A stretch of DNA of 64,000 nucleotides from Acidimicrobiia bacterium. Its GTDB lineage: Bacteria > Actinomycetota > Acidimicrobiia > Spongiisociales > ZC4RG35. This document shows, piece after piece, positions 1 to 64,000 of this stretch. The position numbers and the translations under genes are program-made. Numbering within the stretch: position 1 is the stretch's first letter; each line of letters opens with the position of its first letter. The notes below the pieces were generated by a model. That model was not told the origin of the DNA and made no database searches. It saw nothing but the letters and a program-made list of their open reading frames with translations. Location: positions 33,008 through 97,007 of the forward strand of contig DATBKE010000125.1 in NCBI GenBank assembly GCA_036556085.1, in the 5' to 3' direction.

Positions 1-1398
1 TTCGGTGGAGGCGGTGATCAGCTCGTTGCAGGTCATTTGGAAGCAACCATCACCATCGACGGCAAACACCAGGTCCTGGGGAGCTCCGGCCTTGGCCCCG
101 ATCGCGGCGGGAACGGCAAAGCCCATCGTTCCGAGACCCCCGGAGTTGATCCAGCGACGAGGTCGCTCGAAGTGCCAGAACTGGCTCGCCCACATTTGGT
201 GCTGGCCGACCCCGGAGACGATGGTGGCGTCTCCCCCCGTCAACCGGTAGAGCTCCTCGATGGCGAATTGAGGCTTGATCGGCCCATCGGGGCTTTGCTG
301 ATATTGGAGGGGATGTTCTTTTTGCCAACGGGCGAGGACCTCGAGCCAGGCGGAGCGATCCGGTGTCTCCCGCTCACCCCAGGCGGTGACCAGCTGGGAA
401 AGGACTCGCCGGCAGTCGCCCACTATCGGGACTTCGGCGGCGCGGACCTTGCCGATCTCCGCCGGGTCGACGTCGACATGAATCACCTGGGCGTGGGGGG
501 CAAAGGATTTCGGGTTCCCGGTCACCCGGTCGTCGAAGCGCACACCGATCGCGATCAAAAGGTCGGCCTTTTGGATGGCGGTGATGGCGGTATAGGTGCC
601 GTGCATCCCGGGCATCCCCAGGGCGAGCGGATGCGAGTCGGGGAAGGCTCCCCGCCCCATCAAGGTGGTGACGACGGGGACACCGGCCAGCTCGGCAAAC
701 TGGCGCAACTCGACCGAGCCGTTGGCCTTTATCACCCCTCCACCGACATAGAGGACCGGACGCTTGGCCCGACTGATCAATTCGACTGCTTCTTTGATGC
801 GGCGGGGATGTCCCTCCACCGTCGGCCGGTACCCGGGAAGCGACAACTCGCCCGGTTCGCCCCAGGCGGTGGTCTGGTTGAGGATGTCCTTGGGAATGTC
901 AACCAATACCGGCCCCGGTCGGCCGGTGGAGGCAATGTGGAAGGCTTCGTGGATCACCGAGGCGATCTCGCCCGGATCGGTGACGAAGTAGTTGTGTTTT
1001 GTCGCCGGCATGGTGATCCCGGTTGTATATGCCTCCTGGAAGGCGTCGTTGCCGACCGCGGTGGTCGGCACCTGGCCGGTGATGGCTACCAGGGGAACCG
1101 AGTCCATCAGCGCATCGGCCAGCGGGGTGACCAGGTTGGTGGCGCCAGGGCCTGAAGTGGCGATGCAGACTCCGACTTTGCCGGTGGCCCAGGCGTATCC
1201 CTCGGCCATGTGGCCGGCGCCCTGCTCGTGGCGGGCGAGGACATGACGAATTGAGGAATCGAGGAGGGGGTCATAAGCGGGGAGGATTGCCCCGCCGGGC
1301 ACCCCAAAAGCCAGGTCGACCCCTTCATGTTCGAGCGAGGCGATCAGGGCTTGGGCCCCCGTCATTTTCGACGAAGTTTTGTGCGGGTTCTTGGTCAT
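1..1398 (-). CDS. ilvB: acetolactate synthase large subunit (TPP enzyme), 5' portion; gene continues beyond window start
   Basis: Reverse-complement translation from the ATG at 1398 reads [40 protein letters not shown]...[13 protein letters not shown]...GPGATNLVT, the conserved AHAS/IlvB N-terminus. It is absent from the ORF track only because no stop falls inside the window. The + strand ORF 37..1155 is its antisense shadow. Confidence 0.9.
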
Positions 1399-1427
1399 GG
1401 GGTCCTCTTGGTTGGGTTTTGCAGGGA

Positions 1428-1458
1428 AACAAAAACCCTCCCGGTGGGGAGGGTCGTA
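1428..1458 (-). terminator. intrinsic terminator (attenuator) in the ilvB leader
   Basis: Minus strand reads CCCTCCC-cacc-GGGAGGG followed by TTTTTGTTTCC. It lies between the promoter and the ilvB start codon, so by position it is an attenuator rather than a terminator of an upstream gene. Confidence 0.5.
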
Positions 1459-1490
1459 GGGGCGCACACGCCAGAGTTAGGGCGTATGCG

Positions 1491-1520
1491 CTACGGAAGT
1501 ACGAGGATCTGGTAGGTCAT
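1491..1520 (-). CDS. candidate ilv leader peptide MTYQILVLP (9 aa)
   Basis: The rc of 1491..1520 is ATGACCTACCAGATCCTCGTACTTCCGTAG. It has four consecutive branched-chain codons (Ile-Leu-Val-Leu), lies between a TATAAT -10 box and a hairpin+U-run terminator, and is directly upstream of ilvB. Confidence 0.4.
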   Translation of the reverse strand: MTYQILVLP

Positions 1521-1531
1521 CTTTCGACACC

Positions 1532-1537
1532 ATTATA
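1532..1537 (-). promoter_or_regulatory. -10 box TATAAT of ilvB leader promoter
   Basis: Perfect TATAAT on the minus strand, 12 nt upstream of the leader-peptide ATG. A TTGGCG -35-like hexamer sits at 1554..1559 with a 16-nt spacer. Confidence 0.35.
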
Positions 1538-1545
1538 TCGAGACA

Positions 1546-2727
1546 GTGTCGGCCGCCAACTTTTTCAACCCCGCTCTGCTCGGCGATGCCCTGGCGGCGG
1601 CGAGAATCGCGTTGAGGCGGCTCGACGAGGAGGAGATTCCGGCCCGCGTCAGGGTGGTGGCGAAGAGATCGGGAAAGCTCCCTGCCCCGCTGGCATCGAG
1701 TCTCATCGCCGAGCTCGACCGGAACGAGTGGCTGCGGGAAATCGCTCTCGAGGAGCTGGGCGAGGGTGATGATGCCGGGTCAGAAACGGCATCAGTCGAG
1801 TTCCTGCGAAGGGAACCGGGATGGGAAGAGCGCCTGACGGACCTGGCCGGAAGAGCTGAGTCCACCCTCGCCGAAAGATCTCACCGCCAGATCTCCGAGG
1901 AGCTCGCCGCGGCCAAAGAGGAAATCCAATCCCTGCGGCGTCAACTCCGCAAGAGCCGGCAGACCGGACAGGTTCCGACCAAGAAGGCGGAATCCACCAA
2001 GCGGGAGCTCGACCTCAGCAAGCTGCGAGCCACCTTGAGCTCTGCCCAAAAGGACCTGGACGCATCCGAGGCAGCTCGAGGAGAGCTGATGTCCGAAGTG
2101 GCGCGCTTAGGACAGCGCCTCGAAACTGTGCTCCGTCGCCGGACCGCCAGGTCGGCTCCCCAGCCGGCGCCCGCCCCCGGGATGCGGCGCGGGCCGCTCG
2201 ACCTGGCACGTGACCTTGACGCTCGATTGCAGGCTTTGTCGATGGCTCCGGCCGGGTTCACAACGGCACCGCCTGCACCGGTGAAGGACTCCGGCGGGCC
2301 GCCATCGATTCCGGTCGGAGTCCGCCCCGACACTCCCGCCGCCATCGAGTGGCTCTTGTCGTATCCGGGACCGATGACGGTGGCGGTTGATGGTTGGAAT
2401 CTTGCCTTCCAGCTCAAGAACCCACCGGGTCGGAAGGAACGCAGCCAGGTCGAAGCCGGCGTCGGGCGGCTTTCTCACCGCTCGGCGGGGAAGAGAAAGC
2501 TCTTGGTTCTCTTCGACTCCCGCTTCGATGTGGCCGGCACCTATCGGGGAACGCATCCTCAAGTCGAGGTGCGGTTTCCCGCCTCGGCCGACGAGGCTTT
2601 GATAGAGCTGGCGGGGAAGGAGCCGTCGCTGGTGGTCATCACTTCGGATCGGCGGGTGCGCGAGGAGGCGGGTCGCGCCGGCGCGATCGCGCTCTGGGGC
2701 GAAGCACTGGTCGACTGGCTCAAATGA
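1546..2727 (+). CDS. NYN/PIN-like (YacP-type) domain protein with a long coiled-coil N-terminal region
   Basis: 393-aa ORF. The C-terminal ~130 aa (VAVDGWNLAF...LLVLFDSRFD...VEVRFP...ADEALIEL...VVITSDRRVRE) resembles the NYN RNase fold. The N-terminal 250 aa is charged, heptad-like and Ala/Pro-rich. Start is uncertain. Confidence 0.55.
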   Translation: MSAANFFNPALLGDALAAARIALRRLDEEEIPARVRVVAKRSGKLPAPLASSLIAELDRNEWLREIALEELGEGDDAGSETASVEFLRREPGWEERLTDLAGRAESTLAERSHRQISEELAAAKEEIQSLRRQLRKSRQTGQVPTKKAESTKRELDLSKLRATLSSAQKDLDASEAARGELMSEVARLGQRLETVLRRRTARSAPQPAPAPGMRRGPLDLARDLDARLQALSMAPAGFTTAPPAPVKDSGGPPSIPVGVRPDTPAAIEWLLSYPGPMTVAVDGWNLAFQLKNPPGRKERSQVEAGVGRLSHRSAGKRKLLVLFDSRFDVAGTYRGTHPQVEVRFPASADEALIELAGKEPSLVVITSDRRVREEAGRAGAIALWGEALVDWLK

Positions 2728-3938
2728 AGGTCTTGATTGCCGGCAGCGGCTTCTCGGGATCGATGGTGGCCCGGGGGCTGGCCCGAAAGTCGGGCGTCGA
2801 AGTGATAATCGTCAACGCCGACAATTTTCTGCTTTTCACTCCCATGCTGGCCGAGGCCGCGGTGGGCGACGTCGATCCCCGCCACATCATCGCTCCAATC
2901 CGCCAGCTCGCCCCTGGCGCCGAATTGGTTCAAGGGATTATCGAGTCCATCGATGCCGAGCGGCGCATGGTCGTCGTCAATCGTCTCTTCGGTGAAGTTA
3001 CCGAGTCCATCAGCGCCGACGTCTTGGTTCTGGCATTGGGTTCGGTCAGCAATACCTACGGGGTGGTGGGAGCCGACCAACACGCCCTCCCCTTCAAGAC
3101 CATCGTCGATGCACTGCGGATCCGAAATCGCATCCTGGCCAAGATGGAGGCCGAGGGGAGCGTGTCGGTGGCTGTGGTCGGAGCCGGATTCTCCGGAGCG
3201 GAGTTGACCGCGGCGCTGGCCGACTTCCTTCGCGAGGTGCATCAGCGCTTCTACCGTGCGGGAGCCCCTCCCCGGGTCACCCTCGTGGATGCGGTCGATC
3301 GGGTCACTCCCGCTCTCACTTCTTCGCTCTCGAGGTCAGCGGCCAGGGCACTCGCCAAGCGCGATGTTCGGCTCGTACTCGGATCTGCAGTGACCGCGGT
3401 GAGCACCGAAGGCGTTCAGCTCCAAAGTGGCGAGTTTGTCGAGGCGGGAACCGTGATCTGGGCGGCGGGGATCAAACCGCATCCCCTCTTGGCTCGAACC
3501 GGGCTTGAGACCAATGGCGACAAGATCCCAGTTGACCGGCATTTTCGCTCGGCACGAGAAGGCGTCTATGCGGTGGGTGACGCCGCCCTCTCGCCCACCG
3601 GTGACGGTGGATTCTCGCCCCCCACCGCCCAGTTCGCCCTCCGTCAGGGGAGGTATCTGGGAAGGAATCTCGATGTCATCCAAACCGGTGGGACCGTGGA
3701 GCCGTTTTCCTACCAAACCAAGGGCGAGCTGGTTTCGCTCGGTCATCGCAATGCTGTCGGGAGGGTGCTGGGGATCCCGGTCTCGGGGCTGATTGGCTGG
3801 TTCCTCTGGCGGAGCTACTACTTGCTGCAATTGCCCACCACTCTGCGCAAGGCCCGTGTAGCCGCCGACTGGACCCTCGACCTCTTCTTCCCCCCCGACA
3901 TCGCCTGGCTCCCCAGCTCCGACCTCGGCCCCCTTTAG
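2724..3938 (+). CDS. ndh: FAD/NAD(P)-binding oxidoreductase, type II NADH dehydrogenase (NDH-2)-like
   Basis: MKVLIAGSGFSG Rossmann start, a second GAGFSG dinucleotide motif, a GDAA motif, and a C-terminal membrane-anchoring segment. ATGA overlap with the upstream ORF. The longer frame from 2394 is an N-terminal artefact. Confidence 0.75.
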   Translation: MKVLIAGSGFSGSMVARGLARKSGVEVIIVNADNFLLFTPMLAEAAVGDVDPRHIIAPIRQLAPGAELVQGIIESIDAERRMVVVNRLFGEVTESISADVLVLALGSVSNTYGVVGADQHALPFKTIVDALRIRNRILAKMEAEGSVSVAVVGAGFSGAELTAALADFLREVHQRFYRAGAPPRVTLVDAVDRVTPALTSSLSRSAARALAKRDVRLVLGSAVTAVSTEGVQLQSGEFVEAGTVIWAAGIKPHPLLARTGLETNGDKIPVDRHFRSAREGVYAVGDAALSPTGDGGFSPPTAQFALRQGRYLGRNLDVIQTGGTVEPFSYQTKGELVSLGHRNAVGRVLGIPVSGLIGWFLWRSYYLLQLPTTLRKARVAADWTLDLFFPPDIAWLPSSDLGPL

Positions 3939-3990
3939 GAAACCTAAGGCTTCAGCATGCGGAATCCGCATGTTTCTGCATTAGGAATGA
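3937..3990. repeat. palindromic intergenic element, copy 1 (AAACCTAAGG...GCATGCGGAATCCGCATG...TTAGG)
   Basis: 17-bp near-perfect palindrome CATGCGGAATCCGCATG flanked by AAACCTAAGG and TTAGG. A second copy of the same architecture is at 59105..59163. Confidence 0.5.
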
Positions 3991-4036
3991 CGTCAGCCAC
4001 CGATTTCTTGTCCCACCCCTCCCGTATGTTCGGGCG

Positions 4037-4240
4037 ATGCATATCGACTGTGACATCTGCGTAGCAAGGGACACCGACGCCTGCGACGACTGCGTCGTCA
4101 CGTTCCTCCTCAACACCCCCCGGCCCTTCGACTTGGAAGACGAGGAGATCGAAGCCCTCGAGATTCTCGCCGAGCAGGGGCTCGTGCCCCGGTTGCGACT
4201 GCGAGTGGCTCCCTCCGGTCCACTATCGGAAACGGGCTAG
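4037..4240 (+). CDS. small Cys4 (CxxC...CxxC) hypothetical protein
   Basis: 67-aa ORF with high GC3 and two CxxC pairs (CDIC...CDDC), followed by an acidic tail. Sits directly upstream of queG. Confidence 0.4.
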   Translation: MHIDCDICVARDTDACDDCVVTFLLNTPRPFDLEDEEIEALEILAEQGLVPRLRLRVAPSGPLSETG

Positions 4241-4255
4241 CAAGAATGGTCCGCC

Positions 4256-5347
4256 ATGGTCCTTCGGGAGCGGTTGCTCGAAGTCGGGAGCCAAGCAGGA
4301 TTGGCGCGGATCGGGTTCAGCTCTGCCGAACCGTTTCCCGAGGTACGCGACGAATTGAAGTTCCGGCGGCAAAGCGGTGCCTCCGGCCGCCTCGGTTTCA
4401 CCTTTAACGATCCCGAGCTCGCCACCACGCCCCGGCTCTCGTTTCCATGGGCGGAGACGATCGTGGTCGGGGCCTATCCATACGCCCCCGCTCGATCATC
4501 ACAGCCGGTTCCGGGAACGACCCGGGTCTCGGCCGCGGCCCGCCCTCCTGGATACGCGCCGATTCGAGAGGCGCTCATGCAGGTGGCGGAGACCCTGACG
4601 AGCGAGGGCTATCGGGCCGAAGTGCTGGTGGACGACAATCGTCTCGTCGACCGGGCGGTGGCGGTTCGAGCCGGGCTCGGCTGGTGGGGGAAGAACACGA
4701 TGGTCCTGGCGCCGGGCCTGGGTCCGTGGTTTCTCCTCGGTTCCGTCGTCACCGACGCCCCCATTGCCCCCGATCAGCCTATGAGTCGAGATTGCGGGAG
4801 CTGCTCGGCGTGCATTCCGGCCTGCCCGACCGGAGCGCTGGTGGCCCCCGGCGTTCTCGACGCCCGCCGTTGCCTGGCCGCTTGGGCCCAGACTCCCGGC
4901 GTCGTGCCGGGGGAGTTCCGAGAAGCGATGGGGGATCGCATTTACGGATGCGATGACTGCCTCGAGGCTTGCCCGCCGGGTCATCGTACGGCAGCAACGT
5001 CGGAGGGGAATCGTTTCCCGATCGATGAGGTTCTGTCCGTTTCCGACCAGAGGTTGCTCGACCTGTTCGGGCACTGGTTCATACCCGACCGCGATCCCCG
5101 GATCATCAGGCGGAACGCATTGATTGCGGCTGGCAACTCGGGTTTGGAGTCTCTCGCCCGGGTGGTCGCCCCCTACGCCGGCCATCCCGATTGGCTGCTC
5201 CGCGTTCACGCCGTCTGGGCCCTGGCTCGCCTGGGCGGCCCGATGGCAGAGGCCGTGATCGCTGATCGAGTGCTGGCTGAGTCAGACCACCGAGTGCGGC
5301 CCGAGCTGGAGACAGCCGCGATGACCGCTCATGCGTCGGCAGGCTGA
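4256..5347 (+). CDS. queG: epoxyqueuosine reductase
   Basis: GWWGKNTMVL motif, two 4Fe-4S ferredoxin Cys clusters (CGSCSACIPACP, CDDCLEACP) and a C-terminal HEAT-like repeat region. Confidence 0.85.
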   Translation: MVLRERLLEVGSQAGLARIGFSSAEPFPEVRDELKFRRQSGASGRLGFTFNDPELATTPRLSFPWAETIVVGAYPYAPARSSQPVPGTTRVSAAARPPGYAPIREALMQVAETLTSEGYRAEVLVDDNRLVDRAVAVRAGLGWWGKNTMVLAPGLGPWFLLGSVVTDAPIAPDQPMSRDCGSCSACIPACPTGALVAPGVLDARRCLAAWAQTPGVVPGEFREAMGDRIYGCDDCLEACPPGHRTAATSEGNRFPIDEVLSVSDQRLLDLFGHWFIPDRDPRIIRRNALIAAGNSGLESLARVVAPYAGHPDWLLRVHAVWALARLGGPMAEAVIADRVLAESDHRVRPELETAAMTAHASAG

Positions 5348-7461
5348 GTAATTGCACCCATCGGGAAATAGGCCAGCTGTGAGTATTCGGCGACCATGCG
5401 GTGGCTCGAGAACGCCACCAGCGTCGACATGACGGCCTCTCGCATCATCTCCACCCAACCCACCGGCATCCCCTCCTCGTCACGGTCGTAGAAGAGGGGG
5501 GTGACTTCCTCCTCCAGCAGCCGGTACAGGGCCTCGGCGTCATCGCGGTCTTCGCGGCCGTGGTCGTCGTCGCCGGCGGGTGATCCGAAAGCCCAACCGT
5601 TGCGACCGTTGAATCCTTCCACCCACCAACCATCGAGGACAGAGAGATTGAGGGTGCCATTGATGGCGGCCTTCATCCCCGACGTCCCCGACGCCTCCAT
5701 CGGCGGGCGAGGATTGTTGACCCAGACGTCGCATCCCTGAACCATGAAACGGGCCATCCGGGCGTCGTAGTCCTCCAAGACGAATACGTGTCCGCGGAGC
5801 TCCGGCAGCTTCGAGAGCTCGACGATTCGTTTGATGAAATCCTGTCCCTGGCGGTCGGCGGGGTGGGCCTTGCCGGCAAAGACCACCTGCACCGGCCGCT
5901 CGGCATTGGTGACCAGAGCCTGGAATCGATCCAGGTCGTCGAACATGAGCGTGGCTCGTTTGTAGGTAGCGAAGCGACGGGCGAAGCCGAGGGTGAGACA
6001 GTCGTTGGGCAGCATCGTTTCCACCTCGCGGAGTTCTTCCGGAGAGGCGCCGTGGCGGGCGAACTGCCGGCGCAGGCGACCGCGGGCGAAGGTGGTGAAG
6101 ATCTCCTTTCGCTGCTGATGATTGGCCCAGATGTCGGCGAGGGTGAGGGCGGCCAGATGCTGGGGGCCCTCGGGATCGAGGAGAAGATCCGATGGCCAAT
6201 TGGTCCCGAACGTCTCGGAGAGGATGCGGCCGGCATCACGTCCGATCCACGAGGGAGTGTGGACCCCATTCGTAACGGCCGCGGCCGGACCGCCGATGAG
6301 GTATTCCCAGTCGCGGGTTGCTACCTCAGCATGTCGCTTGCTGACTCCGTTGACGATTGAGGACATCTGGATAGCGAAGGCGCCCAGATCGAAGGTGGCA
6401 TGGTCGCGGGCCACACCGAGCTCGGAAAGGTCGCTGGTTCCGTTCTCCATTTCGGTGATGAGCGGACGCAGGTAGTGATCGGCGATACCGCGTTCGAAAA
6501 CCTCGTTGCCGGCAGGTACCGGGGTGTGGAGGGTGAACACGGTCTGCTGTTTGATTGACTTCATCGCCGTGGCCAGGTCGGCGCCGCCAGCGATGCGCTC
6601 TCGAGCCAACTCGAGCAAAGCGAGGGCGGCATGACCCTCGTTGATGTGCCACACGGCCGGCTTGATGCCGAGAGCCTCGAGCGCTCGCACTCCTCCGATC
6701 CCGAGGATCATCTCCTGACAGAACCGCATCGCCCGCCCCCGGACGTACAACGTGTGAGTGATGGGACGGTCACTGACGTCGTTCTCATCGATGTCGGTGT
6801 CGAGCAGCAGGAGAGGTACCCGACCGACGTCGAGCTTCCACACCGCCACCTTGACCGGGCCGTGGGGGAACTCCACCTCTACCTTGAGCTGTCCTCCGGT
6901 GGCCGAGGCGACCGGCCGAACTGGCAGCCGCCGGACGTCGAGGGAGGGATAGATGTGCTGCTGTTCGCCTTCGGCCTCGATCTCCTGACGAAAGTAGCCC
7001 CGGCGAAACAAGAGGCCCACCGCCACTAGCGGGAGGCCGAGGTCGGAGGCGGACTTGAGGTGGTCTCCGGCGAGGATGCCGAGCCCGCCGGAGTAAAAGG
7101 GAACCGAAGCATGGATGCCGAACTCGGTGCAGAGATACGCGATCGGCCCCGACAGCTTCTGCTCTTGCCGCTCATACCAGCTGTCCTCCGCCGACAAGTA
7201 TTGATCGAAGTCGGAGAGAGCTGCCTGGTATCGCTCCTGGACGGCCTCAACCTGATTGATCACCTGCCAGTGTCCGGGGGCGATGGACTCCAATAGGTCG
7301 ATGGGATTGTGGGTGTTATCCCAGGCCACAGGGTCGAGGTTCGACCAGAGGCTGGTGCCGGTGTAGTTCCACGACCACCAGAGGTTGTAGGCCAACTCCA
7401 CCGTTCGGGCATAGGCCGAGGGGATGGCGAACTCGACCTGCGGCAGGGTGGGGATATTCAC
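5329..7461 (-). CDS. glgP: alpha-glucan (glycogen/maltodextrin) phosphorylase, GT35 family
   Basis: 710 aa with LHTPVPAGNE and the PLP-site GTSGMKAAINGTLNLSVLDGWW. Convergent 19-bp overlap with queG. Confidence 0.85.
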   Translation of the reverse strand: MNIPTLPQVEFAIPSAYARTVELAYNLWWSWNYTGTSLWSNLDPVAWDNTHNPIDLLESIAPGHWQVINQVEAVQERYQAALSDFDQYLSAEDSWYERQEQKLSGPIAYLCTEFGIHASVPFYSGGLGILAGDHLKSASDLGLPLVAVGLLFRRGYFRQEIEAEGEQQHIYPSLDVRRLPVRPVASATGGQLKVEVEFPHGPVKVAVWKLDVGRVPLLLLDTDIDENDVSDRPITHTLYVRGRAMRFCQEMILGIGGVRALEALGIKPAVWHINEGHAALALLELARERIAGGADLATAMKSIKQQTVFTLHTPVPAGNEVFERGIADHYLRPLITEMENGTSDLSELGVARDHATFDLGAFAIQMSSIVNGVSKRHAEVATRDWEYLIGGPAAAVTNGVHTPSWIGRDAGRILSETFGTNWPSDLLLDPEGPQHLAALTLADIWANHQQRKEIFTTFARGRLRRQFARHGASPEELREVETMLPNDCLTLGFARRFATYKRATLMFDDLDRFQALVTNAERPVQVVFAGKAHPADRQGQDFIKRIVELSKLPELRGHVFVLEDYDARMARFMVQGCDVWVNNPRPPMEASGTSGMKAAINGTLNLSVLDGWWVEGFNGRNGWAFGSPAGDDDHGREDRDDAEALYRLLEEEVTPLFYDRDEEGMPVGWVEMMREAVMSTLVAFSSHRMVAEYSQLAYFPMGAITQPADA

Positions 7462-7531
7462 CTAGAAAAGATACCCGGCGGTCCCTCCGGGAAGGGAAAC
7501 CGCACCGGCGCCGGGGCGTAGGATCGAAGGA

Positions 7532-9205
7532 ATGAGCCCCAAGATCCACTCCCAGGACGTAACCGAGGGCCCGGCCAAAGCCGGCGCCCGGGCCATGCTT
7601 CGCGCCGTTGGATTGACCGACGAGGACTTCGACAAGCCGCAGATCGGTCTCGTCTCGGCCGGCAATGAGGTGACCCCATGCAACCTCTCGGGCCCGAGAC
7701 TATGCGCCGCGGCGAAGGTAGGAGTGAGGGAAGCGGGGGGAGTGGGTTTGATTTTCACGACCATCGCCGTTTCCGACGGGATCTCGATGGGTCACGAAGG
7801 GATGCGCTCCTCCCTCGTCAGCCGGGAGGTCATCGCCGATTCGGTGGAGCTGGTGATGCACGGCGAGCGTTTCGATGGCATGGTCTCCATCGCCGGTTGC
7901 GACAAATCCCTGCCGGGGATGCTCATGGCCGCTGCTCGCACCAACCTTCCCTCGGTCTTTCTCTACGGCGGATCATCTCGACCGGGTCGCCACCGCGACC
8001 GTGATATCTCGATCGTCGATGTCTTCCAAGCAATCGGAGCCCACTCGATCGGAGAGATCGATCTCGAGGAGCTCGGTGAGATCGAGCGGCACGCCTGCCC
8101 TGGGATCGGTTCCTGCGCTGGGATGTTCACGGCCAACACCATGGCTTCGGTGGGGGAGGCAATCGGGATGTCGCTTCCCGGCTCGGCCGCGGTTCCCGCC
8201 GATGACAGCCGCCTCGACGACTATGCCCGTCGATCGGGGGAAGCAGTGATGTCGCTCCTCGAAGCCAACGTCCGACCCCGCCAAATCATGACCCGGCCCG
8301 CGTTCGAGAACGCCATCACCGCGGTGATGGCTCTGGGCGGAAGCACCAACGCAGTGCTCCATCTACTCGCTATTGCCCATGAAGCAGGTGTAGAGCTCGA
8401 CCTCGAGGACTTCGACCGCATCTCCCGACACACCCCCCATATCGGAGACCTCAAGCCTTTCGGACTCTTCCACATGGTGGACCTCGACCGCATCGGGGGA
8501 GTGCCGGTGGTGCTGAGGGCATTGCTCGACGAGGGTTTGATCGAAGGCGAGGTGTTGACCGTTACCGGGAAGACGATGGCCGAGAATTTGGCCGGGATCA
8601 CATTTCCCGAAGATCAGGTGGTAATTCGACCTCTCACCTCTCCGATCGCAGCGGAAGGCGGCATCGTCATTCTGCGCGGAAACCTTGCTCCGGGTGGCGC
8701 CGTCGTCAAGACGGCTGGCATCTCCTTCGACGTCTTCGAAGGCCCGGCCCGGGTGTTCGATGGCGAACAGCTGGCTCTCGATGCTCTGTTTGAGCATCGG
8801 TTGCGCAAAGGGGATGTCGTCGTCATTCGCACCGAGGGACCACGGGGTGGTCCGGGGATGCGAGAGATGCTCCAGATCACTGGTGCGATCAAGGGTGCCG
8901 GCCTCGGACAGGACGTTTTACTGGTGACCGACGGCAGGTTCTCAGGTGGCACGACCGGCCTCTGCATCGGCCATGTCGCCCCCGAATCCGAAGTTGGTGG
9001 ACCGCTCGGTCTGGTGGCCGAGGGCGATCGCATCCGGGTCGATATCAGCCAGCGTCGCCTGGACCTCCTGGTCGACGACACCACTTTGGATGAGCGACGG
9101 GCGGGCTGGAAACCCCACCCACCTCGCTACCCGACCGGGGTCCTCGCCAAATATGCCCGTCTGGTCGGTTCGGCCGAAACGGGGGCCGTCACCGGCGAGA
9201 CCTGA
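7532..9205 (+). CDS. ilvD: dihydroxy-acid dehydratase
   Basis: 557 aa; GCDKSLPG and [16 protein letters not shown] Fe-S cluster motifs; colinear with IlvD over the full length. Confidence 0.95.
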
Positions 9206-9207
9206 TC

Positions 9208-9251
9208 CTTGCGTAAATCCGGGGCATTTTCCTCCGCCGGATTTACGCAAG
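9208..9251. terminator. perfect 15-bp inverted repeat hairpin 3 bp after the ilvD stop
   Basis: CTTGCGTAAATCCGG (9208-9222) / CCGGATTTACGCAAG (9237-9251) with a 14-nt loop and no U-tract. Likely a U-less actinobacterial terminator; a protein binding site is an alternative. Confidence 0.45.
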
Positions 9252-9262
9252 AATGAACGGCA

Positions 9263-9565
9263 ATGGTCAAGGTCTATGCCATTGCCCTCTCCCTCGGGGT
9301 TGTCCTTCTCATCGCCTGGATCTTTTCGGTCTATCTGGCCGGAAACGTGGAGGCCTGGAGCGGTATCAGTCCCGAGGAGCGATTTGGCAAGCGGGGGCGT
9401 CAGGTGGTCGCCGGCCTGGTCGGATTCGGCATGGCGGGGATGTCCGCCGAGTTCTCCCCCCGTGATCTCTCCTGGCCGGTGTGCCTGGTGCTGGCAATCC
9501 TCGGTGCCGCCGCCGCCGCCTGGTACTCGACCTGGATCGATCGTCCCCGCACCGAACCCTCGTAG
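9263..9565 (+). CDS. small membrane protein (2 TM), hypothetical
   Basis: 100 aa with two hydrophobic segments and good GC3. Overlaps the longer frame 9481; the phosphoesterase more plausibly starts at 9568. Confidence 0.45.
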   Translation: MVKVYAIALSLGVVLLIAWIFSVYLAGNVEAWSGISPEERFGKRGRQVVAGLVGFGMAGMSAEFSPRDLSWPVCLVLAILGAAAAAWYSTWIDRPRTEPS

Positions 9566-9567
9566 CG

Positions 9568-10329
9568 ATGCTGCTCGTATCCGATGTCCACGGGGCCTTC
9601 GATGCCCTGGAAGCGGTAGTTGCCCGCGGACAGACGCTTCTGATACTGGGAGATCTGATCAACCTCCTCGACTACCGGACGCGGGAGGGAATCATCGCCG
9701 ATGTGCTCGGCGAGCAGTTCGGCGCCCGCGTGGCGGGTCATCGGGCGAGCGGCGATTACCAGGCGATGCGCGATGCCTGGGGTGAGGTCGCCGGCGACCG
9801 TCGCGATGAGGTGAGAGCTGCGATCACCCGCGGCATCGAGGCGCAATATGCCGGCTGTCAGAAGGCCTTGGCGGGTGCAGTCGGCTTCTGCACCTACGGA
9901 AATGTCGATAACCCCGAGTTGCTGGCAGCGGTGCTGCCAGAGACGATGCGATTCGTCGATGGCGAGGTTCACGAGATCGAAGGCGTGACCGTCGGCTTTG
10001 TCGGAGGAGGCATCTCCACCCCCCTCGGAGCAGCGGGAGAGGTGACGGACGAAGACATGAGCCGAAAGCTCGAGAAGCTCGGTCCCGTCGACGTGCTCTG
10101 CTCGCACCTCCCGCCCCAAATCGATCCCCTCTGCACCGACGTCATAACCGGCCGGCGTGAGAGAAGCTCGGAACCCATCCTCGACTACGTGCGACGCTTT
10201 CAGCCCCGACACCATTTCTTCGGCGACGTCCATCAACCCCGGGCCGTGACCTGGAGGGTCGGGAAGACCCTGTGCCGCAACGTTGGTTACTTCCGGGCCA
10301 CCAAGCGTCCGGTAATTTTCGAACGATGA
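9568..10329 (+). CDS. metallophosphoesterase (calcineurin-like)
   Basis: MLLVSDVHG...GDLIN...GNVD motifs of the MPP superfamily. Confidence 0.8.
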   Translation: MLLVSDVHGAFDALEAVVARGQTLLILGDLINLLDYRTREGIIADVLGEQFGARVAGHRASGDYQAMRDAWGEVAGDRRDEVRAAITRGIEAQYAGCQKALAGAVGFCTYGNVDNPELLAAVLPETMRFVDGEVHEIEGVTVGFVGGGISTPLGAAGEVTDEDMSRKLEKLGPVDVLCSHLPPQIDPLCTDVITGRRERSSEPILDYVRRFQPRHHFFGDVHQPRAVTWRVGKTLCRNVGYFRATKRPVIFER

Positions 10330-11219
10330 CGCGGGCCATGGCGGTCTTGGCGGTGGCCCTCAGCGCCTGTTCGTCACAGGCGATCCCCACCACCGGATTC
10401 TCAACGCCGACGACAGTGTCACCCGCCTCGGCCCCGACCACGAGCGCCACCCCAACGACAATCGCCCCGACTACCACTGCCGCTGTGACCACCACTGCCG
10501 CTCCCGAGCCGGGCACGGTGCGCCCCGACTGGCTGGGGACCAGGGTCCTCCCCGAGCGTCCCGACGGTCTCGGCGTTGCCCAACCAACCCCGCCCGAGAT
10601 GGTCAACCGCCGGTTTCCTTCCCCCGACTTGTTGCCTCCGCCCACCGGAGACGACTTTGAATTCACTTTGGGACCGGTTCCGGCCGAGGTCGCCGCCCGT
10701 TCCTCCTGGCAGGAGGGCTGCCCGGTCAGCCTCGAGGAGCTGTCATATCTGACGGTGAGCTTTGTCGGGTTCGACGGTGCCAGCCATACGGGAGAGCTGC
10801 TGGTCAATGCCGGTCACTCCGAAGGGATCGTCGACGTGATGAGGCTGCTCTACGAGACCAGGTTTCCCATTGAAGAGATGAGAGTCATCACCGCCGAAGA
10901 GATCGAGGCTCCGCCCACCGGTGATTGGAACTCCACGACCAGCTTCGTTTGCCGGCCGGCGGTGGGGCGGGACAGCGGCTGGTCGATGCACGCGTTCGGT
11001 CTGGCACTTGACATCAACCCTTTTCACAACCCATATCTGCGGGGCGAGGTTGTGGTTCCCGAGCTGGCTAGCTCCTATACCGAACGTGCTGCGCTGCGTC
11101 CGGGGATGATCGATTCCGAGAGCCCGGTGGTCACCGCCTTCGCCGAGATCGGCTGGGAGTGGGGCGGCAATTGGCAAAGCGCCAAGGACTGGATGCACTT
11201 CTCGGAGAACGGTCGCTGA
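10326..11219 (+). CDS. lipoprotein with Thr/Pro-rich linker and C-terminal M15 (VanY-like D,D-carboxypeptidase) domain
   Basis: Lipobox signal MTRAMAVLAVALSAC. A T/P-rich low-complexity linker. M15 zinc ligands in SMHAFGLALD and DWMHF. ATGA overlap with the preceding gene. Confidence 0.8.
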   Translation: MTRAMAVLAVALSACSSQAIPTTGFSTPTTVSPASAPTTSATPTTIAPTTTAAVTTTAAPEPGTVRPDWLGTRVLPERPDGLGVAQPTPPEMVNRRFPSPDLLPPPTGDDFEFTLGPVPAEVAARSSWQEGCPVSLEELSYLTVSFVGFDGASHTGELLVNAGHSEGIVDVMRLLYETRFPIEEMRVITAEEIEAPPTGDWNSTTSFVCRPAVGRDSGWSMHAFGLALDINPFHNPYLRGEVVVPELASSYTERAALRPGMIDSESPVVTAFAEIGWEWGGNWQSAKDWMHFSENGR

Positions 11220-11249
11220 CCCTGCGCCTAACTAATCTGCTGGGAAGAA

Positions 11250-11693
11250 ATGGTTGAAGGCACGGTTGAGTCGATCGAGATTCGCGCCGATCCCACCCAG
11301 GTCTTCGCCGTCGCCTCCGACCTCGACTCCTACACCGAGTGGGCCACCGGCGTGAAGGAGATCGAGGTCCTCGAAAAGGACCAAAAGGGTCGGCCCGCCC
11401 GGGCCCGTTTCGTGGTCGACGGGATGATCAAAGAGATCACCTATGTCCTCAAGTACAGCTACGACGAGCCCCATTCGATGACGTGGGTTGCCGAGCCGGG
11501 GCCCGACCTCAAGGAACTCGAGGGTTCCTATGTGTTCAACGAGATCAGCGATGGACGCACGGAAGTCGTCTATGGCCTGCGGGTAGAGCCCTCTTTCACC
11601 ATTCCGGGGTTCCTGCGCCGCCAGGCCGAAAAGCAACTCGTGGGTACCGCTCTGCGCGGCCTCCGCAAGCGCGTCGAACAGCTCGATCGCTAG
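11250..11693 (+). CDS. SRPBCC (polyketide cyclase/dehydrase-like) family protein
   Basis: 147 aa with the typical SRPBCC topology signature (SIEIRADPTQVFAV...YTEWATGVKEIEVL). Confidence 0.75.
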   Translation: MVEGTVESIEIRADPTQVFAVASDLDSYTEWATGVKEIEVLEKDQKGRPARARFVVDGMIKEITYVLKYSYDEPHSMTWVAEPGPDLKELEGSYVFNEISDGRTEVVYGLRVEPSFTIPGFLRRQAEKQLVGTALRGLRKRVEQLDR

Positions 11694-11741
11694 TCCGAAA
11701 TTCGGCGATCGTCTCGCTGGGCAAGCTCATATCCTGAGCTC

Positions 11742-12926
11742 GTGCGAGTAATCCTGGTCACGGGCAAGGGAGGCGTCGGCAAGACCACAGTTGCCGCAGC
11801 CACCGCGGTTTTGGCAGCCGATCGCGGCCACCGAGTCCTGGTGTCCTCCACCGACCCCGCCCACTCACTAGCCGATGCCCTCGATCAAAAGCTGGGCGAC
11901 GTCGAAAGCGAGATCTTGCCTCGTCTCTGGGGCCAACAGATCGATACCCAGAGCCAGCTCGACCGACATTGGGGCTCGATCCGTGACCAGATCATGCAGG
12001 TCTTCGACTGGGGCGGGGTGAGCGGGATCGAGGCCGAGGAGTTCCTGGTCTTCCCGGGGATGGACGAGTTGTTTGCCCTCCTCGAAGTAGAGCGTCACGC
12101 CACCTCAGGACGTTACGACGTGATCATCGTCGACTGTGCTCCCACCGCCGAGACCCTGCGACTGCTCTCGCTCCCGGAAGTGCTGAGCTGGTACTTCGAG
12201 CGGGTGATGCCGGCCGAGCGGAGAATCATGCGGGCGGCCCGCCCGCTCCTGACACGCCTCACGGATCTGCCGGTTCCCGAGGACAACGTATTCCAGGCCG
12301 CCCAATCGGTGTTTGAAGGCGTGGAGAAGGTGAAAGCCCTCTTGGCCAACCCTCAGGTGACCTCGGCCCGATTGGTGGTGAATCCCGAGAAGATGGTCAT
12401 CGACGAGGCGCGGCGAACATTCACCTACCTCGGGCTCTTTGGCTACGGCGTGGACGGGGTGATAGTCAATCGCGTCCTCCCCGACATCGTTTCCGACCCC
12501 TATTTCGATCGTTGGCGGTCGATTCAAAAAGGTCACCTCGAAGCCATTGATTCGGGATTTGCCGATGTGCCTCGCTTGCGGCTCCGTCTCTTTGACGACG
12601 AGATGGTGGGGATCGATCGGCTCCGGACTATGTCGGAGGAGCTTTACGGAGCGGAGGACCCGGTGCGGGACTTCGCCGGCCACAGCCCATTCCGGGTGAC
12701 CGAGAAGGCCGGTGAGGTGACCATGGAGATGAAGGTGCCCTTCGTCGACAAGGGCGACCTCGATGTTTTCCGCCACGGCTCCGAGCTCTACCTGCAGGTG
12801 GGGCCCTACCGACGCTCCTTCGTCCTGCCCGACACGCTGCGCCGCCGGCAGGTGACCCGCGCCAAGCTCGAAAAGGGAACCCTGCGCGTCAACTTCGGAC
12901 CGGTTCCGACCCGAAAGAAGAAATGA
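11742..12926 (+). CDS. ArsA/GET3-family ATPase fused to a C-terminal HSP20-like (ArsA_HSP20) domain
   Basis: GTG start. P-loop VTGKGGVGKTT and the ArsA signature DTAPTAET-like DCAPTAETLRLL. The last ~90 aa (MEMKVPFVDKGDLDVFRHGSELYLQVGPYRRSFVLP...LEKGTLRVNF) resemble an alpha-crystallin/CS fold. Confidence 0.85.
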   Translation: MRVILVTGKGGVGKTTVAAATAVLAADRGHRVLVSSTDPAHSLADALDQKLGDVESEILPRLWGQQIDTQSQLDRHWGSIRDQIMQVFDWGGVSGIEAEEFLVFPGMDELFALLEVERHATSGRYDVIIVDCAPTAETLRLLSLPEVLSWYFERVMPAERRIMRAARPLLTRLTDLPVPEDNVFQAAQSVFEGVEKVKALLANPQVTSARLVVNPEKMVIDEARRTFTYLGLFGYGVDGVIVNRVLPDIVSDPYFDRWRSIQKGHLEAIDSGFADVPRLRLRLFDDEMVGIDRLRTMSEELYGAEDPVRDFAGHSPFRVTEKAGEVTMEMKVPFVDKGDLDVFRHGSELYLQVGPYRRSFVLPDTLRRRQVTRAKLEKGTLRVNFGPVPTRKKK

Positions 12927-13102
12927 CCGAATCCGAAACCGTCGAAGCGTTGCGGCGCGCTGGGAAGCGTTTTGCCTATCACCTCGCCATGGCGGGGGTC
13001 GAGGGGCTGAAGGCGTTATCGGCGGTTCTGGACGAACTCGCCAAAGTGGGCAAAGTCGATGAGGAGAAGCGTCAGGGTCGGCAGCGAATCGATGTCGAAT
13101 AG
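12923..13102 (+). CDS. hypothetical 59-aa protein, translationally coupled to the ArsA-HSP20 gene
   Basis: ATGA overlap with the ArsA stop; 60 codons; GC3 ~73%; ends 10 bp into the ROK start. Below the 60-aa cutoff, so absent from the ORF track. Confidence 0.35.
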   Translation: MTESETVEALRRAGKRFAYHLAMAGVEGLKALSAVLDELAKVGKVDEEKRQGRQRIDVE

Positions 13103-13925
13103 CCGATCGGGCTCGTCCACGTTCATCGGTGTCGATGTCGGTGGCACGCAGATCAAGGCCGTTCGGTTGGAGGAGGAGACCGTCATCGAAGAATGGCGGA
13201 TGGGACGCCAACCGGAGGGTTGGATCGAGCAAGTCGTCGATCTGGTTCGAAACGTCGGCTCCAGCGCCACGGTGGGTGTAGGCGTCGCCGGCCTGGTCGA
13301 CCATGTCTCCGGGCGCCTGATCTGGGCCCCTCACATCGCCGACACCGATATCGAGCTGGGCCTCGAACTGGGCCGACGGCTCGGTCGACGAGTGTGGGTC
13401 GACAATGACGCGAACTGCGCGGTTCTCGCCGAGAGCCGGCTGGGCGCGGGTATTGGTTTCGACACCGTCTTGGTCGTGATGTTTGGAACTGGGATCGGGA
13501 TGGGACTGGCGGTCAAAGGCGAGGTGTTTCACGGCCGCGGTCTGGCGGGAGAAGCCGGACACATGACGATGGTTCCGGATGGTGATCCCTGCCCCTGCGG
13601 GAAACGGGGGTGTTGGGAGACGGTGGTCTCGGGATGGAGATTGGACCAAGGCCTTCCGATAATGGCCGCAGGTACCTGGATGGGAAGGGGAATCGCCAAT
13701 TTGATCGCGATCCTCGATCCCGACATCGTCGTGGTCGGAGGCGGAGTGATCGATGCTTCCGGTGAGGAGATCCTCGCGGCTGCACGCTCCGAGATCGGTT
13801 ATGCCCTCGCAGGTGCGGACCATCGGGAGTCAACCCCCGTGGTGGCCGGGCGCTTCGGGATCTGGGCGGGAGCGGTGGGGGCGGCCTTGCTTCCGGGTGC
13901 TAAACGCTTCGCCGATTTATCCTGA
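13092..13925 (+). CDS. ROK family sugar kinase (glucokinase-like)
   Basis: FIGVDVGGTQIK ATP-binding start, the ROK zinc motif CPCGKRGCWE, and GTGIG. Confidence 0.85.
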   Translation: MSNSRSGSSTFIGVDVGGTQIKAVRLEEETVIEEWRMGRQPEGWIEQVVDLVRNVGSSATVGVGVAGLVDHVSGRLIWAPHIADTDIELGLELGRRLGRRVWVDNDANCAVLAESRLGAGIGFDTVLVVMFGTGIGMGLAVKGEVFHGRGLAGEAGHMTMVPDGDPCPCGKRGCWETVVSGWRLDQGLPIMAAGTWMGRGIANLIAILDPDIVVVGGGVIDASGEEILAAARSEIGYALAGADHRESTPVVAGRFGIWAGAVGAALLPGAKRFADLS

Positions 13926-13930
13926 CCCAA

Positions 13931-14373
13931 TGGACGAAGGCCAGCGGCCGAGTGGCTCGGTGCGACCCGACGAAGTAATTCCTCCCCAGGCGGGGGGTTC
14001 TATTCAGGCCCGGCAGCTGGCCAAAGACGCCGTCCTCATGCTGCCCAACCTGGTCAAGCTTCTTGGCCGGCTGGTGAAAGACCCCCGGGTGCCCCGGCGA
14101 TCCAAGCTCGTCCTCCTGGCGGCGATAGGTTATGTGCTGTCGCCGATTGACATCCTTCCCGAGATGATTCCGGTGGCTGGAATCCTCGATGACCTGTTTC
14201 TGGTCGCCTTCGCCCTCAACCATCTGATCGAGCGGGCGGGGGAGGAGATCGTCGTCGAGCACTGGGACGGACCCCAGGACATATTGGCGATGGTTCGCTC
14301 GGCGCTGGGCACGATCAACGACTTCGTACCCCAAAAGATCCGCAAGCTGCTGGGACGCCTGGCCGGCGGCTGA
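13931..14373 (+). CDS. DUF1232 (YkvA-like) membrane protein
   Basis: DILPEMIPVAGILDDLFLVAF matches the DUF1232 core. The long frame from 13753 is an N-terminal artefact. Confidence 0.7.
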
Positions 14374-15173
14374 TGGTCCCGGTCTCGCTGACCATCCCCC
14401 AGTTCTCCAACGATCCCCAGCACCTTCTCACCCTGGCGGCGAGGGCTTCTGACTACGGGATCAATGGACTCTTCGCCTTCGACCACCTGGTTCCTTTGGG
14501 GGATCCCCATCGTCCGGTTTTCGAATTGACCGCCATTCTCGGTGCTCTCGGCGCTACCTCGGACGTAAAGGTCGGGTCGTTGGTGATGAGAGTGACGCTG
14601 CGCTCGCCAGAGGTCAGTGCCGCGGCGGCGGCCACGCTTGCAGCCCTCGTCCCCGGGCGGGCAATCCTCGGTCTTGGCATCGGGGACTCGATGTCGGCAG
14701 AGGAAGCCCACCGCTTCGGGCAGACACTGCCATCACTCGACGATCGCTTGGGCCTCCTCGGGCAAACTATCTCCGTGGTGAAGTCGATGGCCCCGACTTT
14801 GCCGGTGTGGGTCGGTGGCCGCCATCCGCACCTGCGCGAGCTGGCGGCTCGCCAGGCTGACGGCTGGAACGCCTGGGGGGCAGACGTCTCCGATCTGGTC
14901 GAAGAGGCGGCCGAGGTCCGAGCGAATGTCGGCGAGAGGCCCTTCTTGATCTCGTGGGGTGGGACCCTGGTGCTCGCTCCCGACGAGGCCACCCTGGCGA
15001 CGAGGATCGCTGAACGAGGAGGGTCGGAGGGGGCGGTGGCCGGAACCCCTCCTGTCATCAAGCGGCGCCTGGAGGAACTGAGCGAGGTGGTGGACGAGAT
15101 CATCGTCTCGGTGGTCCCCAACCGGCCCCCCAACTGGGAGCTCTTCTCACAAGCGGTCCTGGGCACCGCGTAA
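14373..15173 (+). CDS. LLM-class (luciferase-like) F420-dependent oxidoreductase
   Basis: 266 aa with TIM-barrel LLM signatures (GLFAFDHL, LGLGIGDS). TGATG overlap with the upstream gene. Confidence 0.75.
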   Translation: MVPVSLTIPQFSNDPQHLLTLAARASDYGINGLFAFDHLVPLGDPHRPVFELTAILGALGATSDVKVGSLVMRVTLRSPEVSAAAAATLAALVPGRAILGLGIGDSMSAEEAHRFGQTLPSLDDRLGLLGQTISVVKSMAPTLPVWVGGRHPHLRELAARQADGWNAWGADVSDLVEEAAEVRANVGERPFLISWGGTLVLAPDEATLATRIAERGGSEGAVAGTPPVIKRRLEELSEVVDEIIVSVVPNRPPNWELFSQAVLGTA

Positions 15174-15251
15174 AACTCGTTTTTATCAGCCAGACCACTC
15201 GCAAATGAGCGGATTGCGCGCGGAGAACGGGCGATCGGCCAGAATTCGGAA

Positions 15252-16421
15252 GTGGACTTCCGTCGCATCGGCGATCTCCCGCCCTACGTGTTTGGGACGG
15301 TTAACCAGCGCAAGCTCGAGGCCCGGCGGGAGGGGGAGGACATCATCGACCTCGGTTTCGGCAACCCCGACATTCCGAGCGCGGTGAATGTGGTCGACAA
15401 GTTGATCGAGGCCGCCCAGAACCCCCGCAACCACCGATATTCGGTGAGCCGGGGGCTGCCGAATCTGCGCAAGGCGGCGGCCGATCGGTACCAGCGGCGA
15501 TTCGGGGTGTCACTCGATCCTGAGGCTGAGGTCATCGCCACGATCGGAGCCAAAGAGGGCCTGTCGCACCTGCTCTGGGTCCTGGTCGAGCCTGGCGACG
15601 TGGCGGTCGTGCCTGAGCCTTCCTATCCGATCCACATTTACGCCCCCGGGCTGGCGGGAGCCGAAGTTCGCCGCGTTCCGGTGACTGCCGATGAGACCTA
15701 CTTCGAACGGCTGGAGGCAGAAGTTGCTCGCGCTCCAAGTCCGCGCGTGGTCATCTGTGCCTTTCCCCACAACCCCACCACGATCTGTGTCGACCTCGGG
15801 TTTTTTCGCCGACTGGTGGAGATGGCCCATGAGCACGGATTCTTCGTGGTTCACGACTTTGCCTACGCCGACGTTCACTTCGACGGCTACCTGCCACCTT
15901 CGATCCTCGAAGTGGAAGGGGCAAAGGAAGTGGCGGTCGAGCTCTATACGTTGACGAAGGGCCATTCGATGGCCGGCTGGCGGATGGGTTTTTGCGTCGG
16001 CAACCGAGACGCGATCGCAGCCCTGGCCAAGCTCAAGAGCTATCTCGACTATGGCACCTTCCAACCGATTCAAGTTGCCTCGATCATCGCCTTGAACGAG
16101 GGAGACGAATACGTGGCCGAGGTCCGCGAGACGTACGAGAGACGCCGCAACGTGCTCGTCGAAGGTCTCAGCCGCAATGGGTGGAAGGTGGAGAGGCCAT
16201 CGGGGACGATGTTCCTCTGGGCCCCGATACCGGATCCGTATCAGGAGTTGGGCTCGATGGCCTTCACCCTCGACCTGCTCGACCGGGCCAAGGTGGCGGT
16301 CAGTCCCGGGATCGGTTTCGGGCCTAGCGGCGACGGGCATGTGCGTTTCGCATTGGTCGAGAACGAGCACCGCATCTCGCAAGCGGTGCGTGGTATCCGC
16401 AAGGCCCTCGACCGGCTCTAA
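15252..16421 (+). CDS. PLP-dependent aminotransferase, AlaA/AspC class I
   Basis: GTG start. LPPYVFG...GNPD...SKAF-like motifs. 389 aa, full-length class I/II aminotransferase. Confidence 0.85.
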   Translation: MDFRRIGDLPPYVFGTVNQRKLEARREGEDIIDLGFGNPDIPSAVNVVDKLIEAAQNPRNHRYSVSRGLPNLRKAAADRYQRRFGVSLDPEAEVIATIGAKEGLSHLLWVLVEPGDVAVVPEPSYPIHIYAPGLAGAEVRRVPVTADETYFERLEAEVARAPSPRVVICAFPHNPTTICVDLGFFRRLVEMAHEHGFFVVHDFAYADVHFDGYLPPSILEVEGAKEVAVELYTLTKGHSMAGWRMGFCVGNRDAIAALAKLKSYLDYGTFQPIQVASIIALNEGDEYVAEVRETYERRRNVLVEGLSRNGWKVERPSGTMFLWAPIPDPYQELGSMAFTLDLLDRAKVAVSPGIGFGPSGDGHVRFALVENEHRISQAVRGIRKALDRL

Positions 16422-16423
16422 TA

Positions 16424-17609
16424 CTGCGCGGATTTTTCCGCTCCTGAGACGAACAAATCCGCACAGATTCGACCCGCTTCCCTTTCGTGCAGGAAAATTC
16501 GTCTCCCACACGAGAAAATCCGCGCAGCTGGTCACGAACGGGGGGAAGGCGCCGCCGACAGACCCCTTGCTCTCTCCTTGAATTCCTGACACCTTCTTTC
16601 GATGGACCTGGCTGCGATACATGCGTTCGCGGCGGTCAATCACGGTCTGGTGGATCGGCCGACCATCCAGCAGTACGGGTGCTCCGACGAGGCCGTCGCA
16701 GGCTTTGTGGGCGCGGGACATTGGACCCCGATCCACGCCGGCGTTTATCAGATCGGAGTTACACCCCTTACATGGCGGGGGCGGCTCCGAGCGGCGACGC
16801 TGGCCGCCGGGCCCCTGGCTGTCATCTCTCATCGCACCGCTGCTCAGCTGTGGGGGCTGCAGGGAGTCAGCTTTGCGCCGATCGAATTGACAGTCCCAGT
16901 CGGTCACCTTCCGACCCCCGAGAGCGTGATCGTCCATCGAACGCGCCGTCCCATCGAGCAGGGCATTGTCGACGCAATTCCGGTGGTGCCCGTTGAGCGG
17001 GCAATTCTCGACTCTGCTGCCTACGTGCCCATTGCCACAGTCGAGCAGCTCTACGACAGCGGCATCCGCCTGAGATTGACCTGCCCGGAGAAGATGGCGG
17101 AGTGTTTGTATGCCCATGGCAAGAGGGGAGTCAAGGGGCGTTCAAAGGTGCTCGCCATGCTCGACGGCCGACGAACCGGGCCAGCCCTCGGCAGTCCTGT
17201 CGAGACCTTCATCCTGCGCAGGATGCGTTTGGCCGGGATCGAGGAGCCGGAGCGTCAATTCATCCTTGTGTTGGCGGATGGCACCATCGCGGTTCTTGAC
17301 TTCGCTTGGCCCCGGCGGGTCAAAGCGATCGAGATCGACGGATTGGAGGCTCACTCCGGTGCCCGTCAGCTCGAGTTGGACCTGGTGCGTCAAAACCTGA
17401 TCCTCGAGTCAGGATGGCAGCTGCGTCGGTTCTCGGGGCGATTCGTGATGCGAAACCCTGGTTTGGTTATCCAAGAGATTGCCCGCTTTCTCGCTGCCTG
17501 ATCTCTGCGCGGATAAATCCGTATCCGGCACGGAAAAACCTGCACAGCAGCCACCCCAGGTGAGTTCTGTGCGGAAAAGTTCGTGGCTGGCACGGAAAAA
17601 TCCGCGCAG
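16424..17609. mobile_element. 1,186-bp insertion-like segment bounded by perfect 16-bp terminal inverted repeats (CTGCGCGGATTTTTCC), carrying one DUF559/AbiEi-type ORF; REP13E12-like
   Basis: 16424-16439 is the exact reverse complement of 17594-17609 (19/21 over the extended ends). Motif variants repeat mirror-symmetrically at both ends. The segment fills the junction between the aminotransferase stop (+3 bp) and the ltaE start (-22 bp). Confidence 0.55.
16602..17501 (+). CDS. DUF559 (Vsr-like endonuclease fold) protein with N-terminal AbiEi_4-like domain
   Basis: 299 aa. The N-terminus ([16 protein letters not shown]...[14 protein letters not shown]...[12 protein letters not shown]) is AbiEi-like. 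The C-terminus (DFAWP...[36 protein letters not shown]) is DUF559-like, as in the mycobacterial REP13E12 ORFs. Confidence 0.7.
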
Positions 17610-17631
17610 AGGGTTGAACTACCCTCGGGCC

Positions 17632-18657
17632 ATGGCATTTTCAGACGGGAGCGCCGACTTTCGCTCCGACACCGTTACCCGACCGACCGAGGAGATGCGC
17701 CGGGCGATGGCGGAGGCCGAGGTGGGAGACGATGTTTATCACGACGACCCCACCGTCAACGCCCTCGAGGAGGAAGCGGCAGCGGTAGTCGGGAAGGAAG
17801 CAGCGGTCTTCATGCCGACGGGGACCATGGGAAACCAGATCGCGGTGATGCTGCAGACCAAGCCCGGCGACGACGTCCTGGCCGATCCCGGGGTCCATGT
17901 GCGCAACGTCGAGGCCGGGGGGCCGGCGGCGCTCTCGGGAGTCGCCTTTCGTACGGTCGATTCGACTGCTGGACAGGTGACACCGGCCCAGGTCGAGGCG
18001 GCCATAGCCCAGGCCGGGTTCTTTCCCCGCATCAGGCTCATGATCTGGGAGAACACCCACAATCTCTCCGGTGGAAGAGTCGTGCCTCACGAATTGATGG
18101 CGGAGACCAGCGCCACGGCTCGCCGCCACGGCCTGGCGATTCATCTCGACGGGGCCCGGCTCTTCAACGCCGTGGTCGCCTCGGGCGTTTCCGCCGACTC
18201 ATTTGCCGCCACGGCCGACACCGTCCAGTTCTGCTTTTCCAAGGGCCTGGGGGCCCCTGTGGGCTCCGTGCTCTGCGGGACCGAGGAGATGATGGGGGAG
18301 GCTCGCTATCTTCGCAAGCGCATGGGCGGGGGCATGCGCCAGGCGGGCGTGATCGCCGCCGCCGCTCGAATCGCCCTCCGGGATCGGGATCGACTCAAGG
18401 AAGACCATGAGCTCGCCCACTACCTGGCCGAGAGCCTCGACCGCGCCCATTCAGGCCTGGTCGATGTCGCCCAGGTGGAAACCAACATGTGCCAGATCCA
18501 ACCTGAGCGCCTTCCGCGGCCTCTTCCCGAGTGGCGAGAGGCCTTGTCAACCCAAGGAATCAAGATCAACCCCGCGTTTGGCGGCATCCTCCGTCTGGTG
18601 ACCCACCGCGACGTCAACCGCGACGACGTCGACCGCCTGGTTCGCAGCCTCGGCTGA
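17632..18657 (+). CDS. ltaE: low-specificity L-threonine aldolase
   Basis: [10 protein letters not shown], the PLP-lysine region [13 protein letters not shown], and the [12 protein letters not shown] motif. The longer frame from 17479 is an artefact. Confidence 0.85.
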
Positions 18658-18662
18658 TCTCG

Positions 18663-19598
18663 GTGGCGCCGGCTGTCCTTTTTCCCGGGCAGGGAAGCCA
18701 GTTCCGGGGAATGGGCGCCGACCTCTTCGATCGTCGGCCCGATCTTCTGGGACCAGCAGCTGACGAGATCCTCGGTTGGTCTCTCCGCCGGATGTGCCTG
18801 GAGGCCGGGGACGAGGAGTTAACCCGGACCGAATACGCCCAGCCGGCCCTCTACGCCGTCAGCTACGCCCTCTGGGACGAGTTGGAGAAGCAGCTGCCGG
18901 TGGCCCCCGCCGCCGCAGCCGGCCATTCGCTCGGTGAATACACCGCGCTGGCAGCCGCCGGTGCCCTCGACTACGAGCAGGGATTGGCAGTAGTGGCGGA
19001 GCGGGGGCGGGCGATGGCAGGGGCCGCCGATCAGGAAGCCTCGGGGATGGCCGCCGTCATCGGCAGCGACCTTGAAGCCACCGAAAGCGCCGCTCTGGCC
19101 CGACGGCAGATGGGGGGACGCCTCTTCGTTGCCAACATCAACGCCCCCGGCCAGATAGTGGTCGCCGGTGGCGCCGAGGACCTCGACTGGCTCGAGGCCG
19201 AAATCCCCAACTTGGGTATCAAGAGGGTGATACGCCTGAAAGTAGCGGGAGCTTTCCACTCCCCATTCATGGAAGCTGCCGCCGACCGCCTGGCGGCGGC
19301 CCTGGCGGGGGTGGAAATTAGGGAAAGCCGTTTTCCAACCTGGAGCAACGTCACCGCCGAACCCCATCAGCGAGATCACATCAAGGATCAGTTGGTCCGC
19401 CAGGTGATCTCACCGGTACGGTTCGCCGACACCTTGCAAGCGATCGCCGCCGCCGGGGCCGATACCTATGTCCACGTGGGACCGGGCGATGTCACTTCCG
19501 GGCTAGCCAAGCGTTCGGCTCCCGGACTTCGCTATCTGGCGGTGTCGGATCACGCCGGGATCCCGCCCGTGATTGAGGCTCTCGGTACCATCGACTGA
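18663..19598 (+). CDS. fabD: ACP S-malonyltransferase
   Basis: GTG start. FPGQGSQ, the GHSLGE active-site serine, and AFHS. Confidence 0.9.
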   Translation: MAPAVLFPGQGSQFRGMGADLFDRRPDLLGPAADEILGWSLRRMCLEAGDEELTRTEYAQPALYAVSYALWDELEKQLPVAPAAAAGHSLGEYTALAAAGALDYEQGLAVVAERGRAMAGAADQEASGMAAVIGSDLEATESAALARRQMGGRLFVANINAPGQIVVAGGAEDLDWLEAEIPNLGIKRVIRLKVAGAFHSPFMEAAADRLAAALAGVEIRESRFPTWSNVTAEPHQRDHIKDQLVRQVISPVRFADTLQAIAAAGADTYVHVGPGDVTSGLAKRSAPGLRYLAVSDHAGIPPVIEALGTID

Positions 19599-19611
19599 GA
19601 TAGGAGGGACG

Positions 19612-20694
19612 ATGGCCAACGCGATGATCACCGGGTGGGGAAAGTGCATGCCGGAGGCGGTGCTTTCCAATCACGATCTCGAGCAAATCGTCGATACCAG
19701 CGACGAATGGATCACGACTCGAACCGGGATCAAGGAGCGGCGGATCTCCCATGCCGAGGTGTCGGATATGTCCGCCGTCGCCGGAACCCACGCCCTCGCC
19801 GCCGCCGGAAAGACCGCGGCTGATCTGGATTTGATCATTGTCGGAACGTGCACGGGCGACTCCCTCATCCCCTCCACTGCCTCCCTGGTGCAGGCGAAGT
19901 TGGAGGCCTGGCAGGCAGGCGCCTTCGACGTGAACGCTGCCTGCTCGGGCTTCATCTACTCACTAGTCATCGGCTCGAACATGATCGCCGCCGGGACGCA
20001 TCGCACGGTGCTGGTGATCGGAGCCGAGAAGCTTCACTATCACCTCGATTTCACCAACCGGGCGACGGCAGTGCTCTTCGGTGATGGTGCCGGGGCCGTC
20101 GTCTTGGAGGCGACCGACGAGGATGTCGGTCTGCTGGCTTCCGAGCTGGGCATGGACGGTTCCGCCGCTTCGATCCTTTGCATTCCCGAGCACGGGACCG
20201 CCGGGGATCGCAAGAATCCCGATCCCCGCCGATCGGGGATCAACATGGACGGCCCCGAGGTCTTCCGACGGGCTGTTACCACCATGGGCGACGCCTCCGT
20301 CCGCGTCCTCGATAAAGCCGGGATCAGCCTGGATGACATCGGGCTTTTGATACCCCACCAGGCCAATGTGCGGATCATCGACGCCACTGCCCGCCGGCTC
20401 AAGCTCGACCCGGCCAAAGTCATGATCAACATCGAGTCCTATGGCAACACCTCGGCGGCCACCATTCCTGTGGCCCTGACCGAGGCTCTCGAATCCCACC
20501 GCATCCAGCCCGGTGCGATCATCGTCCTCGCCGCCTTTGGTGCCGGCCTCTCATGGGGAGCGGCGGTGATTCGGTGGGGCCAGCGAGTCGAGCCTTTGGG
20601 GACGAGCGATGCCGCCCTTCCCTCCAACGATCGCAGCACCATGGATTTGCTGGCTCCCAACCTCGAGTTTTTCGGTCACCTGGCCAGTTCGTGA
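19612..20694 (+). CDS. fabH: beta-ketoacyl-ACP synthase III
   Basis: AGGAGGG RBS 7 nt upstream. Active-site ACSGF, HQAN and GNTSAA motifs. Confidence 0.9.
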   Translation: MANAMITGWGKCMPEAVLSNHDLEQIVDTSDEWITTRTGIKERRISHAEVSDMSAVAGTHALAAAGKTAADLDLIIVGTCTGDSLIPSTASLVQAKLEAWQAGAFDVNAACSGFIYSLVIGSNMIAAGTHRTVLVIGAEKLHYHLDFTNRATAVLFGDGAGAVVLEATDEDVGLLASELGMDGSAASILCIPEHGTAGDRKNPDPRRSGINMDGPEVFRRAVTTMGDASVRVLDKAGISLDDIGLLIPHQANVRIIDATARRLKLDPAKVMINIESYGNTSAATIPVALTEALESHRIQPGAIIVLAAFGAGLSWGAAVIRWGQRVEPLGTSDAALPSNDRSTMDLLAPNLEFFGHLASS

Positions 20695-21425
20695 CCCGCA
20701 CCGCCCTCGTTACCGGGGCGTCCCGGGGGATCGGTCGTGCGATCGCCCTCGCCCTGGCCGAGGCGGGCCATGTGGTGGCCGTCAATTTCAGCGTGTCTGC
20801 GTCCGCCGCCCATGGGGTCGTGACAGAAATCGAAAGCCGAGGTGGGAAGGCGGCTGCCTTCGGCGCTGACGTCTCCGATGCCCAGGCGGTGGAGGGGCTC
20901 TTCGCATCGGTTAGTGGCGAGCTGGGACCGGTCGAGATCATGGTCAACAACGCCGGCATCACCGCCGACAACCTGCTTCTCCGGATGAGCCCGGAGGAGT
21001 TCGACCGTGTTCTGGCCACCAACCTCCGTTCGGCGTTCCTCTGTACGAAGGCGGCCCTGAAGTCGATGCTGCGAGCCCGTTTCGGGAGGATCATTTCGAT
21101 CTCCTCGGTGGCCGGCATCGCCGGTAACCCGGGACAGGCCAACTACGCCGCTTCCAAGGCCGGCCTCATCGGGTTCACTAAGTCGGTGGCAAAGGAGGTG
21201 GGAAGCCGCGGAATCACAGCCAACGTGGTCGCGCCCGGCTTCATCGCCACGGATATGACCGCTGCCCTTTCCGAGGAGGTCAAGCAGGGGGTTTTGTCCA
21301 CCCTCAGCCTGGGAAGGTTTGGAGAGCCGGAGGAGGTGGCTCAGGTGGTGGCATTTCTCGCATCCGAGCGGGCCTCCTACGTCACCGGTCAAGTTTTGGC
21401 GGTAGACGGCGGTCTGGCGCTTTAA
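20691..21425 (+). CDS. fabG: 3-oxoacyl-ACP reductase (SDR)
   Basis: GTGA overlap with the fabH stop. TGASRGIGRAIA, NNAG, and YAASKAG catalytic tetrad. Confidence 0.9.
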   Translation: MTRTALVTGASRGIGRAIALALAEAGHVVAVNFSVSASAAHGVVTEIESRGGKAAAFGADVSDAQAVEGLFASVSGELGPVEIMVNNAGITADNLLLRMSPEEFDRVLATNLRSAFLCTKAALKSMLRARFGRIISISSVAGIAGNPGQANYAASKAGLIGFTKSVAKEVGSRGITANVVAPGFIATDMTAALSEEVKQGVLSTLSLGRFGEPEEVAQVVAFLASERASYVTGQVLAVDGGLAL

Positions 21426-21458
21426 TGCCAGCGAGAAGAACAGGAGAGAACCAGCCCG

Positions 21459-21704
21459 ATGGAAAAAACTGACATAGAAACGCGATTGCGGGATGTGCTC
21501 GTCACCGAACTCGGCCTCGACGCCGAGAAGATCAACCCGGCGGCCAACTTCGAGACCGATCTCGACGTGGACTCCCTGGGCGTCGTCGAGTTGCTGATGG
21601 CGATGGAGGATGAGTTCGGAGTGAAGATCCCCGACGATGAGGCCGAGCACATCCACACCGTGGGGGAAGCCATCGACCTGGTTCATCAGAAACTCAACTC
21701 CTAA
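21459..21704 (+). CDS. acpP: acyl carrier protein
   Basis: 81 aa with the LDVDSLGVVEL phosphopantetheine-attachment motif. Confidence 0.95.
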   Translation: MEKTDIETRLRDVLVTELGLDAEKINPAANFETDLDVDSLGVVELLMAMEDEFGVKIPDDEAEHIHTVGEAIDLVHQKLNS

Positions 21705-21720
21705 CCTGATTGGACAGCTG

Positions 21721-22989
21721 ATGGGGCGACGACGAGTAGTCGTCACCGGGATGGGGGTGATCACCCCGGTCGGCAACGACGTCGATACCTTCTGGCAATC
21801 GCTGGTCTCCGGCCGTTCCGGTATCGGTCCGATCACTCATTTCGATACCACGGGTTACCGGACAAAAATCGCCGGTGAGGTCAAGGATTTCGATCCTGCC
21901 GACCATTTCGACAAACGCGAGATCCGCCGCATCGATCCCTTTTCGCAATTCTTCTTGGTGGCCGGGCGTCAGGCTCTGGCACAGGCCAAGATCGCCTTTG
22001 CGCCGGAGGACGCTGACAACGAACGGGCCGGGGTGATGGTGGGAGCGGGCTTCGGCGGCATGGGTGCGTTCATCGATGAGGTGGCGTTGATGCTCGACCG
22101 GGGACCGGATCGGGTCAGCCCCACCGGCATCCCCAAGATCATCGCCAACATGGCCGCCGGCCTCGCCTCGATCGAGAACAACCTGCTGGGACCGGTGAGT
22201 TGCGTCGTCACCGCCTGCTCAGCGTCTGCCAACGCCATCGGTGACGCCGCCGAGCTGATCCGAAGAGGGGCGGCCGATGTCATGCTCGCCGGCGGGTCGG
22301 AGGCGGCTATCACCACCTACGGAGTGGCCGGGTTCAACCAATCACGAGCATTGTCGGTTCGCAACGACGAGCCCGCCCGAGCCTCACGGCCTTTCGACGC
22401 TGAGCGGGATGGATTCGTGATGGGCGAAGGGGGCGGGGCTCTGGTGTTGGAGGATCGGGATCGGGCCCTCGGACGGGGGGCGGAGATCATCGGCGAGATC
22501 GTCGGCTACGGGATGTCGGCGGACGCCTATCACATCACTCTGCCGCGGCCGGGCGGAACCGGGGCCGCCCGGGCGATGAAGGCGGCCATGACCGATGCCG
22601 CCTTAAAGCCCGGCGACATCTCCTATATCAACGCCCATGGCACCTCGACTGAGGCCAACGATGCCACCGAGACCGCCGCCATCAAGATCGCTCTCGGCGA
22701 TGACGCTTATCGGGTGCCGGTGTCGTCCACCAAGTCGATGACGGGTCACATTCTCGGCGGGGCCGGAGCGGTGGAGGCGATCGTCTCCTTGCTGGCGCTC
22801 AACCAGGGGCTCCTTCCCCCCACGATCAATCAGGAAACATCCGACCCGGAATGCGACCTCGACTACGTTCCCAATGAGGCCCGTCGCTTCTCGGGGGATT
22901 TTGCAATGTCGAACTCTTTCGGGTTTGGAGGTCACAACGTGGCGCTGGTCCTGGGCTCGGCCCGCGTGGCGGGTTCAGAGCCCGCCTAG
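21721..22989 (+). CDS. fabF: beta-ketoacyl-ACP synthase II
   Basis: RVVVTGMG, active-site TACSAS, and HGTST...GHILGGAG motifs. The longer frame from 21637 is an artefact. Confidence 0.9.
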   Translation: MGRRRVVVTGMGVITPVGNDVDTFWQSLVSGRSGIGPITHFDTTGYRTKIAGEVKDFDPADHFDKREIRRIDPFSQFFLVAGRQALAQAKIAFAPEDADNERAGVMVGAGFGGMGAFIDEVALMLDRGPDRVSPTGIPKIIANMAAGLASIENNLLGPVSCVVTACSASANAIGDAAELIRRGAADVMLAGGSEAAITTYGVAGFNQSRALSVRNDEPARASRPFDAERDGFVMGEGGGALVLEDRDRALGRGAEIIGEIVGYGMSADAYHITLPRPGGTGAARAMKAAMTDAALKPGDISYINAHGTSTEANDATETAAIKIALGDDAYRVPVSSTKSMTGHILGGAGAVEAIVSLLALNQGLLPPTINQETSDPECDLDYVPNEARRFSGDFAMSNSFGFGGHNVALVLGSARVAGSEPA

Positions 22990-23246
22990 CTCTCAGGCTG
23001 GTCCCGGTCCCGCTCCTGGCGGTATTCGGCGATCGAACGAGCAGTCAGCGCCAGGACGACCAGCAGTCCGGCACTGGCAATGACGAAGGCCCCGACCCCG
23101 ATCAAGCTGGCGGTCAGCGGACAACCGGGAGCGGGAGCGGGCTGATCGGCCCGACAGGAGACGTTGGTGATGACAAATCCCATCCAGCCGACCAGGCCTC
23201 CCAGCACCAAGGAAGGAATCACCAGGTAGGGATTGGGTTTCCTCAA
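22986..23246 (-). CDS. small membrane protein, hypothetical
   Basis: 86 aa with two hydrophobic helices; 4-bp overlap with the next minus-strand membrane gene. Confidence 0.4.
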   Translation of the reverse strand: MRKPNPYLVIPSLVLGGLVGWMGFVITNVSCRADQPAPAPGCPLTASLIGVGAFVIASAGLLVVLALTARSIAEYRQERDRDQPES

Positions 23247-23971
23247 TCTTGACCCAGCACCCGCCGGATGTCCTCAGGAGCCAGCTCGGGGGGAATCATC
23301 AATCGTGAGCCGCCCTCGATGAGGGGCCTGACCGCCAGGCGGACGTCGGAGGAGGCGGCTACGTAGGTGGCGGCGATCATCAAACCCAGCCACAGCCATC
23401 GCCCGGGTGATGGGAGCCACAGGCTTCCCAGGGCCAACAGAGGGGGGGCGGCCCGGGCGGCTAGGAGCGCCCCCGGGAGCCGTCGGGCGTAAATGAGGAG
23501 AGCGAGCCACGACAGTCCCGCCAGCCAAGGGAGAGGGCCGGGGTCATCACCAAGCGTGACGAGACCAGTCAGGCCTGGAGCAGCGAGGAGTGTCACTGCC
23601 AGCACCGCTGCCTTCGTCGGGATAGGGGCAGCCGAGGTTCGTCCTCGGATCCATCCACCCAGGCGCGGATCGGCGAGGAGAAAGCTGCTGAAGGCTATGA
23701 GCAGCACTCCGAAGTACCAGGGAGTGCTGCGCTCGTGAAGGAGGGCAATGGTCGCCTCAACAACGACGGTGGCCACTCCCAGCCGATAACCGAGTCGACT
23801 GCTCTCAATCAGGATCGCGACCACTGCCAGTGCGGAGGCGATCAGTAAGGAGGCGACGAGAACGAAAGATGTGCCGCGGTGCCACGGCCGTGGTTCATCG
23901 ACCAACACGAAGGCCCATGCCACAGAACATGCCAGGATGGACAGAGTTGCCCACCAGTGACGGCCGCTCAT
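23243..23971 (-). CDS. polytopic integral membrane protein, hypothetical
   Basis: 242 aa, ~7 hydrophobic segments, no recognisable catalytic motif. Confidence 0.5.
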   Translation of the reverse strand: MSGRHWWATLSILACSVAWAFVLVDEPRPWHRGTSFVLVASLLIASALAVVAILIESSRLGYRLGVATVVVEATIALLHERSTPWYFGVLLIAFSSFLLADPRLGGWIRGRTSAAPIPTKAAVLAVTLLAAPGLTGLVTLGDDPGPLPWLAGLSWLALLIYARRLPGALLAARAAPPLLALGSLWLPSPGRWLWLGLMIAATYVAASSDVRLAVRPLIEGGSRLMIPPELAPEDIRRVLGQD

Positions 23972-24026
23972 CTACATTCTGTGGGCCCACAGATGGGCAG
24001 GGCCTATCTCTGAACCCTGGGTTCGC

Positions 24027-25202
24027 ATGAAGGTGAGCTTCGCAGAAAAAATTCTCCACGCCGACATGGACGCCTTCTTCGTCGAAGTCGAGCGAAGACG
24101 CCAGCCCGCGCTGCGCGGTCAGCCCGTGGTGGTTGGTGGTGGGGGACGACGGGGAGTGGTAGCGGCGGCGAGTTATGAGGCCCGGGCATTCGGGATCCAC
24201 TCGGCGATGCCAATGTCACGGGCTCGGTCGGCTTGTCCCCACCTGGTGATTGTCCCTCCCGACCACGCTCATTACTCCGACGTGTCCGCCGAGGTCTTCG
24301 CCATTTTCTCGAGCTTCACTCCCGCAGTCGAGGGACTGTCTCTCGACGAAGCCTTTCTCGACATATCGGGTCTGCGCCGGCACTACTCCGGTCCCAACGA
24401 GGTGGGGACCGCGCTCCGAGAAAAGATCCGCCATGAGCTCGATCTCCCGGTTTCGGTGGGAATCGCCGTCAACAAGCTGGTTGCCAAAGTTGCTTCCGAG
24501 GCCGCCAAGCCGGATGGTCTGCGTCTGGTTCCCGCCACAGAAACCCTGAGCTTTCTCCACCCGCTCGGGGTGCGGGCGATTTCGGGCGTGGGGGAGGCCA
24601 CACACGCTGCACTGGAGGCGTTAGGGGTGACAACGGTTGGAGAACTGGCCGAAATCGCCCCCGAATTGCTGGAACGGCGGCTGGGACGGGCGGCGGGAAG
24701 GCATCTGGCCGCACTCGCCCGGGGCCAGGATGAGCGGGCGGTGGTTTCCGACCGCCAAACGAAGTCGGTGTCGGTTTCCGAGACCTATGACTTCGACCTC
24801 CGGACCCCCGCCGAGATCGACACCGAACTATTACGACTTTGCGACCGGCTCGGTGCCCGACTCCTCCGAGCAGATCTCGGCGGCCACACCGTCTCGGTCA
24901 CGGTCCGTTATTCGAACTTCGAAACGATCGTCCGTCAGACCACCGGCCGGAAGCTGGTGGCGACCTCGCGCGAGCTCTTCGCCGCCGCCCGCGAGCTCCG
25001 GCCCCAGTTCGACTGGAGCCGACCCGTCCGGCTTCTCGGAATCGGCGTGAGAGGCCTCTCGGAAGCCGGAGATTCCGGCCAAATAAGCACCGATTCCGAT
25101 CCGCGCTGGGAGGTCGTGAGCGGAGCGATCGCCAACGTGCGCGAGCGGTTCGGTGAAGATTCGCTCGGTCCGGCGCGAGTAGTGATTCGCAAAGAGAGTT
25201 GA
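24027..25202 (+). CDS. dinB: DNA polymerase IV (Y-family)
   Basis: ILHADMDAFFVEVE, the SxGIA-like region, and a little-finger domain. Confidence 0.9.
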   Translation: MKVSFAEKILHADMDAFFVEVERRRQPALRGQPVVVGGGGRRGVVAAASYEARAFGIHSAMPMSRARSACPHLVIVPPDHAHYSDVSAEVFAIFSSFTPAVEGLSLDEAFLDISGLRRHYSGPNEVGTALREKIRHELDLPVSVGIAVNKLVAKVASEAAKPDGLRLVPATETLSFLHPLGVRAISGVGEATHAALEALGVTTVGELAEIAPELLERRLGRAAGRHLAALARGQDERAVVSDRQTKSVSVSETYDFDLRTPAEIDTELLRLCDRLGARLLRADLGGHTVSVTVRYSNFETIVRQTTGRKLVATSRELFAAARELRPQFDWSRPVRLLGIGVRGLSEAGDSGQISTDSDPRWEVVSGAIANVRERFGEDSLGPARVVIRKES

Positions 25203-25298
25203 TCGTGAAAACCGTGCCATGAACCCGGGTCGAATTGAATCCCGAGTTCGTATACTGACCCCAGTCGCCTCGGATGAAAGAAACAGGAGTCACAGGTC

Positions 25299-25637
25299 AT
25301 GCCGCTGAGTGACCGGGAGCAAAAAATCCTGGCGGAGATCGAGCGTCACTTCCACGCGGAAGATCCAAATCTGGTGCGCGCAGTTCGCCGCATCGATCGC
25401 AGCGGCAACAACGGCAATCGCTGGGCGACCGTGGGTGTGGTCTTAGGTCTGGTCCTCGTCGCCGCCGCGTTCAGTCGCAACACGATCATCGCGGTACTCG
25501 GTTTCGTCCTTGTTGTGTGGAGCGCCAACTACCTCGTGCAGAAATTTCTGACGCGTCAAACGAGTCGCGAGACAGAGTCCGAAGAAACCGACAACACAAT
25601 TCGCAATAAAGGTCGGCGCCGCTTCAGACGCGACTGA
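25299..25637 (+). CDS. DUF3040 family membrane protein
   Basis: MPLSDREQKILAEIERHF start and a central hydrophobic hairpin; typical actinobacterial DUF3040. Confidence 0.7.
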   Translation: MPLSDREQKILAEIERHFHAEDPNLVRAVRRIDRSGNNGNRWATVGVVLGLVLVAAAFSRNTIIAVLGFVLVVWSANYLVQKFLTRQTSRETESEETDNTIRNKGRRRFRRD

Positions 25638-25741
25638 TCGACGCCGCTACAGTGGCGCACCCGCCGATCACACATCATCAAACGAGGGGTAGTCGGCGGA
25701 CAAGAATTTTGGAGGGATACCGATCGCGATGCCGCTTCCGA

Positions 25742-25770
25742 TTGACTCGAGACGCGAACGCGTCGGTTCG
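25742..25770 (+). promoter_or_regulatory. MerR-type promoter candidate: TTGACT, 19-bp spacer containing dyad GACGCGAACGCGTC, weak -10
   Basis: TTGACT at 25742-25747; perfect 6+6 dyad at 25751-25764; 19-nt spacing as in MerR-regulated promoters. Lies upstream of a MerR-family gene. Confidence 0.35.
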
Positions 25771-25805
25771 TTTGTGGCCGCTGGCCAGTTGGGAGGAGAG
25801 GATCG

Positions 25806-26309
25806 TTGCAGCAGGCTTTTACGGCGGAGCAGACGTGCAGGCTGACCAACTGCACACCACATCAGTTGCGCTACTGGGACCGGATGTCGCTCGTGAAGCC
25901 GAGCGTCCAACAGACAGGGGGCAGGCCGGGCGTCCGGCGTCTCTATTCGTTTCGTGACCTCGTCGCTCTACGCGTGGTCCACTCATTGATCGTCAACGGG
26001 ATGTCTCTGCAGCGGGTGCGACGGGCCTGGGATTACCTCCGCCGTCATGGCGACATGGAGATGCACATGAGCCAGATGAAGTTGATCTCCGAAGGCAAAT
26101 CGCTTTACGAGATCAGCGCCCAGGACGGTCTGGTGCTCGATGCCCTCCGAGAGGGTCAACTGGCCTTCTTTGCCGGACTGGATCAGATCACGAGGGAAGT
26201 GACCGAAGACGTCACCCGCTTTGAGCTCGACCGCGACCAGTTCCTGCAGATGCTGCGCCGGGTCGAGGATGACGTCAACGAGGAGCGACGAGTCTCAGCC
26301 GAGGGCTGA
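25806..26309 (+). CDS. MerR family transcriptional regulator
   Basis: TTG start with a GGGAGGAG RBS. HTH region LRYWDRMSLVKP...YSFRDLVALRVV. Confidence 0.75.
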   Translation: MQQAFTAEQTCRLTNCTPHQLRYWDRMSLVKPSVQQTGGRPGVRRLYSFRDLVALRVVHSLIVNGMSLQRVRRAWDYLRRHGDMEMHMSQMKLISEGKSLYEISAQDGLVLDALREGQLAFFAGLDQITREVTEDVTRFELDRDQFLQMLRRVEDDVNEERRVSAEG

Positions 26310-28704
26310 ACCAGGTTCGGGGTCGGCCGCCGATGCCTCGAAACAGGCTGGCCGGTTGCAGCCAGACGAGTCCCCGGCGCCACGCCGGATAGCGCCTCTG
26401 AATCGATCGCTCGGCGATCTCCAGGGCTGAGCGCCCGTCCGTCACGGTGCGGTTTCCAAAGAGGTGAGCGGTGAGTCGATCGGCCAGCGGCCGCAGCCCG
26501 GTTTCGCCACCGAAGGAGGACGCGATCTCCGCCGGCGTCTTTGATGGGGCAGGACGGTAACCCAGGTCCGTCAGGCGATCGATGAGTTCGGCCCACCCGG
26601 CGGCTATGTCTCCTCGCCCAAGACGCCGCAGGCGGCTTTGCCGCCGAACGAGCTTCAAGATCGGAATCAAAGTCACTGCTCCCACCGGCACCAGCCACCA
26701 TGTCCAGTCAAAGCGCGTCGCCCGGGCACCCAACGTTTGGCCATCGGTGGGGTCGAGTTGCTCCTCGAGAAAGCGGCGGTCAATTCCGGCGAGTGATCCA
26801 GGCAAATTGAGAGGACCCTGGGCGGGATCAACCGGTGCCGGCAGGTATTCGGAAGGACTGAATCCCACCGTCGCCGCGGTGGGGGGATTGGTGCCGTCAG
26901 AGCGCGGGGTGGGATCGAAGCGCACCCAACCCTGGCTCTCCATGAAGAGCTCGACCCAGACGTGGCCATTGCGGGCGCGGACGACGATGACCTCGCTGCC
27001 GTCGGACTGGGTCTCTATCTCTCCCGGCGAGAAGCCAAAGACGAGCCGGGCCGGAATTCCCAGGGAGCGGGCCATCACTGCCATCGCCGCCGCGAACTGC
27101 TGGCAGTATCCGCGCCGATAGTTGGTGCTCTCCGGCTCGAGAATCCATTCCTCCAGATTGAGGGTGGTGTGACCGGTAGAGACGGTGGCGTCGTGGACAA
27201 AACCGCCGGTGCTGCGAAAGAACTCTTCCAGGACGAGGCCCCGCTCGAAGGGGGTGCTGGCCTGGGCCGTTATCTGCCGGGCGAGGGCGCGGAGGACGTC
27301 GGAGAAGTCTTCGGGCAGATCGGTGTAGAGATTGGTCAGGCGGGCGGAGGGACGGTCCGAGGCGCTCTCGACCGGAGAGAGATTGAAGAGACCCTGATCC
27401 TGGGCGTTCTGGAACATCGGGGACAAGGACTCGTCTTCGGTGGCCAGGACCGCCAGATTGGGAACCGGAATCTCCGATATCACGCGGTACTCGAGTCCCT
27501 CCTTGGTGAGGGCGTCGAACTTGATCGAGCCGTCCTCCCGACTCCGATGGCTGGCAAAGAGCAGGGAGTCGTCGGTCTGCAAGCTCCGCGGCGAGTAGAG
27601 GATAGGAATGTAGGGCTGGCGGAGGGCGGCGATGCGGACGATGCTCTCAACCAGAACGGTCTCGCCGCGGAAGGCAAGGTCCTCTGCTTCCCAGTCCGAT
27701 TGATCGTTCGCTCGGGAAATATCAAGGTTGGCGGGACGAAATTCGGTGCCGTCGAACGTGTCGAGTGTGATCAATTTCCAGTAGAGCTGGGAATTCGGCG
27801 GCGCCGATGGAGATACCCGGGCGATGAATACCACCTCGGGGTTGTCGGCAATCAGATCCTGTTGGAGGGAGGCGAACTGGTTGTAGGTGATGCCCCCGAA
27901 AAGGCCGCCGCCGAATCCGGTGGGATTGCGCCATGCCACCAGGCCCGACTCCGGGACCGAGGCGGCGAAACGAAACGTAGACAGGGTGCCGGCCAGGGCC
28001 ACGAAGGCAACCATCAGGATCGGCATCCCGTAGGTGTGCGAAGACAAGGGCTGGCCCGAAGGTCGCAAGCGTGCCCGGCCGCCGCTGCGATCGCTGGCCG
28101 CCGCCCAAAACGCAAAGGCGCCGATGGCGATCAGGGCGGCGGGAGCCCACCAGGTGGGCGGTCGTCGATCAAAGGTTGCAGCCAGAAGATAAAAGGCGAG
28201 GATCGGAATCGTGGCCCGGAGTGGTCGGCGGGCAAACAGGCCGGAGATCGCGAGGGCACCCAGCGCCCAGAAGACCACGGCCAGTACGGCCACCAGACCG
28301 GGGGAGGCCGTGACCGGAGCTGATCCATACCTGATCAACTCAATGGCGACGGCCATCTCGGCTCCCACGGCAGCCGGCGTTGCGGCCGTGGGAACGAGCC
28401 CGCCAGCGAGTGTGTTGGCGGCAGTGAGACGGGCGAAGACCAAGGCGGCGCCCCCCAGCCCGAGGAGGAATGTAAGCGCAGGACCCAACCGGGCAAGTCG
28501 AGAGGCGGCCGCAACCGCGGCTCCGATCAATGTGGCGACGATCAGGACCGAGGCCAGGTCGGGGTCGGTCGGGCCTCCCTCGATCAGCCGTCCTACTCGG
28601 TGGAGGGCGAGCAGGAAGGCGCCGAAAGCAGCTAGGAGGCCGAGGCGGGTGCCCACGTCCTTATTCCGATCTGGCCAAAGGCTTGGGTCCACAGAGGCGC
28701 CCAT
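26275..28704 (-). CDS. transglutaminase-like (TgpA-type) membrane protein with DUF3488/DUF4129-like regions
   Basis: 809 aa. Multi-TM N-terminus. Cys/His/Asp TGase core (RRGYCQQFAAAMAVMARSLGIPARLV...NGHVWVELF...RFDPT). Start overlaps the DUF58 gene by 73 bp, so the true start may be internal. Confidence 0.8.
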   Translation of the reverse strand: MGASVDPSLWPDRNKDVGTRLGLLAAFGAFLLALHRVGRLIEGGPTDPDLASVLIVATLIGAAVAAASRLARLGPALTFLLGLGGAALVFARLTAANTLAGGLVPTAATPAAVGAEMAVAIELIRYGSAPVTASPGLVAVLAVVFWALGALAISGLFARRPLRATIPILAFYLLAATFDRRPPTWWAPAALIAIGAFAFWAAASDRSGGRARLRPSGQPLSSHTYGMPILMVAFVALAGTLSTFRFAASVPESGLVAWRNPTGFGGGLFGGITYNQFASLQQDLIADNPEVVFIARVSPSAPPNSQLYWKLITLDTFDGTEFRPANLDISRANDQSDWEAEDLAFRGETVLVESIVRIAALRQPYIPILYSPRSLQTDDSLLFASHRSREDGSIKFDALTKEGLEYRVISEIPVPNLAVLATEDESLSPMFQNAQDQGLFNLSPVESASDRPSARLTNLYTDLPEDFSDVLRALARQITAQASTPFERGLVLEEFFRSTGGFVHDATVSTGHTTLNLEEWILEPESTNYRRGYCQQFAAAMAVMARSLGIPARLVFGFSPGEIETQSDGSEVIVVRARNGHVWVELFMESQGWVRFDPTPRSDGTNPPTAATVGFSPSEYLPAPVDPAQGPLNLPGSLAGIDRRFLEEQLDPTDGQTLGARATRFDWTWWLVPVGAVTLIPILKLVRRQSRLRRLGRGDIAAGWAELIDRLTDLGYRPAPSKTPAEIASSFGGETGLRPLADRLTAHLFGNRTVTDGRSALEIAERSIQRRYPAWRRGLVWLQPASLFRGIGGRPRTWFSPRLRLVAPR

Positions 28705-29813
28705 TTGGCCCCCGATCCCGCCACCAAGGTCTTGACTGCCATCCGCTGGAAGCTCGCGAGGAGAGGGCCCGGGGTATCGGTGGCGGCCAACAGCACCCCG
28801 GCCCGGAACTGGCCCTCGAGCAGTCGCAGCACCGCCAGCACATCCTCATCAGGGGTCCCGGTGACGAGGATCAGGGCGCCGCCCTTCCCGCTCCGGCGCA
28901 GCCGAGATGCCACCGCCCGCAAATCGATGGCTGGATGCGGCTGGATCTTGGCGAGCTCTTCGAAGGCGGTCTGCGCCTGGGCGAGATCGATCAGCCCCCC
29001 TCCCATCCAGAGATCGGCGGCGAAGGTCGACGCCAAGTGAACCGAAACGGAAGCCACGCCCCGCACGGCCCTCTCGAAGTCATCAGGGGTGGCGAAGCTC
29101 CGTTTGCGAACGTCGAAGAAGACCAGTGCCCGCGACTGCCAGGGAGTTTCCATTTGGCGGATCATCAGCTCGTCGAGGCGGGCGGTCGAGGGCCAGTGCA
29201 CCCTCCGGAGGTCATCGCCCTCCTGGTAGCTGCGCAAAGTGTAGAAATCTTCTCCTCCCCGACCGCTGTGCTCGGGTCGGCTGGCGCTGGTGGCCGGGTC
29301 ACGCCCGCGGACGTTGGGATAGCCAGAGAGAGCCTCGACCGACGGGTAGACGATCAGCCGGTCGTCGACTCCGTGGGAACTCTTGATGCTGGCCAGACCA
29401 AAGGGGTCCCGGACCTCAACTTCGGCGGGGCCGACGGTGTAGATGCCGCGGGGTCGGCAGACGATTTGATAGGAGGCCGAGGCGATGGCCTCCCCGGGGA
29501 GGGATCCGATCTGAAAGTGGGCAGTGCCGAGACCACCGACGCCGTCTTCTATCGTCAGAGCGGGAGCGGGCAGGCGTCGCTGGTTTTCGATCCCCAAGGC
29601 CACCGCCGCTCTTTCCCCTTCGTGAACCATGCTCGGTTCGAGCTGGCGGGAGACACGGATCCGGGGGCGAAGGACCCGGGTGATGAGCAGGGCACCGACG
29701 ACCGCCGTGAGCAGTGCGGCTCCGGCGGCGAGTAACTCGATCTCACCCAAGGCGACCCAGGCGAGGAGCAGGGCGAGACCGGACCCGAAGACCGACGCTC
29801 CCCGCGGGGTCAT
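28632..29813 (-). CDS. DUF58 domain protein (MoxR partner)
   Basis: DLRRVHWPSTARLDELMIRQME DUF58 motif; two N-terminal TM helices. Confidence 0.8.
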   Translation of the reverse strand: MTPRGASVFGSGLALLLAWVALGEIELLAAGAALLTAVVGALLITRVLRPRIRVSRQLEPSMVHEGERAAVALGIENQRRLPAPALTIEDGVGGLGTAHFQIGSLPGEAIASASYQIVCRPRGIYTVGPAEVEVRDPFGLASIKSSHGVDDRLIVYPSVEALSGYPNVRGRDPATSASRPEHSGRGGEDFYTLRSYQEGDDLRRVHWPSTARLDELMIRQMETPWQSRALVFFDVRKRSFATPDDFERAVRGVASVSVHLASTFAADLWMGGGLIDLAQAQTAFEELAKIQPHPAIDLRAVASRLRRSGKGGALILVTGTPDEDVLAVLRLLEGQFRAGVLLAATDTPGPLLASFQRMAVKTLVAGSGAKWAPLWTQAFGQIGIRTWAPASAS

Positions 29814-29815
29814 TG

Positions 29816-30787
29816 CTAACTCGACCGGTGAATCGGAATCTTGATCCCCTCCAGCACCGCGGCCAGCAGCTCAGGAGCGGTGACTCCGCGCATCTGTGCC
29901 TCGGGTCGGAAGGTCAATCGATGTTCGAGAACCGTCCCCGCCAACTCCTTGACGTCATCTGGGGTGACGTAATCCCTCCCCTGAGAGGCGGCGAGAGCTC
30001 GCGTGGCTCGCTGAAGAAAGAGCGCCGATCGAGGGCTCGCCCCCAAGAGCACCTCCGGGTGGCGGCGGGTCCCCTCGACCAGGTCGATGATGTAGCCCCG
30101 GACCGAGCCCACCACCTGGACCTGGCGGGCCACCTCGATCATCTTGGCGACGTCGATATCGGTGACCACCGGTTTGAGATCGTCGAAGGTGGAACGCAGA
30201 CTGTGGGTCTCCATCATTTCCAACTCCTTTTCCCGGTTGGGGTAGCCCACCGCTACCCGCATCATGAAACGGTCGAGCTGCGCTTCGGGGAGGGGATAGG
30301 TGCCCTCATGCTCGATCGGGTTCTGAGTGGCCACCACCATGAAGGGCTCGGGGAGGGGGCGGGTCACGCCATCAGTGGTGACCTGTCTTTCCTCCATGGC
30401 TTCGAGCAGAGCCGCCTGGGTCTTGGGGCTGGCGCGGTTGATCTCATCTCCCACCACGATGTTGGCGAAGATAGCCCCCGGCTTGAAGACGAAGGAAGAC
30501 TCATGCCGATCCCAGATCGACACCCCGGTGACGTCGGAAGGCAGCAAGTCGGGGGTGAATTGAATGCGGTTGAACTCACAATCGATCGATCTCGCCAGCG
30601 ACTTCGCCAGGAGCGTCTTGCCCACCCCAGGGACATCCTCGATCAGGACGTGTCCTTCGGCGATGAGACAGACGAGAACCTGTTCGATCGGAACCCGCTT
30701 GCCCTGGATCACGCGCTCGATGTTGTCGGCCACGGCCGCGAATCGATCGGCGAAGCGATCGACTTCGGATTGATTGAGCGCAGTCAT
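29816..30787 (-). CDS. MoxR-family AAA+ ATPase
   Basis: Walker A GVGKT, Walker B VVGDEINRA, sensor regions. ATG at 30787; the track ORF extends to a TTG at 30835. Neither start has an SD sequence. Confidence 0.85.
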   Translation of the reverse strand: MTALNQSEVDRFADRFAAVADNIERVIQGKRVPIEQVLVCLIAEGHVLIEDVPGVGKTLLAKSLARSIDCEFNRIQFTPDLLPSDVTGVSIWDRHESSFVFKPGAIFANIVVGDEINRASPKTQAALLEAMEERQVTTDGVTRPLPEPFMVVATQNPIEHEGTYPLPEAQLDRFMMRVAVGYPNREKELEMMETHSLRSTFDDLKPVVTDIDVAKMIEVARQVQVVGSVRGYIIDLVEGTRRHPEVLLGASPRSALFLQRATRALAASQGRDYVTPDDVKELAGTVLEHRLTFRPEAQMRGVTAPELLAAVLEGIKIPIHRSS

Positions 30788-30961
30788 CGCCGAGCGTGAT
30801 CTTGCATCGGTAACACGCCGAATTGCAGCAGCCAAAGAGTGGGTCCGACCACGCCCTGGCTCATGTCTGGTCCCTTCCGTGCATGTCGCAATAGTCCCTG
30901 GGGGCGAATGGGTGCCCGGGTAGGCTGCACCCTATTCAGGGGTGAATCTAAAGGAGGCTCC

Positions 30962-31301
30962 GGTGGGCCGCGGACAGGCAACGCCTGAGGGCGGAAACTC
31001 AGGGGGATCGGACTTCGATACGGACGAGCGGGCGGTGGCGCGCGGGGTCGCTGCACTAAGCGACGCCGTAGGTGCCCCGACCCAGCTATTGCCCAGCATC
31101 ATCACCACTGCCTACGCCTTGCGGCCCCACCGGTGGTGGACCCAGTTGCCATTCCTGCCGCTGCCGGAGCCTGAGTACGTTCGTTGGCGTCTTTACACCG
31201 CTTACGGGAACCGGCGTCAGCGTCCCACACTTTCGGACATCGCTTCCTTTGCCGTTTGGCGGCAAGGGATTCGCCGGCTGGTCGATATGGGGAGCAAGTG
31301 A
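30962..31301 (+). CDS. hypothetical protein
   Basis: GTG start 6 nt after an AAGGAGG RBS. No family recognised. Coupled to the next ORF. Confidence 0.45.
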
Positions 31302-31831
31302 CAATTGCCGGCCTTCGCCAGCGACTCGAGAATCTCGAGGGGGTGGCTTCCATCCAGCTCGAGCTGGCCGATACCGGATTGTCGGGAATCCGGGTAACGC
31401 TTTCGGAAGGAGCCGATGAGGCCATGGTTCTGGAACGGATTAGAGCCATGCTTGTCACCTATGGCTTGCGGGCTCCGGAGCAGGTGACTGGCAGCCGGGG
31501 GGATGCCGAAGACGCCGCCGACCCGGTGGCGGTCCTCAGCCAGGAGGGTGACAGACTCCGGGTCGAGGTCAGAGGGCAGGGCGAGACGGTCAGCGCCATC
31601 GTCGACCCGAGCCCGCTCAGTGCGGCTCGAGCGGTAGCCGCAGCTCGGGCCCAACTCCGGGGTGAGCCGGCTCCGGAAGTGATGTGGATCGGCCTCGATC
31701 AAATCGGGGCATTTTCGGTTCTCACGATCCTCACCGCCCAACCAGACGACAAGGTCTCGGTGGGATCGGTGGTGGTGGAAGGTGATTGGGCCCAGGCCCT
31801 CAACCGAGCCTTGGCCGCCGCCTCCGCCTAA
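31298..31831 (+). CDS. hypothetical protein
   Basis: GTGA overlap with the upstream ORF; 177 aa; no motif recognised. The longer frame from 31184 is an artefact. Confidence 0.4.
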   Translation: MTIAGLRQRLENLEGVASIQLELADTGLSGIRVTLSEGADEAMVLERIRAMLVTYGLRAPEQVTGSRGDAEDAADPVAVLSQEGDRLRVEVRGQGETVSAIVDPSPLSAARAVAAARAQLRGEPAPEVMWIGLDQIGAFSVLTILTAQPDDKVSVGSVVVEGDWAQALNRALAAASA

Positions 31832-31834
31832 GAG

Positions 31835-31880
31835 GTTTCCCCCCCAGCGAACGAAGTGAGCGTGGGGGGAGGTGTCGCCG
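31835..31880. terminator. bidirectional terminator hairpins between convergent genes
   Basis: CCCCCCA-16nt-TGGGGGG, then GTCGCC-gaag-GGCGAC. Confidence 0.4.
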
Positions 31881-31895
31881 AAGGCGACGGAGGGG

Positions 31896-32393
31896 CTAGG
31901 CGCTGAGGAGGTAGGGCTGCCAGCTGGGGTCGAGCACGAACCCGGCCGTGGCGTAGATCCAGCTGTAACGGTGGGGGGGAGTGGGGCGCCGCACCAAGTT
32001 CAGGCCCACCTCGCCGGGGAGACGATCACCCTTGCGAAGGTTGCACCGGCGGCAGCAGGCGACGACGTTGTCCCAGGTGTGAAGTCCTCCTCGTGATCGC
32101 GGCGTGACGTGGTCAAGGCTCTCGGCGGGGGCCCCGCAGTACTGACAGGTTTGCCCATCGCGTCCGAAGACCGCTCGTCTCGAGACCGGCACCGTTCTCT
32201 CGAAAGGAACCCGGACAAAGGTGTTGAGCTTGGCCACCGACGGCACTGCGATCGCCATCCGCTCTGAGTGCCACACCTCGTCGCGCTCGGCAACCACCGA
32301 GGCCCGGCCGCGGGCAACGAGCACCACCGCTCTCCGCGCCGGCACCACCGAGAGCGGTTCAAACGTCGCATTGAGAATCAGGGAGGCCGCCAT
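31896..32393 (-). CDS. HNH endonuclease
   Basis: CQYCG...DHVTPRSRGG...WDNVVACCRRCN HNH/zinc-finger core. Standalone, 165 aa. Confidence 0.8.
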   Translation of the reverse strand: MAASLILNATFEPLSVVPARRAVVLVARGRASVVAERDEVWHSERMAIAVPSVAKLNTFVRVPFERTVPVSRRAVFGRDGQTCQYCGAPAESLDHVTPRSRGGLHTWDNVVACCRRCNLRKGDRLPGEVGLNLVRRPTPPHRYSWIYATAGFVLDPSWQPYLLSA

Positions 32394-32451
32394 CCCGACG
32401 TGAGATTAATGGGAGAGCACGCCGAGTCCCGAGAACTTTGAAGTGGGTCGA

Positions 32452-32514
32452 TCGAGCGCCTACGAGATACTCGGTGGGGGAAAGTGTTGACAAGTGGGGG
32501 GAAGTGGGGCATGA
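32452..32514 (+). promoter_or_regulatory. mraZ promoter with phased GTGGG direct repeats (candidate MraZ boxes)
   Basis: GTGGG(G) at 32452, 32473, 32493 and 32503 (10/20-bp phasing). TTGACA at 32486-32491, 17-bp spacer, CATGAT at 32509-32514. GGAGGAG RBS before the mraZ ATG. Confidence 0.5.
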
Positions 32515-32559
32515 TGTGCCGGCACTGGAGGAGAGTGCAGCAATGAGGGAAGCACAGCC

Positions 32560-33000
32560 ATGTTCACGGGCCGTCATGTTCACACGATCGACGAGAAGGG
32601 TCGCGTCGTGCTGCCGGCGAGGATCCGCAAGGGGTTCGAAGGTCATGACTCCTGCATGCTGGCTCCGGGGTCCGACGGACAGATCACTTTGAATCTTCCC
32701 GATGAGTTCGAGGCCTTCACCCGGGCGATGCTGGCCGACGCCAAGAGCACGGGGGAGCGCAGTGCGGCCCGCGTCGTCCTCCAAAGCGCGATCGAGCAGC
32801 CCTTCGACAAGGCGGGTCGGATCCTCGTCCCCGAGGCTCTCCGACAACACGCCGGGATCACTGTTCCCTCCGAGGTGGTGGTGGCAGGCGCAGGTCTCCA
32901 CGCTGAGATCTGGAACCTCGAGCTCAACCGGCGCGACTACGCGCTCGGGTCGTCGGTGCTCATCAAGTCCGAGCTGGCGAAGGAGGCAAGAGGCTCCTAG
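32560..33000 (+). CDS. mraZ: transcriptional regulator MraZ
   Basis: Duplicated DxxxR-containing halves (DEKGRVVLP..., DKAGRILVP...). Confidence 0.9.
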   Translation: MFTGRHVHTIDEKGRVVLPARIRKGFEGHDSCMLAPGSDGQITLNLPDEFEAFTRAMLADAKSTGERSAARVVLQSAIEQPFDKAGRILVPEALRQHAGITVPSEVVVAGAGLHAEIWNLELNRRDYALGSSVLIKSELAKEARGS

Positions 33001-33090
33001 CCCTGGATCATCGCCAGCCCCCCGGATACCAATCGGAAGGCCCCTGACTCCGCCCGCTTCCTTTTGGTGCCAGCGCCCGGGGGGCTGGCC

Positions 33091-34056
33091 ATGACCCAGG
33101 ACCGGGAGTCGGAGCGGGAGTACCACCGTCCGGTCATGGCGGCGGCGGTTTCCGAGCTCATGCGACCGGTTCCGCCGGGAGTGGTGGTCGACGCCACTTT
33201 CGGCGGGGGTGGTCATGCGAGGGAATTGTTGAAGGTGCTCGGAGGTGGCCACAGGCTTCTCGGGATCGACCGGGACCCCGCGGCCATCGCCCAGGCAGAG
33301 GTTCTGAGGAGGACCGTGGACGACAGGCAGTTTGGAACCGACCGGTTCACGGTCCAACAAGGAAACTTCGCCCACCTAGACGAGATCCTGAACGACGCTG
33401 GGGTCGAAGCGCCTGTGGGAGTGCTTTTTGACTTCGGAGTCTCATCTCATCACTTCGACGAAGCGCAGCGTGGATTCTCCTATCGACTCGAGGGACCTCT
33501 CGATATGCGAATGGATCGAAGAGGATCACTCACGGCGGCCGACCTCGTCAATGATCTCGAAGAATCGGAGCTGGCCGCGTTGCTCCACCGGCTTGGAGAA
33601 GAACCGGCCGCCCGGAGGATCGCCCGGGCGATCGTCAACGCCCGGCCGCTCTCGACCACGACCGAGCTCGCCGCCGTGATCGAGAGGGCAGTGCCGGGAG
33701 GGCGCCGACGACTCCATCCGGCCCGGCGAACGTTTCAAGCCCTGCGGATGGCGGTCAACAAAGAACTGGAAGCCATCGACTCGGGCGTGCGGACGGCGCT
33801 CGATCTGCTGGCCCCCCAGGGTCGCTGCATCACGATCGCTTATCACTCCTTGGAAGACCGACTGGTCAAGAGGCTCTTCGCCGAAGCCACCCAAGGATGC
33901 GTGTGCCCGCCCGAAATCCCAGTCTGCGTATGCGGAGCATCACCTTCGTACCGTTCCCTCACCCGCGGCGTTCGCAAGCCCACAGAAGATGAGATCGCCT
34001 CCAACCCTCGTGCTCGCTCGGCTCGGCTCAGAGCGGTGGAGAGGGTGGCGGCATGA
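33091..34056 (+). CDS. rsmH: 16S rRNA (cytosine1402-N4)-methyltransferase
   Basis: HRPVM...DATFGGGGH...FDFGVSSHHFD motifs. Start is uncertain; the track frame begins at 33064. Confidence 0.9.
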   Translation: MTQDRESEREYHRPVMAAAVSELMRPVPPGVVVDATFGGGGHARELLKVLGGGHRLLGIDRDPAAIAQAEVLRRTVDDRQFGTDRFTVQQGNFAHLDEILNDAGVEAPVGVLFDFGVSSHHFDEAQRGFSYRLEGPLDMRMDRRGSLTAADLVNDLEESELAALLHRLGEEPAARRIARAIVNARPLSTTTELAAVIERAVPGGRRRLHPARRTFQALRMAVNKELEAIDSGVRTALDLLAPQGRCITIAYHSLEDRLVKRLFAEATQGCVCPPEIPVCVCGASPSYRSLTRGVRKPTEDEIASNPRARSARLRAVERVAA

Positions 34057-34475
34057 CGGCGCCGGCGCTGCGAGCGAAGCCCAAGCCCGGCTTGCGGGTG
34101 GTCGCCGGACGGGGTGGAAAACCCCGCCTCTCCGGTTGGATCTTTTTCTCATTGGTGGCCGTGCTGGCTTTCCTGGGTATGGTCTTTGTCCGGACGTCTC
34201 TTGATCGGTCGACCATCGATTTGGCATCGCTCGAGAGGAATCTGGCCGAAGCGCGATCGCTCAACCAGCGTCTCCGTCTCGAGATCGCCCGGCTGGAGTC
34301 TCCAGCCCGCATCGCCCCCCTGGCGCGCGACCTCGGCATGGTCTACCCCCAGACCAGCCAGCGCCTGATTGTCGACGGCGTCCACCAGCAGACGCTCTCG
34401 GACCCCCGCTGGTCGGACCTCAATCGATTCGCTGCCGGACAGCTGGGGGTAACGGGCCAAGTGAACCAACCATGA
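34053..34475 (+). CDS. ftsL: cell division protein FtsL-like
   Basis: Single TM helix then coiled coil. ATGA overlap with rsmH. Position conserved in dcw clusters. Confidence 0.65.
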   Translation: MTAPALRAKPKPGLRVVAGRGGKPRLSGWIFFSLVAVLAFLGMVFVRTSLDRSTIDLASLERNLAEARSLNQRLRLEIARLESPARIAPLARDLGMVYPQTSQRLIVDGVHQQTLSDPRWSDLNRFAAGQLGVTGQVNQP

Positions 34476-34548
34476 GCGGCTTCTGCGCTGGAGCTTTCTC
34501 CTACCGAGTTTTTCTCGGAGGTGACCGACTCCGGCCGGAGAGATAGCA

Positions 34549-36291
34549 GTGTCCGCCCGGGTGGCGAAGACCCGCTGGAGCGAGGGACGAATCCGCCTGG
34601 GACTGCTGGGGCTGTGCCTGGCGGTGGCCTGGCTCGGAATGGGTATCCGCCTCTACCAAGTCCAGGTCCTCAATGCCTCCCAACTCGCCGAAGCCGGTGT
34701 GGGGCAACGGCAGACGGAAGAAGTGCTGCTTCCGCAAAGGGGCAATATCTTCGATCGCAACGGCGACCCGATGGCAATGACGGTCGATTCCCGAAGCATC
34801 TATCTGCGCCCCGCCGAGATCACCGAACCGCTGTACGTCGCCCAGCAAGTCGGGGGATTGCTGGGGGTACCCGCTGAGGGCTTGCTCGAATCGATCGGCT
34901 CGGGCGAGCAGTTCGTATATGTAAAGCGACAGGTCGAGTTGAACCAGGCCGAAGAGGTGCTCTCCCTCAACCTGGCCGGGGTGCATGCTCACGAAGAGCC
35001 GAAGCGGGTATATCCAACCGGCTCGGTGGCATCGCACGTCTTGGGCTTCGTCAACATCGACGGGGTCGGTAGCGAGGGGATCGAGTACGAGTTCGAGTCC
35101 GACCTGCGCGGCACCCCCGGTGTCTTCAGCTTCGAATCCGCCCCTGGAGGAGTCCCGATTCCCTGGGCGCCCTCCCACGCCACCCCGGCGGTGCCTGGCG
35201 AGGACCTGGTGTCGACGGTGGATTTGCCCGTCCAGTACTCGGCGGAGGCGGCTTGCGCAGAGACACTCCAGGTGACAGGCGGGACCGGCTGCTGGATCGT
35301 GGCGATGGAGGTTGAGACCGGTGCGGTTCTCGCCATCGCCGGGGCCCCAGCATTTGACCCGGCCAGCCGCATATCCACCGACGGCACCGGTTTTTCGAAC
35401 TTCGCCGTTCGGGGGATGTACGAGCCGGGATCGACGATGAAGCTCATCAGCGTCGCCGGAGCCATCGAGGATGGCGTGGTGGGCCCGACCACGGTTATCG
35501 GAGCGGTAGCCGATCGGATCGAGCTTCGGCCCGGAGCATGCAAAAGCGACACCGACGAGGTCTTTGGCTGTTATTCGGATTTCGAACGTCACGAGACCCA
35601 CGACATGGCGGTAGCCGACGTTTTCCGACAATCGTCGAATGTGGGCACGATCAAGATCGCCCAAATGATGAGTCGCGACCAGCTGTTCTTCTATCTGAAA
35701 GCCTTCGGGCTGGGTGAAATCACCGGTCTCGACTATCCCGGGGAAGCGAAAGGTCTCATCAACCTCGATGAGAGTTGTCAGACCTGCCCGGCCTCATCCG
35801 CCATCGGTTACGGGGTGGCCGTCACCGCGGTGCAGATGGCGGCTGCCTACGGGGCAGTGGGAAACGACGGGGTCTGGCTGCAACCGCATCTCCTCAGCAC
35901 GACCCACGGCCGAGACGGGCGCACCGCCACCACCCCGGTGGCCAGCCATCGAGCAGTAAGCGTCGAAACCGCGGCGGTGATGAGGAGCCTGCTCTCGGAG
36001 GTGGTCGAAGCCGGCACCGGAATCTCGGCTCAGGTACCGGGTTACCTGGTGGGGGGAAAGACCGGAACGGCCAACAAGCTCGGCGAGGACGGCCGCTACA
36101 CGGACATAACCATGGCCAGCTTCGTCGGGCTCGCTCCCATCGACGACCCCAAGGTCGTAGTGGCAGTGGTGGTCGACAGTCCGGTCTGGGAGTACCGCAC
36201 CGGGGGCCTGGCGGCGGCGCCTGCTTTCTCCACTGTCATGGAGCAGGCCCTACACCGGTTGGGAGTCACACCAGATGCCGCCTCCGGGTAG
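34549..36291 (+). CDS. ftsI: peptidoglycan D,D-transpeptidase (class B PBP, FtsI-like)
   Basis: GTG start. N-terminal TM and dimerisation domain. STMK, SSN and KTGT active-site triad. Confidence 0.9.
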   Translation: MSARVAKTRWSEGRIRLGLLGLCLAVAWLGMGIRLYQVQVLNASQLAEAGVGQRQTEEVLLPQRGNIFDRNGDPMAMTVDSRSIYLRPAEITEPLYVAQQVGGLLGVPAEGLLESIGSGEQFVYVKRQVELNQAEEVLSLNLAGVHAHEEPKRVYPTGSVASHVLGFVNIDGVGSEGIEYEFESDLRGTPGVFSFESAPGGVPIPWAPSHATPAVPGEDLVSTVDLPVQYSAEAACAETLQVTGGTGCWIVAMEVETGAVLAIAGAPAFDPASRISTDGTGFSNFAVRGMYEPGSTMKLISVAGAIEDGVVGPTTVIGAVADRIELRPGACKSDTDEVFGCYSDFERHETHDMAVADVFRQSSNVGTIKIAQMMSRDQLFFYLKAFGLGEITGLDYPGEAKGLINLDESCQTCPASSAIGYGVAVTAVQMAAAYGAVGNDGVWLQPHLLSTTHGRDGRTATTPVASHRAVSVETAAVMRSLLSEVVEAGTGISAQVPGYLVGGKTGTANKLGEDGRYTDITMASFVGLAPIDDPKVVVAVVVDSPVWEYRTGGLAAAPAFSTVMEQALHRLGVTPDAASG

Positions 36292-37738
36292 CGCTCCGGC
36301 CACGATGGGCACTCTGGCCACGATGGTGGCAGGGCGCCTGCGCGGGGGGGCGGACGTGGCAGTAGTGGATGCCTCGGCGGACAGTCGCCAAATCGGACCG
36401 GGCTGGCTTTTTGTCGCCGTTCCCGGGACAACTTTCGACGGGCACGACTTCGTGGCGGCCGCAGCGGGAAACGGCGCCGCCGGGTTATGCGTCTCGCGGG
36501 GCGTGGAGTCCCGGCTGCCAACTATCGAAGTCCCCAACACTCGGGCGGTGATGGCGAAACTGGCCGCTTCCATCCACCGTTTCCCGTCCCGGATGGCTTC
36601 GGTGGTCGGCGTTACCGGGACCAACGGCAAGACCACTGTGACCTTCCTGCTCGAATCGATCGCCCGCTATGCCGGTCGGCCGTGCGGGTTGGTGGGGACT
36701 GTTGTCACCCGTTTGGGTGACATCTACCTCGAGAACCCGCACACCACGCCCGAGGCCACAGATCTCCAGCGCCTGTTTCGGCGGATGGTCGATGGCGGCG
36801 CCGAGATCATCGCCTGCGAGGTCTCGAGTCATGCCCTGGCGCTCGGGAGGGTGGAGGAGACCACCTTCTCTGTCGGCGCCTTCACGAATCTCTCTCAGGA
36901 CCATCTCGACTTCCACGGCGGAATGGAGGAGTACTTCGCCGCCAAAGCGGACCTGATGAGAATGGCCGAGCGCAAGGTGATCTGGGTCGAGGATCCCTAT
37001 GGCCGGCGGCTGGCCGACGAGCACCCCGACGCCCTCCGGGTTGGCTGGCAGCACGACGTATGTGCCCGCGACATCGTTGCCGACCGGAGCGGCACAACTT
37101 TTGAGCTGGTGGTACCCGGCGGTAACGCTCCCACCCGGCTGCGGCTACCGGGGCGGTTCAATCTGGCCAACGCCCTCATCGCCGCTGGCTGCGCGCATCT
37201 GTTGGGATTCGACGCCGGTCAAATCGCCGGGGGGCTGGGGGCTCTGAGCTCAGTCTCCGGCCGCTTCGAAGTGGTTGCCGATGAGCCGGTGACGGTGGTA
37301 GTCGACTACGCCCACACCCCGGAGGGGATCGAGACCGTCATCGAGACTGCCCGCACTCTGTCCAACGGACGGGTAATTGTCGTCTTCGGGGCGGGGGGCG
37401 ATCGCGATCGTGGCAAGCGCCCCCGCATGGGGAAAGCTGCCTCTGCCGCCGATCTCGTAATCGTGACCACCGACAACCCCCGCAGCGAGGATCCGCAGAC
37501 GATCGCGGCCGAGGTACTGGCGGGCGCCGACCATCCGGCGGCGATGTCGATTATCGATCGGCGCGAGGCCATTGCCACCGCTCTCGACTCGGCCCGACCC
37601 GGCGACATCGTTTTGATACTGGGAAAGGGGCACGAGTCCACGCAGGAAATTGGTGGCGTCTTCCGACCTTTCTCCGATCAGAAGATCGTCCACTCCTGGC
37701 TGACGGGCCGGTCCGGGGGAAGGGCGGTCGGAGCGTGA
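36275..37738 (+). CDS. murE: UDP-N-acetylmuramoyl-L-alanyl-D-glutamate--2,6-diaminopimelate ligase
   Basis: GVTGTNGKTT P-loop and the DAP-specific DNPR motif (TTDNPRSED). Confidence 0.9.
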   Translation: MPPPGSAPATMGTLATMVAGRLRGGADVAVVDASADSRQIGPGWLFVAVPGTTFDGHDFVAAAAGNGAAGLCVSRGVESRLPTIEVPNTRAVMAKLAASIHRFPSRMASVVGVTGTNGKTTVTFLLESIARYAGRPCGLVGTVVTRLGDIYLENPHTTPEATDLQRLFRRMVDGGAEIIACEVSSHALALGRVEETTFSVGAFTNLSQDHLDFHGGMEEYFAAKADLMRMAERKVIWVEDPYGRRLADEHPDALRVGWQHDVCARDIVADRSGTTFELVVPGGNAPTRLRLPGRFNLANALIAAGCAHLLGFDAGQIAGGLGALSSVSGRFEVVADEPVTVVVDYAHTPEGIETVIETARTLSNGRVIVVFGAGGDRDRGKRPRMGKAASAADLVIVTTDNPRSEDPQTIAAEVLAGADHPAAMSIIDRREAIATALDSARPGDIVLILGKGHESTQEIGGVFRPFSDQKIVHSWLTGRSGGRAVGA

Positions 37739-38802
37739 TCAGTCTCTTGATCGCCGCCGCAGTCAGTCTCGCGGTCTCCATTTTTGGCACACCAATCGCC
37801 ATCCGCCTGCTCCGCGAGCGTTCGATCGGCCAGTTCATCCAGGAGGAGATAACTGGCCATGCTCACAAGCACGGCACCCCGACAATGGGCGGACTGGTCT
37901 TTGTCGGCGCTGCCCTCGTCGGCTACCTCGCCTCCCATCTCCGGCTATGGACCTTCGCCGATGGGTTCACGTTTCAGGTGAATTCGTTCGCCGCCGGCGG
38001 TCTCTTGGCGGTCCTCGCCATGGTGGGGATGGGAGCGGTTGGCTTCCTCGACGACTTCATCAAGTTCGTCCGCAAGCACAGCGAGGGACTCAACAAGCGA
38101 CACAAGTTCGGTCTGCAGCTAGTGATTGCCATCATCTTCGCCCTGGCGGCCATGCAGAGCGGGCCCAGCGAGGGAATCAGCACCGAGATCTCCTTCGTCC
38201 GCCCGTTGGGATTGAATCTCGGGATCTTCTTCGTGCTGTGGGCGCTGTTTATGCTGACCGGGGCCGCCAACGGGGTGAACCTCGCCGACGGAATGGATGG
38301 CCTGGCGGGTGGTAGCGCGGCGCTCGTGACCGGGGCCTACACCATCATCGCCTTCTGGCAATTCCGTAACCCCACCGAGTATCAGGCGCTCGATCCTCTC
38401 GAACTGGCGATCGTCGCCGCCGCCATGTTCGGGGCCTTGCTCGGCTTTCTCTGGTGGAACGCCCCTCCCGCCCAGATCTTCATGGGCGACGTCGGGTCCC
38501 AGGCAATCGGGGGGCTGCTGGCGGCTCTGGCCTTGCTCTCCAACACCCATCTTCTGCTGGTGGTCCTGGGTGCGATCTATGTGGCCGAGACCCTCTCGGT
38601 AATCATCCAGGTGGCGAGCTTCCGATCGATTGGCAAGCGGGTTTTCCGGATGACGCCGATTCACTTCCACTTCGACCTCGGCGGTTGGCCCGAGACCACC
38701 ACGGTGATCAGGTTCTGGATCCTCACCGCTATGGGAGTCGCACTCGGCCTCGGACTTTTCTACGCCGACTTCCTCGTGATGACAGATGGGGTCCTCGGTT
38801 GA
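37735..38802 (+). CDS. mraY: phospho-N-acetylmuramoyl-pentapeptide-transferase
   Basis: 10-TM profile with PTMGG and NLADGMDGLAGG motifs. Follows murE directly; there is no murF. Confidence 0.9.
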   Translation: MISLLIAAAVSLAVSIFGTPIAIRLLRERSIGQFIQEEITGHAHKHGTPTMGGLVFVGAALVGYLASHLRLWTFADGFTFQVNSFAAGGLLAVLAMVGMGAVGFLDDFIKFVRKHSEGLNKRHKFGLQLVIAIIFALAAMQSGPSEGISTEISFVRPLGLNLGIFFVLWALFMLTGAANGVNLADGMDGLAGGSAALVTGAYTIIAFWQFRNPTEYQALDPLELAIVAAAMFGALLGFLWWNAPPAQIFMGDVGSQAIGGLLAALALLSNTHLLLVVLGAIYVAETLSVIIQVASFRSIGKRVFRMTPIHFHFDLGGWPETTTVIRFWILTAMGVALGLGLFYADFLVMTDGVLG

Positions 38803-38804
38803 GG

Positions 38805-40103
38805 ATGCTCGTGCTCGGCGCCGCCGTCTCCGGTGCGGCTGCGGCTCGCCTCGCCAAGCGCAAGGGATATGCAGTCACCGTTTACGACCAGAGGCCCGGT
38901 GTCGGGGGCAGTCTTCTGGGCGAGGGCATCGGCATCGTCAGTGGTCGTTGGGACCCTGACCTTCTGGCCGGAATCGAACTGGTGGTGGCGAGCCCGGGGG
39001 TGCCGTTGCGGGCGCCGCCGATCACCGATGCCCGCGAGGCCGGGGTTCCGGTGTGGAGCGAGATCGAATTCGCCTGGCGTCAACTCGACATCCCGGTGAT
39101 GGCGGTCACCGGTACCAACGGCAAGACCACAGTCACCGAAGCCGCCACCGCCATGCTCGCCTCCTCCGGTTTGGCGGTGGCGGCGGTGGGCAACATCGGC
39201 ACCGCACTCTCCTCGGTGGTCGATGAGCCCTACGACCTGCTCGTAGCTGAGGTCTCGAGCTTTCAGCTCGAGTTGACCGAAAAGTTCCATCCCCAGACGG
39301 CGGTCCTCACCAACGTCGCCCCCGACCATCTCGACTGGCACCCGAGCTACGCCGCCTATGCCGCCGCCAAAGCCAAGGTCTTTGCGAATCAGGACCGAGA
39401 GGACCTGTTGGTCTTCGACTCCGACGATGACGGGGCGCGGGAGGTCGCGGCCGGAGCCTCGAGCCGGAAGCACCCGGTGTCGGGGTGGCGGCGCCCGGAG
39501 GGAGGTAGCGGTCCCGAAGGCGAGTGGTTGCACTTGCCCGGCACCGAAGTCGAGCTCTCAAGTCTTCCTTCCACCGACCCCATCATCCTCGTCGACCTCG
39601 CTGTCGCCGGAGTGGCGGCCCTCGACCGGGGGGCGAATCCGGAGGCGGTGGTCGAGGTCTGCCGGCGGTTTCGGCCCGGCGCCAATCGCCGCCAGTTGGT
39701 CGGGGAGGTCGATCGCATCGCCTTCGTCAACGACTCCAAGGCGACCAATCCTCATGCCGCCCTGGCCAGCATCCGCTCCTTTCCCAGCGTCGTGCTCATT
39801 GCCGGAGGGCTGGCGAAGGGCCTCGACGTTTCTCCCTTGGCGACGGCGGAGAACGTACGAATGGTGGTTGCCATCGGAGAAGCGGCGCCCATGCTGCTTC
39901 GGGCCGCCCCCGAAGGCCGGGCGACGACCGCCGCCAGCATGGTGGAAGCCGTGGAGACGGCGTTCGCCGGAGCCCGCCCGGGCGACACGATTCTTCTGGC
40001 TCCGGGCTGCGCCAGCTTCGACATGTTCGACAACTATGCCGATCGGGGCGCTGCCTTTATCGCCGCCGTCCACAAGGTCCTCGAGAGGGAGATGAGCCGA
40101 TGA
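38805..40103 (+). CDS. murD: UDP-N-acetylmuramoylalanine--D-glutamate ligase
   Basis: GTNGKTTVT and the DSKATN region. The long frame from 38454 is an artefact. Confidence 0.9.
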   Translation: MLVLGAAVSGAAAARLAKRKGYAVTVYDQRPGVGGSLLGEGIGIVSGRWDPDLLAGIELVVASPGVPLRAPPITDAREAGVPVWSEIEFAWRQLDIPVMAVTGTNGKTTVTEAATAMLASSGLAVAAVGNIGTALSSVVDEPYDLLVAEVSSFQLELTEKFHPQTAVLTNVAPDHLDWHPSYAAYAAAKAKVFANQDREDLLVFDSDDDGAREVAAGASSRKHPVSGWRRPEGGSGPEGEWLHLPGTEVELSSLPSTDPIILVDLAVAGVAALDRGANPEAVVEVCRRFRPGANRRQLVGEVDRIAFVNDSKATNPHAALASIRSFPSVVLIAGGLAKGLDVSPLATAENVRMVVAIGEAAPMLLRAAPEGRATTAASMVEAVETAFAGARPGDTILLAPGCASFDMFDNYADRGAAFIAAVHKVLEREMSR

Positions 40104-41266
40104 CCGCCAAGGTGACTTCGATCGCCCGGGTCCGAAACGCGGCCCGCAAACGTGACGAGACGGCCACGGTCAACGGCCGTCTGATTGTGGTTCTCGCCTC
40201 GGTCGTGTTGGTGTTACTCGTGATCGGCCTTGGAGAGCTCATGTCGGCTTCATCGATTCGGGGCATCGCCGACGCCTCGGATCGATTCTTCTATCTCAAG
40301 CGCCAGCTGGTCGGACTCGGCATCGGGCTGGTGGCGCTGCTCGTCGTGGTTCGAATTCCGTACCAGGCGTACCGCCGCATCGCCTATCCGATCTTCTTCA
40401 TCAGCCTGGCCGGGCTGCTGGCCGTTTTCATCACCGGCGTCTCCCGCAACGGCTCCCGGCGCTGGCTCGACCTGGGCATTGTCACCTTTCAGCCCTCCGA
40501 GATCTCAAAGCTGGCGGTGATCATCGCTCTCGCCACCATCTTCGAGAAGAAGGGCAGCCTGCTAATCGATCGCGGGCACTTCTTTGCCCCCATCGGATTG
40601 ATCGTCGGGTCGACTGCGCTTTTGATCATGTTGCAACCCGACCTGGGGACCACCTTGGTGATGGCGGCGGCGGCGATGTCGGTGATCCTCGTCTCCCGGG
40701 CGCCGCTTCGATACGTCGCCGTTCTGGGGGCGTCCTCGCTGGCGGCCGCGTTGATCCTGGCCGTGAGCGAGAGCTATCGCGCCGACCGCATCACCTCGTT
40801 CCTCGACCCCTGGGCCGACCCCAACGGGACCGGATACCAGGTCATCCAGGGGTTCTACGCCCTCGGCACGGGGGGGCTGTTCGGGGTCGGCCTCGGGGCG
40901 AGCCGTTCTCGGTGGGCGATTCTTCCCAACGCCCATACCGACTTCATATTCGCCATCATCGGAGAGGAGACCGGGCTCGTCGGCGCTCTCGGAGTCATTG
41001 CGTTATGTCTCTTCATTGCCCTGTGCGGGTGGTCGATCGCCGCTCGGGCGCCCGACCGGTTCGGACGGATGCTGGCGGCAGGCATCTGTGGGTGGCTTTC
41101 CTTTCAGGCACTGGCCAACATCGGCGGCGTCCTCGGCGTGCTCCCCATCACGGGCATCGTTCTCCCCTTTGTCAGCTACGGGGCCACTGCTCTCATCACC
41201 TCGCTGGCCGCGGTCGGGATCCTGATCAATATCGCCCGGCAAGGCCGTGTCAGCCCGAGTCGTTAG
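40100..41266 (+). CDS. ftsW: peptidoglycan glycosyltransferase FtsW (SEDS)
   Basis: ATGA overlap with murD. 10-TM SEDS profile with PEXXTDFIF-like NAHTDFIFAIIGEE. Confidence 0.9.
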   Translation: MTAKVTSIARVRNAARKRDETATVNGRLIVVLASVVLVLLVIGLGELMSASSIRGIADASDRFFYLKRQLVGLGIGLVALLVVVRIPYQAYRRIAYPIFFISLAGLLAVFITGVSRNGSRRWLDLGIVTFQPSEISKLAVIIALATIFEKKGSLLIDRGHFFAPIGLIVGSTALLIMLQPDLGTTLVMAAAAMSVILVSRAPLRYVAVLGASSLAAALILAVSESYRADRITSFLDPWADPNGTGYQVIQGFYALGTGGLFGVGLGASRSRWAILPNAHTDFIFAIIGEETGLVGALGVIALCLFIALCGWSIAARAPDRFGRMLAAGICGWLSFQALANIGGVLGVLPITGIVLPFVSYGATALITSLAAVGILINIARQGRVSPSR

Positions 41267-41274
41267 ACCGAGCC

Positions 41275-42351
41275 ATGTCCTATCTCATCGCGGCCGCCGG
41301 TACCGGCGGGCACGTCTTTCCCGGATTGGCGGTGGGCGAGGCCCTGGTCGAACTTGGCACCGATCGCGATCAGGTGCTCTTTGTCGGCGGCGACCGATTG
41401 GAGAAAGAGGTCTATCCGGAGGCAGGATTCCCATTCTTGGGGATCGAACTCGCCGGTCTGAAACGAGAGCTGACCGTGGAAAATCTGAAGTTGCCGCAGA
41501 CGATCTGGCGAGCGTCGGTTCGGATCGGAAGGGCCATGGCAGAGCGAGGTGTGAGCATGGCTCTGGGAATGGGCGGCTACGTCACGGTGCCAATGGCGAT
41601 GGCGGCTCGGCGCCGGGGAGTGCCATTCTTCGTCGCCGAGCAGAACGCCGCCGCCGGGCTCGCCAACCGATTCGCCGCTCGCTGGGCGATAAGGGCTTTC
41701 GGATCCTTTCCTGTCACCGAGGGTTTGCCCGGAGCCGAATGGATCGGCAATCCGATCCGAACTCCACTTCGGCTCTTCGACCGTTCCCGCTTGCGAAACG
41801 AATCCCGCCGGCATTTCCAGGTCGACCAAAGCGCGGTGGTGGTCGGAGTGATTGGCGGGAGTCTGGGAGCTGGGGCTCTCAATCGAGTGGCGGCGATCCT
41901 GGCCGCCTCCTCCCCCGATTACGCGATCATCAATCTCTGTGGGACCGCCAATCTGGCGGAACAGCAGGAACTTGCAGAGGCCAGCCCGGCCAGATGGATC
42001 GTGCGGGGTTTCGAGCCGCGCATCGAGCTCTTCTATGCCGCCGTCGACGCGGTTGTGGCCCGGGCTGGGGGAGCGGTGGCCGAGCTCACTGCCACTGCCA
42101 CGCCGGCGGTCCTGATCCCGGGAGGGTTCGGGTCGGGGGGCCATCAGGAGGCCAACGCAGCTTTCCTCGCCGCAGCCGGGGCAGCAGTGCTTCTTTCGGA
42201 GGATCGAATCGAGGAAAGCCCCCGGGTGGTGGCCGAGCTGCTCTCTTCGTCATCGCTCTCCCGGATGAGCAAGGCCACTAAGACATTGGCTCGACCCAAC
42301 GCCGCCCTTGATATCGCCACCGCCATGCGAGCGGCCTTCGAGGCGTCATGA
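41275..42351 (+). CDS. murG: UDP-GlcNAc--MurNAc-(pentapeptide)-PP-undecaprenol GlcNAc transferase
   Basis: AAGTGGHVFP start; GT28 fold. Confidence 0.9.
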   Translation: MSYLIAAAGTGGHVFPGLAVGEALVELGTDRDQVLFVGGDRLEKEVYPEAGFPFLGIELAGLKRELTVENLKLPQTIWRASVRIGRAMAERGVSMALGMGGYVTVPMAMAARRRGVPFFVAEQNAAAGLANRFAARWAIRAFGSFPVTEGLPGAEWIGNPIRTPLRLFDRSRLRNESRRHFQVDQSAVVVGVIGGSLGAGALNRVAAILAASSPDYAIINLCGTANLAEQQELAEASPARWIVRGFEPRIELFYAAVDAVVARAGGAVAELTATATPAVLIPGGFGSGGHQEANAAFLAAAGAAVLLSEDRIEESPRVVAELLSSSSLSRMSKATKTLARPNAALDIATAMRAAFEAS

Positions 42352-43799
42352 TCATCGGTTCTGAGCTCGTCGGTCGGAGACGAATCCACCTCGTTGGAGC
42401 CTCTGGAGCCGGGATGAGCGCCCTGGCCAAGCTTCTCCATCAGGCCCGCCAGCAGCCGGAATCGACCTGGATCATCACCGGCTCCGATCTCAGGGCCGGA
42501 GTCGAGCTGGGCGGACTTGCGGCCCTCGGAATCGAAACCTGGTCGGGTCATCAGCCCCATCGGGTCGATGGTGCCGAACTGGTGGTTGCCTCGTCAGCGG
42601 TTCCGGAGTCCGATCCCGAGTTGGCCCGGGCACGCCAGCTGGGGATTCCCATCTGGCGCCGACCCGAGCTGCTCTCCGCCCTGACCAGGGCGGTGCCCAC
42701 CGTTGGTGCGACCGGCACACATGGCAAGACGACGACCACGGCCCTCCTCCTCCTCGGGGCCCGCGAGCTCGGTCTCGATCCCAGCTTCGTGGTCGGAGGC
42801 GACCTGATCGACCTCGCCACCAATGCCCATTACGGACAAACCCCGCTCTTCGTTCTGGAGGTCGACGAGGCCTTCGGCACCTTCGAGTCGGTCAGCCTGT
42901 CGGGTTTGATCGTTACCAGCGTCGAGCCCGAGCATCTCGACTTCTTCGGAACCGCCACGGAGATGGAGGCGGCCTTCTCGAGAGTGGCCTCCTCCGTTTC
43001 CGGCCCCGTGCTCTGCTGTGCCGACGACGAGGGATCGCTGCGCCTCAGCCGCCAGACAGGGGCGCGGACATATGGGTTCGATGAGCAAGCCGATTGGTCG
43101 ATCGCCGCGTTGCAGCTCTCGGGCGATGCGACCGAGTTCGAGTTGAAGTCGCCTGAGATGGCAGAGTCTTTTCCGGTCCGGGTCCGTCGCCCCGGTCGGC
43201 ATGTCGCCCAGAACGCGGCGGGAGTGCTGGCCCTGTTAGCAGAGCTCGGCTACGACCCCCGCCTGGCGGCGCCGGGCCTGGCCCGATTCGGAGGCGTGAA
43301 ACGACGGTTCGAGTATCGCGGAATAGTTAAAGGGGTGAAGTTCATCGATGACTACGCCCATCACCCCACCGAAGTCGTTGCCACGATTGCCGCCACCAGG
43401 CTGCAACGGCCGCGCCGGTTGTGGGCGGTGTTCCAGCCCCACCTCTACTCGCGAACCGAGGCCCTTTACAACGAGTTCGGCCAAGCGCTCACCGGGGGAG
43501 ATCGAGTGGTGGTGACCGATGTCTATGCCGCTCGCGAGCTCCCAGTGGCGGGGGTCACCGGCGAGCTCGTCGCCCAAGCGGCCCGCGACGCCGGAGCCAA
43601 TGTCCTGTATGTGCCTCACCGGGGTGAGATCGCATCCACCCTGGCGCCCCTCCTCAGCGACGGCGATCTGGTGTTGACGATGGGCGCCGGCGACATCACC
43701 CACCTTCCCAGTGAGCTAGCCGGGTACTTGATGGGGACCACCCCCCTCCCGGCTGCGCCGGCACTCTCCCCTGAGGGGGGAGAAACGGAAGCTTCATGA
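42348..43799 (+). CDS. murC: UDP-N-acetylmuramate--L-alanine ligase
   Basis: GASGAGMS, GTHGKTTTT and DYAHHP motifs. Confidence 0.9.
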   Translation: MIIGSELVGRRRIHLVGASGAGMSALAKLLHQARQQPESTWIITGSDLRAGVELGGLAALGIETWSGHQPHRVDGAELVVASSAVPESDPELARARQLGIPIWRRPELLSALTRAVPTVGATGTHGKTTTTALLLLGARELGLDPSFVVGGDLIDLATNAHYGQTPLFVLEVDEAFGTFESVSLSGLIVTSVEPEHLDFFGTATEMEAAFSRVASSVSGPVLCCADDEGSLRLSRQTGARTYGFDEQADWSIAALQLSGDATEFELKSPEMAESFPVRVRRPGRHVAQNAAGVLALLAELGYDPRLAAPGLARFGGVKRRFEYRGIVKGVKFIDDYAHHPTEVVATIAATRLQRPRRLWAVFQPHLYSRTEALYNEFGQALTGGDRVVVTDVYAARELPVAGVTGELVAQAARDAGANVLYVPHRGEIASTLAPLLSDGDLVLTMGAGDITHLPSELAGYLMGTTPLPAAPALSPEGGETEAS

Positions 43800-44707
43800 C
43801 CGATCCCTGGCGGAGGTTGATTTCGACGGGGGAGGCCCGGGCCGGGGTTGAACTCGGAGGCTTGACCACGTACAAGCTGGGGGGGCCAGCGGCCTACTTC
43901 GTCGAGGCCAACGACGTCTCGACACTGGCCGCCATTGCCGAGGCCCTGGCTTCCTCGCCCCTGCCGGTCCTGATCCTCGGAAGAGGGAGCAACCTGGTCA
44001 TCTCCGACGACGGGTTTCCCGGGGTCGTGATCAGGCTGGGGCGGCGATTCGCCGCGATCGAGATTGGAGAGGTGGTCGTCGCCGGGGGAGCGGCTGGGTT
44101 GCCCCAGGTCGCCCGCACCGCCACCGCTGCCGCTCGCCGGGGTGTCGAATTCATGATCGGGATTCCTGGCACCGTGGGCGGGGGGGTGCGTCAGAACGCC
44201 GGCTGCTTCGGAAGTGAGATGGTCGATGTCCTCGAGGCGGTCGAGCTCTTCGACCTCGGCCGTGGGGAAACAAGGAGGATGCGGGCGGGTGATCTGGCCA
44301 TGGCCTACCGGCAGACGAACGTTGCCTCCACCCAGATCATCCTCGAAGCCCGCTTTGGAACCGAAGCCGGAGATCCGGAAGAAGGGGCCGCCAAGATCCG
44401 CGAGATCACCCGGTGGCGCCGACTTCATCAGCCCGGCGGAACACTCAATGCCGGCTCGGTTTTCAAGAACCCGCCCGGGGACTCGGCCGGCCGCATCATC
44501 GACAGCCTCGGACTGAAAGGGACCGCGGTGGGGGGAGCGTCGGTTTCCGAGAAGCACGCCAACTTCTTCGTGGCAATGCCGGGCACTAAGGCCTCCGAGG
44601 TTTACCTTCTAGTGGAGAAAGTACGGGAGGCGGTGAAAGCTCAAACCGGCATCGATCTCGAACCAGAGATCTGCTTCGCCGGCCGATTCCCAGATAGGGG
44701 TGACTGA
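43796..44707 (+). CDS. murB: UDP-N-acetylenolpyruvoylglucosamine reductase
   Basis: FAD-binding GRGSNL and the GSVFKNP region. Confidence 0.9.
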   Translation: MTDPWRRLISTGEARAGVELGGLTTYKLGGPAAYFVEANDVSTLAAIAEALASSPLPVLILGRGSNLVISDDGFPGVVIRLGRRFAAIEIGEVVVAGGAAGLPQVARTATAAARRGVEFMIGIPGTVGGGVRQNAGCFGSEMVDVLEAVELFDLGRGETRRMRAGDLAMAYRQTNVASTQIILEARFGTEAGDPEEGAAKIREITRWRRLHQPGGTLNAGSVFKNPPGDSAGRIIDSLGLKGTAVGGASVSEKHANFFVAMPGTKASEVYLLVEKVREAVKAQTGIDLEPEICFAGRFPDRGD

Positions 44708-44710
44708 GCG

Positions 44711-45442
44711 GTGGATCGGCGACTGGAAAAGCGGCGACGAGAGGTGGCTGAGGGCCAGGCGCGATCCGGGCTCTCCAAACTCCTGGTGGTCTTGATCCTG
44801 GCTTCGATCGCAGGGTTGGCGACGTGGCTGTTTCGCTCGCCGGTCCTCGCGGTCCACCGAATCGTCGTGGCCGGAGCCCCGCCTCATCTCACCGAGGAGG
44901 TCCGAAGCTCATCGGGCATCGCTCCCGGAGAACCGCTGATCTCGGTCCGCCCGGCGGAAGTCGAGGCGGTCCTCCGAGACAACCCTTGGATATCGGAGGC
45001 GGAGGTGACCTTGCAGTGGCCCCAGCAGGTACTCATCGAAATCACTCCTCGGCTCCCGGTCGCCTGGCTTGAGGAAGGGCCGAACTGGAGCCTGGTGGGA
45101 GCGGACGCCGTGGTCCTCGAGACCGCCATGGAGGCGGGGTCCGAACTCCCCACGCTGCGCGCCCAGGCGGAGGTTGCCAAACTGGCCGGCCTCGCCTTTC
45201 TGGCGGAGTTGGGACCTCTCCGCTTTCCGGGGGCGCTCGTCGAGCAGCGTCAGGGGGAGTTGTGGGCACAGATCGGCGGACATCTGATCCGCTTGGGAAG
45301 GCCGGTCGATATGGAAGCCAAGGCCAGAGCGCTGCACGCTCTCCTCGGTCAAGGGATCGCCGACGGGGCTGCGATCAGCCTGGTCGCCCCCACCCGACCC
45401 GCCGTCTACCTCGAAAACGCTCAGCCTCAGGTTGAGCCTTAG
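44711..45442 (+). CDS. ftsQ: cell division protein FtsQ (POTRA)
   Basis: Single TM then a POTRA-like region. Position between murB and ftsZ. Confidence 0.7.
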   Translation: MDRRLEKRRREVAEGQARSGLSKLLVVLILASIAGLATWLFRSPVLAVHRIVVAGAPPHLTEEVRSSSGIAPGEPLISVRPAEVEAVLRDNPWISEAEVTLQWPQQVLIEITPRLPVAWLEEGPNWSLVGADAVVLETAMEAGSELPTLRAQAEVAKLAGLAFLAELGPLRFPGALVEQRQGELWAQIGGHLIRLGRPVDMEAKARALHALLGQGIADGAAISLVAPTRPAVYLENAQPQVEP

Positions 45443-45542
45443 AGGTGGTGGGTTTACATTCCAGAACCGCCGCACTAAACCTCTACCTCACCTTTCATCA
45501 GGTTCACTTTCTTTTCGCGATCTCAGCTAGGGGTTACACACC

Positions 45543-46571
45543 ATGAACGCACGCACCGCCGCCCAACCGTCGGGCTATCTGGCCGTAATCAAAGTCGTCG
45601 GAGTCGGAGGAGGAGGCGTCAACGCGGTCAACCGGATGATCGAGGCGGGCGTGAGAGGGGTGGAGTTCATCGCCCTCAACACCGACGCCCAGGCCCTTTT
45701 GATGTCGGATGCGGACGTGAAATTGGACATCGGCCGCGAGGTAACCCGAGGTCTGGGAGCGGGAGCGAATCCGGAGGTGGGCCGGGCCGCCGCCGAGGGA
45801 CATCGCTCCGAGTTGGAAGAGGTTTTGAAAGGTGCCGACATGGTGTTCATCACCGCCGGGGAGGGGGGCGGGACCGGGACCGGCGGGGCGCCGGTGGTGG
45901 CGGAAGTTGCTCGCAGTCTGGGGTCGCTCACGGTTGGAGTCGTCACCCGTCCCTTCGGTTTCGAGGGCCGGCGTCGGGCGCTTCATGCCGAACAGGGCAT
46001 CCAAGGGTTGCGCGACGCGGTAGACACCCTGATCGTGATCCCCAACGACCGGCTGCTCGATGTGGCCGACCCGAAGGCTCCGATGACCGAGACCTTCCGC
46101 CTCGCCGACGACGTTTTGATGAACGGCGTCAAGGGCATCACCGACCTCATCACCACCCCCGGTTTGATCAATGTCGACTTCGCCGATGTCAAGACCGTCA
46201 TGTCCGATGCCGGGACTGCGGTCATGGGCATCGGCCGTGGCACCGGTGACGAGCGGGCGCCGCAGGCAGCTCAGCGAGCGATCTCCTCACCGCTGCTGGA
46301 AACCTCCATGGAGGGAGCCCGGGGAGTTCTGCTGTGCGTGGCTGGCCCCTCGTCGATGACCCTTCACGAGGCAACGAAGGCCGCCCAAACCGTTTCCGGT
46401 CACGCCGACGAGGACGCCGAGATCATCTTCGGAGCCATCATCGATGACAATCTCGGCGAGGAGATGAGAGTGACCGTGATTGCCGCTGGGTTCGATCGCA
46501 AGGCCCGGACCCGGACCCTCGGCCAGACCCACCACGACTCAGTCGAGATCCCTTCCTTCGTGCAGGGATGA
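45543..46571 (+). CDS. ftsZ: cell division GTPase FtsZ
   Basis: [10 protein letters not shown] tubulin signature, GGGTGTG, and the NVDFADV T7 loop. Confidence 0.97.
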
Positions 46572-47224
46572 GCTCTGCTCCGGCGCCCTCGCATGCGCCG
46601 GTGCGATTCGCCTTCAGCACCGCCGCTGATGGCGACCTGCGAGAAAGCCAAGACAACCGCGAACGCTTCGCCCGCAAGGTCGGCGCCCCGCATTCCTGGG
46701 CTGAGGCGCGCCAGGTGCACGGCTCGGAGGTCGTCGAGGTCACCGGGCCCGGAATGTGGGGAGAGGCCGATGCTCTATTTACCCGTTTCCCCGGCATCGC
46801 TCTGGCAGTTTTCGTCGCCGATTGCGCCGGGGTGGTTGTTACTGCCGACGGTGGCGTTGGGGTAGCTCACGCCGGTTGGCGTGGTGCGGCCGCGGGAGTC
46901 GTCGCCAGATTGGTAGAGAGGATGGAAGGAGCCGGCTTGAGGCCGGCTAGCGCTCACCTCAGCCCCTCGATCGGACCGTGTTGTTATGAGGTCGGTCCCG
47001 ACGTAGCAGATCAGTTCCCGTCAGCTGTGGCCACCACCAGTGATGGAAAAGTTTCGGTCGATCTTCGCCGAGCCATCGCCACGCAGCTGCCCGTCCCGGT
47101 TGGCGAGGACAGCGGATGCACCTTTCACGACGAGTCGTTTCTCAGCCACCGTCGTCTCGGGCATGAGGTCGGTGCGGAGAACGTGGGACGGATGGTGACG
47201 CTGGCCTGGATGGATGGACGGTGA
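46568..47224 (+). CDS. pgeF: peptidoglycan editing factor PgeF / YfiH (laccase-domain) family
   Basis: HAGWRG and CCYEVG motifs. Confidence 0.85.
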
Positions 47225-47877
47225 GTCTCGAAGCGGTACGTTCGCGAATCGCCGAGGCGGCGGAACGGGCGGGTAGGCAACCGGAATCGGTTCGGCTGGT
47301 GGTGGTCAGCAAGGGTCAGACGCCTGAGGCTATCCGAGATCTCTACGAACAGGGTCACCGTGACTTCGGCGAGAATCGGGCCCAGGAACTCTCCGCCAAA
47401 GTAGGCCAACTCCCGTCCGACATCCGCTGGCACTTCGTTGGACCTTTGCAAACCAACAAGGTGCGTTTGGTTCGTCCCGCCGTCGATCTTCTCCATTCCC
47501 TCGACCGCATCGACCTCGTCGAGCCTTGGGTAAAAGGCCCGGGCTCACCGCCAACTGCCTTGATTCAGGTCAAGATCGGTGGAGAGGCTCAGAAGCACGG
47601 AGTCGAACCAGGCGGGGCCGGCCATCTGTGCGAGCGGGCCATCGCCGCCGGCATCGAGATCATCGGGTTGATGACCATCCCTCCACTGGTGGCCGATCCT
47701 CAGCAGGCGCGGGCCTATTTCGATGAGCTGGCCGCGATTTCATCCGCGCTCCAGCGGCCCTTTCCTGCGGTACGCGAGCTCTCCATGGGGATGTCCGATG
47801 ACTTCGAGGTGGCCATCGCCGCCGGTGCCACGATTGTCCGGATCGGGCGGGCTATCTTTGGACCACTGCCAAACTAG
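47221..47877 (+). CDS. YggS-family PLP homeostasis protein
   Basis: VVSKGQ PLP-lysine region, HFVGPLQTNK, and IGRAIFG. Confidence 0.85.
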   Translation: MSLEAVRSRIAEAAERAGRQPESVRLVVVSKGQTPEAIRDLYEQGHRDFGENRAQELSAKVGQLPSDIRWHFVGPLQTNKVRLVRPAVDLLHSLDRIDLVEPWVKGPGSPPTALIQVKIGGEAQKHGVEPGGAGHLCERAIAAGIEIIGLMTIPPLVADPQQARAYFDELAAISSALQRPFPAVRELSMGMSDDFEVAIAAGATIVRIGRAIFGPLPN

Positions 47878-47891
47878 AGGCATCCGCACCA

Positions 47892-48500
47892 ATGCCATCT
47901 TTGTTCTCTAAAGCTCTTGTTTACCTCGGGCTCGTCGACGAGGATCCCGAGGACGACCCGATCATCAACGATGACGATCGCGGCGCTCGCGGTCAGTCCC
48001 AACGTCGCTCGCCGGGCAACCGATCAGACGAGTGGGAAGACGCCGAGTATCGCCCCGCTCGCCCCGAGACCCGACGACCCGACATGAGGCGGTCAGAGAC
48101 CTTTTCCCGGGTCGAAGGTCGCCGAGTGGAACCGCCGTCGTCGGCTTCGCGGACGACAGCATTTCGGTCAGAGAACGTCGACTCGCCGGTGGTCCGCGCA
48201 GTGCGGCCGGTCGATGTGCAGGCCGACATCCTGGTCGTCGAGGAGTTCGGCGATGCCAAGGTGCTGGCCGACCGCGTGCGCGATCGGGTGCCGGTGGTGC
48301 TCGATCTCCGCCGCACCCAGCCCGATCTGGTGCGAAGAGTGATCGACTTCGGGAGCGGCCTCATCTACGCCCTCGACGGCACGATGAACAAGATCGGAGA
48401 TGGCCTGGTGGTGGTGCTGCCGCCGAGGGTGGTTTTGTCTCGGGACGAGCGCAGGCGTTTGCAGCGCCTGGGGGTTTACGAACTAGACGACGAAGACTGA
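47892..48500 (+). CDS. sepF: cell division protein SepF
   Basis: The C-terminal ~90 aa (VPVVLDLRRT...IDFGSGLIYALDG...) is the SepF core; N-terminal MPSLFSKALVYLGLVD. Confidence 0.85.
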   Translation: MPSLFSKALVYLGLVDEDPEDDPIINDDDRGARGQSQRRSPGNRSDEWEDAEYRPARPETRRPDMRRSETFSRVEGRRVEPPSSASRTTAFRSENVDSPVVRAVRPVDVQADILVVEEFGDAKVLADRVRDRVPVVLDLRRTQPDLVRRVIDFGSGLIYALDGTMNKIGDGLVVVLPPRVVLSRDERRRLQRLGVYELDDED

Positions 48501-48509
48501 TCGCGGCCT

Positions 48510-48761
48510 GTGGGTCTCATCTGTCTTCTGATCCAGCTCTATTCGCTGGCGGTGCTGGCCTGGGTGATCCTCTCGTGGGTGCGGGTCTCGGCCGTCCATC
48601 CCCTCGGCAAGGTGCAGGTGTTTCTCGATCGAATCATCTATCCGATCATCCTCCCTATGCGCCGCGTTATCCCGCCGTTGCGTTTGGGAATGGCGGCAAT
48701 CGACCTCACCCCCTTGATCCTGATTGTGGGACTCGGGCTCTTGCGGCGCTTTGTTTGCTGA
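48510..48761 (+). CDS. YggT family membrane protein
   Basis: 83 aa, two TM helices, the YggT WV(R/I)LSW-like motif. Confidence 0.7.
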   Translation: MGLICLLIQLYSLAVLAWVILSWVRVSAVHPLGKVQVFLDRIIYPIILPMRRVIPPLRLGMAAIDLTPLILIVGLGLLRRFVC

Positions 48762-48920
48762 CCCCCTCCGCCGCCTGCGGCGGCGCCTCCCCCAAACTCG
48801 CTTCGCTCGCCGGGGGAGGAAACACCCGGGGAAGCGACGCGATCTAAGTTCTTGGTACCTACGAAGAGCGGCCGTATCCTCAGTGGTTACCAATTCTTTG
48901 ACCGACAAGAGAGGTGGCGA

Positions 48921-49580
48921 TTGAACCTGACTCCGATAGACGTCGAGCAGAAGGCTTTCACCCAGGCCTTGCGCGGGTATCAAATGGACGAAGTCGACGA
49001 TTTCCTCGACGAGGTGGTGGCGACCCTGCGTTCGTATGAACAGCGATTGCGCGAGGCGCAGGACAAGATCCGCGCTCTCGAGTCCGACACCAGCTCCCGG
49101 GGAGGAGATGAGTCGGAAATCTCTCGAGCGATCATCACTGCTCAGCGTTCTGCCGATCGATTGCTGGCCGAGGCGCGCGCCGAGGCGGAGACCATCCGCG
49201 GCCAGGCCGAGGCGGAGACTGCCGCCGCCCTCAAGAAGCGTGACGACGAGCAGAACCGTCTCCAGGGAGAGGTTTCGAGCATGCGTGACCTGGTGGGGTC
49301 GCTTCGGTCCAAGCTCTCCGCCCTGGCTGCCGCCGTGACCGGTGAGGTCGACGACATGGAGGACAACCTGTCACAGGTGGCTGCGACCCTTGCCTCATCC
49401 CCCAAGAGCGACGACGACACCACCGAAATCGTTGAGGCCGAAAACAAAGCCGACGAGTCGCCGAGCTTCGGCGACATCTTTCCCGCAAGCGCAAACGAAG
49501 TCGACATCACCGATGATGTCTTCGAAAGCGAGCCGGAACCGGTAGCTCGGGTCAGCGCCCGCCCCTGGGAACGGGGTTAA
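48921..49580 (+). CDS. divIVA: DivIVA domain protein (Wag31-like)
   Basis: TTG start after a GAGGTGG RBS. LTPIDVEQKAFTQALRGYQMDEVDDFLDEV DivIVA N-domain, then coiled coil. The track frame begins at 48852. Confidence 0.8.
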   Translation: MNLTPIDVEQKAFTQALRGYQMDEVDDFLDEVVATLRSYEQRLREAQDKIRALESDTSSRGGDESEISRAIITAQRSADRLLAEARAEAETIRGQAEAETAAALKKRDDEQNRLQGEVSSMRDLVGSLRSKLSALAAAVTGEVDDMEDNLSQVAATLASSPKSDDDTTEIVEAENKADESPSFGDIFPASANEVDITDDVFESEPEPVARVSARPWERG

Positions 49581-49639
49581 CAGGGCGAACCCAGGGTTCG
49601 CAGGGCTCTAGCTATCTGCCAGCCCAAAGAATCAAAAAG

Positions 49640-52600
49640 TCAGCCAGTCTTCTGCACTCTGAGGGCGTAGGCCGCACCGTCAAGGTGTGATCGCTCACCC
49701 TCCCAATCGGAGGATCGTTCGAGCGTGGTTGCCAGCACCTCTCCTTTGATGTAATCGCGGTAGTTGGAAACGGCCTCTGCCAGCGTCTCGTCGTCGGTCC
49801 ACCACTCGACCGCGATCCGGTCGGAGACATTGAGCCCAGCCTGGCGGCGTTCTTGCTGCACTTTGCTGACGAACTCCCGAGCCATTCCCTCGGCCAGCAA
49901 CGCCGGCGTCGTTTCCATGCTCAGGGCCACAGCCAGTCCGCCGATGGCGGCCACCGCCATCCCCTCGGAGGGCTGGCGGTCGATGACGAGGTCAGCCCCG
50001 GTGATCGTCGACTCGGCCACCTCCAGCCCGGCACCGTCGAGAAGCGACTCAATTTGATCCTCGCCCAATCGAGAAACGAAGGCTGCCACCTCCTTAACTC
50101 GGGCCCCGAAGCGCGGCCCCAGGCGGGCGAAGTCGGGCTTGGCCGACATCTTCAGCAGGCCCACTCCGCTCTCGGTGACCTTGAGCTCCTTGACATTCAA
50201 TTCATCGATGATCAAATCGGCGTGATCGACGACGGCCTGTCGCTGCTGCTCGTCATGGGTGACAACGGTTAATGCGGCCAGGGGGCGCCGAACTTTGATT
50301 TCGTGTTGCTTGCGCAACCCGTGTCCAAGACTGACCACATCGCGCACCACCGCCATGGCTCGCTCGAGATCGCGATCGATGAGTCCGGTTTGCTCCACCG
50401 GGAAGTCGCGGTGGTGAACACTCGGAGCCGCGTCAGGGTCGATGCTTTTCACCAGGTCCTGGTAGATCCGTTCGGCAACAAAGGGCAGGGCCGGAGCCAC
50501 CACCGCCACGAACGTGGTCAGGACCTCATAGAGGGTGGCGAAGGCGGCGAGCTTGTCCCGATCATCCTCGCCCCGGCGGCGCCAGAACCTTCGCCGGCTG
50601 CGGCGGACGTACCAATTCGTCAGGTCTTCTACGAACCCCAGCACCGGAGGGATGACGTTGTAGAGGTAGTACCCCTCCATCTGCCGATTGACATCAGCGA
50701 TGAGGCTTTGCAGCACCGAAAGGATCCAGCGGTCGAGCTCGGGTCGCTCCGCCGGTGGCGGCGCCGACTGCAGATCATCGCCGGTGATGCCGTCGGCCAC
50801 GGCGTAGGTGGTGAAGAAGCTGTGAGCGTTCCATAAAGGCAACAAAACGGTCCGCGTCACCTCGCGGATGGCCTGCACTTGAAAGCGGACCGGCTCCGCC
50901 CGCAGCACCGGCGAGTTGATGAGATAGGCGCGGAGGGCATCGGCCCCGTGAGTCTCGAGCAGCTGTGCGGGATCGTCGTAGTTCTTGAGCGACTTCGACA
51001 TCTTGCGGCCGTCAGTGGAGAGGATGAGGCCGTTGACTACGCAATTGCGAAACGCCTCCGAATCAAAGAGCGCCGCCCCCAGGACATGGAGGGTGTAGAA
51101 CCACCCCCGGGTCTGATCTAAGCCTTCAGCGATGAACTGGGCCGGAAAGGTCGACTCGAACCTCTCCCGGTTCTCGAACGGGTAATGGACCTGTCCGTAG
51201 GGCATCGAGCCCGACTCGAACCAACAGTCCAAGACCTCGGGTACCCGCCGCATTTCTTCATCGCACTCCGGACAGGGGAAGGTGACTGGGTCGACGAAAT
51301 GCTTGTGCAGGTCGGTCAGGCGGACCCCCGAGAGCTTCTCTAGCTCCTCGATGGAACCCACACAATGCATGTGTCCGGAGGGGCACTCCCAAACCGGGAT
51401 GCACGAGCCCCAGTAGCGATTGCGGGAGATCGCCCAGTCGCGGGCATCGGCTAGCCAGTTGCCGAACCGCCGCGTCCCGACGTGCTCGGGAACCCAATGG
51501 ATGTTGTCGTTCAGCTTCACCAGCCGGTCCTTGATCGACTCCACAGCTACGAACCAGGTGGGGATCGCCTTGTACATGAGCGGGGTGTCGGTCCGATAAC
51601 AGAACGGATAGGGATGGCGGATGCGCTCGTTCCGAAATAGCGCTCCCCGTTCCTTGAGCAGCCGCACCAGGGTGGTATCGGCTTCCTTGATGTTGACCCC
51701 TGCAACCTCCGGCACCGCTTCGGTGAACCGACCCTCGAGATCGATGGGATCGACGAGGAGGTCGAGCCCGGCGCCGGCGAGGGCAGTGAAGTCCGCCTCG
51801 CCATAGGCGGGAGCCATGTGCACGAGGCCGGTTCCTTCCTCCGTTGAGACCTCGTCGCCGGCGATGACCCGAAACGCTCCTCGTTCCCGCTCCCCGGTGA
51901 AGTAGTCGAAGGGCGGGTCATAGGAGAGGCCTAACAACTGAGACCCCCTGGCGACAGCAATGGTGGGGGGCGCCTCCTTCAAATAGGAGTCGATCCGGTC
52001 TCGGGCCATCCAGTAACGGGAGCCGTCATCCTCGAAGGCCACATATTCGATCTCGGGACCGACCGCCACCGCCAAGTTGGCGGGCAGCGTCCAGGGAGTC
52101 GTGGTCCAGATGAGCAGGAAATCTCCTGCTTTCACCGCTCCCTGATCTTCTCTCACCCTCAACTTGACGGTGATCGAAGGATCGTCGACATCCCGGTAGC
52201 CGCCGAGGTTGACCTCAAAGTTGGAGAGGGGCGTGGTCGCACCCCAGGAATAGGGGAGAACCTTGAAGTCCCGGTAGACCAGGCCTTTGTCCCAGAGCTG
52301 GCGCATTGCCCACCAGACCGACTCCATGAAATCGGTATCCATGGTCCGGTAGTCGTTGTCCATGTCCACCCAGCGGCCGATCCGACGGATGACCCGGCGC
52401 CAATTCTCGGTGTTGGTCTGGACGTGAGCCCGGCAGGCCTCGTTATAACGATCGATCCCGTACTCGGCGATCTGGCGGGGACCGGAGATTCCGAGGTTCT
52501 TCTCCACCTCCATCTCGATCGGGAGGCCGTGAGTGTCCCAGCCAAAGCGCCTCTCCACCCGGAAGCCGCGCATCGTCCAGTAGCGAGGGACAACGTCTTT

Positions 52601-52807
52601 CAAAACTGATGCGAGAAGGGTCCCGAAATGAGGGCTCCCGGTGGGAAATGGGGGACCGTCGTAGAAGACATATTCGGGAGCGTCGGCGCGGCGGTCAACC
52701 GATGCCTGAAAAGCGTCGAGCTCATCCCAGAGATCGAGGATTTCCTGCTCTAGGGCCGGAAAATCGACCTGGGGGCGTGCGCGTTGAAAACTCGATCGGG
52801 AACTCAT
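49640..52807 (-). CDS. ileS: isoleucine--tRNA ligase
   Basis: 1055 aa; KMSKS (RKMSKSLKNY), editing domain, and anticodon-binding/zinc C-terminus. Confidence 0.95.
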   Translation of the reverse strand: MSSRSSFQRARPQVDFPALEQEILDLWDELDAFQASVDRRADAPEYVFYDGPPFPTGSPHFGTLLASVLKDVVPRYWTMRGFRVERRFGWDTHGLPIEMEVEKNLGISGPRQIAEYGIDRYNEACRAHVQTNTENWRRVIRRIGRWVDMDNDYRTMDTDFMESVWWAMRQLWDKGLVYRDFKVLPYSWGATTPLSNFEVNLGGYRDVDDPSITVKLRVREDQGAVKAGDFLLIWTTTPWTLPANLAVAVGPEIEYVAFEDDGSRYWMARDRIDSYLKEAPPTIAVARGSQLLGLSYDPPFDYFTGERERGAFRVIAGDEVSTEEGTGLVHMAPAYGEADFTALAGAGLDLLVDPIDLEGRFTEAVPEVAGVNIKEADTTLVRLLKERGALFRNERIRHPYPFCYRTDTPLMYKAIPTWFVAVESIKDRLVKLNDNIHWVPEHVGTRRFGNWLADARDWAISRNRYWGSCIPVWECPSGHMHCVGSIEELEKLSGVRLTDLHKHFVDPVTFPCPECDEEMRRVPEVLDCWFESGSMPYGQVHYPFENRERFESTFPAQFIAEGLDQTRGWFYTLHVLGAALFDSEAFRNCVVNGLILSTDGRKMSKSLKNYDDPAQLLETHGADALRAYLINSPVLRAEPVRFQVQAIREVTRTVLLPLWNAHSFFTTYAVADGITGDDLQSAPPPAERPELDRWILSVLQSLIADVNRQMEGYYLYNVIPPVLGFVEDLTNWYVRRSRRRFWRRRGEDDRDKLAAFATLYEVLTTFVAVVAPALPFVAERIYQDLVKSIDPDAAPSVHHRDFPVEQTGLIDRDLERAMAVVRDVVSLGHGLRKQHEIKVRRPLAALTVVTHDEQQRQAVVDHADLIIDELNVKELKVTESGVGLLKMSAKPDFARLGPRFGARVKEVAAFVSRLGEDQIESLLDGAGLEVAESTITGADLVIDRQPSEGMAVAAIGGLAVALSMETTPALLAEGMAREFVSKVQQERRQAGLNVSDRIAVEWWTDDETLAEAVSNYRDYIKGEVLATTLERSSDWEGERSHLDGAAYALRVQKTG

Positions 52808-52909
52808 TGGCTCAAACTCTAGGAATAAGGAAAGGGCTTCAGCCCGTTAAATAATTCCAGGTTCGGGCTATGGTTCCCGGACTTTCAGTGGGCGATTTGC
52901 GGTAAGGAT

Positions 52910-53281
52910 ATGGCCAGACAACTAGCCGTCAACACTCTCAAGCGCTTTCGTAACCAGCTCGAAGAAGAGCAAGCGCGTCTCGAGAGGATGATCGAGGAAC
53001 ACGAGCGCGAGCTGGAAGAGGCGCGGCAGACCGAGACTTCGGCCGAGCGCAGCCCTGATCCCGGCAGCGCTGAGGCCGGCTCGATGAATTTCGAGTACGA
53101 GAAGGAGTTGTCCCTGGGCCAGAACACGGTCGATCTGCTGCGCAAGGTGGAACGGGCTCTTTCCCGGGTGGCCGACAAGACATACGGCATCTGCGAGAGC
53201 TGTGGGAATCCGATCCCGGTGGCCCGGCTCGAGGTGCTTCCTTATGCCACCGAGTGCGTCAGCTGCGCTCGTCGTAACTGA
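52910..53281 (+). CDS. DksA/TraR family C4 zinc-finger protein
   Basis: CESCGNPIP...CVSCAR zinc finger after a coiled-coil region. Confidence 0.8.
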   Translation: MARQLAVNTLKRFRNQLEEEQARLERMIEEHERELEEARQTETSAERSPDPGSAEAGSMNFEYEKELSLGQNTVDLLRKVERALSRVADKTYGICESCGNPIPVARLEVLPYATECVSCARRN

Positions 53282-53744
53282 TCTCCGGCGGGCGCTGCCC
53301 GCGTACGGCCTCGCCTCCGTTGTTGTCGCCCTCGACCAGCTGACGAAGCGCTGGGCGGCCACCACCTTTGTCAATGGGCCTCGATCGATCATCGGCGACT
53401 TCCTTATCTTCCGCTTTACCGAGAACAGTGGCGCCGCCTTCTCGCTTCTGCCCGACGCCGGACGCCTACTCGGCGTGGCGGCGGTGGCTGCGGTGGGCTT
53501 CATAAGTTATGCCCTGGCCAAGCCTCGTCCCGTTCACGAACAAGTGGCCTTCGGTCTCGTCCTGGGCGGGGCCATCGGCAACCTCACCGATCGCATCTTC
53601 CGCGGGCCCGGTTTTCTCGATGGTCCGGTGATCGACTGGATCCAGATCCCGTATTGGCCGACTTTCAACGTCGCCGACTCCGCGGTCTCCGTCGCCATCG
53701 CCATCCTGCTCCTAGGGGCGCTTCGGACTCCCAAGCGGGCATAG
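53244..53744 (+). CDS. lspA: lipoprotein signal peptidase II
   Basis: DQLTK, FNVAD and D(S)AVS catalytic Asp motifs. ATG at 53244 overlaps dksA by 38 bp; the track frame begins at 53202. Confidence 0.8.
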   Translation: MPPSASAALVVTDLRRALPAYGLASVVVALDQLTKRWAATTFVNGPRSIIGDFLIFRFTENSGAAFSLLPDAGRLLGVAAVAAVGFISYALAKPRPVHEQVAFGLVLGGAIGNLTDRIFRGPGFLDGPVIDWIQIPYWPTFNVADSAVSVAIAILLLGALRTPKRA

Positions 53745-53745
53745 C

Positions 53746-54687
53746 GTGCGGGACCGCTTCGAGATTCCGCCCGAGCTGGTTGGAGAGCGCGCCGACAAGA
53801 TCGTGGCCACGCTGGCCGGCACCTCCCGCCAAGCCGCTCGCTCCCTGTTCGCCCGCGGGGTCTCGGTCGATGCTCGCCCGGTCGAGCCCGACGAGCGCAT
53901 CAAAGGGAAAGAGATCGAGTTTGAGCTGCCGGTGTCAACACCGATCCTGGAGCCGGAGGTGGTGCCATTCCAGGTCCGTTATGAGGACGAACACCTTCTG
54001 GTGGTCGACAAACCAGCCGGGGTGGTCGTCCACCCCGGCGCCGGTCGAGAGGGCCGCACTCTCGCCGCCGGGCTTCTCATGCGCTATCCCGAGCTCGAAG
54101 GGATCGGCGGGGAACGCAGGGCGGGTCTGGTCCATCGGCTCGACAAGGAAACCTCGGGGCTCTTGTTGGTCGCCCGGGGAGAGGAAGTTCACGCCCGATT
54201 GGTCAAAGACCTGGCAGCCCGGCGCATCCATCGCCAGTACCTGGCCCTGGTACACGGTGAGATGGACATGCCCACCGGCACCATCGATGCGCCGATCTCC
54301 CGCGATCCCACCCGGCCCACCCGCCAGAAAGTGAGCCCGGAAGGGCGACCGTCTCGAACTCACTACCGGGTCCGCTGGCAAGGAGATGGATTGGCCCTGC
54401 TCGAGGTCGACCTCGAGACCGGTCGCACTCACCAGATCCGGGTGCATCTCGCCGCCATCGGCCATCCGGTGGCGGGTGACCGGACTTATTCGAGGCACCG
54501 CTCGGCCCGCGGACTGCGGAGGATGTTCCTCCACGCCGCCCAGCTGCGACTGCGCCACCCGGTGACCGGAATCGAGCTGACGGTTGACTCGCCATTGCCG
54601 GTCGAGCTGGAGAAAGCACTGGCTGTTCATCCGGGAGCGATGAGCTCGCTCAGCGACGGGTCCGCGGTAGGTTTTTCTTCCACATGA
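53746..54687 (+). CDS. rluD: RluA/RluD family pseudouridine synthase
   Basis: GTG start. S4-like N-terminus and the catalytic HRLDKETSG motif. Confidence 0.85.
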   Translation: MRDRFEIPPELVGERADKIVATLAGTSRQAARSLFARGVSVDARPVEPDERIKGKEIEFELPVSTPILEPEVVPFQVRYEDEHLLVVDKPAGVVVHPGAGREGRTLAAGLLMRYPELEGIGGERRAGLVHRLDKETSGLLLVARGEEVHARLVKDLAARRIHRQYLALVHGEMDMPTGTIDAPISRDPTRPTRQKVSPEGRPSRTHYRVRWQGDGLALLEVDLETGRTHQIRVHLAAIGHPVAGDRTYSRHRSARGLRRMFLHAAQLRLRHPVTGIELTVDSPLPVELEKALAVHPGAMSSLSDGSAVGFSST

Positions 54688-55514
54688 CCGAACCGCAGGC
54701 GCCGGCGACCGGCGAAACCGTTTGCTACCGCCACCCCAACCGGCCCACCGGATTGCGCTGTGTCAGCTGCGACCGGCCCATCTGCGGCGGTTGTTCGACT
54801 CCGGGAAGCGTCGGCCAGTTCTGTCCCGAGTGTGCCCGCCAGCGGGGACGCCAGAAGATGATCGCCACCCGCCCCGGCACCGCTACCCGGCTCCGCCGAG
54901 GCGCGCCGGTCACCTTCGGGATTCTGACGGTGACGATTGCTGCGTACGTCGTCACCCAATACGCCGGTGATCTCGGAGACCGTGTCTTCTTCGAGTTGCT
55001 GCAGATAAACCAACTGGTAGCAGTGGGGGAGTGGTGGCGGCTCTTCAGCCCGATCCTGCTCCACGCCTCGATCGCCCACATCCTCTTCAACATGTACGCC
55101 CTATTCCAGCTGGGGCCGGCGGTCGAGACCCGCTACGGCCGTGCCGCCTTTCTCGCCCTATATCTGGGGGCGGCCGGCGTGGGAGGCGCCTTCGCCTTCC
55201 ACTTCGGGGGGATAGAAGATGTCTTGGTGGGAGCGTCGGGAGCCGTATTCGGCCTCTTCGGCCTCTGGCTGCACGCCGCCTACAAGATGCGAGACACCGC
55301 CTTCGGTCGCAACCTGCTCTCGAGCCTCTGGATCTCCCTGCTGCTCAACATCGCCCTCCCTTTTCTCATCCCCGGCATCTCCTGGCAAGGCCACCTCGGG
55401 GGGCTTCTGGCGGGGATTCTCACCGGGGAGATCTGGTCTCGAATCCGGGCCCGGCAACGGGTCCTGGTGCCGGTGGGGCTGGCGGTTTTGGCGGTCCTCT
55501 CCGTCCTCCTCTAG
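54684..55514 (+). CDS. rhomboid family intramembrane serine protease with N-terminal zinc ribbon
   Basis: CxxC...CxxC ribbon, the GASGAVFG serine motif, and the catalytic His in TM6 (GHLGG). Confidence 0.8.
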   Translation: MTEPQAPATGETVCYRHPNRPTGLRCVSCDRPICGGCSTPGSVGQFCPECARQRGRQKMIATRPGTATRLRRGAPVTFGILTVTIAAYVVTQYAGDLGDRVFFELLQINQLVAVGEWWRLFSPILLHASIAHILFNMYALFQLGPAVETRYGRAAFLALYLGAAGVGGAFAFHFGGIEDVLVGASGAVFGLFGLWLHAAYKMRDTAFGRNLLSSLWISLLLNIALPFLIPGISWQGHLGGLLAGILTGEIWSRIRARQRVLVPVGLAVLAVLSVLL

Positions 55515-55576
55515 CCCAAATTCGGGTCAGGTGAACGGGGTCGGGGATCCTCGATCGAAGTGGCTAACTTACACCC

Positions 55577-58500
55577 ATGTCGTTTGCGGAGGGGAGATCG
55601 AGGTCGTTCGCCCATCTCCACCTTCACACGGAATACTCCATGCTCGACGGCGCCGCCCGGATCAAAGACGTGGTCGAGGCGGCGGCGGCCGATGGTCAGA
55701 CGGCCGTGGCAATCACCGATCACGGCGTCATGTACGGAGTGGTGGATTTCTATCAGGCCGCCACCTCCGCCGGCATCAAACCGATCATCGGGATCGAGGC
55801 TTATGTAGTCGAGGGCTCACGCTTCGACCGGCCCCGAGCGGCGGAAAACCAGCGGATGCACATGACCCTGTTGGCGACCACCCAAACCGGCTATCGCAAC
55901 CTGATCAAGCTCTCCTCCCTCGCCTACCTCGACGGCTACTACTACAAGCCCCGGATGGATTCCGATCTCCTCAGCCGCTATTCGGAGGGGATCGTGGCGA
56001 CCTCGGGATGTCTCAGCGGGCCGGTGGCGCGTCATCTCGCACCCGATGGCGCCCGGGAGGAGGCCGGCCCGAGGACAGTGCGCGACTTCGATACTGCCTT
56101 GAAGGCCGCCGCCCACTACCAGGACATCTTCGGCCGGGAGAACTTCTTCATCGAGCTGCAAGACCACGGCCTCGATGCCCAACGCCGTGTGACCCCCGAC
56201 CTGCTCGAGATCTCCCACCGGATCGGGGCACCGCTTCTCGCCACCAACGACGCCCACTACACCCGCCAGGGTGAGGCCGACGCCCACGACGTCCTTCTCT
56301 GCATCCAGACCGGCTCCAACCGTGACGAACCCAACCGTCTCAAGTTCGACAGCACCGAGTTCTATCTCAAGACGGCGGCCGACATGCGGCGCCTTTTCCC
56401 CGAGGAAACCTATCCCGGGGCGTGCGACAACACCCTGCTGATCGCCGATCGCACGGAGGTCTCACTCGAGTTCGGCCGCTACCTGTTGCCGCAATTCCCG
56501 GTGCCGGAGGGACATACCGAATCGTCCTATCTCGAGCATCTCGTCATCGAAGGCGCTCGCCGCCGCTACGGGGAGATTTCGGGAGAGATCGGGGACCGCA
56601 TCCGGAGCGAGCTGGCCGTGATCAGCGAGATGGGCTTTCCCGCCTACTTCCTCATCGTCTGGGACCTGATCCGTTTCGCCCGGCAGCGCCGGATCAGAGT
56701 CGGGCCAGGGCGGGGGTCCGCGGCCGGATCGATCGTCGCTTACGCCTTGCAGATCACCGATCTCGACCCCATCGCCCACGGCCTGATCTTCGAGCGCTTC
56801 CTCAATCCCGGCCGGCGCGAGATGCCCGACATCGACATGGACTTCGACGAGCGGTACCGGGGCGAGGTGATCCGCTACGCCGCCGAAAAATACGGGTCCG
56901 ACCATGTCGCTCAGATCGTCACCTTCTCCACCATCAAGGGAAAGCAGGCGATTCGAGACTCGGCCCGGGTCCTCGGACATCCCTACGCCATTGGGGACCG
57001 GATCGCCAAGGCCATGCCCCCGCCGATCCTCGGACGGGAGGCGCCTTTGCGGGTGGTGCTCGAGCCGTTGGCCGCGGATGCCTCTCCGGATGAGCGCAAC
57101 TTCCACTCCAACGCCACCGAATTGCGGTCGCTCTATGCCAACGATCCCGTGGCGCGCGAGGTCATCGACATGGCCCGGGGGCTCGAGCATCTGCGGCGAC
57201 AGGATTCGATTCACGCCGCGGCGGTGGTGATCTCGCCCGAGCCCTTGACCGAGCTGGTGCCGGTGCAGCGCAAGGGGGAAGACGCCGAAGTCGTCACCCA
57301 GTACGAGATGAACGGCATCGCCTCTCTCGGCCTCTTGAAGATGGACTTCCTTGGTCTTCGCAACCTCTCGATCATCGAGCGCACGATCGAGCTCGTCGAG
57401 GGCGGACAGGGCACCAAGATCGACATCGACAAAGTCCCCCTCGACGACCCGGCGGTCTTCGAGCTGTTGAAGAGCGGCGACACCATCGGAGTCTTCCAGC
57501 TCGAAGGCACCGGTCTCCGGGCCCTGGTGCGCTCGCTAGCCCCCGACCGGTTCGAGGACATCGTGGCCCTGGTGGCGCTCTACCGGCCCGGCCCGCTGGG
57601 GGCGCAGATGCACACCGCCTATGCCGATCGCAAGAACGGACGATCGAAGGTGGAGTATCCGCATCCGGCGTTGGAGCCATTCCTCAACAACACCTACGGG
57701 ATCATGGTTTATCAAGAGCAGGTGATGCAGGCCGCCCAGGCGATGGCGGGCTACACCATGGCCGAGGCCGACGAGCTGCGCTCGGCCATGGGCAAGAAGG
57801 TCAAAGCCAAGATGGCGGCCCATCGTCAGAAGTTCATCGCCGGCTGCGAGAAGCTCGGTCACCCCCAGAAGGTCGGCGCCGATCTTTTCGACGCGATCGA
57901 GCCCTTTGCCGGCTACGGCTTCAACAAGGCCCACGCCGCGTGCTACGCCTTGATCGCCTACCAGACCGCCTGGCTCAAGGCCTATCACGCCCCCGAGTAC
58001 TTGGCCTCGCTGCTCACTGCCACCAAGCGCGACAAGGAGCGGACCGCGGTTTACCTGGCTGAGTGTCGTAACCAGGGAATCGATGTCCTCGTGCCCGACG
58101 TCAACGAGTCCGAGGTCGACTTCACCGTTCGAGACGGCAAGATCCGCTTCGGCCTCTCAGCCGTTCGCAATGTCGGAGAAGGAGTGGTGGAGAAGATCAT
58201 CGCTGCACGCTCCGAACGGCCCTTCACGGACTTCTTCGACTTCGCCGATCGCGTCGACCTCCTGGCCCTCAACAAGCGGACGGTGGAGTCGCTGATCAAG
58301 GCGGGTGCCTTCGACGGGATGGGTCATAGCCGCAAGGGTCTCTTCCTCCGCTACGAGGAGATCCTTGACTCCACGGTTGAGCGCCGCCGCAACGAAGAGC
58401 TGGGTCAGTTTTCACTCTTTGCCGCTGAGGTGAGCGAGACCAGCCCCATCCACGACGAGATGAGCAACGCCGAGTGGTCGACCAAGGTCAAGCTCACTTT

Positions 58501-59092
58501 CGAGAAGGAGATGCTGGGGCTGTACGTGTCCGATCACCCGCTCTTGATGGTGGGGACCACCCTCGCCATCGAGACGGAGCCGATCAGCTCCCTGAGCGAG
58601 AAACAGGATCGAGCTTCGGTGACGATCGGTGGCTTGGTGGCGGGGATCAATCGCCGCTACACCAAGAACAACGAGTTGATCCTCTTCCTCCAGGTGGAGG
58701 ACCTCGACTCATCGGTCGAGGTGGTGATGTTCCCCCGGGTAGTGGAGGAATTCGGCCAGCTCATCACTCCCGATGCCATCGTGCTCATCGACGGGTCGGT
58801 CGACCAGCGCGGAGACGAGGTAAAGGTGCGGGCGCGGACGGTGCGCGAGTTGAAGATTCGGACCGACTCCACGGTTCGCCTTCGGATCGCGGCCCGCGCC
58901 ATCTCGGCCCGATTGGTCGGCCAGCTCAAGACGATTCTTCAGAGCCATCCCGGGCCAGCGCCGGTGATGTTGCAAATGGAAACGGGCGAATCCCACAAGG
59001 TGCTCCGCTTCGACGACCGCCACCGGGTTGAGCCCTCCTCGACCCTCTATGCCGAACTCAAGGCCCTGCTCGGTCCCGGGGCCGTCGTTTAA
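55577..59092 (+). CDS. dnaE: DNA polymerase III subunit alpha
   Basis: 1171 aa; PHP domain HLHLHTEYSMLDG, palm/fingers, and an OB fold. Confidence 0.95.
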   Translation: MSFAEGRSRSFAHLHLHTEYSMLDGAARIKDVVEAAAADGQTAVAITDHGVMYGVVDFYQAATSAGIKPIIGIEAYVVEGSRFDRPRAAENQRMHMTLLATTQTGYRNLIKLSSLAYLDGYYYKPRMDSDLLSRYSEGIVATSGCLSGPVARHLAPDGAREEAGPRTVRDFDTALKAAAHYQDIFGRENFFIELQDHGLDAQRRVTPDLLEISHRIGAPLLATNDAHYTRQGEADAHDVLLCIQTGSNRDEPNRLKFDSTEFYLKTAADMRRLFPEETYPGACDNTLLIADRTEVSLEFGRYLLPQFPVPEGHTESSYLEHLVIEGARRRYGEISGEIGDRIRSELAVISEMGFPAYFLIVWDLIRFARQRRIRVGPGRGSAAGSIVAYALQITDLDPIAHGLIFERFLNPGRREMPDIDMDFDERYRGEVIRYAAEKYGSDHVAQIVTFSTIKGKQAIRDSARVLGHPYAIGDRIAKAMPPPILGREAPLRVVLEPLAADASPDERNFHSNATELRSLYANDPVAREVIDMARGLEHLRRQDSIHAAAVVISPEPLTELVPVQRKGEDAEVVTQYEMNGIASLGLLKMDFLGLRNLSIIERTIELVEGGQGTKIDIDKVPLDDPAVFELLKSGDTIGVFQLEGTGLRALVRSLAPDRFEDIVALVALYRPGPLGAQMHTAYADRKNGRSKVEYPHPALEPFLNNTYGIMVYQEQVMQAAQAMAGYTMAEADELRSAMGKKVKAKMAAHRQKFIAGCEKLGHPQKVGADLFDAIEPFAGYGFNKAHAACYALIAYQTAWLKAYHAPEYLASLLTATKRDKERTAVYLAECRNQGIDVLVPDVNESEVDFTVRDGKIRFGLSAVRNVGEGVVEKIIAARSERPFTDFFDFADRVDLLALNKRTVESLIKAGAFDGMGHSRKGLFLRYEEILDSTVERRRNEELGQFSLFAAEVSETSPIHDEMSNAEWSTKVKLTFEKEMLGLYVSDHPLLMVGTTLAIETEPISSLSEKQDRASVTIGGLVAGINRRYTKNNELILFLQVEDLDSSVEVVMFPRVVEEFGQLITPDAIVLIDGSVDQRGDEVKVRARTVRELKIRTDSTVRLRIAARAISARLVGQLKTILQSHPGPAPVMLQMETGESHKVLRFDDRHRVEPSSTLYAELKALLGPGAVV

Positions 59093-59104
59093 AAGATCGG
59101 TCCA

Positions 59105-59163
59105 GCAGCAAACCTAAGGTTTGGTGCTGCGGAAACCGCATGCTGGAACCTTAGGTTTGCGCT
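59105..59163. repeat. palindromic intergenic element, copy 2 (AAACCTAAGGTTTGG...GCGGAAACCGCATGC...CCTTAGGTTTG)
   Basis: Arms GCAAACCTAAGGTT / AACCTTAGGTTTGC around a GCGGAAACCGC core. Same architecture as 3937..3990. Sits in the 74-bp convergent gap between dnaE and the HAD gene. Confidence 0.5.
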
Positions 59164-59166
59164 CAC

Positions 59167-59943
59167 TCAGCGGCGGGTGCGCTCGGCCAGGCGGCCCTGA
59201 TAGCGACCGAGCGCATAGGTGCCTAGGGCGAGACCACCAGCGGCACTGGTGCCGAGCCCGAGAGCGATGGCGCGTTTGGTCTTCCGAGCGAATATCACCA
59301 CGGGCCACCCACGGTCGTGAGCGACCCGCTCGAGGTCCCGATCCGGGTTGACCGCCACCGGATGGCCCACCGCCTCGAGCATCGGCAGGTCCGAGATCGA
59401 GTCGGAATAGGCATAAGAAGCGGCCAGGTCGTAACCCCGCTCGTCGGCCAGCTCCTTGATCGCCTCGACCTTTCCTTGGCCGTAGACAAACGGTCCGTCG
59501 AGTTCATCGGTGAAGTACCCGTCGACGATCTTCCCCTTGGTGGCAATGGCCCCGGTCATGCTCAGGTTGGTGGCCAGGGGAGCGACGATGCCATGGGGTG
59601 AGGCCGAGACAATCCAGGTCTCGCGACCGGCTTCGTGGTGCATCTTCACGAGGCGCCTCGACTCGGGTCGCACCCGGTCGCTCAACCGGGGCAGCACTCG
59701 CGCCGCTACTTCGGCGAGGACATCGATCGACACCCCCTTGACATGGCCGAGGATGGCGGCCCTGGTTCCCTCCGACTTGTCCCCTTTGTCACCGAAGGCA
59801 AGAAAGGCCATGGCTCCGGTGGCGAAGCGGGCAATGTCGGCGTTCTTCACCAGACCCGCCCGCCAAGCCTCGACCGCGAAGGGAAAGATCGAAGCCCCCG
59901 AGATCAAGGTCCGGTCGAGATCAAAGAACGCCGCGGCAACCAT
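59167..59943 (-). CDS. HAD-IB family hydrolase (SerB-like phosphatase) with C-terminal TM helix
   Basis: FFDLDRTLISG motif I and a DxxxD-type C-terminal motif. ATG at 59943; the frame to 60117 is an artefact overlapping the ArsA gene. Confidence 0.75.
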   Translation of the reverse strand: MVAAAFFDLDRTLISGASIFPFAVEAWRAGLVKNADIARFATGAMAFLAFGDKGDKSEGTRAAILGHVKGVSIDVLAEVAARVLPRLSDRVRPESRRLVKMHHEAGRETWIVSASPHGIVAPLATNLSMTGAIATKGKIVDGYFTDELDGPFVYGQGKVEAIKELADERGYDLAASYAYSDSISDLPMLEAVGHPVAVNPDRDLERVAHDRGWPVVIFARKTKRAIALGLGTSAAGGLALGTYALGRYQGRLAERTRR

Positions 59944-59954
59944 CGTCGGCGAAG

Positions 59955-60977
59955 CTACCAAAGCTCCGGCCAGGCGCTGGCCTCGTCGACCACCGCTTCG
60001 AGGGTGTGGCGGTCGGTGGGATCCTCGGTGAGCCAGGGGATGGTCACCAGCGGTACCCGGAAACGAGCCGCAAATCCGTTGCGGGCGTCTCGTTGTCGGT
60101 GCGCCTCCGCCTCCCATCGCCTCAGGTTGTCGGCCAACGCCGTCGGGGTCCGAGGTGGAATTGCCGCCCCCACCCAGTCGGCGGGAAGGGTGCGATTGAA
60201 GATCACCGCTTTCGGGCTTGAAGCCACGTCAGGAAGCTCGATGAAGAATCGGGCCGCCTCCGACAAGGGGGCGGGATCGGCTGTCGTAACCACCAGGGTG
60301 GTCGCCCTCCGGAAGTGACCCTCGATGGCCCGCGATCGCCGGGAGACGCCGTCGTAAGTCGTGCGGAGATCCATGGCGAACTGCGCCACGCGCTCGAGGA
60401 GGTCGGAGCCGAGGAGCTGATCGGCGAAGCGCAGCAATGGTTTGGCGCCGCGATTGAAGAGCGCGGTCCTTCCCGGAATCCTGCCCCCGGTGAGGAGCCG
60501 GAGGAGCCGCCCGCCGACCAGCTCCGACATGCGGGCGGGGGCGGTGAAGAACTCGATCCCCCCGGCCGCCGGGGGAGTGTCGATCACCACCAGGTCCCAT
60601 TTGCGAGATTCGATGTAGGCGGTGGCTTCCTCGGCGGCGGCGTAGGACTGGGAAGCCGGGAAGTGAATCGTGGCCGCCTCGAAGAACTCGTTGGTGACCA
60701 ATCGATCGGCCACGTCGGGGTCGGCGTGGCGCCGGGCGACGGTGATCCAGGAGGCAGCCGAGTCGAGCATCCCCGCCGAGAGGGTTTCCAGCTCGGGATG
60801 CCTTCGGGGCCTTCCCCCCAGTTCGACGCCCAAGGCATCGGCCAGGCGCCGAGCCGGATCGACCGTCAGCACCAGGGTCTTCTTGCCTTGGCTGGCGGCC
60901 TTCACCCCCAGCGCCGCCGCGACCGTGGTCTTCCCCACCCCGCCGGCTCCGGTGACGACGATCGCCTTGCTCGCCAT
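59955..60977 (-). CDS. ArsA/GET3-family ATPase (second of tandem pair)
   Basis: MASKAIVVTGAGGVGKTT P-loop. A 1-nt start/stop overlap with the upstream ArsA gene. An alternative GTG start is at 60989. Confidence 0.85.
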   Translation of the reverse strand: MASKAIVVTGAGGVGKTTVAAALGVKAASQGKKTLVLTVDPARRLADALGVELGGRPRRHPELETLSAGMLDSAASWITVARRHADPDVADRLVTNEFFEAATIHFPASQSYAAAEEATAYIESRKWDLVVIDTPPAAGGIEFFTAPARMSELVGGRLLRLLTGGRIPGRTALFNRGAKPLLRFADQLLGSDLLERVAQFAMDLRTTYDGVSRRSRAIEGHFRRATTLVVTTADPAPLSEAARFFIELPDVASSPKAVIFNRTLPADWVGAAIPPRTPTALADNLRRWEAEAHRQRDARNGFAARFRVPLVTIPWLTEDPTDRHTLEAVVDEASAWPELW

Positions 60978-61810
60978 CATTCCCCCCACTCTTCGGAGAG
61001 CCGCGCTGCCACTTCGCTCTCAGTCAAGAGGCCAAACAGGTAGGGAAAGGTCTTGCGCGGTGGCAGGCGCTCCAGCCATTGCTGTTGGCGGCGATGGAGC
61101 GATCGGTGCATCGACGCCGCCTCAGCCACGACGCCGGTGCCTTTGGCCTCGGTGCCAAGCGGAGGCAGCACCCGGTTGGTGACCACCATGGTCGATCCGA
61201 TCAGCTTCTCCTTGGCGAGAACCTCGAGCGTCTCTTCCGTCTCGAGAGTCGGAAGCTCCTCGGGGAGCGTCACCAGCACCAGTTCGGATTGTTCCGACGA
61301 GTCGAGGATTTCGGACATCAAATCGGCCTGATGACGGATCCGGCCCGCCGGCACCAGCTCCGCCACGGTCCGGGGAGCCCGCAGCAGTCCCGTCACCTGA
61401 CCGGTAGGAGGGCAATCTCCCACCACGATGTCATAACGACGTTGCAGTACCTCCCAGATGACCTTCCCGAGAGTCACCACCTCTCGCACCCCCGGGGCAG
61501 TCGAGGCCAGGGCATCGAAGAATCGGGCCGCGGGTCCGAGGGTGGCAAGGCCGGGGATGCCCACCTGAACCTGTAGGTATTCGATCAGGGCCTTGGCGCG
61601 ATCGACGGTGAGCGCATCGAGACCGGGCTTCACCTCGACGGGCTTGAACTCGAGACGGGTGAGCCCGAGGTGGGCGGCGAGGCCCCCGGTTCCGGCCACG
61701 TCGATACCCAAAACCCGGGCGCCGGCGCGTTGGTGGGCCAGGGCCAGGCCCGCTGCAAGCGAGGACTTGCCAACGCCTCCTTTACCGGAGACGAGGATCA
61801 GCCGGGTCAC
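60977..61810 (-). CDS. ArsA/GET3-family ATPase (first of tandem pair)
   Basis: GTG start. LVSGKGGVGKSS P-loop and the DCPPTGQ signature. Confidence 0.85.
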   Translation of the reverse strand: MTRLILVSGKGGVGKSSLAAGLALAHQRAGARVLGIDVAGTGGLAAHLGLTRLEFKPVEVKPGLDALTVDRAKALIEYLQVQVGIPGLATLGPAARFFDALASTAPGVREVVTLGKVIWEVLQRRYDIVVGDCPPTGQVTGLLRAPRTVAELVPAGRIRHQADLMSEILDSSEQSELVLVTLPEELPTLETEETLEVLAKEKLIGSTMVVTNRVLPPLGTEAKGTGVVAEAASMHRSLHRRQQQWLERLPPRKTFPYLFGLLTESEVAARLSEEWGE

Positions 61811-62019
61811 GGATGAAGGGGAATGCGCAGCACCAGTTGGTCGTCTTCTACGACCCAGGTAGCGGCTGCGATCAATGAGAAATCAAGAAAGTCGGTCTCG
61901 GCCTGCTGGATCAGCAGCTTTCGTTCCTCCCCGGCGACCGGGGGAAGACCCCGCTCCCGTACGGCCTCGGCGCGGTCGCGATAACGAGCGATGACGGCGT
62001 CGACGTCGATCTCAGCCAT
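61807..62019 (-). CDS. hypothetical 70-aa protein, first gene of the ArsA-pair operon
   Basis: GTGA overlap with the downstream ArsA start. No SD. An A-rich promoter-like region lies upstream. Confidence 0.35.
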   Translation of the reverse strand: MAEIDVDAVIARYRDRAEAVRERGLPPVAGEERKLLIQQAETDFLDFSLIAAATWVVEDDQLVLRIPLHP

Positions 62020-62079
62020 CGGGGGAAGATATCAGAAAGACAAAAAGACAAAAGATGGAAGTCAAAAGATCCGAGATGA

Positions 62080-63819
62080 TCAGGGCGTCGAGGCGGCGAC
62101 GCGGCGGCTCTCGGCCCGGCGTTCGCTGTCGAGACGTTCGAGCTCGACATCGGAGTAATCCGCGAACTTCATCGCCCGGGCGATGGCGTGGTGACCGGCG
62201 ATGTCGGCGATCTGACGATGCATCTCGAGACCGACCCGCCGATAAGAGGGGTGTCCGGCGGGCTGAGTTCGCAGCTCGATCAGATGACAGGCCTGGCGGG
62301 CGTTCATCTCCATGACGAAGCGGATGTTGAAGCCGAAGGGCACCGCGTACTGGGCAACGTCCGGTCCCAACGCGGCGCGAGTGCTCTCGTAAAGCTCTCC
62401 GGCCTTCTCCATCACCCGGCGGAAATCGAAACCGAGGCCAACGTCTTCGATCTCGGGTGGGCATTGGTAACCGAGGCGAGTGCCGAGCCGTTGCCATTCG
62501 ATCGTCATCAACCGGTGCCGTTGCAAATCGCGGAAGGCACCAAAGTCGCAAGAGACGTCGAAGCGATAAGTCGTTCGCTCGAGGGCGCGCCCCGGTTTGT
62601 GGCGGCGGTTCTGCCGATCCCCGAAGAGGGCCGCCAACACCTGTGCCCGTTCGTCGAAATCCATCCCCCTCGCATGCGCCAGGAGATCGGCATCGCTCAA
62701 CTCCGACCCGGCATAGAGAGCGGCGGCAGCCAGCTTCAGTTCGGCGTCGGGGTCCCAGTCGGTCAAGGTCACCGTGACCTCGGTCTCGAAGGGCTCGATG
62801 AAGCTTCCCTCCGGCGCCAGATCCTCAAGCGCGCTCCGGGTCGACGAGAGATATTCGGACCAAGCTCCGCCCCGATCGGGCAGGTCCACCCGAGTGAGGA
62901 ACGAGGGAATCACCTTTCGAAGCTCATTGAGCATCATCTCCCCGTAGGACCGAACCTCCCCCAGGGGATGGGCGGCCATGCGGATCAATGCCATCTCATA
63001 GGCCTGCCCGCTCCCGTAGATGCCGACATTGGAAAGAGTCGAGGCGGGGAGCAGACCTCGCACCGTGTCGCAGGCCTTGGCGCGGATGGTGGCATTCCAA
63101 ACCCCGAGCGAGTCCTCGGCTTGACGGGGAAACCGCTCCTGAAAATAGGAGGTCATCTGTCGGACCATTGTCCGGTAGGTGTCGAAGGTCTCCTCCATGA
63201 ACGCCCGGTAGTCGGCTGCCAACGGGGACCCCTCGATCTCCTCTGGTACGAAGTAGCGATAGCCATCGCCGAGGGGGGCGTCGTAGGCGATGTAGCGGGT
63301 GGACTGTTCGAGATAGGAAGCGAGCCGTCCCCACTCGAGGACTTTGGTGAGGATGTTGGAGGCCTGCTCGCAGGCGAGGTGGACACCACCGAGTTGGGCG
63401 ACGGAGTCATCGCCGTATTCGAAGAAGACTCTTCGATAAAGGCTCTCCGCCCGCCTCTGATCGATCAGGGGATCGCTTCCGGTTTTGGATCCGAGGTTCT
63501 CCGCGATTGCCTCGATGCCGGCGTCGGGATCGGTCACGAATTCGTCGAGGAACAAGCGGCGGACCGACTTGGCCGATCGCGAGTAGCGGGCGAAGAGGGC
63601 CCCCTTGACCACTTCCGGAAGGTTGATGAGGGCAAAGACCGGCTGGTCGACATTGGTGAAGAACCGTTTCAGGACCGTGATTTCGGCGGCTGTAAACGGC
63701 TCCTCGAAGTACCCCACTGGACAGTCGAGTGTACCGAGCGATGCCGCTGCGGCCGGTAGCGTTGTCCCAGTGATGGTGTGGGTCCGCGCCCTGTTGCTGC
63801 TGCTCGTGCTGCTTGCCAT
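62080..63819 (-). CDS. ThyX (Thy1, flavin-dependent thymidylate synthase) family-like protein, double-length
   Basis: 579 aa with an ARYSRS-type N-terminal motif and an RHR(L)xT...QR motif resembling the ThyX signature; protein-like composition. The opposite-strand ORF 62188..63759 is G/E/P-rich junk. Confidence 0.5.
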   Translation of the reverse strand: MASSTSSSNRARTHTITGTTLPAAAASLGTLDCPVGYFEEPFTAAEITVLKRFFTNVDQPVFALINLPEVVKGALFARYSRSAKSVRRLFLDEFVTDPDAGIEAIAENLGSKTGSDPLIDQRRAESLYRRVFFEYGDDSVAQLGGVHLACEQASNILTKVLEWGRLASYLEQSTRYIAYDAPLGDGYRYFVPEEIEGSPLAADYRAFMEETFDTYRTMVRQMTSYFQERFPRQAEDSLGVWNATIRAKACDTVRGLLPASTLSNVGIYGSGQAYEMALIRMAAHPLGEVRSYGEMMLNELRKVIPSFLTRVDLPDRGGAWSEYLSSTRSALEDLAPEGSFIEPFETEVTVTLTDWDPDAELKLAAAALYAGSELSDADLLAHARGMDFDERAQVLAALFGDRQNRRHKPGRALERTTYRFDVSCDFGAFRDLQRHRLMTIEWQRLGTRLGYQCPPEIEDVGLGFDFRRVMEKAGELYESTRAALGPDVAQYAVPFGFNIRFVMEMNARQACHLIELRTQPAGHPSYRRVGLEMHRQIADIAGHHAIARAMKFADYSDVELERLDSERRAESRRVAASTP

Positions 63820-64000
63820 TGGCCTAGCGGCGCTGCCGATTCTGGTCCTTCTCGACCTCCTGGGAGGAGGAACCGGTTACGGGCTCTGCGAGGGTGGGCT
63901 CTCGGCCTGCCCTGAGCGCTATACCGCCGGTCCGGTGTTGGCGGTCTACCTGGTGATCTCGTTGATGCTGGTGGTGGCGCTGATCAGAATCGTCACTCAT
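63773..64000 (+). CDS. small hydrophobic protein, partial (runs off window end)
   Basis: Reads MVWVRALLLLLVLLAIGLAALPILVLLDLL...; overlaps the annotated ThyX-like 5' end by ~47 bp. Confidence 0.25.
   Translation, partial: MVWVRALLLLLVLLAIGLAALPILVLLDLLGGGTGYGLCEGGLSACPERYTAGPVLAVYLVISLMLVVALIRIVTH

Follow-up and report, generated by a model that had tools for sequence, protein, structure and literature searches.

The attenuator of actinobacterial ilvB genes has been validated only in Corynebacterium and, recently, in Mycobacterium tuberculosis. The leader of M. tuberculosis ilvB1NC was shown to be an attenuator in a 2026 study (PMC13236596). The transcription start site (TSS) was mapped at the start of an upstream ORF (uORF) rich in codons for branched-chain amino acids (BCAA), which is translated, and an abundant terminated leader transcript of about 120 nt was found. 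Replacement of LVVI by AAAA in this uORF abolished induction, removal of the terminator gave relief, and GUA was reported as the control codon (PMC13236596). According to the model proposed there, the anti-terminator is masked once a ribosome has reached the stop codon. For C. glutamicum, terminator function was shown by mutation (PMC10272879, PMC11857589), and GUA and CUU were reported as control codons (PMC11857589). According to a mutational study of 2025, the antiterminator and the terminator of this leader are adjacent hairpins that compete for a trinucleotide at their boundary (PMC11857589).

Related leaders were surveyed by Seliverstov et al. in 2005 for Corynebacterium, Mycobacterium and Streptomyces, Acidimicrobiia not being included (PMC1262725). 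Short leader ORFs with runs of Ile, Val and Leu codons, overlapping hairpins, were described together with a terminator upstream of ilvB, and the mode of regulation was called unclear. In S. coelicolor ilvBNC, substitutions of the upstream codons were reportedly without effect (PMC1262725), and therefore the members of the wider ilvB leader family do not all seem to behave alike. The original prediction for the locus analysed here had named both Corynebacterium and Streptomyces as established precedents of attenuation. The former holds for C. glutamicum (PMC11857589, PMC10272879), while Streptomyces is the weaker precedent in view of the S. coelicolor result. In the enterobacterial ilvBN (ivbL), ilvGMEDA, trp, his and leu leaders, a ribosome likewise senses charged tRNA and controls an intrinsic terminator, by means of extensive and mutually exclusive 1:2, 2:3 and 3:4 pairings.

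The DNA analysed here, a window of 64,000 nt from an Acidimicrobiia genome (contig DATBKE010000125.1), carries upstream of ilvB an element that is a member of this known actinobacterial family, in a form with a short uORF; it is not a new mechanism. The element is very likely a ribosome-mediated transcription attenuator, by which the expression of ilvB, and by synteny that of ilvN and ilvC, would follow how much charged tRNA for Ile, Leu and Val is available. In the literature searched, an ilvB attenuator was not found described for Acidimicrobiia. With 74 species-level genomes, the family now also takes in Acidimicrobiia and further uncultured Actinomycetota, the sensor CUC GUA CUU, the hairpin and the terminator arms being conserved across the phylum.

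Organisation of the ilvB leader in the window

The ilvB gene lies on the minus strand, starts with the ATG at 1398 and continues past the window edge, its first 466 codons being covered (1..1398). The product matched TIGR00118 with 670 bits, which identifies it as the large subunit of the biosynthetic acetolactate synthase. A Shine-Dalgarno sequence, AAGAGGA, was read on the same strand at 1409-1403. In the closest relative (locus L001), ilvN and ilvC directly follow ilvB, and by this synteny the element heads an ilvBNC operon. The gene on the other side of the leader codes for 393 codons without a family match. It is divergent, so the terminator described below is not its own.

When 6 kb were scanned with promoter consensus sequences, a sole sigma-70-like site was obtained, where shuffled sequences were expected to give 0.5. 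It consists of the -35-like hexamer TTGGCG (1559-1554, minus strand) and, after a 16-nt spacer, the -10 hexamer TATAAT (1537-1532), which was also recognised by reading the strand. Eleven nucleotides separate the -10 box from the ATG of the leader uORF. From this promoter geometry a TSS is predicted that would leave a 5' UTR of about 2-4 nt, which would make the uORF near-leaderless.

The uORF (1520-1491, minus strand, from strand reading) has nine codons, ATG ACC TAC CAG ATC CTC GTA CTT CCG TAG, and encodes MTYQILVLP. Its sensor codons ATC CTC GTA CTT (Ile Leu Val Leu) occupy 1497..1508, as delimited by the codon composition of 69 elements, and its TAG stop codon lies at 1493-1491. The G of this stop codon is at the same time the first base of hairpin 1 (H1), in which GCGCAUACGCC (1491-1481) pairs with GGCGUGUGCGC (1472-1462) at a predicted -20.3 kcal/mol (1462..1491, minus strand). 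The stem of H1 is GC-rich, has 11 bp with one wobble (U1486-G1467) and encloses an 8-nt loop. It can be extended by pairing CGUA (1495-1492) with UACG (1458-1455) across a CCC bulge, which gives -22.5 kcal/mol for 1455..1495. The extended H1 stands flush with the following hairpin and takes from it only G1455, its first base. This CGUA:UACG extension is lineage-specific and is not kept in the nearest relatives of the window.

The second hairpin, T (1425..1455, minus strand, -16.2 kcal/mol), was classed as terminator-like in a terminator scan and is located between the uORF and ilvB. It is composed of GACCCUCCC, the loop CACC and GGGAGGGUU, followed by the U-run UUUUUGUUU. The core of its stem pairs CCCUCCC (1453-1447) with GGGAGGG (1442-1436) and is lengthened by G-U and A-U pairs out to 1455/1434. 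The 127-nt leader as a whole folds at -48.6 kcal/mol, compared with -27.4 ± 3 kcal/mol in dinucleotide shuffles (z = -7.1), and none of 200 shuffles folded equally well. The -10 box, the nine-codon frame with its Ile, Leu and Val codons, the hairpin after its stop, the second hairpin with the run behind it, and the start and identity of ilvB had all been named in the original prediction, and all of them were confirmed.

Conservation of the element in related genomes

Relatives were collected by scanning one genome per species with the IlvB fragment of the window. This gave 80 loci with IlvB identities of 84-61%, all of them from metagenome-assembled Acidimicrobiia or other Actinomycetota. A covariance model (R1), for which 15 related leaders served as the seed, gave exactly one hit per locus in 74 of the 80 species genomes, without exception on the strand of ilvB and upstream of it, and a single copy in the 64-kb window. 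The mini-ORF, both hairpins and the promoter are kept in these 74 genomes. In a group of metagenome-assembled 'Actinomycetes', the element was located by the model search some 400 nt farther upstream, where it precedes an additional ORF. A model made from the relatives scored the window site at 55.7 bits (E = 3.6e-11), and the next-best matches in the window reached 12.9 and 10.3 bits, both inside coding sequence. Weak model matches at 7006-7102 and 23675-23752 (minus strand) were rejected, as they are inside coding sequence.

In an alignment of 75 sequences, the covariation figures of which lean towards structure because it was fitted to the model, 92.8% of the cells were paired (79.3% in shuffles) and changes on both sides were observed in 15 of 16 base pairs; the covariation score was 0.40 against 0.17 in shuffles, was reached by none of 500 shuffles, and was at most 0.094 when the partners were slid by 1-3 columns. 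Compensatory changes were found in all eight modelled pairs of H1 and in seven of the eight of T. An independent MAFFT/RNAalifold alignment of 42 leaders misaligned T and recovered only the outer stem of H1, where six of seven pairs carried compensatory changes; Infernal alignments were used instead. Judged from these sequence comparisons, the arrangement of the element is not due to chance.

The uORF is kept in frame in the related loci. Its length varies from 8 to 26 codons and its N-terminal part varies freely, with a fixed C-terminal pattern of four to five Ile, Leu or Val codons, one other codon and the stop. Among 69 elements aligned at the stop codon, the share of Ile, Leu and Val at positions -2 to -5 was 94, 100, 100 and 100%, with 4% at position -1 and 65% at position -6 of the stop-aligned uORFs. 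The run is encoded by many different codons in the related uORFs, and the mini-ORF is, by the conservation of its peptide as a codon-variable Ile/Leu/Val run, a reading frame. A marked preference for rare codons was observed when the leaders were compared with ilvB of the same loci, expressed as counts of sequences and not of independent events: GTA makes up 70% of the leader Val codons and 6% in ilvB, CTT 32% and 7%, and ATT 41% and 11%, respectively. The uORF ends with TAG in 58 of 63 elements (92%). The long open frames in the window end with 53 TGA, 15 TAG and 10 TAA codons.

The spacing of the parts was also evaluated. The first base of the uORF stop precedes the base of H1 by 2 nt in 29 of 63 elements (range -6 to +5), and the BCAA run most often ends 5 nt ahead of H1 (27 of 63). 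In the relatives, a GC-rich H1 abutted by the stop codon is directly followed by a (G/A)ACCCUCC...GGAGGGUU hairpin and a U-run. H1 and T are separated by no more than 2 nt in 51 of 63 elements, and in the window no gap is left with the extended H1, values of 0-2 nt partly depending on the weak A-U and G-U pairs counted at the base of T. H1 takes at least two bases of T in only 7 of 45 loci, and the overlap in the window is 0-1 base. A third, anti-antiterminator hairpin is not present in the window-type element. With regard to the promoter, TTGAC-type hexamers were found at a spacing of 16-18 nt in most related loci, and the -10 box of the relatives is CATACT or CATAAT and ends 8-11 nt (mode 9) before the uORF ATG. 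The typical unit is thus TTGAC-17-CATACT with the ATG 8-11 nt further on; some sub-lineages have a 5' leader of about 26 nt or longer.

The reading of the leader as an ilvB leader-peptide attenuator, put forward in the original prediction, is supported by this conservation in 74 of 80 genomes, by the covariation in both hairpins, by the Ile/Leu/Val run and by the relatedness to M. tuberculosis described below. The alignment of upstream regions that had been suggested as a check gave an ILVL-type run with 94-100% Ile, Leu and Val and both hairpins conserved.

The same set of parts could be read differently. H1 may be only a polymerase pause or a stabilising 5' structure, with T acting as a constitutive partial terminator, or the product may be an sRNA of about 95 nt or a nine-residue peptide acting in trans. 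A promoter and a terminator do bound a short transcript, the terminated leader RNA is abundant in M. tuberculosis (PMC13236596), and trans-acting attenuator RNAs and leader peptides are reported for Sinorhizobium (PMC7968998, PMC7298713). The lack of overlap between H1 and T would also fit an H1 that does not act on T. On the other hand, the strict Ile/Leu/Val content in rare codons and the placement only upstream of ilvB are what a cis sensor needs. Only one copy was present per genome region searched, the distances from stop to H1 and from H1 to T are fixed, and no conservation was seen at the N-terminal end of the peptide. The chance that this explanation is correct is considered slim.

Comparison with the Mycobacterium and Corynebacterium leaders

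The M. tuberculosis leader was obtained by a protein search followed by a contig look-up. Its -10 box lies 8 nt from the uORF ATG, which is located at the mapped start. The uORF, MDKAGKPGMLVVIGRRVGA*, has 19 codons and the sensor CTC GTA GTA ATT. A distance of 5 nt separates the sensor run from the hairpin GCGUUGGUGC/GCACCAACGC, which is directly abutted by the terminator GACCCUCG...CGAGGGUUUUUU, after which ilvB follows. The order of the parts, the 5-nt distance from sensor to hairpin and the abutting terminator with nearly equal arms are shared with the window element, and so is the proposed logic of a ribosome at the stop codon that masks the anti-terminator.

A second covariance model (R2), built only from the 75 elements of metagenome-assembled genomes, was run with the filters off, and its E-values are rough owing to a shortened calibration. 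With these settings, it scored the M. tuberculosis ilvB1 leader (locus L081, 1359-1458) at 25.0 bits (E about 8e-4) and that of M. camsae (L082) at 21.6 bits (E = 5e-3). Codons, H1 and T were in register in both alignments. A relationship between the window element and the validated ilvB1 attenuator of M. tuberculosis can be detected with this model.

Differences between both leaders were also found. In the window, the uORF has nine codons and stops at the base of the hairpin, whereas in M. tuberculosis it continues across the 5' arm and ends within the hairpin loop. The M. tuberculosis hairpin can reach the first 3-4 nt of the terminator arm, compared with an overlap of 0-1 nt in the window, and the M. 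tuberculosis terminator has a longer and interrupted stem.

The likeness to the Corynebacterium ilvB-II motif and C. glutamicum ilvBNC, taken from published descriptions, includes a BCAA-rich uORF (1 nt from the TSS in their case) and the control codons CUU and GUA (PMC10272879, PMC11857589), as well as an antiterminator, in the window the probable role of H1, and a terminator that are adjacent and meet at their bases (PMC11857589). In contrast to the window element, the Corynebacterium leaders have a third hairpin (anti-antiterminator) extending across the uORF, and their antiterminator and terminator have a boundary of 3 nt, GCC, in common. By analogy, a ribosome at the stop codon would take the role of the Corynebacterium anti-antiterminator.

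Search for an antiterminator pairing and proposed mechanism

The original prediction supposed a 2:3 antiterminator pairing, and such a pairing was sought in 45-47 leaders in three ways. Minimum free energy (MFE) folding of 47 leaders with the ribosome footprint masked showed a response of H1. It was 95% intact with the A site of the ribosome on the first sensor codon, 50% on the last and 1% at the stop codon. No such response was given by T, which was formed in every ribosome state (mean 0.95-0.98 of its pairs). When transcripts were truncated ahead of the 3' arm of T, partition-function folding left its 5' arm mostly unpaired in all states (P 0.15-0.29). Best-duplex energies were compared with shuffles for the pairing of either arm of T with the loop of H1, each of its arms, the uORF run and the spacer; no enrichment was seen, and the H1 arms were less complementary to T than shuffles (z about +1.1). 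A Corynebacterium-style pairing of the H1 loop with the 3' shoulder of T was not enriched either (z +0.26). Since masked folds, truncated folds and duplex tests were all negative, it is concluded from these predictions that a classical 2:3 antiterminator pairing does not exist here, and that H1 is not a 1:2 element.

These results bear on the view that the leader is a classical four-segment attenuator of the E. coli type, with H1 as the 1:2 pause or protector hairpin and a stalled ribosome that frees segment 2 for 2:3 pairing. This is the textbook logic and was the assumption of the original prediction, and in the masked folds roughly half of H1 is indeed melted when the A site of the ribosome has reached the last Leu codon. 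However, the 3' arm of H1 pairs with the 5' arm of T at a mean of -1.6 kcal/mol against -4.0 kcal/mol in shuffles (z +1.1), and for the stalled states the truncated transcripts leave the 5' arm of T unpaired (0.15-0.18). In addition, the stop codon has a fixed place at the base of H1, and a constant 5 nt lie between the sensor run and H1, which indicates that arrival at the stop, and not stalling, would melt H1. A four-segment switch is accordingly regarded as very improbable. In contrast to the extensive exclusive pairings of the enterobacterial leaders, no 2:3 pairing was found here, nor a match to the related Rfam leader families.

A very small probability is likewise given to translational attenuation, in which the pyrimidine-rich sensor codons (AUCCUC) would pair with the Shine-Dalgarno sequence of ilvB (GAGGA) unless covered by a stalled ribosome. 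The MFE fold of the window leader does pair UCCUC with GAGGA, enclosing both hairpins, and a precedent is provided by the leaderless polycysteine uORFs of mycobacteria (bioRxiv 10.1101/834739). Nevertheless, in 43 loci the complementarity between the uORF run and the sequence preceding ilvB did not exceed that of shuffles (z +0.47, none below -1), and the conserved, covarying terminator with its U-run points to transcription control.

A metabolite- or tRNA-binding riboswitch, a type of element that precedes ilvB in some other phyla, such as the ppGpp riboswitches that control some ilvB genes (PMC10272879) or a T-box, is practically negligible as an explanation, because no Rfam family matched the leader at E up to 10 or the window at gathering thresholds, and because the element is made up of two simple hairpins, the loops of which vary, and lacks a conserved unpaired core, its conserved single-stranded part being a reading frame. 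The only Rfam match of the leader was a chance one to CRISPR-DR15 (16.7 bits). Models of ilvB-OMG and similar motifs, amino acid leader families, the ppGpp riboswitch and the T-box gave no match.

The folding test was also applied to the validated M. tuberculosis leader. Again, T was formed in all states at equilibrium, and the sole antagonism arose with the ribosome stalled upstream, when the hairpin was lengthened at its base and took up the first 3-4 nt of the T arm. Because this validated leader behaves alike, the negative equilibrium result does not exclude attenuation in the window. By analogy with both known systems, H1 is most likely the antiterminator itself, abutting T. The direction of the switch would then be that indicated by the experiments in M. 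tuberculosis and C. glutamicum, and we infer that H1 antagonises T.

According to this ribosome-mediated model, a few bases would separate the transcription start from the uORF ATG that follows it, and the leaderless or near-leaderless 5' end would be loaded by a ribosome. With plentiful BCAA, it would run through ATC CTC GTA CTT CCG to the TAG. The footprint of a ribosome reaches about 12 nt beyond the A site, and at the TAG it would cover the entire 5' arm of H1. With H1 blocked, T, located 0-6 nt downstream, would fold freely and RNA polymerase would stop in the U-run before ilvB. When BCAA are scarce, the ribosome would stall on the rare sensor codons AUC, CUC or GUA with its front edge short of H1. 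H1 would then form flush against the base of T and hinder its completion, and the polymerase would read into ilvB.

As at most one base is common to H1 and T, equilibrium pairing cannot explain how H1 would hinder T. A steric or kinetic effect of the flush helix in the exit channel of the polymerase is a matter of speculation. One specific version, steric antitermination without common bases by a rigid 11-bp H1 placed flush (0-2 nt) at the base of T, is viewed as doubtful. The 5'-most nucleotide of T would be the one deepest in the RNA exit channel, and a helix attached to it would keep the last pairs of T open. A ribosome at the stop codon would turn the 3' arm of H1 into a flexible single strand and lift the block. 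The near-universal TAG and the Pro-stop of the window clade might lengthen the dwell of the ribosome there. If this were true, the same mode of abutting helices could also underlie the minimal overlaps of 3-4 nt in Mycobacterium and Corynebacterium.

The element is absent from Rfam, and the 75-sequence alignment and its model could seed a family. Such a family could improve the annotation of small ORFs and 5' leaders in genomes of Acidimicrobiia and Actinomycetota. As a minimal version with two hairpins and nearly no overlap between antiterminator and terminator, the window element sharpens the question of how adjacent hairpins decide termination. The adjacent-hairpin question had already been raised for M. 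tuberculosis and C. glutamicum.

Stop codon of the leader ORF

The uORF of the predicted ilvB attenuator, which ends in the window at 1493-1491 on the minus strand, showed a marked preference for one stop codon. TAG was found in 92% of the 63 related elements, compared with about 19% of the window's long open frames. The codon preceding the stop was Ile, Leu or Val in at most 4% of the elements, and in the whole clade of the window it was Pro (CCG). A TAG stop preceded by a codon other than Ile, Leu or Val (Pro in the window's clade) might lengthen the dwell of the ribosome at the stop. Alternatively, the preference for TAG may merely reflect the G of this codon, which makes the first base pair of hairpin H1.

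Variation in promoter and element position

A leaderless uORF start is widespread in the family, with exceptions: in some sub-lineages (represented by the ilvB loci L027, L031, L034, L037, L042, L043, L049, L053 and L056) a recognisable promoter lies further upstream, so that a 5' leader of at least about 26 nt precedes the uORF.

The uORF, H1 and the terminator T were located 400-480 nt upstream of ilvB in one group of 'Actinomycetes/Actinomycetota' MAGs, where H1 was longer and bulged. The distant element lies at about 2640-3000 in locus L030 and at the same place in L032, L033, L035, L036, L039-L041, L044, L046, L048, L050, L052, L054, L055, L057 and L064. In this group the element is separated from ilvB by a conserved reading frame of roughly 110 aa (pattern MRYEFERDG..VASVLWEGPGQV...RRRDWTPWEFERA.RNL...VETGPVE), whose stop codon overlaps the ilvB ATG. 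The product, of unknown function and without match in a Pfam search, appears to be co-regulated with ilvB.

Genes neighbouring ilvB in the window

A gene of 393 codons with coherent GC3 periodicity (1531-2727, plus strand) diverges from ilvB; no family was matched in NCBIfam and Pfam searches. Its earliest possible start is GTG 1546, which has no Shine-Dalgarno sequence. The plus-strand CATTAT (1531-1536), 9 nt before this GTG, overlaps the minus-strand TATAAT, and judging from the sequence both may be face-to-face -10 boxes producing leaderless transcripts in both directions.

The plus-strand ORF at 2394-3938 resembles pyridine nucleotide-disulfide oxidoreductases, with family matches from about residue 110 on; its score against TIGR03169 was 142 bits, under the curated cut-off. 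Translation of this ORF probably begins near 2720, directly past the end of the 393-codon divergent gene. An Rfam scan of the whole 64-kb window (1-64000) returned zero families at gathering score. The GC content of the window was 64%.

Follow-up and report, generated by a model that had tools for sequence, protein, structure and literature searches.

In the stretch of DNA that was analysed (64,000 nucleotides, hereafter the window), a cassette of 1,186 bp lies between an aminotransferase gene and ltaE, with fatty-acid synthesis genes as its further neighbors. The coordinates of its features are provided in Table 1. The stop codon of the aminotransferase gene occupies 16419-16421, and the third base past it is the first of the left terminal repeat, while the ATG of ltaE (17632) is found 22 nt past the right repeat, as described in the initial annotation. 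The sequence CTGCGCGGATTTTTCC at 16424-16439 is the exact reverse complement of 17594-17609, so that the perfect 16-bp inverted repeat reported there, and its extension to 19 of 21 positions by reading, are both correct; a repeat search extended the match to 44 nt at 82% identity. As had also been noted, 16602-17501 is the sole long open reading frame (ORF) inside the cassette. Neither a second copy of the cassette in the 64-kb window nor a defence-island context at the aminotransferase-ltaE site was found.

Table 1. Features of the cassette in the window, and genomic contexts of related cassettes.
Feature	Position	Strand	Description
Whole cassette, 1,186 bp	16424..17609	+	Inserted between aminotransferase stop (16421) and ltaE start (17632)
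Unit A, left terminus	16424..16466	.	43-nt imperfect palindrome CTGCGCGGATTTTTCCG-N9-CGAACAAATCCGCACAG
Unit B, degenerate second upstream unit	16485..16527	.	Right half-site CGAGAAAATCCGCGCAG, pattern match 16510-16527
Promoter-like block, conserved	16563..16595	+	CCCCTTGCTC (16563-16572; -35-like TTGCTC), 17-nt spacer, TGA-CACCTT (16587-16595)
ORF, 299 aa	16602..17501	+	AbiEi-like two-domain DNA-binding module fused to Vsr/DUF559-type endonuclease
Residues 1-175	16602..17126	+	Winged-helix N-terminal domain and AbiEi C-terminal-like domain
Residues 190-299	17169..17498	+	Vsr-like PD-(D/E)xK nuclease domain; D233, E244, D246 and H251 invariant
Unit C, first downstream unit	17505..17547	.	Starts 4 nt past stop codon; R1 37 bits, E = 3e-8
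Unit D, second downstream unit, right terminus	17567..17609	.	R1 38.7 bits, E = 8e-9; fold z = -4.1
L003 context			Cassette after RNase P RNA
L004/L008 context			Cassette between AMP-ligase and TDO
Site C context			Cassette near rpoC
Site E context			Cassette between uricase and 439-aa gene

In relatives whose junction is empty (L039-L041 and L033) the two flanking genes overlap or are 13-21 bp apart, and in silico deletion of 16424-17609 yielded a colinear alignment with the empty site of L033. The same junction, designated site A, is also filled in L001/L005, L024 and L034 and is polymorphic for the presence or absence of the cassette. At the level of sequence, these comparisons identify 16424-17609 as DNA inserted where the aminotransferase and ltaE genes ancestrally met in an operon, which bears out the earlier proposal that the genes would abut without a discrete segment. 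The insertion boundaries at site A are the outer ends of the palindromic units described below. No target-site duplication is present, in agreement with the earlier inspection by eye, the outer flanks being ...CTAATA and AGGGTT....

The domain assignment of the encoded protein was obtained by several approaches. The PADLOC AbiEi models matched residues 5-166 (E = 7e-23), and Pfam DUF559 matched residues 230-297 with 21.6 bits against a cut-off of 20.6; MTES_1575 REase matched the same residues below its cut-off. These two were the only Pfam families retrieved at E <= 0.01, neither DUF222 nor HNH being among them, and NCBIfam gave no match. The PDB was searched by sequence with the family profile and, separately, with the isolated nuclease domain, in both cases without a match, and the fold search, which gave AbiEi and Vsr, was the only PDB-side approach that worked. 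The AlphaFold2 model of the ORF had a pLDDT of 91.9. As modeled, the N-terminal 175 residues are a complete AbiEi fold including the antitoxin C-terminal domain, and the C-terminal domain is a Vsr-like PD-(D/E)xK fold with conserved acidic and histidine residues of catalytic type. PADLOC, Pfam and the fold search thus agree with the AbiEi-like N-terminus and DUF559-like C-terminus that had been read from the translation. No transposase domain was found by Pfam, NCBIfam or the fold search. The AbiEii/DUF1814 gene is absent from the cassette and its neighbors, the next gene being ltaE (Beta_elim_lyase), and no methyltransferase gene adjoins the ORF, either in the window or in L001, L003 and L004. 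Comparison of codons with the L005 orthologue (dN/dS = 0.087) shows that the ORF is under strong purifying selection.

The initial annotation had named the segment a REP13E12-like insertion. REP13E12 elements are repeats of ~1.4 kb present as several highly similar DNA copies per genome, they contain the attB site of serine-integrase prophages of the phiRv1 type, and their proteins usually also carry an HNH nuclease domain. The cassette is similar to them in size, in its one nuclease-type gene, in the several copies per genome and in being recombination-prone, whereas it encodes AbiEi plus DUF559 in place of DUF222 (usually with HNH). That the cassette is a repeat of this kind serving as phage attB is barely credible: the likeness (one gene of nuclease type within ~1.2 kb, and several diverged copies per genome) is loose, while the ORF lacks DUF222 and HNH, its fold combines AbiEi with Vsr, the copies fall short of near-identical DNA repeats and the searches revealed no connection to phages, viruses or integrases. 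The name had relied on the statement that REP13E12 proteins are DUF559 proteins; the 13E12 repeat family is in fact defined by Pfam DUF222 (PF02720) (PMC13157036), the cassette does not belong to it, and both the label and the statement must be corrected.

The terminal repeat does bound the segment as previously claimed, but it is not a simple pair of inverted repeats. It is the outermost half-site of four imperfect palindromes of ~43 nt, with eight half-sites in total, two of these units being located 5' of the ORF (16424-16527) and two 3' of it (17505-17609). When up to 3 mismatches were allowed, the 16-mer occurred 7 times in the 64-kb window, where 0.88 occurrences would be expected; none of 100 shuffles reached this number, and six of the seven fall within the cassette locus; no unit was found in the other 62.8 kb of the window. 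With the covariance model R1, unit A scored 49.9 bits (E = 2e-12; DNA fold z = -2.85), while unit B was missed at E <= 1 and its L005 equivalent had E = 0.2. Since the best pairing partner of unit B's right half-site is the left arm of unit A, A+B (16424-16527) is a 104-nt palindrome, with a module DNA fold of -25.7 kcal/mol (z = -6.2). Likewise, C+D (17505-17609) is a 105-nt palindrome whose module fold is -30.4 kcal/mol (z = -6.4). The right non-coding flank of 130 nt is identical at 126 positions between the window and L005 despite a coding dS of 0.25-0.50 (0.36-0.50 in the neighboring genes), which suggests that the downstream units are under constraint.

A conserved promoter-like block precedes the ORF. 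Its position is kept across the query clade at four genomic sites (A, B, C and the L003 site) and it is nearly invariant between the window and L005. A sigma-70 consensus scan found no promoter, and it is this conservation that points to a putative one. With 6 nt between the end of the block and the ATG, a leaderless mRNA, or one whose leader is very short, is probable. There is no overlap between the upstream units and the -35-like block, the former ending 8-35 nt 5' of the latter.

Around 40 related Acidimicrobiia loci at eight or more genomic sites were compared. Homologues with 37-95% identity occupy different contexts (Table 1) and have their own 43-nt units on both sides; as judged from these loci, in Acidimicrobiia a version of the unit particular to each gene nearly always brackets that gene on either side. 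The termini CTG.G...C.CAG are kept, with C1, T2, G3 and G5, and C39, C41, A42 and G43, invariant or nearly so, while the inner arms vary. Each unit consists of two inverted half-sites of ~20 bp with a 3-bp gap, and units stand in tandem at a start-to-start spacing of 61-63 or 71-74 nt, that is, about 6 or 7 helical turns. Given that cognate operator-like palindromes flank the gene, a DNA target can be predicted beside the gene of each such protein.

The stems of the units covary: 87% of the cells are paired, double changes were seen in 16 of the 20 pairs and none of 500 shuffles matched the score, although the counts for the outer pairs are inflated because the seed was partly picked for palindromy of the outer 14 nt, pairs 15-20 being unselected. 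The inner-stem covariation exceeds what a protein reading the outer arms alone would need and leaves room for recognition of a hairpin or cruciform. In this regard, it was considered that the Vsr-like domain might read a T:G mismatch (position 4/40) in the extruded unit hairpin, as the units of the window clade are CTGCG...CACAG or CTGTG...CGCAG; this idea was dropped because the two-unit module as a whole does not show the asymmetry and the pair at this position is perfect in other subfamilies.

The units could also be RNA-level elements only, namely terminators, insulators or mRNA-stabilizing hairpins on a horizontally moved gene, with no protein recognition. The stem covariation, the stability of the hairpins (-26 to -30 kcal/mol for two-unit modules), the start of the downstream units 1-20 nt past the stop codon in the related loci and the presence of solo units between convergent genes, where terminators are expected, agree with this. 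Nevertheless, the terminator scan made no call and there is no U-tract at the units, nor is there an Rfam family for them. On the sense strand, G.T mismatches are about as frequent as A.C mismatches (92 vs. 79), which fits duplex sites and not a sense-strand RNA hairpin, and positions 10-13 form an A/T tract that frequently lacks complementarity yet remains A/T-rich. Generic terminators, moreover, would not keep invariant termini, a fixed length of 43 nt, helical phasing and paralogue-specific classes. An explanation at the RNA level only is consequently quite unlikely.

The units are tightly linked to the gene. A strict outer-arm scan of 532 kb retrieved 25 units, each at most 400 bp from the gene, and the covariance model found just 3 distant matches in 573 kb and one possible extra solo unit (L056) in 89 kb of metagenome loci. 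Overall, ~660 kb contained 3-5 solo units and ~80 gene-linked ones. The pattern CTGCGCGGATTTT-N14-22-ATCCGCRCAG gave no match in a metagenome-contig collection, a result uninformative on dispersal because the collection evidently lacks the JGI contig L034, which holds the pattern. The solo units are at 3-5 intergenic places, between convergent genes, and two of them share the same position beside a TrpB-like gene in two genomes. These solo units and the flanking of the gene by palindrome doublets that fold as one long hairpin, like REPINs at a RAYT gene, would be in accordance with a domesticated nuclease that maintains REPIN-like palindromes genome-wide, the gene-flanking copies being merely the nearest. 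This is very unlikely considering the ratio of solo to gene-linked units, their absence from the rest of the window, an enzyme that is not a Y1/HUH transposase and the fact that the solo units are often of another arm class than the cassette in the same locus.

With respect to the evolution of the ends, the upstream and downstream units of the same locus had a median identity of 0.86, reaching 1.00 in L003 and L026, and the 43-nt units of L012 differ at the last base only; between orthologous loci with diverged proteins the identity was 0.58-0.79. The ends of the cassette therefore seem, on these identities, to evolve in concert. Genomes contain several divergent paralogues, with 56-63% protein identity within one MAG, and paralogues sharing a genome carry different unit classes, each private to its gene. 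Most members of the family are at a few shared sites across deeply diverged genomes, and the proteins at one site are only 46-85% identical. Of the further copies and empty sites that the initial annotation had suggested looking for, empty sites were found in relatives, and no near-identical cassettes were seen at different sites. At site E the cassette occurs in either orientation between one and the same pair of convergent genes. The L003 site has one filled relative (L057), L058 differs in upstream synteny, and of the two boundaries there only the right one was located, at most 9 nt from the last unit. The empty site of L035 contains a 42-nt palindrome with unit-like termini and length, which is only a candidate solo unit because the covariance model fails to detect it.

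Homologues were not found in viral contigs or phage records and no link to an integrase was seen. Plasmids contained no homologue at E <= 1e-8 and, at E <= 1e-3, a single Nonomuraea match with 25% identity and without clear flanking palindromes. Clear flanking palindromes are missing in two of the four distant homologues, L030 (Myxococcaceae) and L059 (Nonomuraea).

Some of these observations are those expected of an autonomous mobile element, in which the AbiEi-wHTH/Vsr nuclease would be the mobility enzyme, binding the end units and cutting at or near the CTG...CAG termini, with excision or with break-repair copying into intergenic sites or solo units, like a homing endonuclease or a cut-and-paste element. 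They include the presence/absence polymorphism, the coincidence of the boundaries with the outer unit ends at site A and their proximity at the L003 site, the termini that are invariant across subfamilies while inner arms vary, the 5' and 3' modules (100% identical in L003 and L026, near-identical in L012), the two orientations at one site, the solo units and the L035 palindrome. We regard this explanation as possible but doubtful. A hydrolytic PD-(D/E)xK nuclease cannot join DNA by itself, target-site duplication is absent, and there are no near-identical copies elsewhere and none on plasmids, phages or viral contigs. Most copies have stayed put through the deep divergence of the proteins at one site, the L035 palindrome escapes the covariance model, and homologous recombination of the flanking repeats could yield the solo units, the flip and the identical ends.

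Alternatively, the cassette may be an AbiE-derived single-gene defence or toxin-antitoxin-like module with no mobility of its own, whose AbiEi part would repress the gene and park the nuclease, as the toxic effector, on the flanking sites, from which a trigger, for example phage infection, would release it. The full AbiEi fold with its antitoxin C-terminal domain, the strong PADLOC matches and the autoregulation of AbiEi proteins via paired inverted repeats are consistent with this, as are the strong purifying selection, the long residence at fixed sites and the private unit class of each paralogue, which would be expected of modules that do not cross-react. On the other hand, the AbiEii/DUF1814 partner and a defence-island context are missing, no phage or plasmid association was found, and such a module does not of itself account for the retention of the 3' site array. 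This second alternative is unlikely.

In attention to all the above, we favor, with somewhat better than even confidence, an autoregulated nuclease cassette that undergoes occasional gain, loss or inversion and whose protein binds the palindromes at its two ends. An AbiEi-type module is here fused to a Vsr/DUF559-type endonuclease instead of being paired with a separate AbiEii toxin. By analogy with the experimentally defined operator binding of AbiEi and Rv2827c, the 43-bp units are most likely the cognate sites of the encoded protein, with two monomers per unit. The upstream pair, just 5' of the promoter-like block, probably serves autoregulation; the downstream pair is a second copy of the site array, by which the opposite end of the cassette is marked, and it probably terminates or insulates the transcript as well. 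As the same palindromes are present at both ends, in direct and inverted repetition at once, the cassette would behave as one unit, with gain as a whole, concerted ends, in-place flip and probable collapse to a solo unit. Its gain may be an infrequent event, and not necessarily one that the cassette itself catalyzes. The nuclease could act as a toxin or as a defence effector kept bound to the cognate sites, or else as the enzyme that cuts at the ends.

An exhaustive search at E <= 1e-10 retrieved 6,187 cluster representatives (clustering at 50% identity), whose sole annotation is either 'DUF559 domain-containing protein' or 'AbiEi family antitoxin domain-containing protein'; a literature search found no paper on AbiEi-plus-DUF559 proteins. 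These proteins of ~300 aa are therefore very common and now have a concrete, testable anatomy, the cassette clearly illustrating how an AbiEi module has been re-used together with a nuclease fused in cis. It is also a candidate for a new route of joint propagation of a nuclease gene and its palindromes. A more tentative proposal, which we consider rather improbable, is that AbiEi-wHTH/Vsr cassettes are an unrecognized mobile or self-propagating class, widespread in Actinomycetota with thousands of clusters, in which a hydrolytic PD-(D/E)xK nuclease, directed by the AbiEi-type DNA-binding module to the 43-bp palindromic ends of its own gene, drives gain, excision leaving solo palindromes, and inversion. 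If true, a nuclease gene and its cognate palindromes could persist together by a third route, in addition to those of RAYT/REPIN and of classical homing endonucleases.

Among known systems, AbiE is a type IV toxin-antitoxin and abortive-infection system, a bicistronic operon of the AbiEi antitoxin-repressor and the AbiEii (DUF1814) toxin. AbiEi binds two 23-bp inverted repeats with a 3-bp gap, and Rv2827c of Mycobacterium tuberculosis binds two tandem pairs 5' of its own gene (PMC7319586). The cassette is similar in its paired inverted half-sites of ~20 bp, 3 bp apart, and in the tandem pairs 5' of its gene. It differs from AbiE in that it has no AbiEii/DUF1814 nucleotidyltransferase gene and carries a Vsr-type nuclease fused in cis, in the duplication of the site array 3' of the gene, and in the insertion, deletion and orientation polymorphism of the whole. 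Its upstream units are 5' of the presumed promoter, in contrast to the sites of AbiE and Rv2827c, which overlap theirs. The likeness of the protein to Vsr/DUF559 enzymes consists of the DUF559 match just above the cut-off and the invariant acidic and histidine residues. Genuine Vsr repair enzymes have an adjacent or overlapping dcm cytosine methyltransferase gene; as the cassette has no Dcm methyltransferase partner, its product is not a very-short-patch repair enzyme. Homing endonuclease genes are located in introns or inteins, or stand free in phages, and their products cleave the cognate empty allele. I-Bth0305I is a Vsr-like homing endonuclease, and the cassette, as a small, selfish-looking insertion at an intergenic junction, resembles free-standing homing endonuclease genes, but it lies outside introns, inteins and phages and its DNA-binding part is AbiEi-like.

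In REP/RAYT systems a Y1 HUH transposase-like gene is flanked by REPs, which have tens to hundreds of dispersed copies per genome. The cassette shares with REPIN/RAYT the single gene between palindromic doublets forming one long hairpin, a cognate repeat class per gene lineage and a few solo repeats, while its enzyme is a PD-(D/E)xK nuclease with a wHTH and its units are rarely dispersed. IS elements and MITEs are recognized by terminal inverted repeats, target-site duplication and a recognised transposase. As a discrete 1.2-kb insertion with matching ends, CTG...CAG terminal bases, filled and empty sites and two orientations at one site, the cassette resembles them; it differs in having no transposase fold, no target-site duplication and no multiple near-identical copies, and in ends that are full palindromes with operator-like geometry.

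The 16-bp inverted repeat that the initial annotation had taken as the limits of the cassette (CTGCGCGGATTTTTCC at 16424-16439, exactly reverse-complemented at 17594-17609) was found as described, including the 19/21 match over its extended ends, and a repeat search carried the pair to 44 nt at 82%. This repeat formed the outermost half-site in a larger arrangement, which that annotation had not seen. When up to three mismatches were allowed, the 16-mer matched seven times in the 64-kb window (0.88 expected; 0 of 100 shuffles reached seven), and six of these matches fell inside the cassette locus. Four palindromes, units A-D (see table), contained eight half-sites of the pattern CTG[C/T]GCGGA-(A/T)4-TCCG, and each pair of units formed one 104-105-nt palindrome, with single-stranded DNA folds of -25.7 and -30.4 kcal/mol (z = -6.2 and -6.4). 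Unit B was not matched by the covariance model (R1, built from aligned 43-nt units), and neither this model nor repeat and pattern scans found units elsewhere in the 64-kb window. In the window clade, the two arms of a unit did not match at position 4/40 (first unit CTGCG...CACAG, second unit C(T)GTG...CGCAG), and therefore the two-unit module is a better palindrome than a single unit.

The cassette belonged to an uncultured Acidimicrobiia bacterium, and the state of its site in relatives was determined by searching for LtaE homologues and reading their contigs. In silico deletion of 16424-17609 left a 24-nt spacer and a colinear alignment with the empty site of L033, in which no target-site duplication was found at 16424/17609. 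Given this alignment and the empty sites of L033 and L039-L041, the boundaries proposed earlier were right, as was the remark that the two genes would otherwise abut like an operon. In L035/L036, a palindrome (CTGCGTAA...TTACGCAG) with the termini and length of a unit occupied the place of the cassette, and its right flank was homologous to window 17610-17631; since the covariance model did not detect it, it is only a candidate solo unit. The spacer of L038 carried different palindromes (CCAGTCTCC...GGGGACTGG) plus a 29-nt hairpin just 5' of the ATG, and structured inserts seem to be acquired readily at this junction. In addition, at the position orthologous to window 16424, L005 and L001 repeated part of the left terminus once more (10 nt, CTGCGCGGCT/CTGCGCGGATTTTT), a small duplication right at the edge of the cassette that the window does not have. 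The contig of L037, with an 88%-identical ltaE, began 110 nt 5' of this gene with a sequence unlike the window units. For the LtaE of L034 (P0125, 353 aa), an identity of only 80% to the window protein was reported despite the identical stretches, perhaps because another start was called or because of divergence near the contig end.

Features of the cassette and of related loci (L numbers) on other contigs
Feature	Sequence	Position	Details
Aminotransferase ORF end	window	16421	Pfam Aminotran_1_2, 1.6e-54
ltaE (threonine aldolase) ATG	window	17632	Pfam Beta_elim_lyase, 7.8e-94
Cassette ORF	window	16602-17501	299 aa
AbiEi (PADLOC models)	cassette ORF	residues 5-166	E = 7e-23
DUF559 (Pfam)	cassette ORF	residues 230-297	21.6 bits (cut-off 20.6)
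MTES_1575 REase (Pfam)	cassette ORF	residues 238-296	25.6 bits, below cut-off 38.2
Unit A	window	16424-16466	upstream of ORF; imperfect palindrome, ~43 nt
Unit B	window	16485-16527	upstream of ORF; degenerate imperfect palindrome, ~43 nt
Unit C	window	17505-17547	downstream of ORF; imperfect palindrome, ~43 nt
Unit D	window	17567-17609	downstream of ORF; imperfect palindrome, ~43 nt
CCCCTT(G/C)C block	window	16563-16595	between upstream units and ATG
Solo unit	L013	12643-12685	covariance model
Solo unit	L023 (= L046)	1441-1484	covariance model
Solo unit	L022	17271-17317	covariance model
Possible solo unit	L056	1313-1355	in a further 89 kb
Candidate solo unit	L035	3934-3975	42-nt palindrome
Partial left-terminus copy	L005 (= L001)	9814-9833 (= 4814-4833)	10 nt
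Different palindromes	L038	2883-3000
Start of contig	L037	1-110	5' of ltaE
Pseudogene	L024	2956-3853	frameshifts or internal stops
Pseudogene	L029	10010-10593	frameshifts or internal stops
RNase P RNA	L003	4277-4651	Rfam RF00010, 284 bits
Cassette	L003	4656 onward
Site A	window, L005, L024, L034		aminotransferase / ltaE
Site B	L004, L008		AMP-ligase / tryptophan dioxygenase
Site C	L009-L014		near rpoC
Site D	L016-L019, L025
Site E	L015, L020-L023, L027, L028, others		uricase-like gene / 439-aa gene
Singletons	L003, L026, L029
aminotransferase/ltaE junction	L001/L005		filled; LtaE 95%
aminotransferase/ltaE junction	L024		filled; cassette gene a frameshifted pseudogene
aminotransferase/ltaE junction	L034		filled; identical to window over stretches read
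aminotransferase/ltaE junction	L033		empty; LtaE 78%; stop to ATG 21 bp, no unit
aminotransferase/ltaE junction	L039/L040		empty; LtaE 71%; 4-bp overlap
aminotransferase/ltaE junction	L041		empty; LtaE 70%; 13 bp apart
aminotransferase/ltaE junction	L038		LtaE 71%; unrelated 118-bp spacer
aminotransferase/ltaE junction	L035/L036		LtaE 74%; 74-bp spacer, one 42-nt palindrome

The cassette ORF, which had no NCBIfam match, showed a dN/dS of 0.087 against its 95%-identical orthologue in L005 and is therefore a functional gene and not debris. Residues D233, E244, D246 and H251 were invariant across 48 sequences, down to 36% identity, and their positions correspond to the strands and helix bearing the catalytic residues in PD-(D/E)xK/Vsr enzymes. 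The GC content of the cassette did not differ from that of its surroundings. The AbiEi-DUF559 architecture is very common: at thresholds of E <= 1e-3 and E <= 1e-10, 15,529 and 6,187 cluster representatives matched, mostly over the full length of ~300 aa; our literature search found no paper describing these proteins. In the query clade, a block CCCCTT(G/C)C ... TG(A/G)CA(Y)nTT was conserved, ending 6-10 nt 5' of the start codon. It may be a non-canonical promoter giving a leaderless or short-leader mRNA, a reading that we only infer because a sigma-70 consensus scan did not support it.

Related loci were collected from species-representative genomes (28), JGI metagenomes (15) and, for several more, by exact look-up; nearly all were from Acidimicrobiia and they occupied a few genomic sites, with the L003 cassette beginning 4 nt past the end of the RNase P RNA gene. 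Several MAGs carried two divergent paralogues at different sites. All related sequences were MAG or metagenome contigs, and the same structure recurred in independent assemblies (NCBI, ENA, JGI, Logan), which shows that it is no artefact of assembly. Where the flanks were long enough, nearly all loci had one or two units on each side of the gene, upstream at approximately -50 to -210 relative to the start codon and downstream from 1-20 nt past the stop, and this arrangement persisted down to ~37% protein identity. In the L024 and L029 pseudogenes, units were still recognisable on both sides. The units were 43 nt long (range 41 to 45), starting with CTG[T/C]G and ending with C[A/G]CAG, and their arms differed between subfamilies (CTGCGCGGATTTT, CTGTGAAGGT, CTGTGAGGATTT, CTGTGTCGAT, CTGTGAACGG) with the palindrome retained in all. 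In a gap-free alignment of 19 units, seeded with units picked for complementarity of the outer 14 nt, so that only pairs 15-20 were free of selection, pairing was found in 87% of cells and both-side changes in 16 of 20 pairs; 0 of 500 shuffles reached the observed covariation, and sliding the partner by 1-3 columns lowered pairing to 33-49%. All 25 units that a strict scan of 532 kb detected were located no more than 400 bp from the gene, and the covariance model found ~80 gene-linked units versus only three distant ones in 573 kb; the numbers of solo units come from contigs and give only a rough estimate per genome. In each of two genomes, a solo unit adjoined the 3' end of a TrpB-like gene, the two genes being orthologous and the two units of different arm classes, and another lay between a GNAT-like gene and rpoC. 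Lost cassettes may have left such solo units behind, or the units could serve as additional binding sites or as targets.

In the AbiEi proteins studied by experiment, two monomers occupy two inverted repeats of 23 bp that are separated by 3 bp, and Rv2827c binds two such pairs in tandem, within -1 to -131 of the start codon; each represses its own promoter and neither binds the sites of the other (PMC7319586). The cassette units share this design, in that a 3-nt centre separates two inverted half-sites of ~20 bp and two units often stand in tandem. The starts of tandem units were 61-63 nt apart in the window clade and 71-74 nt apart in the clade of L020/L021/L047/L053, or approximately six and seven helical turns. 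Sense-strand mismatches were balanced (G.T 92, A.C 79), and the tract at positions 10-13 was often non-complementary and always A/T-rich; both points fit duplex sites bound by protein better than an RNA hairpin of the sense strand. The units are most likely protein-bound duplex sites of AbiEi-operator type, and hairpins acting only as RNA rank as improbable; the inner-stem covariation leaves room for hairpin or cruciform recognition. With modest confidence, the best reading is an autoregulated AbiEi-nuclease cassette, predicted to bind its own end palindromes. The protein would recognise the cognate palindromes that flank its gene on either side, the upstream array beside the promoter would set expression and the downstream array would close the cassette; the shared palindromic ends would make it a recombination unit, occasionally gained, flipped or collapsed. 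For the nuclease, a role as toxin or as defence effector parked at its own sites is given a low probability.

Within a locus, the best identity between upstream and downstream units had a median of 0.86, and it reached 1.00 in L003 (~108 nt including the spacer) and L026; the two 43-nt units of L012 differed at the last base only. The identical modules of L003 suggest a recent event there. Between orthologous same-site loci with diverged proteins, unit identity was only 0.58-0.79, a pattern of concerted evolution of the two cassette ends. The right non-coding flank was identical to that of L005 at 126 of 130 nt, versus synonymous divergences of 0.25 in the cassette gene and 0.50 (15252-16421) and 0.36 (17632-18657) in its neighbours. 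Judged by this comparison, the downstream units of the window lineage are either strongly constrained or recently homogenised, and the lower value of the cassette gene could reflect codon constraint or more recent inter-lineage exchange. At site E, the cassette occurred in both orientations, each time with the same pair of convergent genes around it and placed between their stop codons (flank proteins of L020 and L022 67% and 60% identical, positions swapped). Because a palindromic unit counts as a direct repeat and as an inverted repeat alike, recombination between them explains both orientations, as does insertion into a palindromic target. A nuclease that cuts the cassette ends and so drives mobility would agree with insertion boundaries coinciding with unit ends, invariant termini, the identical ends of some loci and the likeness to a homing endonuclease. 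It is opposed by the lack of a joining activity, of a target-site duplication and of near-identical copies at different sites, and by sites that stayed fixed through deep divergence (same-site proteins 46-85%, flanking genes 64-98%, tblastx); we give this explanation a minor share of the probability. A new class of nuclease-driven cassette element is likewise a tentative proposal.

With respect to known systems, the REP13E12 label of the initial annotation did not hold, as the 13E12 repeat family corresponds to Pfam DUF222 (PMC13157036) and Pfam gave no DUF222 match on the cassette ORF; lacking this defining feature, membership has next to no likelihood. A REP/RAYT-like system is very improbable: the layout is similar to that of RAYT/REPIN, but the enzyme differs and there are few dispersed copies. 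Distant homologues from other Actinomycetota classes (L031, L032; 27-29% identity) had private palindromic modules on both sides, with none elsewhere in 20 kb, and L030 (Myxococcaceae) and L059 (Nonomuraea) showed no clear modules of this kind. The nuclease fold of the cassette is also that of Vsr/DUF559 and I-Bth0305I, but the cassette has no Dcm partner, intron or phage context. AbiE has the AbiEi fold and the operator design in common with the cassette, which, however, lacks AbiEii and carries its nuclease fused in cis.

Follow-up and report, generated by a model that had tools for sequence, protein, structure and literature searches.

Characterised AbiEi proteins bind paired inverted repeats, one monomer per repeat, and Rv2827c binds four inverted repeats as two pairs (PMC7319586). 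The window analysed here, 64,000 nucleotides of genomic DNA from an Acidimicrobiia bacterium, holds a unit of 1,186 bp (16424..17609, plus strand), hereafter the cassette, which comprises two palindromes, a putative promoter and leader, a nuclease gene and two further palindromes. Its product resembles AbiEi and Rv2827c of the type IV AbiE systems in having a homologous AbiEi module, made up of a winged helix and a C-terminal domain, and each side of the gene has the same alternating topology as the four repeats in two pairs of Rv2827c (PMC7319586). Unlike AbiE, the cassette is without the AbiEii nucleotidyltransferase toxin and has a Vsr-like nuclease fused instead; no adjacent AbiEii (DUF1814) gene in a bicistronic operon was found in any locus. 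The site geometry also differs (17+9+17 with a 19-nt gap here, 23+3+23 for AbiEi, and 23+13+23 with a 4-nt gap for Rv2827c), as do the placement of the arrays, which lie off the promoter and have a counterpart downstream of the gene, and the behaviour of the unit as an insertion.

The nuclease domain has a fold in common with Vsr-like (EDxHD) homing endonucleases, such as I-Bth0305I (3R3P). Free-standing homing endonuclease genes are likewise small selfish nuclease genes that are present or absent at conserved loci. However, the cassette lies outside introns, inteins and phages, uses an AbiEi DNA-binding module, and has a gene that is strongly conserved and appears long resident at some sites. 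The recognition site of a classical homing endonuclease is destroyed by the insertion. Here both sides retain intact palindromes, which are absent from the empty site in a related genome (L022), and the classical homing scheme therefore does not fit.

REP/REPIN-RAYT systems (REPtrons) are similar in that a single gene has its own cognate palindromes on both sides, with one palindrome type per paralogue and purifying selection on the gene, and the doublets of about 105 nt resemble REPINs in being able to form a long hairpin. The cassette enzyme is not a Y1/HUH transposase, however, there is no GTAG or CGTC tag, and the palindromes are not scattered in many copies (one solo copy among 40 modules, and the window's type nowhere else in its 64 kb). 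With IS200/IS605 and similar hairpin-ended insertion sequences, and with the IS1397/IS621 insertions into REP sequences, the cassette shares the size of about 1.2 kb, the single gene, the lack of an obvious target-site duplication and structured sub-terminal hairpins that point the same way at both ends, but it has no TnpA, TnpB, DDE or serine/tyrosine recombinase and its two sides carry copies of one hairpin set. Integron cassettes are promoterless ORFs placed in arrays by intI, with RYYYAAC...GTTRRRY termini at attC, whereas here a single cassette with CTG...CAG termini and its own promoter-like leader lies among housekeeping genes; intI was not present in the loci examined.

Palindromic modules flanking the gene

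An earlier, sequence-only reading of the window described eight copies of a 16-bp motif in arrays on both sides of the ORF. These copies are real: seven of the eight lie within two mismatches of CTGYGCGGAWWWWTCC (at 16424+, 16451-, 16512-, 17505+, 17532-, 17567+ and 17594-), compared with 0.58 expected by chance in 64 kb. The whole window contains one further match, a weak one at 13907, and none of 100 shuffles reached eight. The spacing of the copies (25-36 nt) was confirmed, and the eighth, at about 16487, is degenerate as had been stated and belongs to the module at 16485-16527. The 16-mer is not the natural unit, however, as the eight copies are the half-sites (arms) of four 43-nt imperfect palindromes of the form CTG-N37-CAG. 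Two of these modules, which have no assigned strand, stand in tandem on each side of the ORF (16602-17501), with a start-to-start period of 61-62 nt.

The first module on the left (16424..16466; CTGCGCGGATTTTTCCG-loop-CGAACAAATCCGCACAG) starts 2 nt past the TAA stop of the aminotransferase gene, folds with -15.4 kcal/mol and scores 40.2 bits (E = 4e-9) with a covariance model. The second (16485..16527; TCGTGCAGG...AAAATCCGCGCAG) is degenerate and, taken alone, weak (12.5 bits, E = 0.42), but alignment and the consensus fold pair it with the first in a long hairpin of about 105 nt. On the right, the first module (17505..17547; CTGCGCGGATAAATCCG...CGGAAAAACCTGCACAG) starts 3 nt past the TGA stop of the ORF and scores 25.2 bits (E = 9e-5) although it was outside the training set, and the second (17567..17609; CTGTGCGGAAAAGTTCG...CGGAAAAATCCGCGCAG) ends 22 nt ahead of the threonine-aldolase ATG and scores 34.7 bits. 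It is this second module, with -22.7 kcal/mol, that makes the good local hairpin on the right side, and not the first pair of motif copies as had been proposed. Each side can also be folded as a single long hairpin of about 105 nt (z = -5.4 to -8.3).

The mirror symmetry described for the two arrays was not established, as the left and right sides match at 66% both directly and inverted in the window. This equal match in both orientations arises because each side is itself a palindrome, and terminal inverted repeats are indistinguishable from direct repeats in the window because the ends are copies of a palindrome. The covariance model retrieved the four flank modules, one weak candidate and nothing else from the 64 kb, and no Rfam 15 family matched anywhere in the window at its gathering score. 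A search of viral contigs with the 17-mer CTGCGCGGATTTTTCCG gave five chance matches, none with a hairpin partner. The suggested link to palindromes at 3955 and 59128 is unsupported; these belong to a different family, with AAACCTAAGG...CCTTAGGTTT ends, a GCGGA-A/AA-CCGC centre and a spacing unlike that of the flank modules.

The leader (16561..16601, plus strand) consists of conserved blocks at fixed distances in 10 loci: GACCCCTT/TTGCTC (16561-16572), a 17-nt spacer, a -10-like CACCTT (16590-16595) directly preceded by TG, and 6 nt before the ATG. These blocks probably represent a promoter for a leaderless mRNA, a proposal that draws on their conservation because a scan for the sigma-70 consensus found no promoter. 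The upstream arrays end about 74 nt ahead of the ATG and about 32 nt upstream of the inferred -35. A terminator scan of 16300-17750 found no plus-strand terminator and one terminator-like site, on the minus strand only.

The encoded protein

Profile and fold comparisons indicate that the product of the 299-aa ORF (16602..17501, plus strand) joins a complete DNA binder of the AbiEi type to a Vsr/DUF559 nuclease. Residues ~1-195 form the AbiEi-like module (winged helix and C-terminal domain) and residues ~198-299 a PD-(D/E)XK nuclease of the Vsr/DUF559/MTES_1575 type. PADLOC AbiEi models match residues 5-166 with E = 7e-23, and Pfam AbiEi_4 is present in 15 of 31 family members. In the AlphaFold model (pLDDT 91), the first ~200 residues superpose on AbiEi 6Y8Q (Foldseek E = 1e-5, TM-score normalised to target 0.64), which is one of the two top fold matches. 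The other is 3R3P, the catalytic domain of the homing endonuclease I-Bth0305I (TM-score normalised to target 0.72). Further Foldseek matches for the nuclease fold are 4PAR, 4OQ2 and 1CW0, and a PDB profile search matched 3HRL (E = 9e-9). Pfam DUF559 scores 21.6 bits (cut-off 20.6) and MTES_1575 25.6 bits, which is under its cut-off of 38.2. The Vsr-like acidic and histidine residues E201, D233, E244, D246, H251 and D260 are invariant or nearly so. Pfam and fold searches detected no transposase, DDE, Y1/HUH, serine or tyrosine recombinase domain in the ORF, and the protein had no match in plasmid or phage collections.

With 11,490 clusters at 50% identity (E <= 1e-30), the family is very large, and such genes are annotated as 'DUF559 domain-containing protein' or 'type IV toxin-antitoxin AbiEi family antitoxin domain-containing protein'. 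The gene is under strong purifying selection (dN/dS 0.06-0.09).

Occupied, empty and solo sites

Comparison with related genomes shows that the cassette, together with its palindromes, has been inserted between two housekeeping genes. The stretch 16424-17609 is identified as inserted because L022 has no cassette between its aminotransferase and threonine-aldolase genes, only TAA, 21 nt and ATG, with no palindrome. Alignment of the junctions places the boundaries at TAA-TA|CTGCG... and ...CGCAG|AGGGTTGAAC-TACCCT, and no short direct duplication (target-site duplication) is present there. This junction is occupied in the window, L011, L012 and L021 and empty in L022. A second junction, between xanthine dehydrogenase and adenosine deaminase genes, carries the cassette in L015-L019, L151 and L156 and is empty in L153/L154, where the stop and start codons overlap (TGATG). 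Occupied and empty states of one locus, the criterion for homing endonuclease genes, are thus found at two loci, in both cases by comparison of distant relatives only.

The downstream gene has its own leaderless-type start outside the cassette (17620..17634, plus strand), a TACCCT (TANNNT) followed by 6 nt and ATG. This motif is kept at the empty site L022 (TAACCT-N6-ATG) and in L024 (TACCCT-N6-ATG), which has a solo palindrome at the very same junction as the window cassette. The sequence of the L024 palindrome is unlike the window's, and it is therefore not evidence for excision of the window cassette. A second solo palindrome lies in L019 (12643-12685). That L020 might have its insertion where L019 has the solo palindrome was rejected, as ORF mapping puts the two positions apart.

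Diversity of palindromes among relatives

Homologues with 31-87% identity are found in about eight unrelated gene neighbourhoods with palindromes of the same kind, mostly on both sides, and the neighbours are housekeeping genes throughout (aminotransferase, threonine aldolase and others). One-sided cases are L151 (palindrome upstream only) and L015 (downstream only), and the distant homologue L119 has family-type palindromes downstream only. Where orientation is readable in relatives, the flanks are direct repeats: those of L013 match at 99% directly and 75% inverted, and in L018 the two flanks are near-identical and the non-palindromic lead-in CCTCAAA is repeated directly.

Although the sequence of the palindrome varies with protein lineage, its length, CTG/CAG ends and dyad symmetry are kept. 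The GCGGA-W4-TCCGC inner palindrome emphasised in the sequence-only reading is not family-wide, being missing in the CTGTGAAGG, CTGTGAGGA and CTGTGTCGG versions. Module length is exactly 43 nt in 26 of 29. In a gap-free alignment of 20 modules, 83.5% of positions are symmetric, compared with 66% in shuffles (0 of 500 reach 83.5%), and changes in both arms occur at 13 of 17 positions; slid registers give 33-52%. Palindrome type tracks the protein tree rather than the locus, as in L015, and the paralogues L011 and L018 of one metagenome-assembled genome (SMAG_U8528) each have their own type. In 280 kb of related loci, which had been picked for carrying the gene, the covariance model detected 40 modules, and for 39 of these a family gene is no more than 300 nt away. 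A metagenome-wide DNA scan with CTGCGCGGAT-N15-45-ATCCGCRCAG did not return the window's type among the at least 120 matches listed, and among these only L119 adjoins a family gene. At the xanthine dehydrogenase/adenosine deaminase site, gene divergence roughly parallels that of the neighbours; this neighbour-like divergence and the low dN/dS fit long vertical residence, perhaps with a function useful to the host.

Explanations for the palindromes

The sequence-only reading had considered the repeats either as subterminal repeats of a transposon-like element or as a double operator array bound by the enclosed protein. The two views are compatible, and both appear partly right. The repeats do delimit a stretch of 1,186 bp that the orthologous empty site L022 lacks, and the gene-plus-palindrome unit recurs in about eight unrelated neighbourhoods, but no transposase or recombinase of a known class and no target-site duplication accompany it, and its flanks repeat a palindrome directly instead of forming classical terminal inverted repeats. 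Binding of the arrays by the protein is made plausible by the AbiEi match, the superposition on 6Y8Q and the paired-repeat topology shared with Rv2827c; the arrays nevertheless lie off the inferred promoter, with a second one downstream of the gene and no AbiEii toxin. We consider it unlikely that the palindromes are only the autoregulatory operators of a resident, non-mobile AbiEi-nuclease gene, perhaps joined in a repression loop between upstream and downstream arrays and spread by ordinary rearrangement or transfer. The clear AbiEi domain, the autoregulation of AbiEi and Rv2827c through two or four inverted repeats, the strong purifying selection and the long residence at the xanthine dehydrogenase/adenosine deaminase site would all be expected of such operators. 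The upstream arrays, however, stop about 32 nt short of the inferred -35, with no promoter overlap, near-identical copies follow the stop codon, empty sites are without both gene and palindromes, and one palindrome type accompanies the gene in four unrelated neighbourhoods.

IS1397 and IS621 insert into REP sequences. In a comparable way the hairpins might belong to the host, as terminator or REP-like stem-loops at the 3' ends of genes, and the nuclease gene might prefer to insert into or beside them, duplicating them. In most contexts the first palindrome overlaps the stop codon of the co-oriented upstream gene or follows it by 0-25 nt, solo palindromes directly follow stop codons in L024 and at 9209-9250 of the window (after a dihydroxy-acid dehydratase-family gene, PF00920), and the repeated segment takes in the stop codon in L018, L152 and L155. 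A target of this kind is nonetheless rather improbable, given that a hairpin is missing at the empty sites L022 and L153, that palindrome type tracks protein lineage over genomes and loci and differs between two paralogues of one genome, and that solo modules besides the flanks number one of 40 in 280 kb. Still less probable is a role at the RNA level, with the modules serving as 3' stem-loops in transcripts (terminators, insulators or mRNA stabilisers), carried by the cassette to keep the host operon undisturbed. Each array does lie within a few nucleotides after a stop codon and folds strongly (z = -5.4 to -8.3), and in eight of eight contexts the cassette has the orientation of the upstream gene, but there is no U-tract, no plus-strand terminator-like match and no Rfam match, and the covariance model scores alike on both strands. 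Mismatches between arms, with G-U counted on the plus strand, are 35 GT, 22 AC and 71 of other types. The 43-nt length and the CTG/CAG ends are kept despite full turnover of the sequence, which speaks against an RNA and suggests recognition by a protein. Finally, direct repeats of a structured site on both flanks and the existence of solo sites could point to attL/attR-like products of a recombinase encoded elsewhere, with the cassette handled like those at integron attC or Xer-dif modules. We regard this as very improbable: none of the loci has an integrase, Xer or integron gene nearby, the attC-type GTTRRRY core is absent, the cassettes are single and have their own promoter, and it would leave unexplained why the cargo always belongs to one gene family.

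A model for the cassette

The reading we favour, with a probability of roughly 0.55, is that the four 43-bp dyad sites terminate a selfish gene cassette of 1.2 kb, whose single product is an AbiEi-type binder joined to a Vsr-like nuclease. The palindromes are best read as the protein's own candidate binding sites, marking the ends of a selfish and occasionally mobile cassette. By homology with AbiEi and Rv2827c, one AbiEi-like domain would bind each half-site; the protein would thereby be anchored on either side of its own gene and could autoregulate there. The least certain steps are those that follow. The tethered nuclease may cut at or near cognate palindromes, and recombinational repair between palindrome copies would then move or restore the cassette in a homing-like manner, with the palindrome as portable homology and a full copy of it on each side as the outcome. 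Recombination between the two flanking copies could in turn delete the gene and leave a solo palindrome.

Mobility of the cassette is something we infer by comparing genomes of distant relatives; to our knowledge, a stand-alone PD-(D/E)XK nuclease is incapable of strand transfer, which counts against it, as do the intact sites on both sides and the signs of long vertical residence at the xanthine dehydrogenase/adenosine deaminase junction. The cassette looks undescribed, and no description of the gene-plus-palindrome arrangement was found in the literature searched on DUF559, MTES_1575, AbiEi together with DUF559, and Vsr-like homing endonucleases. More tentatively, and at less than even odds, it may represent a previously unrecognised class of autonomous selfish elements in Actinobacteria, in which an AbiEi-Vsr nuclease recognises its own 43-bp end palindromes and is spread or maintained by nuclease-triggered recombination.

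Implications

At the level of sequence, the gene and its cognate palindromes, on one or both sides, are a unit, this unit is an insertion, and palindrome and protein diversify together. An orphan family without an assigned function or known partner toxin thereby gains a hypothesis, that of a site-specific nuclease tethered to its own ends, and the 43-bp sites provide defined DNA substrates for biochemistry. If the proposed mobility is true, an element based on PD-(D/E)XK and AbiEi domains would join the short list of palindrome-associated mobile systems, as a functional parallel to REPIN-RAYT or homing systems built from different parts, and would offer series of protein-DNA recognition pairs that have diversified in nature. 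Should the arrangement prove general, it would account for the AbiEi-DUF559 genes that occur in multiple copies across Actinobacteria and carry the annotation of orphan 'antitoxins'.

Structure of the cassette and its palindromic modules

The ORF at 16602-17501 encodes a 299-aa protein in which residues 5-166 match AbiEi models (E = 7e-23) and the last ~70 residues match DUF559 and MTES_1575. Its AlphaFold model (pLDDT 91) superposes on the AbiEi antitoxin 6Y8Q over the first ~200 residues and, over the last ~100, on 3R3P, the catalytic part of I-Bth0305I (target-normalised TM-score 0.72), a Vsr-like homing endonuclease. AbaSI, PvuRts1I, and Vsr rank next among the fold matches of the nuclease part, and a sequence-profile search adds 3HRL, a DUF559 structure. 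In 31 homologues the nuclease motif keeps its acidic and histidine residues unchanged, and dN/dS of the gene in close pairs (0.06-0.09) is similar to that of the flanking housekeeping genes. The protein family comprises 11,490 clusters (50% identity, E <= 1e-30).

A repeat finder and scans delimit four imperfect palindromes of 43 nt, each with a CTG start and a CAG end, at 16424-16466 and 16485-16527 to the left of the gene and at 17505-17547 and 17567-17609 to its right, with a start-to-start period of 61-62 nt on each side. The sequence-only reading had described these flanks as mirror-symmetric arrays of a 16-mer. The copies are real and far from chance: with two or fewer mismatches, the 16-mer matches at 16424+, 16451-, 16512-, 17505+, 17532-, 17567+, and 17594- and elsewhere in the 64 kb only once, weakly, at 13907, where 0.58 matches are expected and none of 100 shuffles holds eight or more. 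However, the observation needs re-description, the natural repeat unit being the 43-nt palindrome rather than the 16-mer, and mirror symmetry cannot be affirmed, as the left and right sides match at 66% both directly and inverted. The proposed link to elements at 3955 and 59128 is not supported, since these belong to a different palindrome family. Those intergenic palindromes (3938-3985 and 59108-59160, the latter folding at -36.6 kcal/mol) have AAACCTAAGG...CCTTAGGTTT ends and a TGCGGAA(A/T)CCGCA centre, and are unrelated to the 43-nt modules. As a whole, each ~105-nt side of the gene can also form one extended hairpin (-44 to -65 kcal/mol, z = -5.4 to -8.3); a comparison of the full 64-kb window with Rfam gave no match.

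In the window, a covariance model trained on 20 modules detects three flank modules at E < 1e-3; the degenerate fourth scores E = 0.42. Across 280 kb of related loci, chosen for carrying the gene, it finds 40 distinct modules (E <= 0.05), 39 of them no more than 300 nt away from a family gene. The one solo, a 43-nt module of the L019/L020 type (GTGCAGGTAAGCGCACC...), lies at 12643-12685 of locus L019, 1.7 kb from the cassette, with a 221-aa ORF on one side and rpoC on the other. The 42-nt palindrome CTTGCGTAAATCCGG...CCGGATTTACGCAAG at 9209-9250 of the window is a candidate solo with a weak model match (17.8 bits, E = 0.013) and has GCGTAAATCC in common with L018-type arms; possibly it is a relic, or else a family member standing alone. 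It is also found at 2456-2503 of L011, where a dihydroxy-acid dehydratase-family gene (PF00920) ends 2 nt before it.

Insertion and recurrence at multiple loci

The window comes from an uncultured Acidimicrobiia bacterium. In the related locus L022 (threonine aldolase 78% identical), 21 nt separate the aminotransferase TAA from the aldolase ATG, with neither palindrome nor ORF at the junction. Because alignment to this junction places the boundaries (marked by slashes) at TAA-TA/CTGCG... and ...CGCAG/AGGGTTGAAC-TACCCT-N6-ATG, the inserted unit is all of 16424-17609 (1,186 bp), both palindrome sets included. At the same junction, L024 (3935-3976) and L025 carry a lone CTGCG...CGCAG palindrome, 42 nt long and unlike those of the window in sequence, and therefore a palindrome was acquired there independently at least twice. 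An orthologous copy in L021 (2956-3853; 87% identity over the best segment) is a decaying cassette, a frameshifted pseudogene with four in-frame stops whose flanking palindromes are still recognisable. At the left end in L011 (9814-9833), part of the terminus is repeated over 10 nt (CTGCGCGGCT CTGCGCGGAT). Between the window (16602-17498) and L011 (10001-10897), dS is 0.25 for the nuclease gene, below the 0.50 and 0.36 of the two flanking genes; either the cassette may share a later common ancestor than its surroundings do, or the gene may be under additional constraint.

Homologues occur in several other neighbourhoods (identity to the window protein in brackets): between AMP-ligase and tryptophan dioxygenase genes in L010 and L014 (64%), between xanthine dehydrogenase and adenosine deaminase in L015-L019, L151, and L156 (54-70%), in a fourth context upstream of an SRAP-domain gene in L013 (68%), downstream of a Rieske protein gene in L020 (54%), between SpoU methylase and an opposite-strand M20 peptidase in L152 (46%), between uricase and an opposite-strand DUF6986 gene in L153 and L154 (39%), and between clpX and valS in L155 (31%), from Blastococcus. 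At the xanthine dehydrogenase/adenosine deaminase junction, L153/L154 have no insert, the stop codon of one gene overlapping the start codon of the next (TGATG). Most of the loci listed have the gene bracketed by palindromes of this one design; those on a single side are upstream in L151, downstream in L015, and, as the one module detected, upstream in L156. Upstream and downstream copies in L013 and L018 are virtually identical direct repeats (99% direct versus 75% inverted in L013). Direct copies of TGACGCCCGGTTCCG...CCGGGCG.CGGCGCAC hairpins flank the homologue of Blastococcus sp. TF02A-30 (L155 5890-5950 and 6922-6965), so the arrangement reaches beyond Acidimicrobiia. A distant family member in another high-GC metagenome (L119 1850-2050, reverse-complement strand; 31% identity to P0118) has nested palindromes directly past its stop codon, containing CTGTGCGGATTC...GAATCCGCGCAG and repeated CGCAGATGG...CCATCTG units; it is the sole family-gene neighbour among the at least 120 motif-first matches listed.

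The cassette has the orientation of its upstream neighbour in 8 of 8 contexts, and in most the first palindrome starts 0-25 nt past that gene's stop codon. In L016 (~390-400), L151 (~9893-9900), and L152 (9895-9911) the host stop codon lies within the 5' arm (CTGTGA, CTGA, and ...GGCTGA), and in L152 (10911-10927) a palindrome also gives the nuclease gene its stop codon and last residues; the repeated segment thus extends into coding sequence. From the upstream array to the ATG, ten loci have in common a leader of GACCCCTT(s)C, 17 nt, TGnCAnnTT, 6-7 nt, and the start codon. By their conservation these blocks would fit an extended -10 promoter with a leaderless mRNA; a sigma-70 consensus scan detected no promoter. 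A TANNNT or CANNTT hexamer 6-7 nt before the start of both the downstream gene and the nuclease gene, with no Shine-Dalgarno sequence (window 17620-17634; L022 2299-2313; L024 3989-4003), suggests that leaderless transcription is widespread in this lineage.

Co-diversification of palindrome and protein

Arm sequence varies by protein lineage, with CTGCGCGGATTTT in the window, L010/L014, L013, L015, and L021, CTGTGAAGGTTTGCGCGG in L016 and L017, CTGTGAGGATTTACGCGG in L018, CTGAGCGGATTT in L151, CTGTGAACG in L152, and CTGTGTCGGTTT in L153. The two paralogues in genome SMAG_U8528 (L011 and L018) carry different palindrome types, and L015 occupies the same locus as L016-L018, yet both its protein and its palindrome are of the window clade. 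Length is kept despite this arm turnover: 26 of the 29 modules measure exactly 43 nt. Aligned without gaps, 20 modules have dyad symmetry at 83.5% of arm positions, versus 66% in shuffles (0 of 500 reach it) and 33-52% in slid registers, and changes occur on both arms at 13 of 17 positions. When 10 elements of ~105 nt are aligned as long hairpins, the consensus holds 28 pairs, four of them with double changes.

In characterised AbiEi proteins, each monomer binds one inverted repeat: AbiEi itself occupies two 23-bp repeats with 3 bp between them, and Rv2827c two pairs, four repeats in all (PMC7319586). Each cassette side has the same four-half-site topology as the Rv2827c repeats. By this analogy, the simplest reading is that the modules would be cognate binding sites of the cassette's own protein. 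If so, two-fold protein recognition would explain the fixed 43-bp length, CTG/CAG ends, and dyad symmetry no less well than base pairing does. Mismatches in the arms (35 GT, 22 AC, 71 other) have no strand-specific wobble excess and therefore lend no support to an RNA role.

A possible selfish cassette

In how its sites are recognised, the cassette probably resembles AbiEi operators; lacking the toxin, it is not an AbiE toxin-antitoxin system, and no AbiEii gene lies near the nuclease gene. It has the nuclease fold of Vsr/EDxHD homing endonucleases, whereas its insertion does not split a target. REP-RAYT units offer a parallel in architecture but differ in enzyme class, and unlike theirs, the cassette palindromes are not dispersed in high copy in the 64-kb window or the 280 kb of related loci. 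The cassette contains no transposase, integrase, or target-site duplication, and the literature searched holds no description of this gene–palindrome arrangement. Given long residence at one locus and low dN/dS, the unit may instead have a host-useful or purely regulatory role. The two readings first offered, transposon-like repeats and an AbiEi-like operator array, each have partial support and are mutually compatible.

Transposases and homing enzymes are nuclease-bearing proteins that bind at both ends of their own gene. The most likely mechanism would be recombination between palindrome copies, set off by the nuclease, so that each side would end up with a full palindrome copy, while recombination between the flanks would yield solo palindromes. 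Since a nuclease-domain protein is predicted to bind at both ends of its gene, and the unit is polymorphic for insertion and present at multiple locations, we interpret it as a selfish cassette.
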